Notes under the pieces: model-generated
Database searches by the model: none
What the model was told of the DNA's origin: nothing
The model's input: only the letters and a program-made list of their open reading frames with translations
Source of the DNA: Octopus vulgaris
Taxonomy: Eukaryota
DNA: 64,000 nucleotides
Assembly (NCBI GenBank): GCA_951406725.2
Contig: OX597815.1
Location: 65,968,001 to 66,032,000 of the forward strand
Direction: 5' to 3'
Program-made: the position numbers and the translations under genes
Part shown: one piece after another, positions 1 to 64,000 of the stretch
How the letters are laid out: each line of letters starts with the position of its first letter
Numbering within the stretch: position 1 is the first letter of the stretch

Positions 1-115
1 ATATACATACATTCATACATATATACATACATACAAGCACACACATATATCATTTAATACAAACAATTACAAAAGAGCCACTAATAGTTTCATGCTTTTA
101 ATATACATCAAATTG

Positions 116-497
116 AAGGCGGCGAGCTGGCAGAACGAAATGCGTAGCCGTATTTCGTCTGCCGTTACGTTCTGAGTTCAAATTCCGCCGAGGTCAACTT
201 TGCCTTTCATCCTTTCGGGGTCGATAAATTAAGTACCAGTTACGCTCTGGGGTTGATGTAATCGACTTAATCCATTTGTCTGTCCTTGTTTGTCCCTCTG
301 TGTTTAGCCCCTTGTGGGTAGTAAAGAAATAGGTATTTCGTCTGTCTTTACGTTATGAATTCAAATTCCACTGAGGTCGACTTTGCCTTTCATCCTTTCG
401 GGATCGATAAATTAAGTACCAGTTGCGTACTGGGGTCGATGTAATCGACTGGCCCCTCCCCAAAAATTTCGGGCCTTGTGCCTAGAGCAGAAAAGAA
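116..497 (+). mobile_element. tRNA-derived SINE family A, full unit plus tandem partial second unit
   Basis: Head GGCGGCGAGCTGGCAGAA, B-box GAGTTCAAATTCC, core GTCGACTTTGCCTTTCATCCTTTCGGGGTCGATAAA present twice; further copies at ~7037-7252(-), ~11020-11150(+), ~14490-14680(-), ~41490-41660(-). Confidence 0.85.
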
Positions 498-1432
498 TAT
501 ACATTAAACTGGCAGATTTATATAACATGCCATGTGTCTCTCAGCAATCTTTCAGGTTCAGTTTATAACGTTAGATGTATTTAAAGACCAGGGCGAGAAA
601 AAGAAAATGAGAAGAAAAACAAGCGTGAAGAAGGTTAATGCAAAAAGTGGAACGAGAAGAAGGAAAAATGAAGTAAGAAAACCAAGATAGTCCTCTTCTT
701 TAACTACAGAAACCATCATTAATGTAAGACAAGTAGGCCAAAGTCTGTGAGATAACTACTCAATCCGAAGCGGATGGCGTCCTCCAGGTCCACAAAAGAA
801 GTCTGTCCTTGTGCTTGTATGTGGTAAACATTTCGGATCTGGAAATAAGTAGTGTGGTGGAATTCTTGGGCCTAAATGGAATGTGCGACCATTCAGCTTC
901 ACCTAGCTTGCATCTCTTTGATCCATTTATATATGATTTAGATTTCTCCCCGATTCCCCACTTGATTGTATGTGGTGTGCATTTGGTCTTCAGAATTTAT
1001 ACATGGCTAGCCAACGTAGTGGCCTAACTTTTGTCAATGTGTCGGAAAGAAGGATGGTGGTTTGCATAACGGCTTTTAAAATTACCTTTACATCAACCAT
1101 CTTCAGGTACTATCTTTTTATTTTTCCTTCTTGTTCTTTTCTTTTCGATTTTTTCTTCTCATTATTTCTTTCACTTTGTTTTTTTATTGTTTTTTTTTTC
1201 TCATGTTTTCTCATAGTCTGGCGTACTGGCAGCGGCGGCGGTGAGAATGGACTAGATGCATGAGAATGCACGGGTATGGAAAACATCGCTGAGGGGGTCA
1301 CAGATGTTTGACGAAAGACTGCCAGGCAATAGAAATACGATAAAATGAGAACAATAATAAATGAGTGAAGAACTAATATATAGTGCGTGTGTTTATTTGG
1401 CAAGAAACAAAAATGACCGTCCCGAACACACA

Positions 1433-1491
<59 letters not shown>

Positions 1492-2115
1492 ACACAACAT
1501 ATTACAGAACCTCTGGACTCATTTTATCAGAAGTTACAAAATCTTCACTTCTTTGAACGTCAGTTTTTAATATATGCCAGCATTTTCTGACATTCCTGGA
1601 AAATAGCTAGGCCCGCGTTGAATGTACCCCCATCAATCTTTTCATGGGTCCTGCTAATAATAATTACGGGCAAATAGGCTTAGAAACTTAATTTTACGGG
1701 CGAATTGACTTATAAGCAATGTCATTGACAAATATATGGAATGAAACTAGCCGCCATTTTTATAAAGACGACAGGGTGGCTTAAGATGTTTGCAAACCTA
1801 CCGTATCGATACTGCAATAGCTGTGTTTCTAAACAACAAAACTACATTCCGTACTGTCACTGAGATGACTCTAATAATGTCTTCTTTATCGGATGGACTA
1901 TTACTCTTAGTTATAAATAATTTAATCATCCGTTCTTATTCGCATTTGTTGACTGAAGCGAAACATCTCCAGAATTCCATTTAGCGCCAAATTGTCGAAC
2001 CAATTTAATGTTCTTTAAGATTTCTAGGTATACTGGCACCTTAATTTCACTTGCTTGTTTTTTCTATTCACTTCTATTAGATTTCATTGTTTACCGTGCT
2101 TTTTCGTCTACTCTC

Positions 2116-2466
2116 TTCTTCTTCTTCTTCTTCTTCTTCTTCTTCTTCTTCTTCTTCTTCTTCTTCTTCTTCTTCTTCTTCTTCTTCTTCTTCTTCTTCT
2201 TCTTCTTCTTCTTCTTCTTCTTCTTCTTCTTCTTCTTCTTCTCCTCCTCCTCCTCCTCCTTCTTCTTAGTCCTCGTCGTCTTCTTCTTTCTCCTTTTCCT
2301 TCCAGTCCTTTTTCTTCCTCCTCATCTTCTTCCCTCATATCTTTTATTATTATCATTATTATTATTATTATTATTATTATCATTATTATCATCATCATCA
2401 TTATTATTATTACTACTACTACTATTATTATTATACGTCTTCTCTCCTCCTCCACTTCCATCTCTT

Positions 2467-2518
<52 letters not shown>

Positions 2519-2520
2519 AC
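2116..2520. repeat. (CTT)n, (TTA)n and (CT)n compound microsatellite
   Basis: Direct reading; source of poly-F/L/S/R ORFs. Confidence 0.95.
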
Positions 2521-2831
2521 ACGCACACTGTTTTGCCAGTGTTCTCTAAAAACTAAGCATTATTACCTTGAGTTGACAGTTATGGTTGCTTTCTTCGAAA
2601 TATTTTGATAATGTTTGGACTATAATAGTTCTATTATAATTATATTACTGTTATAAATCATTCGTTCTTGCTTGGAGTATTTCAGTTTCACTCAGGAAGC
2701 AATTAGTCACCTTGTAGTTAGAAAATAAAGTAAAAAATTGTGTTTGTAGAGTGTGCGTGTATACGTGCGCAAGTGTGGGGGGGTGCGCGCTATTGTAGTT
2801 TTGCTATCGTAAGTGTAGGCTAATGTAGCAT

Positions 2832-3172
2832 AACAGGAAGTTGAGAGGCTCACGACTCATGAGTCTGACAAGAAGTTGAGACTCACGTGACATAACAAGA
2901 AGTAAAGATTACCGTGTCACGACAGAAAATTGGGACTAGTGTGACATGACAAGAAGTGGAGATTAACGTCTCATGACATGAAATTGAGATTCACGTGACA
3001 TGACAGGAAGCAGTAATTAAATCTCGTGAGAGCGAGCGGAAAGTAAAGTGTAATGACAAGAAGTGGCGGAGTTTCACGTGATATGGCAAGAAGTGGAGAA
3101 TAACGTGTTGTGACAGGAAGTTGAGACTAACGTACCTTGACAGGAAACTGAGACTAACATATCTGACGGAAC
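2832..3172. repeat. Degenerate ~27-bp minisatellite
   Basis: About a dozen variants of GACAAGAAGTTGAGATTAACGTGACAT. Confidence 0.75.
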
Positions 3173-3514
3173 TATTCACAAACCTGAAATGTTTCTCTTC
3201 TGCTTTTCTCTTAGACTCAAACCTAACTCAAATTTACTTTCATAAGCCAGTCTCCCAGTTGAAGAGTCACTTAGCTCCTTGCTCCTCTCTTTCTCGCTTT
3301 GTTCTATTTTTCTGTGGTGGCAATGCAATTTATTTATTCATTCATCTTTTATCTTCCATCTTTTATTTTTTTACTTATTTCAATTATCCGACTGCAGCCA
3401 TGCTGGGGCATTGTCTTGAAAGGTTTTAGTCGAACAAATCGACCACAGGACTTTTTATGTAAGCCTAGTATTTATTCTATCGTTCTCTCTTGCCGAACTG
3501 CTAATGAACAGCTA

Positions 3515-4125
3515 AAAGGGTGAAATGAGTTCGCGAGAATGGAGAGAAGAGCAGATGTCAACTCGGGATTTGCTGTTGCTTCCGGACAATTCATGAGGCA
3601 CCCATTTTCCAAGTTTAGGAATCTTTCCAAGTTGTTGAAGATGACGATGAACAGTTGTATGGTTTGAACTAAGCTTTATTGCCAGTTCTTTAACTGATTA
3701 TGCAGGATTTTCTTCGAGTAATGTCTCAAGGAGCTTATCTTCAAACTCAACTGGACGTCCTGTTCGATCTTCATCTTCAAGGCTGAAATCTCTACTTCTG
3801 AATTTTGAAAACCATCTTCTGCAAGTTCTTTCATTCAAGTATTCTTTCCCATAAACTGAGTGTATGTTTCGAGTCGCTTCGGCTGCAGAGTTTCCTTTTT
3901 TGTACTCATAAAGCATTATGGGCCTCAAATGCCCTTTGGATACTTCCATGTTAGAAAGGCAAAGAAATTTTAATTCTATTATTCTGTGAACTTATATTTA
4001 ATTAGTTTAAATGCACACAAATGCATAAAAATAATTTTTAATTCCGTTAGACATTCTAAAATACTATCAAATTTCATTCAATTTTAAAAAAGGTAAAATC
4101 GGACAGAACTTATGGGATGACCTAA
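3515..4125 (-). mobile_element. Mariner transposon, 3'-truncated (N-terminal HTH and one TIR)
   Basis: ORF 3698-3949 (IMLYEYKKGNSAAEATRNI...WFSKFRSRDFSLEDEDRTGRP) is a Mos1-like HTH; TIR end ...GGGATGACCTAA followed by TA. Confidence 0.9.
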
Positions 4126-5506
4126 TATAATAAAATCATGGGATATTGAGTAATATGATGAATTTAAAGTGCATTGCATATGTTATAAGCTATGTGGTAT
4201 GTGGTATGTTACATGTAGTTACTTTCCAATGAATAATCCTGCCTAGTTAGTCTGACTTCATCATGTTTTTGGTGATTAAACTATTCGTTCCTTTCTATGG
4301 TGTTCTACCCTACTAATCATATTATGTATTTTGTAATGGCTTTTATGTAAGTAAGCATCCTAATTATATACCCCTGTGAAACTATAAAATCATGTATGTA
4401 ATAACAAAGGTAACTTTATAACTTATAAAATACCCCTTCTGTCTGAATATCTCCTACTGCCCTCACTACTACTATACCTATTGCTTCTTCAGTGAGATTA
4501 CCTTTATCTCTCCCCTACCTCAAATTTTAATACTCTGTCTCTTTAAAAAGTAAGTTATATATATATTGTTACTATTCTCTATAATTTCTTATAATTTTGT
4601 TTTATCTTTATATCTTTACCTATTAACCTCTTATCCTTTATATATTGTTACTGTTCTTAGATAAAGATATAAACTTTCGAGTTACTTAAGTCTATGAGAG
4701 TTGATTATAACATATCCATAATAAAGTATAAATATTTATGTATATTTGCATGTGTGCACATAGTTAAATATGCGTGTATATCTGTACACAACTTATAATT
4801 TTTTCCGTTCTTTTTTTCTGATCTTAGCTTATAAGTATTTCATAAGTAAATACCCTGAGCAGTCTTTATAGAAACCACCTAACAAGTAAATAATTAAGTG
4901 CATAAATGAATATCAAAATAATTTTATGTAATCTTCCCTTTTCAATGCTGAAAACTGGTATATATACACACTTTATCTATTTTGGTTATAATATCATTTT
5001 TAATAATCTTAAATTTTATCTTTATACAACATAACAATATTGTTTATATACAATCACCCATAGTACCCCATGATAATGTCCTTTGTATTAACATCATAGG
5101 TTTTATTAGCGTCTTGCCCCTTTAACTGGTAATTAACATCTTGATTTGAGGTCTTCCCCCAACCCAGCCCCCTTTATAGACAGTTACTTTATACTAATCC
5201 TAGAAATCTTGACAATATTTATGACCATACCCAGCTATGTGCTGTAACTCACTCCTACCCCCCATTCTAAACAGACACAGTCCTCTGGTCTTAGATTTGG
5301 TAGTTGATAAAAAGACTAATAAATTAAAAATGAACCACAATCCTTTACAAGCTAAGACGCCAACAAACTTCATACATTTCGTAGAAGGGTAGCATTTTCT
5401 TAGCTATATAACTGGCAACATGGATTCTTTCCGTCTTCTTGCTCTATTAGAACATTTGCGTAAAATTATATTAATGTATCGAACTGATTAATAATTCTGT
5501 TTATTT

Positions 5507-5594
5507 ATGTAGCTGAGAATAGCCCTACGTTTAAATTGTTGCAATAATTGCATTGTTCAATGCAATGGAGCCGCTTGAAACGGTCGTACTGCAT
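5507..5594 (+). ncRNA. Hammerhead-like ribozyme, core CUGAGA, long helix II
   Basis: ATGTAG-CTGAGA...GCTT-GAAACG GT CGTA-CTGCAT; helix I ATGTAG/CTGCAT, GUA triplet; ~130-nt tail follows. Confidence 0.6.
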
Positions 5595-5728
5595 CACCTC
5601 TTGATATCCTGTTGTTTATTTTGATTTTATTCACCTTACTTTTAGTTGTACGGATAATACCACACTGATTTGGTGCTTCGCCTTAATTACCTAATTCATC
5701 TGAATCTCAGTTATTTCTTTATATAAAC

Positions 5729-6020
5729 CAATGAAATTCCAAATTCCAACTTTGTTGGATTTTCACGTTTTATTATTTGCAATTTTTACAATTTTACAAT
5801 ATTGAAATAAACTAATACTTTCATGTGTTACACAACCATCAGGTTTATGTAGTGATAGTCGTGTTCTACAGTTGTCAATCAATTGTGAAACACAACTATC
5901 ACTACATAAACTTGATGACTGCGTAACGCATAAATGTACTAGTTTATTTCAATATTGTAAAATTGTAAAAAATGCAAATAAGAAAACGTGAAAATGAGAC
6001 TAAGTTGGAATTTCATTGAT
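5729..6020. mobile_element. Fold-back PLE-type insertion with a decayed HHR in each arm (5808-5847 -, 5907-5946 +)
   Basis: ~145-bp inverted arms; arm consensus TAAAC CTGATGA TTGCG TAA CGCAT GAAA GTAC TA GTTTA; homologous to intact motif at 45487-45531. Confidence 0.75.
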
Positions 6021-7036
6021 TAATATATGGTTCTATACACAATCATACAAATTCGAATGTATATATATAATTTATACATGCATTATATATGTGTGTGTGT
6101 GTCTGGAGGGATGTATAAAATTTTAGATGCCGGTGTATGAGTTGTTATTATTGTTTAACCCGATTTATTCCTGAACAATAAAACCAATAATCGAAGGTAT
6201 TTCAGTCATGTCCGTATACTGGACTCTATATGGTCCAATGTGTCAAGTTTTCAATAAGTCAGGCGGCTGGATTTGATTATATTTCTAGCAAATCAGCGAC
6301 CACACAGAGACTCCTTCATTTACTCAGTTGATGATATATGTAGCTACACTGTGTAAATTTGCCATAAAAACAAGTCAAAGATATCAGACTATGAGATCGA
6401 ACCCGGGCTTCGTGGTTATGAAGCAGACTTCTTTAAAAAATTCAGCTATACTAGGCTTATACCACGCGCGCGCACATACACACAACACATAGACAGGCAC
6501 ATACACATACAGGCACACACAGACACCCAAGCACACATACTTATCTATCTACACGACCCATTTTCTGTTTCTAGTTGGAACCGTTTGACACTCGTCAATA
6601 AGCCATAAGTAAATATATGGACATTACAGTACTATATATTTCTCATTTCCACCATTCCTGTGTGTGTGAGAGAGGGGGGAGAGAGGAGGAGAGAGAGAAG
6701 GTGAGTGTGTGTGTGTGTGTGTGTGTGGTACATGCACGTGTGTATCAGAGTATGAGCCATTAAAATATTTTAGGAAGTGAATATTAAGAGCGGAGTTATA
6801 TTCTAAAGAGGACGGCATAAAAAGTGCGATGAAATTCAAAGAGGTTTGTTGATTACAAAACCACTTGGCGTATAAACACTTGATTCGAGGTTGACAATCG
6901 TAGTTCACATTTATGCTATTACGTATAAAATATTAAAGTTTATATACAAGTAGACCACTTTAATTAACTGACTTCAGAACATTGTTGACTATATTATTAT
7001 GTATGTATTTTTATAGGTCAGTTGATTAATTAATTC

Positions 7037-7252
7037 TTTCTAAATTTGGCACAAGGTCATTGATTATGAGGGGAGGGGGGAAGTTGATTACATTGACCCC
7101 AGTGTTTAACTGGAACTTATTTTATCGACCCCGGAAGGATGAAAGGCAAAGTCGACCTTGGCGGAATTTGAACTCAGAACATAAAGATCCGGAAGAAAGG
7201 CCACTAAACATTTCGTTCGGCGCACTAATGATTCTGTCAGCTCGCCACCTTC
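7037..7252 (-). mobile_element. SINE family A copy
   Basis: Reverse complement similarity to 116-330. Confidence 0.8.
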
Positions 7253-9503
7253 TGTTGATAACTTCATAAGAGCAAGTATTTCTATCTGTTGAAACATGTT
7301 GAACACTAATAAAGAAATTAGCTTTGAAAGAGAGAATTTGGTAACCTGAAACTTAAAGATCGTTTACTGAGTCTCTTCTTACAACTTGGCGCGTTTATCT
7401 TAATCGAGGAAATTGTTGTTTATGTAAAAATATAATACAAAATATGCTGAACTTGATCTTTCTTCTGCAAGTCCATTAAAAAATGTCGACAGAGTTACTG
7501 GATTCTTTTCTTTTCCTCCAACAAACTATCAACTGACTACAAATAGCAATAAAGGGCATAAACCTTAGAGTAACATAACAAGATTTTCCAACGATGCCTT
7601 TTGCATAAAGGGCATTGAGTTAAATATAGGCTTTCATTATTAGTCAGTGAGCCGAAACGTAAGCCCACTTAAGTGGACGTAAAATTAAACCCACATAAAA
7701 ACAATGCATTCTGAAAATTGTCCTAATATCTGGGGGTTACCTAATAGATCATGATTCGCTTATGAGGTGTAATAAAACCGAAACGTGTCGAGAGTTGTCA
7801 CTGCAACTAATAAAGATCGGATTCATTTCCCATTTTATACCACCTTTTGAATTTCGATCTCTTTAAATTTCAGAGTTCTCTCCTCTGTCATTCTTAACAA
7901 ACATTGTTATTAACGTTACTCACTCTATTTCTCTGATTACTAGTGTAATCTTTATTAAAAATTCGTTTTACTTCACTAAGGCATAACTTAATCTTAGCAA
8001 AATATGTCCTGTGATAAGAACAGAATAGCAAATGTAGCAACTCAAAGAATTTCTTTGATCAATTTCCATCGTTAAAAATTGATACTTCTGCTTATGTACT
8101 CTTTTACATATAATTAACAGTTTCTGATTTCGAAAATGGATCACTTAATCGAGTCACCAAATATTCTGACCCATGTCATTAACTGAGCCAAACATGAAAA
8201 CGGTTGAAATGTCTTAATTTTCTTCTTTATCTCAGTTTAGAAATAACACGTGACCTATTGAAGATACCCAAAGGTTATACTCATTCTTGAACTGCTACAA
8301 AAGAAGAAATCAATCTATCGCTTTGTAAACATTATTTCTTGGTGATATGAAAGACTCGTCTAAGAAGATCTGTGATGTCCATGAAGTTTATCAAGTGTCC
8401 AAAGTCAAATTCCAGTTATTGCTATACAAATTCTTCTATCAAAATATGTACATAAGGTCTTCCATTTACCATTATCAACTTCAGAACTAAAATAATCAAA
8501 TGCAGGTAGTTTTCTTAATTCAGTTCATAACATTTAAATGCGTTTCCGTCAGAAAGAAAATTCAATTCCAGCTATATTTCAACGCAGTATGAGAATAGGC
8601 AATTACAAAGACTTCTAGAAAAAAATTCGCATGCCACACTCGTGTCCTATCGAAGGGGAAGTTTCTCGTCTGACGTCCTGTTTAATCCTACATAAATGAC
8701 TCATTCTCATCCTTATCTTTCTCGTCGTTATCGTCCTCCTCCTGCTGAGCTCTTGTACTGGAGCCTCACCACAGTATGTAGTATCATGTACCAGCTCGGG
8801 TTCTCGGTAGATTTTGAGAGTATGGAGTTAAGACTTTAGTTACCAGAACTCTCATGTAGTATCTCAAACCTATCAAGGGCTCCAATTATAGATGAAATTG
8901 TAGATGATGATCTTGAGCTATGGCATACAGGATGCAGACAAGCGTTGGTTCCTTAGATATGTGTCACACAGTTCCACTGTGGTATGGACATGCTATAGTG
9001 TTAAGTGTACTAGGTCACATGCTTTAGGATTCAATAGGCCCTGTGCTCGAGAGAGTGTTGGACGAGCAAAGTAAACTGCAAATAAATCGACCAAAAGGCA
9101 TAGTATCTTTCCCAAGAAAAAAAAAATCATAAATTTTCAGATTTTGGCATGGCACAGGAAAGAATGAGAAGGAGCACCCCAGATTTAAAAGCCAGCTCTA
9201 TAGTCAGTAAATTTGTTTATTTCTACGTTTTTCTAATCAGTGACTTCCATACAGACAGAGATATGTGACAACATTATCATATAAAATACCGAGTAACAGC
9301 CATTTAACGGTGGTGTCGCAGATAATATTAGGCCCATCCTGTTTTTGCTTACATTACAGGATAAATATGGATTGTGTGGTAGCGAATTTATGGAGCAACA
9401 AGATTACTCTAATTTATGAGACGAAAGTTACGCACAAATACACACATTCATGTATACATATGTATATGTGTGCATCTGTTTTGTATATCTTTATATATTT
9501 AGG

Positions 9504-9534
<31 letters not shown>

Positions 9535-9563
9535 CATATGTAATACACATACACACTTGCACA

Positions 9564-9598
<35 letters not shown>

Positions 9599-11785
9599 AT
9601 TGTTGACTGCCACCTAAAAAAATCCAATGAGAATACAAGCAAGATGAAAGTAGATGTTAGTTTTTGTGTGAAACATTTACAAAAACCTGCTCCAGTTTGT
9701 TTAGAACGGTGGCCATTTGTGTGGACTGGTGAAGTGGGGCATTGAGCCACGTTGTTAAGTTTGAACTTTGTTTACCAACTTATCATGACATTTGTTGTTT
9801 TGAGGATACCTAAAGATATTTTAGCTTATAAAAAGCTGAACAACAGGAAATATATTGTTCAACACATGCAAGAACGATATCAAGAGGTTTTCAACAATAG
9901 GATTAATATAGTGCATACGCACTATATAACTATATACGCATGTAACTAGCAGCTTCACGTAATGTATATAGACTTATATAAATATAGGGTTAGCGTATTT
10001 AGAGAGATATTTGGTAGTGAGGACGGATACGGAGCGTATAAGTTTATGCGCAGAGGACGAGTGTTTAGTGTATATTAGTATAGTTTTCTTGAAGCATTTT
10101 TTCACATATATAAATATTTATAATTTTGAGAAATCAGTGAATACCAACCTTTCTCCAAAGATTTCTTGATGAAGAAGTAACCCTAATAGGTGGCTTGCGA
10201 AGGGGAAGGATGCAGTAAGCTTCAGGATTGCAGTAGTGCAGTTTATTAGGAAGCAAGCATATAGCCTGAACTGCCACAATGAGCTGGATACGTGGAAACA
10301 CGTCTTCTGCTTCAAGTATTTTTAATTACGATAGAGCGAAAGAATTCATCACCATCAAGAAAGCGCGGAAAACAAAAATTAAAAAAATGTCTGATAAAAT
10401 ATCATTGATTCGATAGCGTTCGCTAAATAAGCTATAACACCCAGCATCAAGGCGATGTCCGGGCCGTAAACACACCATATGTAGAGTAAACTATCTCTCT
10501 TTCTATCTACCTGCCAAACTGTCTATCTATCTATTATCGATCGATCGATCTATCTATCTGTCTGTCTGCCTAGGTATCTACCTGTCTGTCTATTCATTCA
10601 CTTATCTGCTTTTAAACCTACATCTATATTCATAAACTTTTTACACATCCTTAAATTTTTAAACTTTCAAATCAACCAACCATTAAAGCTTTTATAGCCG
10701 CGAGCTTTTTAACATTTTTATATCCATCAGCTTATTACAGAAAATTAAATCTCTTTATACTCTACTACCTTTTATTGTATTTTATATTGTTTTACTTTAT
10801 TTTATTTTATTTCATCTTCCTCCTCTTATGATATTTTACCTTATTTTCTTCCTTTCTTCCTTACTTATCCTACTAAGGGCGATCAACATGCTTTAAGTTT
10901 CATTTCTCTATATAAATTTCAAACTGCCATATTTTTAGAACCAGAACTGATACCATTTCTAACCCCAATACCAATGCTATGGTAAAGAATCACATAAAAT
11001 GTCATGCAGTTATTATTTGTGCCACATGTCTACGTTTTGAGTTCAATTTCTACCAAAGTCAACTTTGCTTTTCATCCCCCGGAGGTCGATAAAACAAACG
11101 TACCAGCGAAGTGGTATGAAATAATAAATTGACCCCACACACACCATTTCTGGCTCTGTGTCTGCTACATAACAAATCAGTATTAACACAAACAGCTGTT
11201 TTCTTATTAAGCAAAGTATTTTCTCAGGTCAACATCCGATGTGATATACTTTTCTCCCAACGAATGTGTACTATCTATGAAGCATGCACTCAAATATAGG
11301 GACGGGGTATTTGTACCACTTTACCGCTTCAGAGATCCCGCAAATCTCAAAATCACAGTAGAAGCCTCAGAAGTTCATGTTAGCCATGGATGATGTAGTT
11401 TGCATTAAAGTTGATGAGAAATGTGTCTGTTACAGGAGATGGTACCAAGTCTATTACATTGATATGCATTTCGCAAAAGTCTGGTCATTACGCTCAACAT
11501 TTAGACCATGTGACAGCCTTAAACGCGAGAATCCTCTGCCCAGCAGTACTAGTAAACCCAAAGATCAAATGTGAGATCGTATAGCACACTGTTTTACTAT
11601 CAAATCCAAGTCAGCAACGATAAAACAAAAACTTCTGTATCAGATGTTGTCAGTAGGTGGTATAAAGTATAAACTTTAAACTTATGTAACATATCCCAAG
11701 CATATGTATATATAACCTGTATATAAATATGCGAGTGCATGCGTACTTGTGTGTGCATACATGTATGTATGTATGTATGCATGTA

Positions 11786-11838
<53 letters not shown>

Positions 11839-12385
11839 GGTACAGAGAATGTGTATGTAAACATCGCTGTGAATGCATGGATAACTTCCAACAACACGAG
11901 TGGAGATCAAATGAGACCATTTGCAAAATTGTAATTAATACATCAGTCAGTCTTCCTCAGAGGACATTGCTCCGACAGTGTGCTGGTGATATATCCCTTA
12001 AGTTATAATACATACATGCGCACACCCAAATACACGCACGTATATATAAACATAAACATATATGTATATATACACATTTTAGCTTCTCCTAAGACATTCT
12101 TATTTAACTCTTTTAACTCTCTTTAAGCTTGTAAGTGTACCTCCGACCTGCTGCTCAATCTGGTTCTTGATGAAGAGTATCATTGCTCGAAATGTATGCC
12201 TGTCATGCCTAAAGGAGATGCGGGTTCTAATTCCACAGACAGTCTTCAACTTTTTCTATCCAAAGGGTTTTTAACCCAATATTTACACGCTATTATTTAC
12301 AGCATGATTTGAGATCCATCATTCCAAAATGAATTATTTCACGTTCTTAGAAGTTTATAAATTATTATCATGTCACAGTGTGTGT

Positions 12386-12471
<86 letters not shown>

Positions 12472-12622
12472 AATAATTGAGGAAATAAAATTCAGGTAAT
12501 TACCTCAGTAGTGCTTCGCCAATCCAAAGTATGAATATCAATAATTTTAATTGAGGAACAAGATAGTTAAATCAATGATGCGTACATTACGATGAACGAT
12601 CGCCGTATTTAATATATATATA

Positions 12623-12687
<65 letters not shown>

Positions 12688-12847
12688 TGACGATACAAAT
12701 AAACTCAAACCACAGATACACACACTTACACATTTATCCACACAATCAATACCATTTTGCGTACGGAAAATGATTTTTATATACATATACGTACACACGC
12801 ATACAGACATCCACACGTTTTCTCACGTACTCACACTTGCGTTTATC

Positions 12848-12878
<31 letters not shown>

Positions 12879-15435
12879 TATATAACAAAAATACACCCTA
12901 ACAAACACACGCACACACGCACGCATGCATGCACACACAAACGCATATATACATATATATATACATACATACAAGCACACATAGAGGGCGAGAGATAGAG
13001 TGACAGAGAGAGAGAGGGGGGGGGTTCTATGATAGCAGGTATATGTGTTTTCTATATTCTTTCGTGAGAGAAGAAAGAGGAAAGAAAGGTGAAAGCAAAA
13101 GGAGTCCCTACGCATGTACCCCCTCACCACCACCACCACCGTCATGACTCTTTCCTAAACCATTGATCTTAGCCAGAACGTTACACAACCTGATTTCTTA
13201 TTCGTTTATCAAATTAAAAAAAAGAAAGTCCCTGCCTCTGTGCTGCACCAGATTAACTTTCTCGAGAAAGAAATACATTAGACTAAATGGAGTGTGGTAT
13301 ATCACTTATTTTATGGACCCCTAATGGATAAAAGGCAACTTTGTTCGGGGCAACGTCCGAAATCTAATGAAACTGCTGAGATTGGCATGGGGAATTTACG
13401 CTCCACGTGACAATCTTGTACGGTTTGAACTGCAGTACGATTTGAACAAACTGAATGAAAAAGCTAACACAAAATAGAATACTGTAATTAATTTCTTCAA
13501 ACGGTAGTAACTCTGTTCTTTTAATTCATTGCTATATATCAAACTTTTAATAAAGATTTATATTCCTTGAAGTTGGCAGAGAGGGTAGAGGACCGGATGA
13601 AAGGAATTCAGTATTTTATTTCCTTCAATATCTCTTTCCTCTCTTTTTCCTCTCTTTCTCATCTCTCTTTCTCCTTTCTCTCTTTCCTCTTTCCTCTATC
13701 TTTCTCTCTCTCTCCTTGCTTTTTCCTCTATCTTTCCTGTCTCTTTCTTTCCTCTAACTTTCTTCTCTCCTCTCTTTCCTCACTTTCTCCCATTTATTTG
13801 TCTTTCCCCCCCCTCTCTCTCTCTCTCTTTCTCTCTCTCCTCTCTTTCCTCACTTTCTCCCATTTATTTGTCTTTCCTTTCTATCTCTCTCCCTCTCTTT
13901 CTCTCTTCGTCCTAAGTTTAAACCCCAATCAGATTCGACTACGCTTTCACCTAACCATAAATAGATAAAACAGATTTTTAAAAAGGCTTAACCGTCAGTT
14001 GTGAACGTGTATGGCTTGTTGACATGTACCATGCTTCCGCTAATTGTTCTTCGGCTGTTATGTAGTCTCGCACAGACATAGACTTCCTTCCACCCTTTGA
14101 GCAGCAGAAAATCCAAGACGGTACAGCTGCATGGTGAGAGAAATACACCAGCACTTGGCTGATACTCACCTTCAGCTGAATAGACTGAAGCAACATAAAA
14201 TGAAGAGCCTTACGCAAGCCCAGTGTACGTCCTGCACCATGAATCGAATTCGCGATTTGATGATCGTGTACCCAACTCCCTGGTCACAAATCCAAGCACG
14301 TTCACATAAGATAGTTAGCATTAGTATAAACGGGTGACTCAGTCAACCATATTCTCACTTTCAACAACTGACTTATCTAAAACAACTAACTTATATAATT
14401 TACCTATTTATTAATGAGCCACTCTACGCATCCATTCGACCGCTGTTAAATCTCCTTCAAATCACACCTGAACGTCTAAAACAACTTGTTTTAACTATTT
14501 TTTGAGGGGTGAGGGTAAGCCGATTACATCGATGCCAGTACTTGACTCGTGCGTATTTATTTTATTGACTCCAAATCGATAAAAGGCAGAGTCAACCTCG
14601 GCGGAATTTGATCACAGCGTAAAGATCCGGAATACGTATCGCTAAACATTTTGTCAGCGGCGCTAATGATTCTAACGCTTTATTCTAAAGCGTAGGTAGA
14701 GTGAGTTCCACCGGTTGTTAGTATCGCTATGCCAAATCAAAATCATAAATTATTGCATATTTCCCGAAAAAAATTTAGCTGAACCCCATTTGTTAAATTT
14801 ATAAAACACGTTAATTATTTGGTACCGTGTGGCTGGCTAATTGCAACAAATTTATAGCTAATCTGAAAGTGTGTCAGATATAAATTAATTGTCTTCATCA
14901 CGAATATAACTGTTACATCAGTGACGAGATATGCAACATGTGCCATTCAGTTTAACGTTACTCTGACAATAGCATATCAACTCAGACAGCTATGCATCTC
15001 TGCTTTCGTGAAGAAGAAAATATAAATCAAACACTTGCAATAAAATGCGAACACCCCAACTATGCTTCAAACATTCGTGATGCATAATAGATATGGTGGT
15101 GGCCGTCCAAGGAACGGCAGTGATTAAACGCCAAACAATGTTAAAATACTAGTAACAGCGAGACGGCTCTCATGACGAGAAATTCCTTTATAGATTGGCA
15201 TTCCAACAACTGTGTTCGCACACCAAATGGCAAACGCGTATCATTTTTCTCTTGTCAAACAGTTTTGTTCTTTCCACTCAGTTCTAGGTTAGCAGAAAAG
15301 AGGGCAATGTGTTATGTCATATAAAATGGTATATAACATGAGATGGGATTTGTAACAATTGAAGATATGATTTCTCTAGCTACGCATACACATATAAAAG
15401 AATATACACACATACATACTCACACCTACACGCTA

Positions 15436-15466
<31 letters not shown>

Positions 15467-15538
15467 CACACACACACACACATATATAATACATGCCTAC
15501 ATATACATATATATGTTTGTGTATTATATGTCTGAGAG

Positions 15539-15587
<49 letters not shown>

Positions 15588-15598
15588 TATATAGAAGG

Positions 15599-15649
15599 AG
15601 CTTCTACAGGACTAGAACTGTTTCATTCAAGAGAAATCTTCAGGAAGCT
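15599..15649 (-). ncRNA. Type I hammerhead ribozyme (inverted copy)
   Basis: Exact reverse complement of 16513-16563. Confidence 0.8.
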
Positions 15650-16246
15650 AGTTAACAAGAATTGTATTGGCATTTATACATTTAGGCAGGTTTAAAGGGG
15701 TGTTGGTGGGGGACTTTTTGGGAGTAGGCATAGCGCAAAATATCATACTTGGGGGAGTGGTCAAGGAGTCAGTGTTAAATTAGATAGAAGAGTAAATAAA
15801 AAAATAGAAGAGTAAATAAAAAAATAAAAAAATATATATAAAAAAAGGGGAATAGAGTTTTAGGTAAATAAGGAGATTCTCACTTATACCTATGCACATA
15901 TGTATACATATATACACACACATACAATCATATATACAAATACATACACACATACATACACACACACATATATACATATATATACACTTACACATACATA
16001 TACATATCTACACATACACATATATGTATACATACACACACTCACATGCATACACGTATACACACATGTATATATACACACACGACCACACATACATATA
16101 CACACAGAAAAATATATATACACATACACACACATACTCACATACACGCATACACACACATATCCACACACACACATGCACACACAGCACACTAGTCCCT
16201 ATATACACATATATACACATACACACATATATACACACACATACAT

Positions 16247-16288
<42 letters not shown>

Positions 16289-16512
16289 GTGTACCTATGC
16301 ATACCTACACATACACACATATTTTTTTATTTTTTTATTTACTCTTCTATTTTTTTATTTTTTTATTTACTCTTCTATCTAATTTAACACTGACTCCTTG
16401 ACCACTCCCCCAAGTATGATATTTTGCGCTATGCCTACCCCCAAAAAGTCCCCCACCAACACCCCTTTAAACCTGCCTAAATGTATAAATGCCAATACAA
16501 TTCTTGTTAACT

Positions 16513-16563
16513 AGCTTCCTGAAGATTTCTCTTGAATGAAACAGTTCTAGTCCTGTAGAAGCT
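16513..16563 (+). ncRNA. Type I hammerhead ribozyme, canonical core
   Basis: AGCTTC-CTGAAGA-TTTC TCTT GAAT-GAAACAG ttctagtc CTGTA-GAAGCT; 6-bp helix I, 4-bp helix III, GUA triplet. Confidence 0.8.
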
Positions 16564-16646
16564 CCTTCTATATAATAAATTAATTTTACTCTGCTATGTA
16601 TTGAGTACCTTATTTACTGTGGTTAACCCCGAATCAACCCGGGACC

Positions 16647-16708
<62 letters not shown>

Positions 16709-16711
<3 letters not shown>

Positions 16712-16768
16712 CGGGAAGCTTTATGAAAATAAACAAAAGACGAAGGCAGGTGGAAAACAAACGAACAA

Positions 16769-16773
<5 letters not shown>
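16709..16773 (-). mobile_element. Solo 3' tail of PLE between (TA)n tracts
   Basis: Reverse complement of ~36369-36432. Confidence 0.85.
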
Positions 16774-16855
<82 letters not shown>

Positions 16856-17527
16856 TGTGTATATATAGGGAGAGATAGATAGATAGAGATAGACTAACAG
16901 ACAGACAGATAGACAAACATACACACACACTAATGTGTATAATCCATATATACATTCTTAACATGTTTCATCATATTCGAACGAGAATATGTTAATCGCT
17001 GTTATGTGTATATATATATATATATTTGTATATATATATGTGTGTATATATATAAATATTATGTTATATTATAGTTGTTATATCACGGTAGACAACGTGC
17101 GTTGACAATACACGTGATTCAGTGACATACGAGGACTCTGAATATCCGGTGTTTCAACATGATTGTATCTTTTCAGTCAAACTTATACCCAAATCTTTAA
17201 ATTTAACCAAGAATGGTTGTTCTTGTTTATAGAATGCAGTAAGCAAATTATCTACTTATATTTGCAAGTCGACAATAAAATAATCATCAGCACATAAAAT
17301 AGCAAGAATCAAAACAATCATAATCTTTTATCTTTTACCGTTTACTTGTTTCAGTTATTACACGGCGGCCATGCTGGTGCACTACCTTGAGGAACTTTCA
17401 GTCGAATGAATCGATCCCAGTAATTATTTTTCATTTTTAAGCTTTGTGCTTATTCAATCGGTTGCCTTTGCTGAACTGCTAAGTTACGGAGACATAATCA
17501 CACTAATTGTCAGAAACACACACATAC

Positions 17528-17574
<47 letters not shown>

Positions 17575-17701
17575 CGTGTGTGTATATATATATATATATA
17601 GTTAGTTAATCCAAACAAGAAAACACAAAAAACACAACAACGCGAGGACGTGGAACAAATATAGTATTATTGGACGCTCAGGAAAGAAGGGAAGAAGGAG
17701 G

Positions 17702-17736
17702 GTTTAACGTTTCGAGCGGAGCTCTTCGTCGGAAAC
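17702..17736 (-). ncRNA. Minimal hammerhead-like motif at PLE 3' end (core CCGACGA)
   Basis: GTTT-CCGACGA-A-GAGC TCC GCTC-GAAACGTT-AAAC. Confidence 0.65.
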
Positions 17737-19059
17737 ATAGGAGAAGGAAAGATCCAGAGAAGGAAAGACAGAGGAAAAAAATCGCCAACGGTACACACGA
17801 GGTCACATTTTGAAAGACCAGAAGGAGAAAGAGTGAAGAAAGATGTTTTCAAAGACAGAAGAGTTTTCAAAGACAGAAGAGTAGTATGGTCAAAGACAGC
17901 GGAATGTAGGAGGGGGAATGTGTGTGTAAGTGTGGATGTGTGCGTGCGCGGAATTCTGTGTGTGCGTGTGTGTGTGTGCGTGTGTGTGTGTGTGTGTGTG
18001 TATGTGCGTGTGGTTGTAGCTGTAAACAACAGGCTAGTAGCTGGCTAGTTCGTAAGAATAAGCAGTGGTGTGTTTGTATCCCTGCCACAGGTCAGTACAT
18101 TGAAGTATGTGTGTGTGTGCGTGTATGTATATGTATCGTGTGTGTGTTTTGTTTGTAGTGTGTGTGTGTATGTGTGTGTTCGTGTGTGTATGCGTAGAGT
18201 TTGAGTGTGTGATGAATAACTGTGCTTTACTTAGTGTATGTGTGCATGTGTACTTGTACGTGCGTATGTGTGTATATATATGTATGTATAATTGTGTGCC
18301 GTGTGTATGGGATGTATGTGTGGGTTCATTTGTGTGTGTGTGTATGTATGTGCGTGCGTGTCGTATGTGCGTGTATTTGTGTGTGCGTGTATGTGTGCGT
18401 TTGTATGTGTGTGTGTAAGCGTATATGGATGTATATGCGTGTGTCCGTGGGGTTGTGAGTTTTGGGTGTGTGCATTGGTGTGCGTGTGTGCGTGCGTATA
18501 TGTGCGCATGTTTTTGTGTGCGTATGTGCGTGTGTCTGTGCCTATATGTGTATACGTGCGCGTGTAGGCATATATTGTGTGTATGTATATGTATCGGTGT
18601 GTATGTGAATTTGTGTAAGCGTATGTGTGGGGGGTTTGGAGTTGTGTGGGCGTAATGTGCGTGCGTGCGCTTGTGTGCGTGTGTGCGCTTACGTGCGTGT
18701 ATGTGTGTGTGTGTCTGTTCGCATGTGTGTATGAATGTGTGCGTATCAGTATGAATATTGTTTGTTGGAGGTATATGCGGGCATCTGTGGTGGTGTGTGT
18801 GTTTGTACGTGTGTATGTGTGTGTGCGTGTATTGTATATATATGTGTGTGTGTGTGCGTATGTGTGTACGTGCGTGCGAGTGAATGTATGTATACATATG
18901 CGTGTGTGTATAAATGTAGAGGTTTATATGTGTGTATATATATGTATGCAAGGACACACTTTATAATTGAAAGATTGATGGAAAAAAAATTGGTGTGGGT
19001 GTATGTGAATCCACAGTCACACATACATACACTGACGCACGCCTGCAATACCATATGTG

Positions 19060-19091
<32 letters not shown>

Positions 19092-19966
19092 TGTATGTAT
19101 GTATGTATGTGTGTATGTATGTATGTATGTGTGTGTATGTATGCATGTGCGTGTGTATGTGTGTATGTGTGTATGTATGTATGTATGTATATATGTATGT
19201 GTGCATGTGTGTGTGTATGTATGTATGTATGTATGTGTATGTATGTATGTATGTATGTATGTGTGTATGTGTGTATGTGTGTATGTGTGTATGTGTGTAT
19301 GTGTATGTATGTATGTATGTATGTATGTATGTATGTATCTATCTATCTATCTATGTGTGTGTATGTATGTATGTATGTATGTGTATATGTGTGTGTGTGT
19401 ATGTATGTATGTATGTATGTATGTATGTATGTTTGTGTGTATATGTGTATGTATGTATGTATGTATGTATGCATGTATGTATGTGTGTGTATGTATGTAT
19501 GTGTGTGTGTGTGAATGTATGCGTGTGTGGGGGGGTTTTCAGTTGTGTGGGCGTAATGTACATGCGCGTGTGCTTGTGTGCGTGTGTGCGCTTACGTGCG
19601 TGTATGTGTGTGTGTGTCTCTGCCCATGTGTGTATAAGTGTGTGCGTATCTGTATGAGTATTGTTTGTTGGTGTGTGTGCATGGGCATATGTGTGTGTGT
19701 GCGTGGGTGTGTGTGGGTGTGTGGGTGTGTGCATTTTTGTGTGCATGTATGTTGTATGTTTGTGGAGTGTTGGAAGTATGTGTGTTCGTGGATACGTGAG
19801 TATGTGTGTGTATGTGTTTTTGTATAAGGACAAAATATTTATTTTAAAAAATATTTTAAAAAGTGGGGGAGGAAGAAATAAGAAATGAAAAAATAAAAAA
19901 AATTAAATAAAAAAATAAAGTAAAAAAATAAAAAAAGGTGCTTGTGCGAGAGGTGGAGCGCAGTCA

Positions 19967-21270
19967 CTAAGAGGAGGGGCCTGTGCTGAGTCCGTGCGGG
20001 GTATTGGTCTGTAGAGTGAAAATGAGCCGTTGCTCCAAGTGAAGCCTGGATTGTAGAGGACCGGTGTGTGGGGCGAGACCAAACACAGAGATGTCATCGT
20101 GGGAATGGCTGGCCGAGCAGAAGTGACGTGCGACGGGAGAATTAGAACGCAGACGAACATCCCTTAGATGTTCGGCGAATCGGTCTGCCAACCGGCGACC
20201 CGTCTGTCCTACATACAGCATTCCGCAGAGGTTGCATTTAATGCAATATATGAGACAAGATGAAGTGCACGTAAAGGAATGTCTAATACGTACAGTTCGC
20301 TGGTTGGAACCGGTGACAGCAGTGGTGTTGGTGATGAAGGGGCAGGTGTTGCAGCGGGATCTGGAGCACGGGAAGGATCCGTGTGGGGCTGAGGGGGAAG
20401 AAGAGAGGATGCTACGGACCAGGGGATTACGTAGATTCCGGGCTCGTTTGAAGGAGGACAGGGGTGGGTTGGGGAAAATGGGGCCGGTCGTGGGATCGAG
20501 CTGGAGACGACGCAAGGCACGTAATATCTTCCGACGAAGGGGTAGAGTAGAGGGGTGGAAAAGGAGGGGAAAGGGGGTGCGGTTGGGGGGTTGGTGAGAG
20601 GAAGGAGAAAGGGCGGTGGTGCGGTCGATGCGACGAGCGCGGGCGAGGGCGTTCAAGACCAGGGTTGGTGGGTATCCTCGATGCCTGAACAGGCGGGCCA
20701 GGTATTGAGACTGGGTCTCGAAATCCTGGTCGCGACTGCACAAGCGTCGGAGGCGGAGGAACTGGGAGTAGGGGATGGCCCGTTTGGTGTGGAAGAGATG
20801 GGAGGAGGAGAAGTTGAGATAGAGGTGGGAATCCGTGAGTTTGAAGAAGGCGGAGGTGGTGAGAGAGTGGGAGGGGTGGTCGATGCGAAGAGAGATATCA
20901 AGGAAGTTAACAGAGGTATTGGAGATAGTGGAAGTGAATTGGAGAGAGGGGTGGAAGTTAGAGAGGAAAGAGATGAAGTGGCAGAGTTGTTCGCGGGAAA
21001 GGGAGGTGGCGCCTAGGTTGTCGTCTATGTAGCGACCGTATAGTTCTGGGGTCGGCCCGGAGAATTAGGAGAATACTTGGGCCTCAATGTAACCAACAAA
21101 GAGATTGGCGAAATTGGGGCCCATTCTCGTACCCATCGCGACCCCAGACAGCTATTGGTACGTTTCCCCGGCGAACGTGAAACAGTTGAGGGTGAGGACG
21201 AGCTCTGCCAGGCGTAGAAGGGGGGGGGGTGGGGGGGGGGGGTCGGGACGACGGTCGAGGAAGTGTTGTA
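19967..21270 (-). pseudogene. PLE reverse transcriptase/GIY-YIG endonuclease, disrupted
   Basis: RT motifs and C-terminal GIY-YIG; stops in RT part. Confidence 0.9.
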
Positions 21271-21281
21271 GGGATAAATAT

Positions 21282-21331
<50 letters not shown>

Positions 21332-21335
21332 CACT

Positions 21336-21505
21336 CGCAACGGGCATCTTTCAGTTTCCTTCTACCAAATCCATTTAAAGGCTTTGGTTGAGTCCAAGGC
21401 TATAGTAGAAGACACTTGCCCAAGGTGCCAATCAGTGGGACTGAACCTGAAACTATGCGGTTGTTGAAAAGCAATCTTCTTATCACACAGTCACGCCTGA
21501 GCCTA
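21336..21505 (-). mobile_element. tRNA-derived SINE family B head
   Basis: Matches 46560-46721; B-box GGTTCAGTCCC. Confidence 0.8.
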
Positions 21506-21575
21506 TGAGTATATGAATCCCTAGCATATTCTGGCAGATTTAGGTTGGTAGGTAATTAGGTAGTTAGGCAAGAAA

Positions 21576-21637
<62 letters not shown>

Positions 21638-21638
21638 C

Positions 21639-21669
<31 letters not shown>

Positions 21670-21740
21670 CGATAGATAGATAGATAGATAGATATATATA
21701 TATAGATAGATAGATAGATAGATAGATAGATCGATAGATC

Positions 21741-21791
<51 letters not shown>

Positions 21792-22147
21792 GGGAACTAT
21801 TCATCTAATTATTGGACACTGAACGTCCTGTTACATTGTGATACTGTTTGCCAACAGATGAGAGTAATGGAGATAGATCAAAATAAATTGGCAAAATTTA
21901 GGATTAACTCTCCCCCACCCCAGTAAGTGAATAAAGTAAAACGTTACAAAATCGTAGGGCATACTAGAAACCACAATAAACAACTTACGTTAAAACGGAC
22001 TGTTGAATTATGTCTTTATTTAAAAGTCGCAATCAAATTTGTCTTGCAAGGAGTAGCATAGAACTCATTCACCCCATATCTAATAATATCACTAAATTGG
22101 CCATTGTTTTGTACTCTGGCGAATCTGTCAATTTTTTTATTACTTTA

Positions 22148-22542
22148 CTAGCAGTATCGCCCGGCGTTGCTCGGGTTTGTAAGGGAAATAATTATATAAG
22201 CATTTTTATAGATGTAAAGTATAATAGCCATCTCAATATGGCTAACCACAAAGGGGGAGGGGTGTTACTGTAGCTTTTTACGTTCTGAGATTTAATAATA
22301 AATTTTAGAGAGTTACTTCCCTTATATATGTCAAAAATGGATTAAAAATGGGAAAAATTGATGGTAAATTTTTTTTTAAATCGTAGACTCATCGTAGACG
22401 CGCGCTAATACCCAGACGGTCTTGATATGAATCACGACTATAAGATACCCGGTTTTGGTTAAACTGCACCGCAAAATGTGGGAGTAGTTAGGAATCTAAA
22501 TCGTAGGAGACAGACACACAACCTCACTTTTATATATAAAGA
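22148..22542 (-). mobile_element. Non-autonomous Helitron
   Basis: 5' TCTTTATATATAAAAG, 3' hairpin CCCGAGCAACGCCGGG then CTAG, inserted between A and T; same 3' end at 50375. Confidence 0.85.
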
Positions 22543-22605
22543 TTTCCTCTATTTACATAATATTGAGGTCCCTTTCTTTCTTTTGTTATCTTACTGTTTT
22601 TACCA

Positions 22606-22664
<59 letters not shown>

Positions 22665-22672
22665 TATATATA

Positions 22673-22995
22673 GTTACAGAGATGTACTTGCATAGCAAGT
22701 GACTTGATCTGAGATCGTGTGCTGGAACGAAAACAGTTGCAGCGTTGAAGGTGTTTATAAGCCATTTAAGAAACACACAAAAACCGTTAGATTCACTTCA
22801 ACATTTAAATTTAATTTGTCAAAATATTTTCGTCGCTTTGAGACCGCGACCTGTTAGCACGATATTTTTGTCAGTGAACAGGTCGCGGTCTCAAAGCGAG
22901 GAAAATATTTTGGCAAATTAAATTTAAATGTTGAAGTGAATCTAACGGTTTTTGTGTGTTTCTTAAATGGCTTACAAACACCTTCCACGCTGCAA
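22673..22995. mobile_element. Fold-back PLE-type insertion in (TA)n
   Basis: Inverted arms ~22737-22855 / ~22876-22995; left arm has an extra ~65-nt tail. Confidence 0.85.
22867..22917 (+). ncRNA. Hammerhead-like motif with G3-C8 swapped core (GUGAACA)
   Basis: TTTGTCA-GTGAACA-G-GTCGC ggtctcaaa GCGA(C/G)-GAAAATATTT-TG(A/G)CAAA. Confidence 0.65.
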
Positions 22996-23008
22996 TATAT
23001 ATATACAC

Positions 23009-23046
<38 letters not shown>

Positions 23047-23689
23047 GTATGTGTGTATATGTGTATGCATGTATGTGTGTGTGTGTGCGTGTCTGTGCTT
23101 GTGATTGTCCTCCACCACTGCTTGACAACGAATGTTGGTTTGTTTACATCCCTGTCACCTAGTGGTTTGACAAAGGAAACAGATAGAATAAGTACAATGC
23201 TTACAAAAATAAAACTGGAGTTGATTCATTAAACTACAATTCTTCAAGGCATTGCCCCAGCATGGCCACAGACCAATGGCTGGAAAAAGCAGAAGAATAA
23301 AAGAATACATTCTCTGCTTTGGTCTTATGTTCAAGGCATGAGAAAGCTTGAGTTTACATGAGAAGGCCTAACAGACCTGGTAGAAACAGCAGCCAAATCT
23401 CCCTCAAATCACACCTTACTGTCTTATGTATGTATATATATATATATATATATATACAAGCCACTACGGTTATTTAATGTAAAGTCTTCCTCAAATCACT
23501 CTCGCTATTTACTCTCTTCCAAGAACATTTTCACTCACTCTTATCTCTTAGCTTCCCATACATTTTACTCATGTATCTATCAGCGTCATAGACAGAAACA
23601 AATATTACATCGTCATCGCCATCGCCATCGCATTCTATTTTCTACCTGTCAACACACAGTGAATTAGTTTCACTTTATTCGTTGCACAC

Positions 23690-23934
23690 TGTGTGTGTGC
23701 GTTTGCGTGTGCTGTAAACCAGACTAAGAAAAGCATTTGACATACACACCAGAATGTGAGTTTTCTGTAAATTTTGCTTAATTGGAGTTTAAATTTTAAA
23801 AACTGGACCTGGCATGACCCGATGCATTCTACTCTTAAAAATGCTAGGTAAATTGTAATTGAAGAAATCCTATATTGTAGATTTCTATAAGTGACAAAGG
23901 GAGGCAGATAAAATCTGCCTTTTATAATAAGAGA
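23690..23934 (-). mobile_element. Helitron-like 5' end fragment
   Basis: 5' TCTCTTATTATAAAAGG; homologous to 51700-51944. Confidence 0.65.
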
Positions 23935-24199
23935 TTTACTTTATGGGAAGAGTTAATTTTAACTTTTGTGTATTCACTCTGATCTATCTCCATCAGGCTG
24001 AGTTAAAAGTTGTCGTATTTCAAGCTTTAATTAATAGTTTAAATTACATACGTAAAATTACATACTCATCAAAATATATCCCATTATATCTTATTGTCTG
24101 TTGCCATCGTTGTGTCAGAAGCTCAGTTCCAAGTTTATACCATTTGGCTGGTTTAGAGGCAAATATCTCCCTACATCCTTTTCACCCTCATCTATATTG

Positions 24200-24350
24200 T
24201 TGAACTTCCGTCTGTGTAGGAAATGAGCCATGGCACAGGAAATGTGGTATTCTGATAGTGCAAGTCTGGACCCTAGGTAGGATGAGGCAGCACGCTTGGT
24301 CACATTGACAGTGTGTGCTGGGACATTGTCATGCTGTAGGAGTGCGCGTT
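24200..24350 (-). pseudogene. Mariner transposase catalytic fragment
   Basis: LQHDNVPAH...LPHP..PDLALSEYHISCAMAHFL. Confidence 0.7.
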
Positions 24351-26139
24351 TTTTGCCATATATATGTGTGTTGTATCTTTGTGTTTGCGTATATGCCCTC
24401 TATCGCTTGACAACCGGTGTTGGTTTGTTTACGTCCCCGTAACTGGGTGGTTTTGATGAGAAAGATCGATAGAATAAATATAAACTTTAAAAGAAAAAGT
24501 ATTGGTGTCGATTTGTTCGATTAAATTCTAAAGAATGGCTACACGATCCAATGATTGAAGGAAGTAAAAAGTAAACAGTAAAAGGCATATCTTCATATAA
24601 AAGTCAATTATTATTATGTTTGATTGCAAATATTGGAAAGATCTTTGTAGTTGCTACAACGTGTTTTAGTAAAGAATTATTTTACACACAAAGATTGTCT
24701 TCTAATAACAAAGTACTCCACCTAATTCTTAACAGTGCATTGCCACCAATAAACACCACTTATTCATATATTTTACAAACTAGGAACAAAAGGGATGGCC
24801 TTTATTTCTTCAAACAGTTGTCATTAAGTGTTTCAATTAGTTGCTATTGTTTTGCTTCTATTATTTACATAATAAACCAGCATAAGTAGTCGAGTCACTG
24901 ACAGCTCTGACCGATTAAATGGCCGTAGCTTATGTATGAAACATGTATGAAACATTATATTGGCAACAATAGAAAGCCTTAGGTGAGGTGGCCTATATTT
25001 ACATATATAATATACATATACATATATACATTCACACACGCATACATATGTATATAGATATACGCACACACACACACACGTACAGACACACACACATGCA
25101 CAAACACTCATACATACACACACACAAACACAAACACAAACACACACACACACATGCATAGCTTTATAAGTATCATGTGTATATTTGTCTTTGCATTTGT
25201 ATTGATAGCAGAATAGAAACCAGTCGTTAACAAAGGACAAAGTTGATTGTTTTTTCTGTCTCAAGAACCCTCCATGATATTAAAATATATTTTATCTTAA
25301 GTGTTTTCTTTGGCCGTAATTAGCATAATAGCATCCGTACTCTAAGGTTGCACCTTTTTTAAGAATTTTTCTGCAAGAAAGATTTCTCTTAAAAGAATCT
25401 TTCTGGAGATTCTATAATCAATGATTCAGTTAACTTCTTTTAAAGAACATTTTTTTACGCAAGTTTCGGGATTTTTCTATTGCGAGGCTGTATTATGCTA
25501 CTTAGTCTATTAGATAGATATCAATAGTCATAATGAACAACATATAATCAGAGCAAAAAGCCTTAGATGCTGTATTCTCTACAATTGTAGACAAGACAAT
25601 TCCATCTCATCTCCACAACTGTACATGACTTTTATACTCTGACAAAACAATACCAAATTTACAATTTGTATTACAACCCCTTATTGTTCAAGACACAGAA
25701 TAGATTTTGAATTCATGGAGCTATGGAATATCGGTCAAGTACGTGCTGTGAAACATTATAACACATGACCTAGAGGTTCGGGTGTTTGGATCACGATCAT
25801 TAGGTCGTGCGTTCAATTTTTGGACCGGGCAATAAGTTGTGTCGTTGTATTTCAGCTGTAAATGAGTATCACCCGGTTACTGGTGGAGCTCTCTCTCCCC
25901 TTCTCTCTCCTCCTCTCTTCCCCCTCTCTACCCTTCCACCCCTCTCTCGCTCTCCAGATGTGCCGCTGAATCAAAGGTGAAGGAGCGCGAGAGGATATCT
26001 ATGTCTGCTGATAAGTCCTAGGGTTAAAAAAATATCCTAAGGATGAGGTCATAACCTGATAGAAACTTAATGTAAAAAGGATGACAAGTGTGTATTTGAT
26101 ATCAACCGTTTGGCTTTCTTTTAGATGCCGTCATTGGCG

Positions 26140-27115
26140 ATGGTATGCGTAGAAACAGATGTGGTAGCAGATGTGGTAGAGTGGTGGGTTCATTACTGTT
26201 TGGTACACAATCAAGAAGCAACATTATAGAGCAGAAAAAGTAGTGGTGGTCCGAAAACGAAGGTGCGTGTGCGTGTGTATACGAGAGCATGTATGTGCGT
26301 GTGGAAGAGGGATGGTGACCTTGACGTGTGCGTGTGTGCTTGTGTTGGTGTATGATGGTATGGGAGCTGGGAAGTAGTCAGTACTAGTGTGTGCGTGGTG
26401 GAGTGATGTGATGTGGTGTGGTAGCGTTGGGATGTGGGGGAGGCGAGAGTGGGGTGTGGATTAGGCTGAGGGGGTAGAGGTGGGATATGTGGGAGTGGGT
26501 GGGATGGATAGGGAAGGTGAGGTTGGATTGTGTAGGGGTGGGGTTACGAGGGAGGGGTAATGATGAAGGGAGAGGGGAAAGGGAAAAGGGAGGTAGGAGT
26601 GGAGAGAAGAGAAAAGCAGAGTAGGAGTGAAGAGAAGAAGTAGAAGTCGGAGCGAGAGGAGAGATGGATGGGAGGAAGTAGGTGTAAGAGGAAGAGAGGA
26701 GAGGGGAAGAAGATTAGATAAAGAGAGGAGGAGAGTTGATCTCATGTGGCGCAAAGGGGCGAAGAGAGAAGATTAATCCCTATTCACGGCGCAAACGGGT
26801 GTCCGGATGGCCCCTGTGCAAGGACAATCCGAACACAGACAGATGTTGCAAAGAGTGACCGGTAGAGCGGAAATGGCGTGAGAGCGGGGTGTCATTGCCG
26901 AGCCGGATTTCTCGGAGGTGTTCCGCGAATCGGTCAGCCAAGCGTCGTCCCGTTTTCCAGATGTATAGAGAAGAACAGAGAGAACAAGAGATGCAGTAGA
27001 TGATATTGGTAAAAGTGCAGGTGAAGGAGTCAGTGATGTGATAGGGTCGATGATGTGTGCCGGTGAGGAGGGTGGTGTTGGAGAGGTAAGGGCAACTGCG
27101 GCGGCGTGGGCGGAT
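26140..27115 (-). mobile_element. Decayed PLE fragment (GIY-YIG and 3' UTR)
   Basis: 26770-27115 homologous to 35045-35410 with frameshifts. Confidence 0.85.
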
Positions 27116-27370
27116 ACATACATAATCTTAGTTGATCGAGTGCTTGTCTACTTCTTGAAGCTTTACTACACATACACACGCGCGCGCGCGCACGCACACA
27201 CACACACACATTATATATGTATATGTTTGTGTATAAAGAACGATTATCGGTAAACTTAAACAAAAATTTTATAATTATGAGTATAATTATAATTAGGGTT
27301 CATATAAAATATGTGTGTTATATATATATATATATATGTGTGTGTGTGAACATATATATATGAATGTGTA

Positions 27371-27439
<69 letters not shown>

Positions 27440-27442
<3 letters not shown>

Positions 27443-27762
27443 TGAGCACTACGTCGGTTACGACGACGAGGGTTCCAGCTGATACGGTCAGCGGAGCAGC
27501 TTGCTCGTGAAATTAACGTGCAAGTGGCTGAACAATCCACAAACACGTGTACCCTTATCGTAGATCTCAGGGAGATTCAGCGTGACACAAAGTGTGACAA
27601 GGCTGGCCCTTTGAAATACAGGTACAATTCATTTTTGCCAGTGGACTGGGGCAAAGTGAAATAAAGTGTCTTGCTGAAGTTCAGAACGCGTCGCCGGGAA
27701 TTGAACTCACGACCTTACAATTGTGAGTCGAATGCCCTAACCACTAAGCCATGCGCCTTCAC
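27440..27762 (-). mobile_element. tRNA-derived SINE family C
   Basis: GGCGCATGGCTTAGTGGTTAG A-box, GAGTTCAATTCC B-box; relatives at 30050-30293(-), 38031-38270(+), 54443-54665(+). Confidence 0.8.
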
Positions 27763-28352
27763 ACACGCACACACATACACACACACATATACATACGCAT
27801 ATCTGTACATAATGTATATTTGTATATATATATACGCATATATATAATGTATATTTGTATAAGATATGTATTTATGTGCCTGTGTATAGATATATATATG
27901 TACGTACGTACGTATGTATGTATGTATGTATGTATGTATGTATGTATGTATGTATGTATGTATGTATGTATGTATGTATGTATGTATTTTCCCTGGTTGT
28001 TTGGCTGGTGACAAACTGATTTACATTACTCGTGTCAGAGGTCTCCACCTCTGTTAATAGCGTGCATTTTTGTCAATCTTCATGTGACCTGGTTAGGAAC
28101 TACACATTTTATTAAATAACTTCCTGAAAAATTGCTGCTTATAAAGCAAGAGGTCAAATTTGAAAGGTCAAGTTTAGAATATACATTGACAATGACAAAA
28201 TTGGAGACATCTAGCTTTTCTTTAACGTTACTTTTTTACATTGTCTATTTTATTGTTCTATTTAATTTAATTTTATTCATTAAATGAAAATATACACAAA
28301 GTGCTTGAGCACTTGCTATGTTATTCATATCTATCATATTCTGCTGTTTTCT

Positions 28353-28388
<36 letters not shown>

Positions 28389-28430
28389 GTATATATATAT
28401 ACAGTATATATGGTTTTTGCGTGGTTTCTA

Positions 28431-28475
<45 letters not shown>

Positions 28476-28493
28476 TATATATATATATAACAT

Positions 28494-30020
28494 TAATAGG
28501 CCCCAACTATGCGAACCTGTTCGTTGAGGCCCAAATATTCTCAAGTTTCACTGGTCCCACTCCCGAACTATATGGCTGTTATATTGACGACTGTATCGAT
28601 GCGACCTCACTATTCCGCGAACATCTAGACTCCTTCCTCTCTTTTGTCAAATCTTTCCATCCTGCCTTCCACTTTTCCTGCACTATCTCTGACACCTCTG
28701 TCTCTTTTTCATGACATTTCGGTGAGCATTCATCACTCCACTCTCACCATCTCCATCTACTACAAACGCAGACTCTCACTCTTACCTCAACTCTTCCTCC
28801 CACCCTAAACACACCAAGCTTTCCATCCCCTATTCCCAATTCCTCCGTCTACACAGGCTCTTTAGTGACGACCATGACTTTGAGACTCAGTCTCAACTCA
28901 TGGCTCGCCACTTCATCCTACGTGGATATCCCCTTACCACTATCCAAACCGCCTTTGCCAGAGCACTTCTGTGGACCGTATATCTGCTCTCTACTCTCGA
29001 ACCCACCCTGCCGTCTCTCGCCTCCCATTTCCCCTAACCTACCACCCCACTACCCTACCTCTCCAGCGCACCATTCTTCGAACCTTCCGGCGACTTCAGT
29101 CCGACCCGTCCACTTCACACATCTTCCCTAACCGATCCCTCCCCTCCTTCAAACGAGCCACAATCTACGAGACCTCTTGGTCCACAGCTTCTTCCCTAAC
29201 CCAACCTCCCAACCCGGCTCGTTCCCCTGCTCCCGCCCACGCTGCCGCACTTGCCCTTACCTCCCCAACATCACCCTCCTCACCGGCACCCAACATCACC
29301 TGCACTCTTCTCTTCATTCCTACCCACCTTCTCCTTCCTCCTCTTCATCGTCACCCCTCCCTCGTAAGCCCGCTCCACCCCCTACACATTCCCCTCACAC
29401 CTTCCCTATCTTTCTCTAGCCCACCCAACCCCATCCCTTACACCCACTCCTACATATTCCACCTCTACCTCCACCATCCGCCTACCCATATACCCCACCT
29501 CAACCCCCACTCTTGCTTTCCCCACTCTCGCCTCCACCACCTCCCAACACCATCACACCACACCACACACCACTACACCTTACACCACCATACCACAAAC
29601 ACATCACATCACACCACCATACACGCATCAGCACTGACCACTTCCGAGACCCACATTTTCACACCTACAAATACGCACACACACTCATCGAGATTACCAG
29701 CCCTCTTCCACACGCACATATAAACTCTCCTATACACACGTACGTGTGTATAAGAGAGTTTTCAGATCACCACTACTTTATTAGCTCCCCTTCTCCCTAT
29801 ACCTCCTGTGTGACCCTTTTGTCCGGCATTCGCCATGATAGATCGCTAGCCACTACACATTCTTTGTTTTCTCTCTTTGTTTCTTTCAGTGTTCCTTTAT
29901 GTGGAAGAGCGTAGGCCCGAAACGTTAAAGACTTTTTCACATCCCGAGTGTTATACTAATACATCTGTTTGTTGTCTACACCACCTGTCTTCATCTTTCG
30001 TTTTTTTTGTGAATTCTCCC
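28494..30020 (+). mobile_element. Decayed PLE with RT remnant, GIY-YIG internally deleted, degenerate HHR-like motif 29895-29930
   Basis: GPNYANLFV and YIDD; homology to 34509-35100; flanked by (TA)n. Confidence 0.88.
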
Positions 30021-30049
30021 TATATATATATATATATATTATATAAATA

Positions 30050-30449
<400 letters not shown>

Positions 30450-31077
30450 TAGATTGCAGTTCAAATATAGATTGGTTCAGCAAAAAATGTACACTGTCCA
30501 GTGAGGGATAAATATCATTTAATATACACATCACAAAAGAGCTACTAATAACTTCATGCTTTTGATTCACATTAAATTGGCAAATTTATATAATGCACCA
30601 TATATCTAAAAGCAATCTTTAAGACTCAGTTCATACGTCAGATGTATTTAAAAACCAGGCCGCTGGCCTATGAGAAAACATGAGAAAATGCGACAAGAAA
30701 ATCTGTACTCTTTCTACTGACTATTATACCTTACATCATGAAATAAACCTTCGTCTTCTATGAATTGGAATAAATGGATCTTAGCCATTTCATATCAAAA
30801 AATTGAAAGGCTACAAGAAATTGTAATTTCAATTCTAAATTCAGTGTTCAATCTCCATTACAACATGATATTCTATAAGAAATATGAGGTGTACGAGAAA
30901 CGACTGAATAAATCTCATACGGACTGTCAGCTCACGACTCGTGATTTCACGACCCTTTGTATGTTTTGTTATGTCTCTGACCAAGATAAATTCTCTTTCA
31001 GTTCTATATTTAAGAGATGAGGAATTATGTACATTATTTACATTTGACGGATATTTATTCTCATCTTGTTTGTTGTT

Positions 31078-31123
31078 AACACAACGTTTCGGCTGATATA
31101 CCCTCCAACCTTCATCAGGTGTA
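31078..31123 (-). ncRNA. Minimal type I hammerhead, canonical core
   Basis: ACAC-CTGATGA-A-GGTTG gagggtatat CAGCC-GAAACGTT-GTGT. Confidence 0.8.
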
Positions 31124-31195
31124 TTGGGGAAATTTCGAACTTGGGTTCTCATTCCTAAGGTATTTTTAGATATTATTAATATTATTATTATTATT

Positions 31196-31749
31196 GAGTG
31201 AGCGAGCAGAGCATGCCATCAAAGTGACACTGGGGTAAAATATACGAAGCCCAGTATACCCATCATGACTACCCGTCTGATAAAGGTACACCAGGCACAT
31301 GCATCACAACCATATGTGCGCGACATGGTGATCTCATATCAAGATAAACAGCACATGACCTTGCAGGTGGAGCCCAGTTAGAATTTTCTTCAGATCGAGG
31401 AACCCATCCCGCTCAAAAGGTCCCTGAATAAGGGTTGTTTAAGGACGTTGAACGAAACACCCATGTTTCCAGAGGTGAATTATTCAAACCCCAAAGAATC
31501 CTTCTCAACACATGGCTATGATGCTCCCCCACTACTTCTGCTCGTGATCAGAGATGCACATATCGTCAGCCACTAAGGGACATGCTCAACTGGTTAAGGT
31601 CAAACAACTGACAAGCAAATCTGTGGTATTGAGCAGAATATTTGCTGTAGCCCATCTTTTATACCAAGACAAAACAATGTACATGATAACACTTCCAATC
31701 AGTTAAGATCAGAAGCCATGAGAGCCACTGCCTGGTACTGCATCAGGGC

Positions 31750-31751
<2 letters not shown>
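31196..31751. mobile_element. Unclassified ~555-bp element nested in (TTA)n
   Basis: Splits the (TTA)n of the left arm; absent from the right arm. Confidence 0.7.
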
Positions 31752-31829
<78 letters not shown>

Positions 31830-31854
31830 TCACTGCCTGGCATCGAATTCGGAA

Positions 31855-31925
31855 GGGCATATGGCATAGTGGTTAAGAGCGCGGGCTGCTAACCCCAAGA
31901 TTCCGAGTTCGATTCTAGGTAGTGA

Positions 31926-31929
<4 letters not shown>
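31855..31929 (+). promoter_or_regulatory. tRNA-like Pol III head (A box 31862-31872, B box 31905-31915)
   Basis: TGGCATAGTGG, anticodon-like arm GGG-CTGCTAA-CCC, GAGTTCGATTC; no good acceptor stem. Confidence 0.8.
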
Positions 31930-32008
<79 letters not shown>

Positions 32009-32024
32009 TAATAATAATAATAAT

Positions 32025-32070
<46 letters not shown>

Positions 32071-32117
32071 TCCAGAAATACCTTAGGAATGGGAATCCAA
32101 ATTCGAAATTTCCCCAA

Positions 32118-32163
32118 GACACCTGATGAAGGTTGGAGGATATATCAGCCGAAATGTTGTGTT
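32118..32163 (+). ncRNA. Minimal type I hammerhead (helix III C>T change)
   Basis: GACAC-CTGATGA-A-GGTTG...CAGCC-GAAATGTT-GTGTT. Confidence 0.7.
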
Positions 32164-34420
32164 AAAAACAAACAAGATGGGGGACAAATATCCGTCAAAT
32201 GTAAATAATGTATTAATTCTCTTTGTACTAATTTTCCTGTATGTTCGGTACTGAACGTTCTCCAGATGTTGTTAGGAAAATTTTCAGCGAAGAATTTTTT
32301 TTTTACTCGTCTGCTCAACATGAGAAAACCAAAGATTTTAGCTCTAACTCACCTCTGAGTTTCGCGAAAAGGTTAAATAAGATTAAATTGGTAACTAATT
32401 GATGTTTACAACCTTACTACACTCCCTCTCCTTCACTCCCCTCCCTCTCTTTCCCGCGCTCTCTGTCTCTCTCCCTGTCACTTTCTTCCGCCCCCGTTCG
32501 TTTTCTCTTTTTCCGCTCTCTCCACCCTCCTCACTCCCTCTCCCTCTTTCTCCCTTACCTTACCTCCTCACTCCCTCTCCCTCTCTCACTCACCACCCTC
32601 TTCACTTTCACTCCCCCGCTCTCTCTCTTCTCTCTTTCTCCCTTTCTCTTTTTTTCTCTCTCTCTCTCTTCCCTCTCTCGCACTTTCCCCCCAATCTTTG
32701 TTGTTTATTCCTCAATTTCTTTCCAAATTAAAATCTAATCTGAGAAACTGATTAATTTTTCCAAACGACGTTCAAGAAGTTTACTTTTTATCATAATTAT
32801 CATTATTTATTTATTTTGTTTTGTACTTTGGCATCCTTGAAGCATCCATTAACTGCTAAGAATTTTGTGGGGTCTGGTCAGGGCTATTTGAGAGAAATTC
32901 ATTTAATCCAAATCTCTGCAATATTGTCAGCTGCTGTTCTGCAACCAATGTGTTTCATTTATAGTTAATGTTTTATAATTACTTTCAGATCAGAGAAAAC
33001 GAAATTAACCTTTGATTACACTTAATTAATGCCATTTTATAACTTTAAAAGGCAGGGGGCAGTAAATAAATAAAAAAAGTAATGGCAATAACATCTTGGA
33101 AATTCTCAAACATGTTTTTGTATAAAATATTTGAAAATTGGTTATTTATCTGATAATTTAGACATTCGTTTAATCGTTATTTTTAAGTGAAGAAAAAACT
33201 CCTAATCAACCAATAAACAGCCAAAACTACTATAAACACAATCGCTAATCTATAAAAAAAAGTGTTCGAACTCTAAGCTAATAGAACTACTGATCCACAA
33301 TTTTCCGTTGTGTTGTGATGAGAGAGAAATAATAAAATAAAACTTTAGTTTCGTGTAACTAAATATAATGTCAAAACGTTCGATATTATAGGGAAAGGAA
33401 CGTTAATAGTAAGCAGCGTTCATGATTTTCTGGAAGAAACAATGGGTGTAGCGAATTATGTTAAAATATCTGAACGGAGATTTGAAACTGTTTCGGATTT
33501 ATCACCGCAAATGTTTACTTCATATATCACGGCTCTCGTTCTTAACTTTGAGATAATAATTGTTTCTGATTTAGACCCAAAGCCAGAAATTTGGAGGAGG
33601 AGAGGATAGGCAAGTGTAACATATAAAAATATTTAGGGGGAAAATGCATTGCACAGTATTTGGGCATCAGCTTTTGAATTTAAAGTTTATACATTATACA
33701 ATTTCTATTTGGTTTATAACTAAGAAATATATTTTCTAACTGTTATAGTTTATCCATGAGAGATGGAATTTCTCATCCGCTTACTTTAGAATTAAGCGTG
33801 GACTTTAGAATTTCTTTGACTCGTTGTGATAAAAGGGCCGTTTATCGTACAAAAATTATGTTTTTTTAAGTAGTTTTCTTACGGAAAACTCCGAGTCCTT
33901 TTAATCCAAATATGACAAAAATCCTATATATCTTCTAATTTCGGTTAACATGACATATTTTCCATGAAAGTACAACCGACCTGAATGTATTTAGGCGGTG
34001 GGAAGAATGCAGAAATTTTAAAAGTCGACAGGACATATGACAGTTAATAGCTGTCAAATATCATTCAAATATAATGAACAGTCATCAGAATACGAAAAAA
34101 ATTATCTTCATGAACTTAGCTTAATTATACTTTATTAGTGTTTAAGTCTTTTACACCAGGCCACCAAAAACTGACTCAAAATTAAATAGAACACTCGGTG
34201 TACGCCAGAAATCCTGTCGAACTCAATAAAAAAAAAATCGGTAACAGTGACAAATACATTCACTAATATATCAGAAAACCCTCCCAGCTGAATAAAAACT
34301 CGGTGTGTGCAAGTGAAACAGTTTTAAATTGAAATAGCCATCTGTGCATTATTATTAATGTATTTACACCACAAAGACATACATTAAAAACACTATCAAT
34401 ATATATATATATATAATTAT

Positions 34421-34501
<81 letters not shown>

Positions 34502-34508
34502 TATATAT

Positions 34509-36430
34509 ATTTCGACATTTCGGTTAGCATTCTTCACTCCACTCTTACCACCTCCATTCACTACAAACACACAGACTCACACTCATACCTCAACTTCTCT
34601 TCCTCCCACCCAGAACACACCAAGCTTTCCATCCCCTATTCCCAATTCCTCCGTCTACGTAGGCTCTGTAGTGACGACCATGACTTTGAGACTCAGTCTC
34701 AACGTATGGCTCACCACTTCACCCTACGTGGATACCCCCTCACCACTATCCACACCGCCCTTGCCAGAGCACGGTCCGTGGACCGTGTATCTGCTCTCTC
34801 TCCCCGAACCCGCCCTGTAGTCTCCCGCCTCCCTTTTCCCCTCACTTACCACCCCACGACCCTACGTCTCCAACGCACCATTCTTCGAGCTTTCCGTCAT
34901 CTCCAGTCCGACCCGTCCACTGCACACCTCTTCCCTAACCGACCCCTCCCCTCTTTCAAACGAGCCCACAACCTTCGAGACCTTTTGGTCCATAGCTCCT
35001 TCCCTGACCCTACCTCCCAACCCGGCTCGTTCCCCTGCTCCCGCCCACGTTGCCGCACTTGCCCTTACCTCTCCAACACCACCCGCCTCACTAGCACCCA
35101 CCATCGACCCTATCCCATCATCCACTCCTTCACCTGCACCTCCAGCAATATTATCTATTGCATCTCTTGCTCTCTCTGCAATTCCTTGTATATCGGACAA
35201 ACGGGACGCCGCTTGGCTGACCGGTTCGCGGAACACCTTCGTGACATCCACCTTGCGAACGACACACCGGTCTCACGCCATTTCCGCTCCACCGGTCACT
35301 CCTTGCAACACCTATCTGTGTTCGGTTTGTCCTTACACAGAGGCCATCCGGATTCCCGTTTGCGCCGTGAACAGGAATTAATCTTCTCTCTTCGCTCTTA
35401 TACGCCATTTGGTCTCAACTCTCCCCCCTCCTCATCTAACCCCCTCTCCCCCTCCTCACCTATCCTTTCTCCCCCCGACCCCTACTTCTACAGTCCTTCA
35501 TCCTTTCACCCCTACTCCCATTCCCTTCTTCCCTCTTTCTCCCTCCCTCTTCCCCTTCCCTCTGCTCCCTCACTCCCTCTCTCCCCCTCTCCCTCTTTCC
35601 TCCTTCACCCCCCTCCTCCCCTTCCTTCTCCCCCATCCTCTCCTCTTCCCCCTTCTCCTCCCCCTCTTCTTCCCCTCGCCTTCTCTCCCCCCTCTTCTCC
35701 CCCCTCTTCTCCCCCCTCTTCTCCCCCTCCCCCTCTTCTCCTCACTACACCACATGACTTTACACATCACATCACATATGATGTGCCATACTAATACACA
35801 CACCAACTAATACATACTAATACGTACTAATACATACCAGTACATACTAATACTTACACCAACCCTATACATACACACGTCCAGACCCCGCATACGCACT
35901 TATACTCTCTCACACACACACACACACACCTATACATACCAATACGTACTAATACATACTAATACATACTAATACATACACCAACCCCATACATACGCAC
36001 GTCCAGACCAATCTTACGCACTAATACTCTCTCATACACACACACACACACACACACCCCCTTATACATACTAATACATACACCAACCCTATACATACAC
36101 ACATCCAGACCCCTCCCACGCACTTTTAGCTGGTCCCTCAACCCTTTTATCAACCCTATTATCTCCCCTTATTTCGCTCTCGCGTCTCATGTTTGATCTT
36201 TGACCTCTGGCCGAAATCAGATCGCCATGTTGATTCGTTAGCTACTGCACGCATTTTTTTCTCTCCTTCTTTCTGTGTTTTTCTCTCTCTGTGTATCTTT
36301 CTGTTGAAGAGCGTAGGCTCGAAACGTTAAAGACTTGTTTTATTTATATTTCCTGAGCGCCATACTAATACAATTGTTCGTTTGTTTTCCACCTGCCTTC
36401 GTCTTTTGTTTATTTTCATAAAGCTTCCCG

Positions 36431-36432
<2 letters not shown>
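34509..36432 (+). mobile_element. PLE, 5'-truncated (RT thumb + GIY-YIG + 3' UTR) between (TA)n
   Basis: ORF 34706-: CSRPRCRTC, NIIYCISCSLCNSLYIGQTGRRLADRFAEH. Confidence 0.92.
36296..36333 (+). ncRNA. Minimal hammerhead-like motif (core CUGUUGA)
   Basis: TCTTT-CTGTTGA-A-GAGC GTAG GCTC-GAAACGTT-AAAGA. Confidence 0.65.
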
Positions 36433-36505
<73 letters not shown>

Positions 36506-36508
<3 letters not shown>

Positions 36509-37040
36509 ATAGTATTATTAAAATACCATCACAAGTGGTAAGCGAATTATTAGCTGTACAGGCAAATTAATAAAATATATACATACAATATTAGGTATGT
36601 ACATATATACACAAGGGTACTACATGAGTACCTATATCGCTCATGATAGAAGTCAAAAAATACTTCTGTACTACCGAAAAGTCACAAATCTATTACAGAC
36701 ATGATAGGAAAAAATATCAGTGGACAATAATAATGTCTTACCTCTACTGGGTCAGAAAAATTAAGTCACAAATCTATTACAGACAAGATAGGAAAAAATA
36801 TCAGTGAACAATAATAATGTCTTACCTCAAATGGGTCAGAATAAGTAAATGCATTTACTTATTCTGACCCATTTGAGGTAAGACATTATTATTGTTCGCT
36901 GATATTTTTTCTCATCTTGTCTGTAGTAGATTTGTGACTTTTCGGTGGTACAGAAGTATTTTTTGACTTCTATCATGAGCGATATAGGTACTCATTTAGT
37001 ACCTTATGTATGTATATATCTAATATTGTATGTATATATG
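36506..37040. repeat. Spacerless fold-back in (TA)n; no HHR seen
   Basis: Palindrome centred at 36851/36852; left arm has an ~80-bp tandem duplication and an extra ~70-nt tail. Confidence 0.85.
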
Positions 37041-37084
<44 letters not shown>

Positions 37085-37088
<4 letters not shown>

Positions 37089-38001
37089 TATAAGTAAGGG
37101 CAAAAGAAAAAAATTCTAATGCCAAAATATGCCGAAAATAGACAAATCGTCGATACACATGACATTTATCACTACAAGCACGTGTTTCGAAGAAAGCCGA
37201 CAGAAATTTCTAAAAAACCCGTTATTACCATATCGGACCCGATTTCAGAGTTAGTTCATAAGAACCTTCCCTTCATCAGTGATAAATGCGGCAAAGAAAT
37301 AAGTGAAATACTTACTTATACCCATGGAAGAAGTGAACATTAAGTCATGAGCACAACTAAGTACCCCAAATATATCCAGAATAGAAACTCTCCAGCCCAT
37401 CTCGAGACACGTGCGATTCGAACTAAAAAAACTCTCGTAAAGTGAGAGAGTCTGGAAGTGAACAGTATTAAATTAACATCTAATGTAGGATAATCCTACA
37501 TTTTATCCTACATTAGCTGTTAATTTAATAGTCTTCACTTCCGGACTCTCTCACTTTACGAGAGTTTTTTTAGTTCGAATCGCACGTGTCTCGAGATGGG
37601 CTGGAGAGTTTCTATTCTGGATATATTTGGGGTACTTAGTTGTGCTCATGACTTAGTGTTCACTTCTTCCATGGGTATAAGTAAGTATTTCACTTATTTC
37701 TTTGCCGCATTTATCACTGATGAAGGGAAGGTTCTTATGAACTAACTCTGAAATCGGGTCCGATATGGTAATAACGGGATTTTTTAGAAATTTCTGTCGG
37801 CTTTCTTCGAAACGCGTGCTTGTAGTGATAAATGTCATGGTTATTGACGATTTGTCTATTTTCGGCATATTTTGGCATTAGAATTTTTTTCTTTTGCCTT
37901 TACTTATAAATTGTTTATAAATTTAATCTTTAAAGGTATTTTTTTAATATGCTGGCCATTGATAGAATTTTTTTCGAAAAATTTAATCCTACATTAGATG
38001 T
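37085..38001. mobile_element. Fold-back insertion with ~410-bp arms and HHR-like motifs (37163-37288 -, 37708-37834 +)
   Basis: Near-identical arms meeting at ~37482-37515; right arm has an extra tail ending in a repeat of the unit start. Confidence 0.85.
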
Positions 38002-38030
38002 GTATTTATATATATTACGCTATGTGAATG

Positions 38031-38270
38031 TGAAGGTGCATGGCTCAGTGGTTAGAGTGTCGAGCTTACGATCTCGTGATTGTGAGTTCGAATCCCGGAC
38101 CGGGCTGTGTTGTGTTCTTGAGCAAGACAGTTTATTTCACGTCGCCCCAGTTCACTTAGCTGTAGACATGAGTTGCGACGTCACAGGTGCCAAGCTGTAT
38201 CGGCCTCTGCCTTTCCCTTGGATAACACTGGTGGCGTGGAGAGGAGAGGCCGGTATGCATGAGCGACTCG
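38031..38270 (+). mobile_element. SINE family C relative
   Basis: TGGCTCAGTGG A-box, GAGTTCGAATCC B-box. Confidence 0.8.
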
Positions 38271-39070
38271 CTTGAACATCAGGCGCATTTCGGTTTTCTT
38301 GGCCTTGTCAACGACGTGTAGTGAGTTGTTACATACCCACTAATGTTCTCGTGAGTTCCTACTGGGATAATGTTCGCCTAGTTCCAATGTTGTATATACA
38401 TTAAGTATTATTCACAGATGTCTATTTTAAATAGAATGCTAGTTATACGACTAATAATATAGTGGTTTTTACCCTAATTTTTTAACCTTGTTTAAATGAA
38501 ATGATTGTAAATCAGCTACTGGATTTAGCTTTGTCAAACAGCAATTCTTGTAACGTACAGCAAACAGAATTAAGTGTTGAAGCCTTCCAAATGCTTTACT
38601 GGTTCTTCCCATCCTCAGATTTCTTCCAGAATCAAGGGATCCATCTCTAAAGAGAGTGTGCTTCCAAGGTCGACGAAAGAGTGAACCATATCTAAAATTC
38701 TACCCGTATATTCATCTATTTTTGTCTAGATTACCTGGCACACTGTATCTCGGTAATACACCCAGAAACGTCACAATCATCTCTACTTCTCATTACATAG
38801 CTTCTATAAATATAAGAATTCGTAAACATCTGAACATGTTTTCCTCAGTGTGTATGAATGTGGATATGTTGTGAGTGTGCATGCGTGCGAGTGTGTAAAT
38901 GTAAACCTAAATGTGTGTAGTTGAACAAATAACTTTCAAATTTAGAAAAATGCCTTTCATACAATCTGATTCTTCCTAACTCATGACTCTTCATTTCTAT
39001 TTCATAAACACTTCCGCATCCCCGAAAATTTTGCATCAGGCTACTAAAAATAACATACCTTAATTTCCTT

Positions 39071-39340
39071 TGGCGTGGCTGTGTGGTAAGAAGTTTATTT
39101 TTTATTATATAGTTCCGGGTTCAGTCCTACTGCCTGGTACCTTGGGCAACTGTTTCCTACCGTAGTCTCGGATCGACCAAAGCCTTTATAAGTGAATTTG
39201 GTAGACGGAAACAATAAGCCCGTCGTGTGTGTGTGTGTGTGTCCCGCTACCATTTGACAACCGTTTCAATCAACTAAAAATTCAAGGCGGTTCCCCAGCT
39301 TGACCGCAGTCCAATGACTGAAACAAGTAAAAAAGATAAA
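39071..39340 (+). mobile_element. SINE family B, internally deleted
   Basis: Head and tail homologous to 46196-46721. Confidence 0.8.
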
Positions 39341-42026
39341 ACAGATTGAAATACAGTTAGATCTTGTGTCGAAAAGATTTTATCTCTTGAAATATGAAGA
39401 TATTAAGGTATTGTTAATGGTAGTTTTCAGACGTTTCGGTCAACCAACACTCACCCCAGTTATTACTGGCACTAAGCCACACTCAAAGAACAGGTCTGAA
39501 TTTATTCTATATGGTAGAAATTACATCTGTTAATTTGTCTTTGATCTTTCTTTCACTGAAATTAGGCCTTGTTGGGTGACAATAGATTTTTTAAAATTAT
39601 GTATGATGAAAATAATGCACTCGAGAGTTGGTAACCATTTCGACCGAACATCACTAATTTCAGGCATAAATTAATCTATCACATTTCATTACCATATCTC
39701 ACTCACACACATGAATACGTGCGCGCGCGTGTGTGTATGTACATGTGTGTGTGTGTGTGTGTGTACAAGTAAACACATACACAAGATTAAGGCTTTGATT
39801 TAATTTATATATCAGCCATATATTTATAACTACTAACAAGCTTTGAAGAGTGCACCGAATGACTAAGCCGACCTTTCAGGTGGTGGTGATGGTGGTGGTG
39901 TAAGCGATAGTGGTGGTATAAGAGGTGCTGTTATCAATTAATCATTTCAAGAGAACAAAGAAAATACCAACAACCGATATTCTATAGACGGGGGACAGCC
40001 ATTAAACAGATCTATTTCTGCATATAAGACTCCATTATTGAAGAGTGACATTATATGTACTTTAAAGACCCCCATTTAATATCGATGATTAGTTGACGTT
40101 CAACTTCTTTTCTTTCTTCTAACTGCCATTTTAGCATTTCTTTTGATTGATAATTAAATTATTTTTATTTTTATAAATACAATTATTTCAATTTCCTTTT
40201 AGTGTTTAGAGGGATTTTTTCATTTATTTTTATTTATTTACTTTGCCTTAATTCTGTGTAGCAAAGAAAGAAAAGAATCCCAGTAGATTATGCGTCAGAG
40301 TAGAAAACAACTGCATCCTCAGTGGTATCCATTAATGGGAGATTAGCGATATTAACTTCTAAAAATGATGAAACAGTAACTGATGTTCGCGCAGTAATTA
40401 TTAGTTAACGTACATGAAATAAAATAGTTACAACTTGCAGCGTTCTTTTGCTTTAGGGACATATAAGCGCGGGGTTGCGAATAAATGAAAAGGAAGTCGG
40501 GAATGTAGAAAAATGAACTTAGCTACTCTGAGAAAACGAAATGTATATATAAAAGCTGAAAAGTAGATTTTAGCTGTATGTTTGGCAGGTCAACACGCGA
40601 ATTCACATCAAGAATCTTGCAAACCATATACAAAAATGAAAAATAGTTTATTAAACGTAATTATTATAGATTTCTGTTTTTATTTCTCTACAGCACCATT
40701 TAGTTAATTTATGAAGATAGCCTCAGAAAAGTTGTCGAATATGTAAGGAACAACTGATAGTAAATGGAAGGATCTACATAGAAACGAAATGAACTCCACA
40801 AATGTCTACAACAATTTTAAAGCAATTAGTGTGTCTTAATAAAGTATCTTATTGTTTATAATATATGCTTTAAAATGGTAATTAAGTCAGTTTAATTAAT
40901 CTTGATAATCACAGGCTCCCTCATTGTTTCAGAAAGTATTATTTACAGTACATGTGTGGAATCACTGAACGTCTACAGAAATTATAAGGTTTTATGATTA
41001 TAAAATATACTATAAAATATGCTATAAAATGGTAATTAACTAGGTTTAATTAATCATTGTAGTCGAGTAAAATGATGATACATCTATAAATTGGATAAAT
41101 GTAGTTTCTCGTTTCTATATGGACCCTTCCGTTGTGTACCAGAAGTTACTGTTTATGCACAAGTTCCACAATGTTATCTGGTATAAACGTAGAAAATAAA
41201 GCACTTCTTTTATGTAAAAGTAATTGCAAATTAAAAACTCATTGTGAATAGTAAACAAAATATTATTTGAAAACTTGCCAAAGAGAAACTTATAAATTTA
41301 TGAATGAAGTTGTATGTTTGCTCAGTTACTTCTTCCTTTCACTTCATACGTTCAAGCATTTCTGCTGCTCTACTCTCCTAATTAAGAATAAATATTAATT
41401 TCTGAAACACAAGGACGTATATTTTGATAATGTAACAGTTCATTATATCGAACCAGTAATTTGACAAAAGGGTGCAAAATAATAATAATAATCCTTTCTA
41501 CTAAAGGCACAAGACCTGAAATTTTTGGGGAGGGGACTAGTTGATTACATCGACCCCCAGTGTTTCACTAGTACTTAATTTATGGACCTCGAAAGGATGG
41601 AAGGCAAAATCGACCTCCATGGAATTTGAACGCGAAAGGAGAAATGCCACTAAGCATTTTGCTAAAGCCTGTCTCTAGGTTAACGTCATACTCATATAAA
41701 ACCAGAATGGCATTGAATATTTTGGGGATCTTTTGCTAGAGAAAATAGCGCTCCCACATTCATGAACCTGGAACCCATATTGGCACTGAATATCTTGCTT
41801 TAGCTTGTCTCCAGATCATGTCAGTATGGTAGAGAGTGTCTGTGATATACTGAGCAAGCCCTACTTAGTAGGAGAGCGGCACGATGAGGATGGAAACCGC
41901 GGACATGAATCCGGGTGAAACCGACAGCTGATGCGCGAGCATGTATATATATATGTATGTGTGTGTATGTATGTATGTGTATATGTATATGTATGTATGC
42001 ATGTATGTATGTATGTATGGATAGAC

Positions 42027-42075
<49 letters not shown>

Positions 42076-42104
42076 TATAGATAGATAGATAGATAGATAG
42101 ATAT

Positions 42105-42257
42105 CGTGATTCCGGGTTCATTCCCACTGCGTGACACCTTCGGCGAGTGTCTTCTACTATAGCACTATAGCGTCGGGCCGATCAAAAGCCTTAAGTGAAT
42201 ATTTGGTCGACGGAAACTGAAAGAAGTCCGTTGTATATATATATATATATATATTAA

Positions 42258-42333
<76 letters not shown>

Positions 42334-42387
42334 TCTGTGTTTGTGTGTCCTCCCTCCACTATCGCTCGACGATTGATGTTGGTGTAC
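42105..42387 (+). mobile_element. SINE family B partial
   Basis: GGTTCATTCCCACTGCGTG...ACGGAAACTGAAAGAAG. Confidence 0.8.
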
Positions 42388-42994
42388 TGAATTCAATAAC
42401 TGAATTTTCGAAAGCAGAGGGCGTTAAAAAGTGAAATAAAACAAAATGGAAAGACACGAGAGTGACAGCAATAAAGGGAGATAAAAGAGAAATAGACTTC
42501 CTAAAACAGAAAATACAAAGTAATGCTGATGTGAATATGGAGAAGGGAAACAAAGCGAAGTCTTTTCAAAATAGAAGAAAAAACTCAAGAATGCAAGTAC
42601 AGGGAAGATAGTGGGAATTTAATGTGAATAAAGGGCAGTGGAGTGAAGGTAACTCGTGTAATAAGCATTATTGTGGGTTATAAGTTCTTTTGATGACTGA
42701 ATACTGAATAACTGGAGCATGTAGGTTGGGAAGGGAATGTTGTACACTGCACTCAAAGACTCACAGATTTCTTAATCTCCTGATCTCTGATGATTCAGAT
42801 CTAGATGATCACTGCAGAATTATTGCTTATAACAAACTATTTAGGTTTGAAACATTGACGGAAGCGGAAATATTAGATCGATCAATCGTTCGATCCAATA
42901 TAACGGTTACATTTATGTTCCGAACAAAGCTGTACAAAGACATCTGTCGATTTATCAACCTGTCTTTCTCCCCTCTTCCTCTCTCCTGTTCCTC

Positions 42995-43025
<31 letters not shown>

Positions 43026-43245
43026 TCCACTCCTTCCCTCTCCTCTTCCTCTCTCTCCTACACCCTTTCTCCTCCCTCCTTCTCCTTCTCTGTTTCACTC
43101 TTTCTCAAGTTCACTTTCTCATGTTATGTTTGTATTCAGAGGTGCCCGCGCATACACACATATGTGAGTGTGTGTGTGTGTGTGTGTATAAATATATATA
43201 AATAAAAAATGCACATTAAGTACAGGACATCACCAACGAGTGTAC

Positions 43246-43316
<71 letters not shown>

Positions 43317-43331
43317 TACATATATATATAT

Positions 43332-43653
43332 TGATATGGAGGTCAGTTCGGAAATAAGAGTGCTATGACCCACTTTTTGTGATTTGGCGTCAGGGAGACG
43401 GGTAGGCCTTTTGTCCTGTCGGTTTCTGGGGAAAGTTATGTATTCGGAAGAGACCTTTGGCCCTGTTCCGGTCAGGGAAAGTTCGAGAAACCACCCCTTT
43501 AAAATGCGACGCGCTGTGAGCTTGTCAGTCAGTTAGTCTGTCAGTCAGTCAGTCAGTCGTCAGTCGGGAACAGCCGGTCAATCGTCGTCGCTCGACTTGG
43601 TAAGATCCCGGGTTTCCGAAGAAGTTTGAGCGACAGCAGGTGGTAACGTAACA
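43332..43653 (+). mobile_element. Probable solo LTR
   Basis: TG...CA termini (TGATATG / CGTAACA), ATAT flanks, TTTAAAA followed by (CAGT)n; GC-richer than surroundings. Confidence 0.45.
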
Positions 43654-43664
43654 ATATATAAATA

Positions 43665-44946
43665 TTAGGTTGTCAAGAAAGTTCTTGCGGTTTTTAACCT
43701 TTAAATTCAGATGCACATATCTCGGCTCATACAAAACTTTATTAATCGAAATCAGAATCAGAATCAACACACTTTTGCCAACCCGAAACAAGTTTATTTA
43801 TGCTAGTAGCGTAAAAATCCTGCGTTCTGGTGGCGATGAAGTTGTTGAAGGTGTGTTAGGTATCGCCTTGGTTTTTGAAGCATTTCTCACGCAGGAAGTT
43901 GTCGAGATGCTTGAAAAAGTGGTAGTCGGTAGGTGAGAGGTCTGGTGAGTATGGCGGATGAGGCAGAGTTTCGTAGCCCAATTCGTTCAACTTCTGCAGG
44001 GTCAGTTGTGCGTCGTGCGGCCGAGCGTTGTCGTGGTGAAGAACTGGTGCTTTGCTATTGACCAGTGCTGGCTGTTGTTGTCGGAGTTTCTTATGCAGTT
44101 CATCCATTTGCTGATAGTACTTCTCTACCGTAATGGTTTTGCCTGGATCCAAAAAGCTGTGGTGGATGAGACCGGCCGCAGACCACCAAACAGTCACCAT
44201 GACCTTCTTTTGGTGCAACTTTGGCTTCGGGAAGTGCGGTGGAGCTTCGTCGGCGTCCAACCACTGAGCTGAGCGTCGCCGGTTGTTGTAAAGAATCCCC
44301 TTTTCATCGCAAGACGCAATCCGGTTGAGAAACGGGTCGTTCTTGTTGCGTAAAAGAAAGGATGACGACACTTCAAAACGGCGTTTTTTTTTTTGGGGGG
44401 GGGGTCTTTTTTTCTTTTTGGTTGTTCAATTCGTGCGGCACCCATTTCTCAAGTATTTTTGTTTTTCCAATCTCTTTCAAGTGGTTGGAAATTGTCGTAT
44501 ACGTTACCTCTTATTCAGAAGCAAGCTCTGGAACAGTTGTGCGTGGATTGGCTTCAACTAAGGCTCCTAGTTGATCGTTGTCAATATCCGATGGCCGACC
44601 ACTACGCTTATCATCTTCATGACTCTCGTCACCGCTACGAAAATTTCTTGAACCACCAATGTGCTGTACGTTCATTAATGGTTCCTGGGCCAAACGCATC
44701 GTTGATATCGCGAGCTGTTTCAGTAGCTTTTCGGCCTAGCTTGAACTGGAATAAGAAAATTTTGCGAATTTGCTTTTCGTCTATGTTGTATTCAACGTTC
44801 CGGAAAAATGGCCATATTATTCAAAAAGAAAAAGAATAACACGATTAGATAGAGCGAAAGACAGGCTTTAAAATGATGTATAAAGTCAAAGTAATTTAAC
44901 GAATATTAATTTGAAAATACATCATTTAAAATTCTTGACACCCTAA
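43665..44946 (-). mobile_element. Full-length (~1.28 kb) decayed mariner
   Basis: TIRs TTAGG(T/G)TGTCAAGAA with TA flanks; SCDEK, HHDNARPH, YSPDLSPTDY; frameshifts near 44380-44420. Confidence 0.93.
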
Positions 44947-45182
44947 TACATATATATGTGTTTATATATATACATATGTATATATATCTACACATATGTA
45001 TACATGCATATATGCATATATATGCATATATGCATGTCGTGCTGAGGTACCGCCTTGATTGATTTAGTCGAACAAATCGACTCCAGTACATATTTTTTAA
45101 AGTCTGTGGTACTATTTTGTCGTTGTCTTTTGCCGAACTGCTAAGTTACGGGGACGTAAACAAACCATCACAAACCAAGTTC

Positions 45183-45299
<117 letters not shown>

Positions 45300-45339
45300 T
45301 AGATATAGATATATAGATATATAGATATATACGGGTGGG

Positions 45340-45850
45340 TGTGATTGTGTATAGAAGAATATATTAATAAAAGGAATGTCAACCTTGTCTGATTTTCACA
45401 TTTTATTTACAATCTCACAATGATATAATATAAGATAAAATAATAGAATAAAATAAAATAGTAGAATGTTAAATGTTCATTCTGATTGAACTAGTACTTT
45501 CATGCATTAAATTCTGCAATCTTCAGGTTCATGTAGTAGTGGTGACAGTCATGCTTCACAATTTTTGACTGTAGCGAGATGGTTAAATATGTGCCTTAAA
45601 TGCACCTGTGTGGGCTCCAGATTGCTAGGTTTTTCAAACTGTATTCTGACCAATCAGTGTGTAGCATCACTCAATTACTTAAGCTGATCGGTTGGTTTAG
45701 GCGTCACGCTTTGTTGAACATGTGAAGAGTCCTGTATCTTAACCCTGGCCGAGGCAGCAATTGTTGGGCTATTTTTTAGAAATGTTGTAAATAGCCTTTG
45801 TCAGGGATTTTTATATTTCAATTGTCATCATAATCATTGTCAGCACCTTA
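45340..45850 (-). mobile_element. Non-coding PLE-type 3' end with HHR
   Basis: HHR plus tail homologous to 5950-6020; 5' boundary approximate. Confidence 0.6.
45487..45531 (-). ncRNA. Type I hammerhead, canonical core, palindromic helix III
   Basis: TGAAC-CTGAAGA-TTGCA gaatttaa TGCAT-GAAAGTACTA-GTTCA. Confidence 0.8.
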
Positions 45851-46119
45851 ATTATTGTTGCTAGTGGTGATGGTGGTGGCAATAGAACTTTTAAGCCTAA
45901 ATAAGATAATTTTCCTGCTATCTTCATCTTGATCACCTTTAGTATTGTTGTTGTTGTTAGTGGTCATGGTCGTAGCAGTAGAAGTTGCACCTCTGTATGT
46001 ATGTGTGTATGTATGTATGTATGTATGTATGTATGTATGTATGTATGTATGTATGTATGTATGTATGTATGTATGTATGTATGTATGTATGTGTGTGCGT
46101 TTGTATGCATATATATACA

Positions 46120-46150
<31 letters not shown>

Positions 46151-46195
46151 CCATATATACATATACATGTATATACATATATATATATATTCTTT

Positions 46196-46402
46196 TATTA
46201 TTTTATTCTTTTACTTGTTTCAGTCATTTGACTGCGGCCATGCTGGAGCACCGTCTTTTCGTAGAATAAATCAACCCTTGGACTTATTCTATGTAAGCTT
46301 AGTATTTAATCTATCGGTCTCTTTTGCAGAAACGCTATGTTACGGGATCGTAAACACACCAACATCGGTTGTCGATCGATCGTGGGGGACAAACACACAC
46401 AC

Positions 46403-46476
<74 letters not shown>

Positions 46477-46477
46477 G

Positions 46478-46525
<48 letters not shown>

Positions 46526-46721
46526 TAATTTTAATTTTAGATTTTAAAATATATATACGACAAGCTTCTTTCAGTTTCTGTCTACCAAATCCACTCACAA
46601 GGCTTTGGTCGGCTCGAGACTTTAGTAGAAGACACTTGCCCAAGGTGCCACGCAGTAGGACTGAACCCGGAACTATATGGTTGGGAAGCAAGCTTCTTAC
46701 CACACACCCGCGCCTACGCCT
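46196..46721 (-). mobile_element. Full SINE family B with internal (TA)n
   Basis: tRNA-like head, central microsatellite, (TAAAAGAA) tail; tail fragments also at ~3370, 17330, 23085, 24370, 45040, 58260, 63890. Confidence 0.88.
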
Positions 46722-47192
46722 ATATATATAGTTATGGTATATTCTGTAAAGAACGTAGTAGATTACAATATAGAGTTCGTCCACCTTCAGATTTTCCCTG
46801 TGCTATCCTGTAGTAGTATTATACGTGTTTCGAGGATTGTGTTATTGGTTATTCCCCAATATCCTAAATTCTCTCACGTCCCTCTAAGATTTATTAGTAA
46901 CAGGTAAATGAAAGGAAACATAGGCCGTTAAGTCGACAGGCTATCTTTGAAGGCTTGTGTGCAACCTTCTAGAAGTGACAAGTTTGTATTTATAAATACT
47001 GCATTTGACAGCATACAAGACGTACATTTCCGCGCCAAAAAATACCTCAAAAATCACATCTGATCATATATGCGAATTTTCTCCAATGTTACATATTTTA
47101 ATCATTAATTTCTTTATTTTTCTCTTCGATATGTGCTGCTGAAATTGGGATCAATGTTTAAATTCCCGACCGCGTCTTTGCCATCAGATACT

Positions 47193-48021
<829 letters not shown>

Positions 48022-48523
48022 TACGGTAAATTTTTTTTATATTATAGATCTTAATAAATCTAAAGCATGTCTGTAAATTCTGGAACAATTTAAATATTTA
48101 AGAATGAGTAATATATTGTATTTTTTTAATCTAATGGCGGTGCCCCAGCATGGTCACAGCTCGTGAGCTGAAACTAGATAAAATAAATTTTTTTTTAAAT
48201 ATTATTATTTCTAATTAAATTTACAATACTCTCTGCACTAAAGATGCTAACATAGTATGAATAAATATATCTAAACAGTTTTCTGATGTCGTGGATGCAT
48301 TTCATGACTTTATTTTTTATAGTTTTATTTATGTATTTATTTATTCATTGTTATTGCAAATTTAACAAAGAACTCTGAAAAAAATTATCAACATCTTTTA
48401 TAGTGCCACAGAAGTACATGTGACCTGAGCAATAAAAATGTTTAATGTTTATGTTGGAAATTTCGGTCCAGATCTTCCAGTAATTGATCGATGCTCCCAG
48501 TACTCTTTCCTCTCCCTCTCTCA

Positions 48524-48600
<77 letters not shown>

Positions 48601-48841
48601 TCTTTATTGGTTCACACTCAACGCTACTTTAAAGTAAATTAATTTGTTATAACATCGAGTCTAAGCGCGTTTTAGAATACACAAAATGTATTTGAAAATA
48701 TATACAAACACTTGTGTATGCGCACGCACACACACACACAAATATATATAAACATACGTGTATGTATGTGTGAATGTATGTATGTATGTACGCACGTATA
48801 TATGTATGTATGTGTGTATGTATGCATGCATGTATGTATGC

Positions 48842-48872
<31 letters not shown>

Positions 48873-49142
48873 TGTATGTATGTATGTGTGTGGTTTATGT
48901 GTGTGGTTTAATATTTAGGGGTGATTCACCATGTTTGGAAAATTGTGGTTTCGGTTCCTGATCTGGGCAATGCGTTGTGTTTATAAGCAAAACATTTCAT
49001 TTTTTGTCGCTCCAGTCCACTCAGCTGGCAAAAACAGGGTAATCCTGTGTCCTGTCCAGGGATGGGGAATGTATACGTCTCAGAATCCGGGAAAACGTCC
49101 TTATCAGTCTATGGCTTGGGAAGGAGTATTGTTCCTTTTGAT

Positions 49143-49183
<41 letters not shown>

Positions 49184-49312
49184 GCATGCATGCATATAAA
49201 TTATTGGTAATAAGAAGTAGAGGCCACTCACGATACCTTTAAAGCCAGGAAATATTTACGCAGAGCATTTTTATATATATCGTATTACGAATATATGAAT
49301 TTCTATGTTATA

Positions 49313-49530
49313 TACGAGTGGGTGTTGATGGGTCCTGGTTTTGGGTAAAAGAAAATACAGGAGGATCAGTTAATTGTGATTTTATCCAACATATTCCCCT
49401 CTCAGATTCACACATTTATTACAGTGGTCCTTCAGTTTTTCGAAGCCCCATAAAAGAACTCAGAAATTTGGACCTCCCACCAGGTCTATCGCGACATCCT
49501 TAAAGCCGGGAACTTTTCAGCACCCGCTCG
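49313..49530 (-). mobile_element. Mariner-derived MITE
   Basis: TIR-like CGAGTGGGTGTTGA / TCAGCACCCGCTCG; encodes transposase tail KLKDHCNKCVNLRGEYV; second copy ~53795-53995. Confidence 0.75.
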
Positions 49531-49760
49531 AATATCTTTTTTCCCTTGTGAATACATTTATTGTTATATGATGCGCTTCTTTCATGAAATTACTTTTGGT
49601 TTGATACAGTTGCACTTCTGTATGATTAGATACATAGGTATTTGTCATCTCAGAGAATGATTTACTATACCTCTAATCTCACAAATAGCAGTCGTGCATT
49701 TAACTGTGCCCATAAGAATTGCAATAGATGCAATAGATATACACACACGCATGTGGCAAC

Positions 49761-49808
<48 letters not shown>

Positions 49809-49810
<2 letters not shown>

Positions 49811-50159
49811 GTAAATATAATATGTGACAATTATTCGGTAGCCACGATAAAACTCTGAGTTTCGGATGCCGAGGTGGAAATCCACACCACCATCTCTCCA
49901 GTTATCCGGCCATTGGAAAAACGCTATGGAAAAAGACCGTTATACAAAGGAGGGAAATTACTCTTTGTATAACGGTCTTTTTTCATAGTGCTTTTCCGAT
50001 GGCCGAATAACTGAAGAGATGGTGGTGTGGATTTCCACCTCGGCATCCGAAACTCAGAGTTTTTTCTTATTTACATAATATTGAGGTCTGTTTCTTATTT
50101 TCTTATTTACATAATATTGAGGTCTCTTTCTTTCTTTGTTATCTTAACGTTTTTTACCA

Positions 50160-50161
<2 letters not shown>
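49809..50161. mobile_element. Fold-back PLE-type insertion in (TA)n with HHR pair (49846-49906 -, 50006-50066 +)
   Basis: Arms ~49849-49948 / ~49963-50065; (G)ATAA-CTGAAGA-GATG...CATCC-GAAACTCAGAGTT-TTATC; tail also solo at ~22546-22608. Confidence 0.8.
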
Positions 50162-50223
<62 letters not shown>

Positions 50224-50374
50224 TTAAATTTAAAATAATAACGTTTGAGATACTGCAACAGACTAAGTAGAAGAAAATATGTTTAGTTATTTGTGTTTGC
50301 GCATGTGTTAATAATCTTATTTAGATATAATAATAATAAAATGAAGTATATAAAGAATATTAAAATATAAAATA

Positions 50375-51944
50375 CTAGCAGTATCGCCCGGCGTTGCTCG
50401 GGTTTGTTTCGACCCGCTGGAATTGTAATTTTGAAAAGTAAAAATTTTGTGAACATTTTTCTGGTCGAAATATACCGAAAAGTGGCGACACAGCAGTGAA
50501 AAAATCGTAAAAAATAAGGATTTTCATAGAAAAAAGCAGCTTTTTGATGTAAATAATTTTTGGTGTTAACATGGTCCGATTTGAATTTTATGTTCTACGG
50601 AAGGAAGAGCAACCCTTCTTCTATCATACTCTCAATTTTGGTCAACTTGCGCCGCAGGGTCTCGGAGGAGATAGTGTTAGTTGAAGGTTACCAAACGTGG
50701 CGCACACAGACAACTTTAGCTTTATTTAGAGATAACACACACACATTAATACACATACATAGACACACACATGTATGTATGGATGTATATATGTACATCT
50801 GTCCACTTCTTGCAATATTTTTATCCTTCACTTCCTACAGACACACACACACACCTTATTAGCTTACAATTTCTTTCTGTCAACAATTGACAACAGAAGT
50901 ATGCTCGCCAATTAATACTACCAAAATTTAACGACAGAAAGTAAATTAAAAACCAATTTACCTTTTCTGTATTGTTATGGCAATCCGACCGTCGGTGTGT
51001 TTTTGCAAATGTGTTCGAATGAGAAGTGAGTTGTGTTTGGCGCCTTTTTTACTAATAACAAACACACACGTGTGTGTGTGTTTGAGTGTTTGTATGTAGT
51101 TGTTTGAAACGTTTGTGTTTGTCACTGTCATATATGTATGTGTATGCGTGTGTGTGAGGAATGGCAAACCAGATAGATAGCGCGCGAAGTTCTTTTGAAG
51201 TTCGCGCTCCGCTTGTGTGTGTGTGTGTGCGTGCTTTAGGTACACAGCACAACATTACTCTCTCTGTCTCTTTACACACACTATCAAAAGCACTTCACTT
51301 ACACACCACACTTTCTGTGTCGCACATCCCATCAAACACACACACACACACTCACGCACGCACACATGTACATCAATGCTTTCGGAGTGAAATGTTAAAA
51401 TATTGAGTTTTCTCGAATTTTGTCTTAATTGGGGGTGAAATTGAAAGAAATTTTGTATGGCATGACCGAATGGAAGTACTTGTAAAAATCATAGGTAAAC
51501 TGTAATTGAAGAAATTGTGTGAGGAGTAAATAGTTATGTATTTATTTGTTTCTGTTTGCTGTTTTTTTTTGAGTAGTGGTTTAAGGTACACTTCTCTCGT
51601 TTTATAGAAATACTTTCACTTTAATCGTTGCACACTTGCAAAGACAAAGGAGGAGAAATTAGGGTGATAGCGTGATTGAAGCAAATCGCTCCGTTTTTGT
51701 GTGTGTGTGTGTGTGCGTGTGCTGTAGCCCACACTAAGAAAAGCACTTCACTTACACACCACAATGTGAGTTTTCTTTAAATTTTGCTTAATTGGGGTTG
51801 AAATTTTAAAAACCGAACCTGGCACGACCCGATGCATTCTACTCTTAAAAATGCTAGGTAAATTGTAATTGAAGAAATCCTATATTGTAGATTTCGATAA
51901 GAGACAAAGGGTGGCAGATAAAATCTGCCTTTTATAATAAGAGA
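50375..51944 (-). mobile_element. Helitron-derived region (element 50375-50732 plus second 5' end at 51944)
   Basis: 3' hairpin+CTAG identical to 22148; TC-starting 5' ends at 50732 and 51944. Confidence 0.7.
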
Positions 51945-51993
51945 TATATATATCAATACTTATATACATATATATATAAATACATACATACAT

Positions 51994-52117
<124 letters not shown>

Positions 52118-52186
52118 AGAGAGACTGAGAGACATTGTATGTGTGAATACAGACAGACAGACACACACACAGATACACAGACATAA

Positions 52187-52223
<37 letters not shown>

Positions 52224-52224
52224 T

Positions 52225-52290
<66 letters not shown>

Positions 52291-52680
52291 CATATAACGC
52301 TAGAGAGGTACTGATGAATATAAAAACTTTGCCAGTCGCTGTTATATCTAAACGGAAAGATCACAAAATGGAAAACAGGGGAATCAGTGCAATGAAATAG
52401 TTACAATATTAACAATGTAGAGCAGTGGTGGTAGCTAACAGGATGGAGACCATTGTTGTTGTATAATGGTTTGGTTGGTTGAGTTGAGTGGAACAATTGA
52501 TGCTGATGAGGTCGAGAGATGAGAGAAGGTGAGAGAGGTGACATTAGGAATGGAGATAGTTGAATAAATGGTTATTGTGTGCGTGTGTATGCGTGAGTGT
52601 TTGTGTGAGTGTGTGCGTGTGTGAGTGTTTTTATGCATGTGTGCGTGTGTCTTTGCGCGCATCTTTGTGTGTATGTATGT

Positions 52681-52724
<44 letters not shown>

Positions 52725-52997
52725 ATGTGCGTATGTGTGTGTGTGTGTCAGAGATATAAAAGCAGGCAGAAGAATGAATTACGAGGTAGAAGGAAAGAAA
52801 AAAGGATATGTGTGCGTGTATGTATGTGTATGTATGTATGCATGTATGTATGTATGTATGTGGAGTGAGAAAGAGAGAGGTACGCACACCAACACACACA
52901 CACACACACACACATATGTGTATACATGTGTATAAATGTGTGCATACATGTATATATATACGCATGTGAGTGTGTGTATACATATATGACTCTGTGT

Positions 52998-53069
<72 letters not shown>

Positions 53070-54442
53070 ATGTGTGTGTGTCTCTGTGTACAATTTGCAT
53101 ATGCAGAGACCGATCGACGAACATGTAGAAAGAGTGAAAGGGAGATTAAAACCAGAAGAGATTGTTAGAGAGGAATAATTCAGCGACAAAGACGCTGTGG
53201 ACGAAACTCCTCCATCTACACGACAACTTTACCACTGTCCATTCGAGGGCAGGGGCTGAGACGGAGAGCCCTTCGGCCTCCTGGTCTGCTTCTGGATCTG
53301 TTCTCTAGAAATTCAAGTGCACCAAGTGATAGTTCCTTGGAACAGGTAAATTTTTCAAAGACTTGTGGTCAATGATTCTTCTTCTGTCCTCTTTTCTTTG
53401 ACTCTTGCTGCTACTGAAATTATAAAGCCCTCTAGTTGATTCCATTACTAAGTCTATAGCAAATGTGTCTTTTGCACCACCAATATCAATCTCATGTCTC
53501 TTGTCTCCTCACCTTCTACTCGGCACAGTCCGGTATAGCCTTGTAGTGCTCAGGGTTTATTTGGACCGGTGGTGTAGCTAGAGTGTTTACCACCCGTCGG
53601 AGCCTTTGAGTTTTACATCCCTCCACCAGTTTCTACAGGCTTATACAGACGACCCGAAAGTGCTGCCATAATAAAAGCGTTGCCTGAGAGCGAGGACCGC
53701 TCATAGTAACCCCCAGTCTACCTACACTAGTGATCAGGATTTGGCTGTCCATTCTAAACCAGACTGACAACATGGTAAACACATCACCTAGGAGGAGCCG
53801 CTGAAACGTTCCTGGCTTTGGGTAAAAGAAAATACAGGATGATCAATTTATCATGATTTTATTCAACATATTCCTCTCTCAGAATTCACACACTTATATT
53901 GCAGCGGTCCTTCACATTTTTCTGAGTCCTGTAAAAGAACTCGGAAAGTCGGGCCTCCAACCTTTAAAGTTAAGAACTTTTCAGCACCCCGTCACTACTT
54001 CAACGCCTTTACTTCTTGCATACTACACCAACCCAGATATACCTAATACACTCACTCCTCCTACTCCTACTCCTCCCAGTTCCCTCTGATTTTTACACAT
54101 ATTGATCCCGCACTCCCTAGGCCTTGCATTAATCACATTTATCAATCTTTCGTCTCCAGAGTGATAATCGTTAATAATTATTCTGCTCCACCACGATTTT
54201 CCTATCAATGTCACCTAACGGCAATTTAAGTTGACCATAAACTGTGCAGGTCTCACTGCTGTCAGAAGATTTATAAAAACCATAGATACAACCTCCTTCT
54301 CATGACAATTAAAAAAATTACTTGACTGGCTCACCTACCAAGCTTCAAATAGGCATCAATGCAAGAAAAGGGATGATTGTATAAGAGCTGAGCTTGAGTT
54401 ATTCTTTGTACTGAAGGAAAATAATCATAAGTTAACTGTGTA

Positions 54443-54665
54443 GAAGCGCGCCCTAGTGGTTAGCATGTTGCACTCGTAATCACAAGACTGTGCTTTCGAT
54501 TCATGTACCGGGCGGAGCGTTGTCTTCTTGAGTAAAACACTCCATTTCACATTGCTCCTGTCCATTCAGCTGTAAATGAGTAACCCTGCGACGGACTGAT
54601 GCTTTGTTCAATGAGAGTATTCTGATCTTTGTCACTTATTAATACGCCATGGAAACCGAGTAACC
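54443..54665 (+). mobile_element. SINE family C relative, diverged
   Basis: TAGTGGTTAG, TTCGATTC, TTGAGTAAAACACT. Confidence 0.65.
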
Positions 54666-57386
54666 GGTGGTGGTGGTGATTATCGTCGTCATTTTGAGGA
54701 GAAAGAGGATGAGAAGGACGAGGAGGACGACGACGACGACACCAGTATTCAGTATAAAACCCCGATATTAAACTTTCATTAAGCTAATCTCCCTACGAAA
54801 ATCTATTCAAACAATCAGACCAAGTTTCTCAACAACAGCAATGTCAATAGCCATCTTCAGACGGGCGAATATAAAGAAGGAAAATACTGGAATTTCTTTA
54901 AAGCTCATTTTTAACTACCTTTGAGTTGTCCAGCCTACTGTAGCAGATTATACGGCCACACAGAGCCTCGTGTGATAACGTGTGTCTGTGAATTCCTTGT
55001 TAAATCACTGAGCAAGGGATTAGATCATAAGAAAAGGAAAAGGATTAGTGTCTGCTAAAGCTATTATATTATATTTAATCCATTTATTATTTGAAGGAAA
55101 AACAAAAGACAGTTCGTAGAATTCTGGTAGAACTTTCAGTGTATGTTTACAAAATTTAATGAAAGATAAATGAAGAACATTAAATAGACAAAACTGGGGC
55201 AATATTAATGCGAGTTTCAAACTAGCTATTACATTGTGACTTTTATTGGAAACTTCTGCCAAGATATATCAGACTAAAAAATTTTCTTTAGTTTGGTGTA
55301 ATACATGTTCTAGCTTATAATTTCACAATCTCCTTCGTTGACATCTATAAACACATTCAGCCTACTACCTACCATAATTCTTTATATATTCTCTATTATT
55401 TATACCTAGTTCCTTCTCCCTCTCTATTTATCTCTATCATTTACATAACCAGCCCTCCACATTCTCTCTTTCTCCTTCCTATATCTTTATTTTATGTATT
55501 TCGAGTATGCTGACTACAACCGTCTCCTCCTCCAAAGATACGCTATTGTACCAATGTCACAAATTTCTGCTATTCGCTTTCCATTTCTGATAAAATCCAA
55601 TACATTTCATAAAAGTTAATAGCTTAAATAAATGTCTGTAAGGTACAGGGTCTCACAGAATATAAATGGAAAACGTTTTCCGCTTGATGATTTCCTCACC
55701 CCGCACCATTTTCTTTATATGAGACTGCACTAAAAATGTGACAACAGTGGTAAAGCAATGCTACTATTAACTAAGCAGTACTAATTTCACACAGAACTTT
55801 ACTGTCGGTCGTTTAAGAACTTCTGCAGTTAAAAAATATAAACAGAAAAATAAAGGGACCGATCTTTCTCATGAAGAAAATAAGACAACATAATTGTTCC
55901 GCGAGAAGTAACACATATGACTTGCCAGAGTCGTTGGAACGTCAATTAGAATACCAAATTTTACGCGCTATCTGTTTCGTCCTGAGTTCGGATCCCACTC
56001 AGGACCGTTTTTAATTTTATCTTTTCTGCATTGATAAAAAAAAAAAACAACAGTTGTCCAAGGCGGCGGATTGATGGAACTGTAAGAATACTTCACTTTG
56101 TTGCAAGCACTCGGGCCGGATTTCAACCTGATTAAATATTTTTTTTAATGTCTGGGATGGTGCTGCAATGGACTTCATCAGCGAAACATAAAGAAGTACG
56201 AATCTACGTGATCAATATGTATAAATTGTCTTTTAAAATTGGAAAAATGATTACGAATCATTTTAAGGCGAAGAATTGGGATTTTTTCACTCTTCAATGG
56301 TTATTATATTAATTATTCATTTAACATGGCTTATCTTTCTTTGAAACTGTTATCTCCATGAATACCATGTGCACACGTGTGTGTATGTGATAGCAACATT
56401 GATACATTAATAGATAAACAGACAGACAGACAGACAGACAGACAGATAGATAATGAGTAGATTAAAGTGTGTCTGTGCGAGTGCGTATAAGGATAAAATT
56501 GTTTTTTTAATTCTTAAATTTAGTATATGTTTAAGTAAACAGACAGGAGAAAAAGTACTCAGTATAAGTTTATTTCAAATGTTGTGACAATTTTTTTTTA
56601 TCCCCCACCACCTGAAGGAAACCACGTGACGAGAAACTAAGTGCATATGAACTGAATTGTCAAGTCCTTGAAAGAAGATCTCTCTCTCTCTCTCCTTCTC
56701 TCTCCCACTGTCTCTGTCTTTATATTTATGTGTGCATAGGTGTGTATGTGTGTGCATGTAAATATATGTGCACACGTGTTTCTATAAGCATGCATGTACA
56801 CACAGACACTATATATATATATATATATATATATGCACAAATAATATTTATATCTTTTTGCCTCCTCCCTTCCCCCTTACACCATCTCTTTACTATTATT
56901 CGACACCGCCTTCTTTCACACAATATTTCTAACCCTACCTCCTCCTGCTACTCTTCCTCACATTGATTGCTCAACCGACTTATTATCCAATCGAAACACT
57001 TCATTTATATTACATCCCATTTCATGTAATATATATTCATGCCGGGGTATATTATAATTTAATACGTATTCATGAAGAATTAATTATGGTCTAATATATA
57101 TTCAAGCAATATCTGTAATATATGCGTTTATGCATACATGTTTGTGTGGGCATACGAGAGATTCACACAACCATGAACAAACACACACGCACGCACGCAC
57201 GCACGCACACACACTCAAAAATATGTGCGCACGCGTGTATGTGTACGTGCTTGTTTGGATCTGGTTTAGATAGTGCTTTGGACTTTCATGTCCTGTAACT
57301 ACTGGTATTAATGGTATTGCCCAAGACCTTTGACGACGTTGTTAACATGTGTGTGTGTATACATAGACATAAATACATATACCTAC

Positions 57387-57426
<40 letters not shown>

Positions 57427-57989
57427 GTATGTATATATGTAAATCAAAAATAAACACAAAAAAAACGAAACGAAATCACCTGGAAGTGACCGCGAGAATG
57501 ACACATGCGTGTATTTTACTGTTCTAGCGGCTTCCCGAAGTTATGTAATTGCATCACTTCTGAAACAAGTTCGAATCGGCCAGTTTGAAGTATATTGAGA
57601 CAGCGTATAAACAATACGCTGGTTCACAATATCACCGCTTAGGCAGAAGGAAAATCGAATTACGCAAAGTAGCTCTAGAATAAAATCTTTACCTATATAA
57701 CATATGTAGTATATGTGTATACTTTATTCTCTGTATACCTCAGACTGGCCTATTTTTCTGGCAATTACTTCATTTATATCAAATAGTTTTGCAGTTTCTG
57801 TTGAATTCTTTCCCAGTGGAATCTGTTATTCTATCCAGAAACTATTCAGCACAATTACAAATGGAACATCAAGAATCTTGCAAACCAAAAACATAAATGT
57901 AAAAATTGTAGTACCATTATGGAAACAATGGAAAAATTTCTATTATTTCGGTCAGAACATAAAGCCCAATATATATATATGCATGTATG

Positions 57990-58034
<45 letters not shown>

Positions 58035-58143
58035 AAATGAAACATCACCAGTACTAAATAGGAAATATGCGTAGAAGGTAGTCATACTCCAATACCCACA
58101 TTTTATATATACACAGGTAGAATTGTTAGTAGGCTGTTATGTA

Positions 58144-58224
<81 letters not shown>

Positions 58225-58534
58225 GTAAATGAATATGTAAATAAACTGAGTGATTTGTGTGTATGTGTTGGTGTCTTTACGTCCCTTAACTTACCGCTTA
58301 GAGGAAATAAGCGCTTACTAGACTTGCAAAGAATAAGTCCCAGGGTCGATTTGTTCGACTAAAGGCGGTGTTCCAGCATGGCTGAAGTGAACTGACTGAA
58401 ACAAGTAAAAGAATAAAAGAATAAAAGAATGAAAGAATATATATATATATCTTTACAAGATAAGGATATAATCACAAAATGGTTTTGTCAGTAGCCTAGC
58501 ACTTAAAAATGACCGTATAGGTAACATTATATAT

Positions 58535-58609
<75 letters not shown>

Positions 58610-58621
58610 TACATATATATT

Positions 58622-58654
<33 letters not shown>

Positions 58655-58739
58655 TATGCACACGTCAAGGCCACCAGCCCCTATCCACACGCACATACAC
58701 GCTCTTACATACACACGCACGCACTGACAACCAGACGAA

Positions 58740-59729
58740 ATCACACATAGGTGCAACTAAGAACCAAATGATTCTCAGATATAATACGCATCTATCCAGC
58801 TTCAGAAATAGTAATAAGGCAAACTCAACAGGACTTAGTGCATACATATGGGAATTTAAGGATAAAAAAATAGATTTTAGCTTGATCTTGTGTATACTCA
58901 CAAAAACAAGTAGACGCAGCGATCTCTGGCTATCAGAACGCCTAGCTAAACAAAATCTTTTCAACAGGAAGTTTGAGAACAACAATTTTTGTCTCCACGT
59001 GGGCCAGTATGTATTTTCGAAATCCCAGTAGAATAGCCTCTTTGTCCTCTTGCAGCCCTCTATACCTTCATAATCGCAAACTAGAATACTCATCTATATA
59101 AGTCTAATTAACAGAATAACACATGAAACACACGAATAGTCACCCTGCATACCCACTCGCCCCAAACATTCCATAATAATACACCTTGCAAATGTAAGAA
59201 ATTCCTAAACTCTAGTAATAAGACAATTATTAGGCGTAACACATTTTCAAACCACCCAGTATTTGTTAAGAGTTAGCTCCCTTTTCACCCCGCTAGAGTT
59301 ACCCCCTTCACCTATACCGCCGGTGTCAAAATAGATAATAATACGAGATAAACACGTAAGAAAAAATGTGCTTCATTAAACGAGGTAGCCCGCAGCTAAA
59401 TAATACTCACTCCGCCCTAATTACCCAACGAAACTAACCAATCTACCACAAGCAAACCTCTACCCAGCGAATTTACCAGTGCAAGAACAATTGGTAATTC
59501 TTTCAATGTAAGAATTACCAATTTGTTTACATTACCATCACATATGTATCAATCATTTTCGCATCTTAACCGATGCATCTATCTATACTTGCATTCTGAG
59601 AGATTTACTTGCTCCAGTAAATCGAAACGATCGTAAATGCCACCCTTATCTCTGCTTCTTACTTCTTTGTTACCTATTTAATTAAAGCCATGCCAGCGTA
59701 AACCATGAGTTTCCCATTGTTATTATATC

Positions 59730-59735
<6 letters not shown>
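58740..59735 (+). mobile_element. PLE 3' fragment of a second lineage (GIY-YIG C-part, UTR, HHR)
   Basis: [22 protein letters not shown]...STGLSAYIWEFKDK resembles a PLE GIY-YIG tail; ends at (TA)n. Confidence 0.75.
59591..59640 (+). ncRNA. Hammerhead-like motif lacking N7 (CUGAGA)
   Basis: GCATT-CTGAGA-GATTTACT tgctcc AGTAAATC-GAAACGATCGTA-AATGC; all helices perfect. Confidence 0.78.
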
Positions 59736-59772
<37 letters not shown>

Positions 59773-59919
59773 TATATAAGGCGGGCTTCTTTCAGTTTCT
59801 GTCTACCAAATCCACTCACAGGGCTTTGGTCGGCCCGAGGCTATAGTAGAAGACACCTGTCCAAGGTGCCACGCAGTGGGACTGAACCCGGAACCATGTT
59901 GTTGGTAAGCGAGCTACTT

Positions 59920-61971
59920 TATTTCAAAACATTTGCCATAAAGGCAGTACACAGATTAAGTTAGCTTTGCGGGCTGGACGAGGACATTAATGAAGTGAAT
60001 GATAATGAAAGACAGATGATAAGGATGGGAGAAGACAAAAAGTGCCCGCCGACTTTCGCTTCTCTAAAACATTGTTCTTTTTAAAGATAAACACAAAACG
60101 AGGTATTAAACCTCTTACAGTTTTTCCAATTTTTGGACTTAGCAGTCCATTATTAATAAAAATGCAAAACGAGGTATTAAACCTCTTTCAATTTTCCAAT
60201 TTTTGGACTTAGCAGTCCATTATTAATACTAACAGTTCAATAATTACATATCGTCCTCGAAATAGCTTGTGCCCGCGCCCTCCACCATCATACACGCCTC
60301 CCTCAGAACGTAATCAAGTTCCGAGTTCGCGTCGCCCGGGACCAAGCTATAATCTTCATTGAGCTCCTTTAGCCCAAGCGTCACGTCGAACGCCACGGCC
60401 TCCACAGCTATCTGCGGAGGCCATTCGGGGTCCTGTGTGAAGGCTAAAGGAGCTCCCTTGTGGTACTCTTCCATCATTTTTTTTTTCAATTTCTCCTCCT
60501 CTATAGAAGAGGACCAATACGTTCAGTTCTTTCGTTGGCGGCACAGTTCCCGCCAACGTCTGCGGCTCATGGATATCAGCCGCCCGACCTTTCTTTCTTT
60601 TTCTCCTCCTTCTTTTGGGGGAGACTGCTGACCCAGGGTACTCCGTCACCAGACACGGGGGATCGCTATCCCCCTCCGCCACCTGAGCGTTCTTTGGCGA
60701 GCAGCCGTTTTTGCTCGCCTGTCTCTTTCTTTTCGTGGAGGCAACCTCCTCCACGACTTCCACCGTCTCCCCCTCCAATAAGGGGGCGGCGGGCGCCTTT
60801 TCCCCTTCATGCTCCGGGGCACCACCACGGCCCCCGGGACAATTCCTCTTGATATGTCCGGGCTTCAGGCACAGGTGACACTTGGGGGGGCGTCCCTCGA
60901 GTATCACCGGGTACCTGTGCCCAGCCATTCTCAGGAAGTCCGGGAATTTCATTTCTCCCACGGCCACCGGTGTCCACAGGGTCAAAGTTGCTTTTGACCC
61001 CTCCCAGGCGACCGCGGGAGCCATTTTCCCACTCAGTAGCCTGGGTCCGCTATCCCCCAGACCTCGCCGGATGGTCTTCTCGATCCATTCCGCCTCCGTG
61101 CCCGGGGGCAGCCCACAAACCCAGGCTCTTTTTACTTTTCTGCCACAATACGAGGGGAGGAACAAAATTTCCTCTCCCTCCAGTGGCTCGCTAGCAAATC
61201 TGCTAGCTTCCTCGGGGGTACCAAACAGCAACCACACCGTTGCAAATTTACTCCCCCGAGAAATAAACTTTATCGTTGGTAGGTGGTCCCCCAACTCTTT
61301 CTCTATGGTGCTCTTGTCGAAGAGGGCGATAGCTCCACGCGACCTAGAATAGGTTCGTAGGACCACCGTCCTCTTCTCAAGACTTTCAATCCACTGCTTG
61401 GGTGGGACAACCTCCCATTCCAAGGCAGTGGTTTCTTTTGTTGCCATGATTTTGAAAAAAAGTTCAACTAAAAGTTCAAAGTCCAATAAGAAAAAAACAC
61501 AATGACAGAACAGAAAGACAGAACAGAGAAAAGGACGAAGGAAGACAGTTCAAATAATGGCAACACAGTTCTGCAACTGGTAATCCTCACGAAACAGGGT
61601 ACTCCTAGTTGCAGCACACTTGGTTCTCCGTGGTAAATCCAAGCACAATTGGTTCTCCGTGGTAAATCCAAGCGAACAAATTAATTTTTGAGGAGGGGCT
61701 ATGCCTCTTCAATATACACAATTCTCACTAAAAGGTGAGACAATAAATACGCCAACAGGCAGAACAAATACATCCGAAGCAAAGTGAAGCTTATTACGCG
61801 CAGAAAAGTGTTAACACTAATTAACATTAATGCCAAAAAAGTATTAACGGCAAGCAATAAACCTCACTATGCTTCCAAAAATATCCAAAATGTCCTACCT
61901 GTTGCCGTAAAATGTTCAATAATTCACGTTAACACGTGACATTTGCCGGAGCAAAAAACAGCACGTCTGTC
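59920..61971 (-). mobile_element. ORF1-only non-LTR retroelement
   Basis: TSD TGGTAAG(C)[G/A]AGCTACTT 59903-59919 / 61972-61987; 3' end GAAATAAA; tandem repeats in both UTRs. Confidence 0.85.
60244..61447 (-). CDS. Gag-like ORF1 with CCHC zinc knuckle (probable frameshift in A10 run at 60477-60486)
   Basis: Start MATKETT; GRPPKCHLCLKPGHIKRNCP; basic KRRRRKRKK; complex reading frame continues as ORF 60244-60489. Confidence 0.75.
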
Positions 61972-62433
61972 TGGTAAGAAGCTACTTACCACACAGCCAC
62001 TCCTACATATATATATAAGACATTATCTTTTTATACCTTGTTTAAAGTTATATATATGTATGTATACACACACACGCTTATATGTAGCATGTATATATGT
62101 ATGTACTCATGCATGTATACTTAAGCGTCCGTTTTGAGTGTGGTCTACCTCTCTTTCGGAGAAATGCAATGAAAAAGAATCCGATGGAATGGTCATTGTC
62201 TTAAATGTAACATTCGCTATACACCTTCTTTAATGAGGCAAACAAGTCGGGCATCGATGTCCTCTGTCTCTCAATACTGAGTAGCACACAGAACTGGGGA
62301 AGAAATGAAGTATTTCAATGAGTATGTATATTCGTCTGAGTTACCATAAATCGGGGAAAAAACTGCAGACAAAAACAGACTATTATATTTGTAAATAGAC
62401 TGAGTATGTTAATCTGTACACCATACAATACCG

Positions 62434-62594
62434 TAGATACATTTCAGCCGATTTTATAAATCGGTTTCGCGCACAAATTAGGTAATTAGGTCGCCATACT
62501 CACCATACAAGCAACTCTGACGAATATTATATTGCCACATAGTTACTGAATTCCTGTGCGAAACCGATTGATAAAACCTGCCGAAATATATCTA
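62434..62594. repeat. Diverged ~55-bp inverted repeat (MITE-like)
   Basis: TAGATACATTTC...AATCGGTTTCGC vs GCGAAACCGATT...GAAATATATCTA. Confidence 0.65.
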
Positions 62595-63312
62595 TAATGC
62601 CGTGCGTTTGTGTGTGTGTGTGTATTCGTCAAGCTTCCACACATTTTGCGTGCTATTCCTTTTCCTTGTTACCTTTCAGTTTTCATTTCTTCAAAGTTCT
62701 TGATTAAAGAGCCGATCACAAAGAACTAGACCCACGAAAACTAAGTCAAGAACTCTGCAGAACCACTTAGTATATTCTTCGCTATTTTCACTGTCCTACT
62801 TGCAGATTGCTTTTACGCGTAGTGTTAAGTGTCTTTGTGTTGCGGTTGGGAGGCGAGCGAGATAGCAAAAGTTTCAAAGTAACGCTTAAGCTATTGAAAC
62901 GTCATCAAGCATCATGCCAGTCTGTATTTACGTACAAGTATGTATACGGGTGTATGCGTGTGGGTGTTTCACTGTGTTCGCTGCAACGTCAAGCTCCATG
63001 CCTGCCTGGAGTCACATATAGTTGTGTGTGTATATATGTTTGTGTGTGCGCGTGTGTGTGTACATGTGTGTGAATACATACATACATACATATATACTAT
63101 ATATATACAATACACAAATATTTGTGGGTGTAAATGCATGTCTATAAATGTATATGTATATATGCGCGTGTATATGTGTATGTGTATATATATATGTGTG
63201 TGTGTGGTGCGTGCGTATATATATATACATACATATAAATATATATGTGTGTATGTATGTATATCTGTATATATATATATATATATATATGTTCGTATAT
63301 ACATATACACAC

Positions 63313-63364
<52 letters not shown>

Positions 63365-63436
63365 CTCTGTGTGTGTGTATGTGCGTGCGTGCGTGTGTGT
63401 GTGTGTGTGTCTGTATGTGTGTCTCTGCGTGTGTGC

Positions 63437-63495
<59 letters not shown>

Positions 63496-63676
63496 TGCGC
63501 GCGTGCGTGTGTGTGTGTACGATTGAAAGTATTTCAACTGGTTTATTCCCTAAAATAGACTAAATTTCTTTTTCAAACTATCAAGATTCCAGCCTTGACA
63601 TTTAAGTTGGAACGGAAGTCATATCTAAAAACATTCTCACTTACAGATTAAATTTGCACTACTCCTACCAAGTACT

Positions 63677-63707
<31 letters not shown>

Positions 63708-64000
63708 TTTGTCAATTTATTTTCTTCTCCCAGACCTGAGATCTTCAACTTTTCAAGGTTACAATTTAAAACATTTGGAAATGAAATCAACAGAACTGCT
63801 AATCACGTACACAAACGTGGAATTGTAAAACGAGTTGAAAAATTGATTGAAAATTCATTAATTTTCACTAACTTTGAACATTCTTTTTTACTCTTTAACT
63901 CGTTTCAGTCATTTGACTGCGGCCATGCTGCAGCACCGCCTTAAAGGGTTTTAGTCGAAGAAATCGACCCCAGGACTTATTCTTTGTAAGCCTGATACTT

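What the first reader, a model, noticed from the sequence alone, without database searches (positions are those of the whole stretch)
22815..22917. Natural-looking G3-C8 swapped hammerhead core (GUGAACA)
Seen: 7-bp helix I, 5-bp helix II, GAAA and palindromic AATATT helix III surround GUGAACA; C8 is present in both arms. Established: C3-G8 form a tertiary Watson-Crick pair in the active HHR. Inference: the two deviations are exactly compensatory, suggesting a selected variant that standard searches miss.
Basis: partly seen in the sequence, partly recalled or inferred. Interest (0 to 1): 0.8.

Follow-up and report, generated by a model that had tools for sequence, protein, structure and literature searches.

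The report
Swapped-core hammerhead in octopus Penelope retrotransposon
A jumping-gene family with thousands of copies in this likely octopus genome carries a hammerhead RNA motif whose two paired core letters are swapped (G3-C8), while related families have C3-G8 or U3-A8, so the pair is likely kept by selection; self-cutting is untested, and the copy in this window is damaged and predicted to be buried in a long hairpin.

Summary
The motif is real: a minimal type I hammerhead at the pLTR of a Penelope-like retrotransposon (PLE). G3-C8 is family-wide: 2,833 of 3,165 pattern hits, with no C3-G8 hit. It lies about 1 kb behind an RT-GIY-YIG ORF in long copies. A sister family (55% protein identity) has C3-G8 at the homologous place, and old relatives have U3-A8; helices I-III also covary. 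This supports compensation, but on few independent events, and cleavage is untested. The window copy is a poor example: helix II is 4 bp plus a G.G mismatch, it sits in a 119-bp hairpin, and it was multiplied as cargo of a non-autonomous Helitron. 'C8 in both arms' is not independent evidence. Natural U3-A8 and engineered G3-C8 are published; I found no natural G3-C8 in the searches named, with key papers unread. This scan noted G3-C8 hammerheads before in phages and protist PLEs (unchecked notes). Verdict: new variant of a known kind.

The parts
22148..23934 (-). Non-autonomous Helitron (1,787 bp) carrying the PLE insertion as cargo; 5'-TC, GC hairpin about 11 nt before 3'-CTAG, inserted between A and T
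   Evidence: at least 40 near-identical copies; A before CTAG in 27 of 27 scored ends, T after the other end in 22 of 25 (the other 3 are tandem junctions)
22673..22995 (.). Small PLE insertion in (TA)n: two 5'-truncated pLTR copies in inverted orientation, forming a 119-bp hairpin with a tail of about 64 nt on one side
22856..22995 (+). pLTR copy 1: holds the hammerhead motif and ends at the family's first 3' end (..GCTGCAA)
22673..22855 (-). pLTR copy 2 (inverted): begins at core position A6, keeps GCGAC and TGACAAA, ends at the second 3' end (tail)
22867..22917 (+). Minimal type I hammerhead motif: helix I 22867-73 with 22911-17; predicted cut after 22910
22874..22881 (+). Core GUGAACA (G3 = 22874, C8 = 22879) plus extra G between 9 and 10.1
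22882..22900 (+). Helix II and loop; C11.1 is G here (22900), breaking the G10.1-C11.1 pair that the family has
22901..22910 (+). GAAA, palindromic AAUAUU (helix III, predicted to pair between two molecules), U17
   Evidence: PMC4209133
22673..22765 (-). 31 open codons, likely the start of the PLE ORF (homologous to the sister ORF's N-terminus)
   Evidence: junction to the rest of the ORF not seen in this family

Best explanation
This is a damaged copy of the minimal hammerhead motif that a Penelope-like retrotransposon family carries at its pseudo-LTR, and the family's core has G3-C8 in place of C3-G8, a swap likely kept by selection so that the motif would still self-cleave slowly. Shown: the motif's anatomy; G3-C8 across the family; its place about 1 kb behind an RT-GIY-YIG ORF; C3-G8 and U3-A8 in related families; the Helitron around this copy. 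Inferred: cleavage after UUU needs a dimer or the element's protein; reverse transcription starts at two sites inside the ORF start on uncleaved RNA, giving the short copies, the tail and the inversion; a Helitron then captured one such insertion and multiplied it; this copy is inactive.
For: G3-C8 in 2,833 of 3,165 hits by subtraction, C3-G8 in 0. Of 8 loci picked by protein match alone, 5 show the core and all 5 have G3 and C8. GIY-YIG over the Pfam cut-off. Sister family at 55% identity over 815 aa: C3-G8 in 93 of the first 100 listed of 4,614 hits (hand count). In 9 aligned rows the 3-8 pair is CG 3, GC 3, UA 2, unpaired 1; 10 of 15 pairs have changes on both sides; slid controls score far lower. 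In an intact unit, helix II pairs form at probability 0.99 or more and helix I pairs at 0.65-0.97. The extra nucleotide, G10.1-C11.1 and palindromic helix III are listed hallmarks of PLE min-HHRs (PMC4209133). The engineered C3G/G8C double mutant partly rescues a PLE hammerhead (PMC11167929). PLE hallmarks: inverted pairs in 51 of 108 loci, two 3'-end peaks about 60 nt apart, flanking direct repeats of 9 nt or more in 19 of 79 loci and simple repeats on both sides in 22 of 79.
Against: No cleavage data. The 9 rows were chosen by me and are related (3 from one family), so G3-C8 is one evolutionary event; the U3-A8 rows are single decayed copies. The swap needs two transversions through a mismatched state. 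The sister's youngest form has C at position 9 (82 of 100 listed), so core letters can be lost in an actively spreading family. Only 2 aligned pieces from 108 loci start at the cut site, and PAc inserts without cleavage in vitro (PMC11167929). The extra base is G, whereas the published min-HHR consensus has H, though G occurs in some listed PLE hammerheads. C8 to G is unexpectedly frequent among copies (43 of the first 100 listed non-C8 hits, hand count; background 29 of 240 changes at C/G). No full-length copy joining pLTR and ORF was found in this family.
Confidence: 0.72

Rival explanations
1. The motif descends from a hammerhead but no longer cuts in this family. G3 and C8 were fixed by drift in the source element and happen to pair; the fold is kept for another reason (protein binding, translation or transcription signals) or simply inherited.
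For: Cleavage is dispensable for PAc insertion in vitro (PMC11167929). Copies derive from uncleaved RNA. The sister family spreads with A9 changed to C. Given two changes, a Watson-Crick outcome has about a 1 in 3 chance (inference).
Against: Within the family's consensus all other core letters are kept, while the DNA around the motif differs strongly between families. No family with a fixed single change at 3 or 8 was seen; the one unpaired row is a decayed copy. Common subfamily differences fall in loop II and outside the motif; the one in helix I keeps pairing as G.U.
Confidence: 0.23
2. The hammerhead reading is a chance pattern produced by the palindromic sequence of a fold-back DNA element or MITE.
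For: The interval lies in a 119-bp inverted repeat; no Rfam match.
Against: The motif exists in copies without an inverted arm, sits behind an RT-GIY-YIG ORF, and is homologous to fully canonical CUGANGA hammerheads in the sister family; 0 hits in 40 shuffled windows.
Confidence: 0.02
3. This particular locus, or the Helitron that carries it, uses the ribozyme.
For: At least 40 near-identical Helitron copies keep the core.
Against: G10.1-C11.1 is broken here; forcing the hammerhead fold costs about 63 kcal/mol against the hairpin and helix probabilities are 0.00 in the full insertion. The copies are young and near-identical everywhere, so keeping the core says nothing about selection.
Confidence: 0.03

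Closest known systems
[quoted passage not shown]
   Same: Type I layout, extra nucleotide between 9 and 10.1, G10.1-C11.1, short palindromic helix III, place in the pLTR, thousands of dispersed solo copies and close pairs on opposite strands
   Different: Core is G3-C8; the only 3-8 covariation in the parts read is U3-A8 (Schistosoma). Extra base is G (their consensus H). No cleavage data here.
PAc (Poseidon of Anolis) hammerhead and tail mechanism (Frangieh et al. 2024, PMC11167929; read parts 1-2 of 4)
   Same: Hammerhead at the pLTR-ORF junction, two 3' ends inside the ORF start, AT-rich targets; their engineered C3G/G8C mutant has the same core pair and is partly active
   Different: There the swap is a laboratory mutant; here it is the natural family state. 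The ORF starts 56 nt after the cut site here, not at stem II. The protein has a CxxxCxxC linker and a Nematis-like endonuclease layout (by eye only).
Natural U3-A8 hammerheads (Perreault et al. 2011, PMC3088659; read section 8 and passages)
   Same: Natural covariation of the 3-8 tertiary pair
   Different: U3-A8 is reachable by transitions through a U.G wobble; G3-C8 needs two transversions and is not mentioned in the section read.
Non-autonomous Helitrons (features recalled, not read)
   Same: 5'-TC, 3' hairpin and CTAG, A|T target, tandem copies, captured host DNA
   Different: It is only the carrier; the autonomous RepHel partner was not sought.

Membership tests
PLE minimal type I hammerhead | Three-way junction closed by helix I | tested here: met
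   7 bp in window and family; folds in an intact unit; covaries in relatives
PLE minimal type I hammerhead | Core letters CUGANGA | tested here: not met
   GUGAACA; 0 C3-G8 hits in this family
PLE minimal type I hammerhead | Watson-Crick complementarity at 3-8 | tested here: met
   G3-C8 in 2,833 of 3,165 hits; CG and UA in relatives
PLE minimal type I hammerhead | G10.1-C11.1 and helix II | tested here: met
   Met in the family (3,165 hits); not met in the window copy (G.G)
PLE minimal type I hammerhead | GAAA, palindromic helix III, NUH site | tested here: met
   GAAA, AAUAUU, UUU
PLE minimal type I hammerhead | Location in the pLTR of a PLE | tested here: met
   About 1 kb behind the ORF stop in L339, L340, L341, L343, L344, L351, L352, and about 2.4 kb in L347
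PLE minimal type I hammerhead | Self-cleavage | not testable with these tools
   No raw RNA reads were offered; contigs cannot show ends
Rfam hammerhead families | Covariance-model match | tested here: not met
   the sister copy is also missed
EN+ Penelope-like element | RT followed by C-terminal GIY-YIG in one ORF | tested here: met
   PF01541 23.1 bits over cut-off 22.6; RT motifs by eye and E=2e-9 to a PLE RT; Pfam RVT_1 itself not hit
EN+ Penelope-like element | Tail, inverted 5'-truncated copies, AT-rich or (TA)n targets | tested here: met
EN+ Penelope-like element | Clade (Nematis, Neptune or other) | tested here: inconclusive
   Compared by eye with supplement alignments only; no tree with reference PLEs
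Non-LTR retrozyme | Head-to-tail tandem monomers and circular RNA | tested here: inconclusive
   No tandem of the short unit seen in the printed flanks of 60 loci, not counted by script; circular RNA not testable
Helitron (carrier) | 5'-TC, 3' hairpin, 3'-CTAG, A|T target | tested here: met
Helitron (carrier) | Autonomous RepHel partner | not tested
   no search made

The most novel reading that the evidence does not exclude
One clade of animal PLEs has sampled three of the four Watson-Crick pairs at hammerhead positions 3-8 (C-G, U-A, G-C), and the G3-C8 form is a working natural ribozyme present in thousands of copies. Selection keeps the catalytic conformation in vivo although cleavage is dispensable for insertion in vitro, and a large hidden class of swapped-core hammerheads exists in animal genomes.
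Probability: 0.5. Interest if true: 0.6.

Novelty: new variant of a known kind. Interest (0 to 1): 0.42.

Why it matters
The 3-8 pair forms only in the catalytically active hammerhead fold (established knowledge, recalled). Its covariation among related retrotransposon families is therefore evidence that selection acts on cleavage itself. That bears on an open question: what PLE hammerheads do, given that they cut poorly in vitro and are not needed for insertion in vitro. It also gives a natural set (G-C, C-G, U-A, and C-G with C9) for direct assay, and shows that CUGANGA-based genome screens miss whole families.

Tried and rejected
Naiad or Hydra clade: rejected, the endonuclease is C-terminal and the listed octopus Hydra and Naiad sequences differ. 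Tandem arrays on C17 as full-length elements: they hold no PLE ORF next to the unit and look like segmental duplications. The 781-aa two-ORF PLE as partner: no DNA similarity to the unit; it has its own U3-A8 motif. A stand-alone SINE-like element: rejected once long copies with the ORF were found. A G3.G8 source subfamily: not supported, since G8 occurs on several subfamily backgrounds and matched in both arms in 1 of 2 scored G8 loci; the excess is unexplained. Metagenome pattern scan: 120 hits, none similar to the unit at E<1 by blastn. Related loci: none in prokaryote genome contigs, 1 weak hit in viral contigs, not followed. Read laying: the raw DNA run gave 0 reads (no test); contigs of two other organism labels and one guessed RNA run hold the family, with no difference at 3 or 8 among the 40 listed (10 not shown). 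The sharp 5' boundary of short copies fits either a 3' splice site (branch point, pyrimidines, CAG; 554 hits) or a transcription start with a copied cap G; not resolved. Papers not held: Lunse et al. (PMC5785218), Hammann et al. 2012, Przybilski and Hammann 2007; any of them could already mention natural G3-C8. One supplementary file of PMC4209133 was not searchable.

Full report
Observation. Two corrections are needed. An extra G follows A9, and helix II on this strand is 4 bp with a G.G mismatch at 10.1-11.1. The interval is also the centre of a 119-bp, 97% inverted repeat (fold z = -32). The second arm starts at A6, so its C8 is a second copy of the same template and not independent evidence. 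A relaxed descriptor hit once in the real window and in 0 of 40 shuffled windows. Rfam has no match.

Outer layer: a Helitron. The hairpin lies inside a 1,787-bp repeat (22148-23934) with at least 40 near-identical copies. On the minus strand it begins TC and ends with a GC hairpin and CTAG. An A precedes CTAG on the + strand in 27 of 27 scored ends, and a T follows the other end in 22 of 25; the other 3 are tandem junctions. These are Helitron features (recalled). The identical copies of this hairpin are therefore cargo and say nothing about selection on the ribozyme.

Inner layer: a PLE insertion. A pattern with positions 3, 7 and 8 free found 3,165 places. 230 have G3 with a base other than C at 8, 102 lack G3, and 0 have C3-G8, leaving 2,833 G3-C8 (89.5%). 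The window's GCGAG form has 131 hits under a slightly different pattern. In 108 non-Helitron loci, 51 have an inverted pair and the 3' ends fall in two peaks about 60 nt apart (the 8 Helitron-borne loci were dropped, and most loci were selected by patterns inside the unit). Of 79 loci, 19 have a flanking direct repeat of 9 nt or more and 22 have simple repeats on both sides. Inverted truncated copies and a one-sided tail are described for PLEs (PMC8557442, passages; PMC11167929, parts 1-2 of 4).

Autonomous partner. Extending upstream led to long copies with an RT-GIY-YIG ORF ending about 1 kb before the motif: 6 of 14 fetched regions, open frames up to 1,025 aa, GIY-YIG over the Pfam cut-off, RVT_1 not hit. 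Of 8 regions chosen by protein match alone, 5 showed the core and all 5 had G3 and C8; 1 was partial and 2 had no hit within 1.55 kb. No copy joining the pLTR to the rest of the ORF was found in this family.

Covariation between families. A relative labelled Octopus vulgaris by its source (P0002) matches this genome at 100% and marks a sister family, 55% identical over 815 aa. Its motif at the homologous place reads CUGAUGC G GUCAC..GUGAC GAAA GAACU U. Of the first 100 of 4,614 hits, 93 are C3-G8, 4 U3-G8, 1 A3-G8, 1 C3-A8 and 1 is a decayed copy of our family; 82 have C9, 15 A9 and 3 U9 (hand count). The last 31 codons of our unit match the sister ORF's start (44% for typical copies; for the window copy 68 of 5,000 shuffles scored as well), and the two 3' ends fall at matching codons. 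Using that N-terminus as bait among stored loci gave 10 places that I inspected. Five had a readable new motif (L335, L246 C3-G8; L263, L011 U3-A8; L295 C3-A8, decayed), two were further sister copies, and three had none. In the 9-row alignment the 3-8 pair is CG 3, GC 3, UA 2, unpaired 1; 81% of cells pair, 10 of 15 pairs change on both sides, and slid controls give 33-45%. The rows are related and hand-picked, so these are not probabilities. A distant 781-aa PLE family also has U3-A8 at its pLTR.

Mechanism. Shown: anatomy, family consensus, position, sister states, carrier. In an intact unit, helices I and II are the predicted fold. Inferred from PMC4209133 and PMC11167929: the motif would cut slowly after UUU, as a dimer through AAUAUU or helped by the element's protein; reverse transcription starts at two sites in the ORF start on uncleaved RNA, which fits the lack of a 5'-end peak at the cut site (2 pieces from 108 loci). 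The engineered C3G/G8C double mutant partly rescues the PAc hammerhead while single mutants are dead (PMC11167929). I put about 55-60% on the family motif cleaving detectably. The window copy is predicted inactive: broken 10.1-11.1 pair and about 63 kcal/mol in favour of the hairpin.

Results against. G3-C8 is a single fixation event. The sister's most common form has lost A9. Cleavage is dispensable for PAc insertion in vitro. C8 to G makes up 43 of the first 100 non-C8 hits against a background of 29 of 240, which I cannot explain. Rfam misses the sister motif too. Read laying gave no test of RNA ends.

What is known. Natural U3-A8 is published (PMC3088659 section 8; PMC4209133). G3-C8 appeared only as an engineered variant (PMC11167929; PMC3884650, passages). 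Searches for natural G3-C8 or an octopus PLE hammerhead of this kind found none (supplement look-ups), but the library is partial, three relevant papers were not held, and one supplementary file was unsearchable. I also saw part 1 of 5 of bioRxiv 10.64898/2026.07.22.740005 and passages of PMC6765202; neither bears on 3-8 in what I saw. Earlier notes of this scan report G3-C8 motifs in phages and protist PLEs (unchecked); none resembles this sequence.

Verdict. A real PLE hammerhead motif with a family-wide swapped core, supported by sister families with two other Watson-Crick pairs; activity untested; this locus is a dead passenger. New variant of a known kind, interest 0.42.

Noticed in passing
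window about 31075-31127 (-) and 32114-32165 (+): Two canonical CUGAUGA minimal hammerheads of another family, on opposite strands about 1 kb apart.
   Followed up: partly
window 20153-21202 (-), 34511-35299 (+), 28768-29034 (+), 26855-27118 (-): Decayed remnants similar to the 781-aa PLE protein.
   Followed up: no
window 40592-40636 (+): Short remnant resembling the N-terminus of the sister PLE ORF; no readable hammerhead upstream.
   Followed up: partly
window 50097-50407 and 51607-51941: Further pieces of the same Helitron family, without the hairpin.
   Followed up: no
L248-L259: Young two-ORF PLE (479 aa and 781 aa, overlapping frames) whose pLTR motif has a U3-A8 core, in the youngest copies with G10.1.U11.1.
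   Followed up: partly
L359-L361: Sister PLE with an intact 1,312-codon frame and tandem copies; its commonest form has C instead of A at core position 9.
   Followed up: partly
L039:1556, 1575, 1595: A-to-G differences at about 3-6% in a guessed RNA run against 0.5% or less in two other runs; may be A-to-I editing of inverted copies, but runs are from different samples.
   Followed up: no
family core position 8: C-to-G change about 3.5 times more frequent among deviants than the background share; unexplained.
   Followed up: partly
L307-L336, boundary about 20 nt before helix I: Branch-point, pyrimidine tract and CAG directly before the sharp 5' end of short copies; several short copies begin GAG there. 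Splice acceptor or transcription start.
   Followed up: partly
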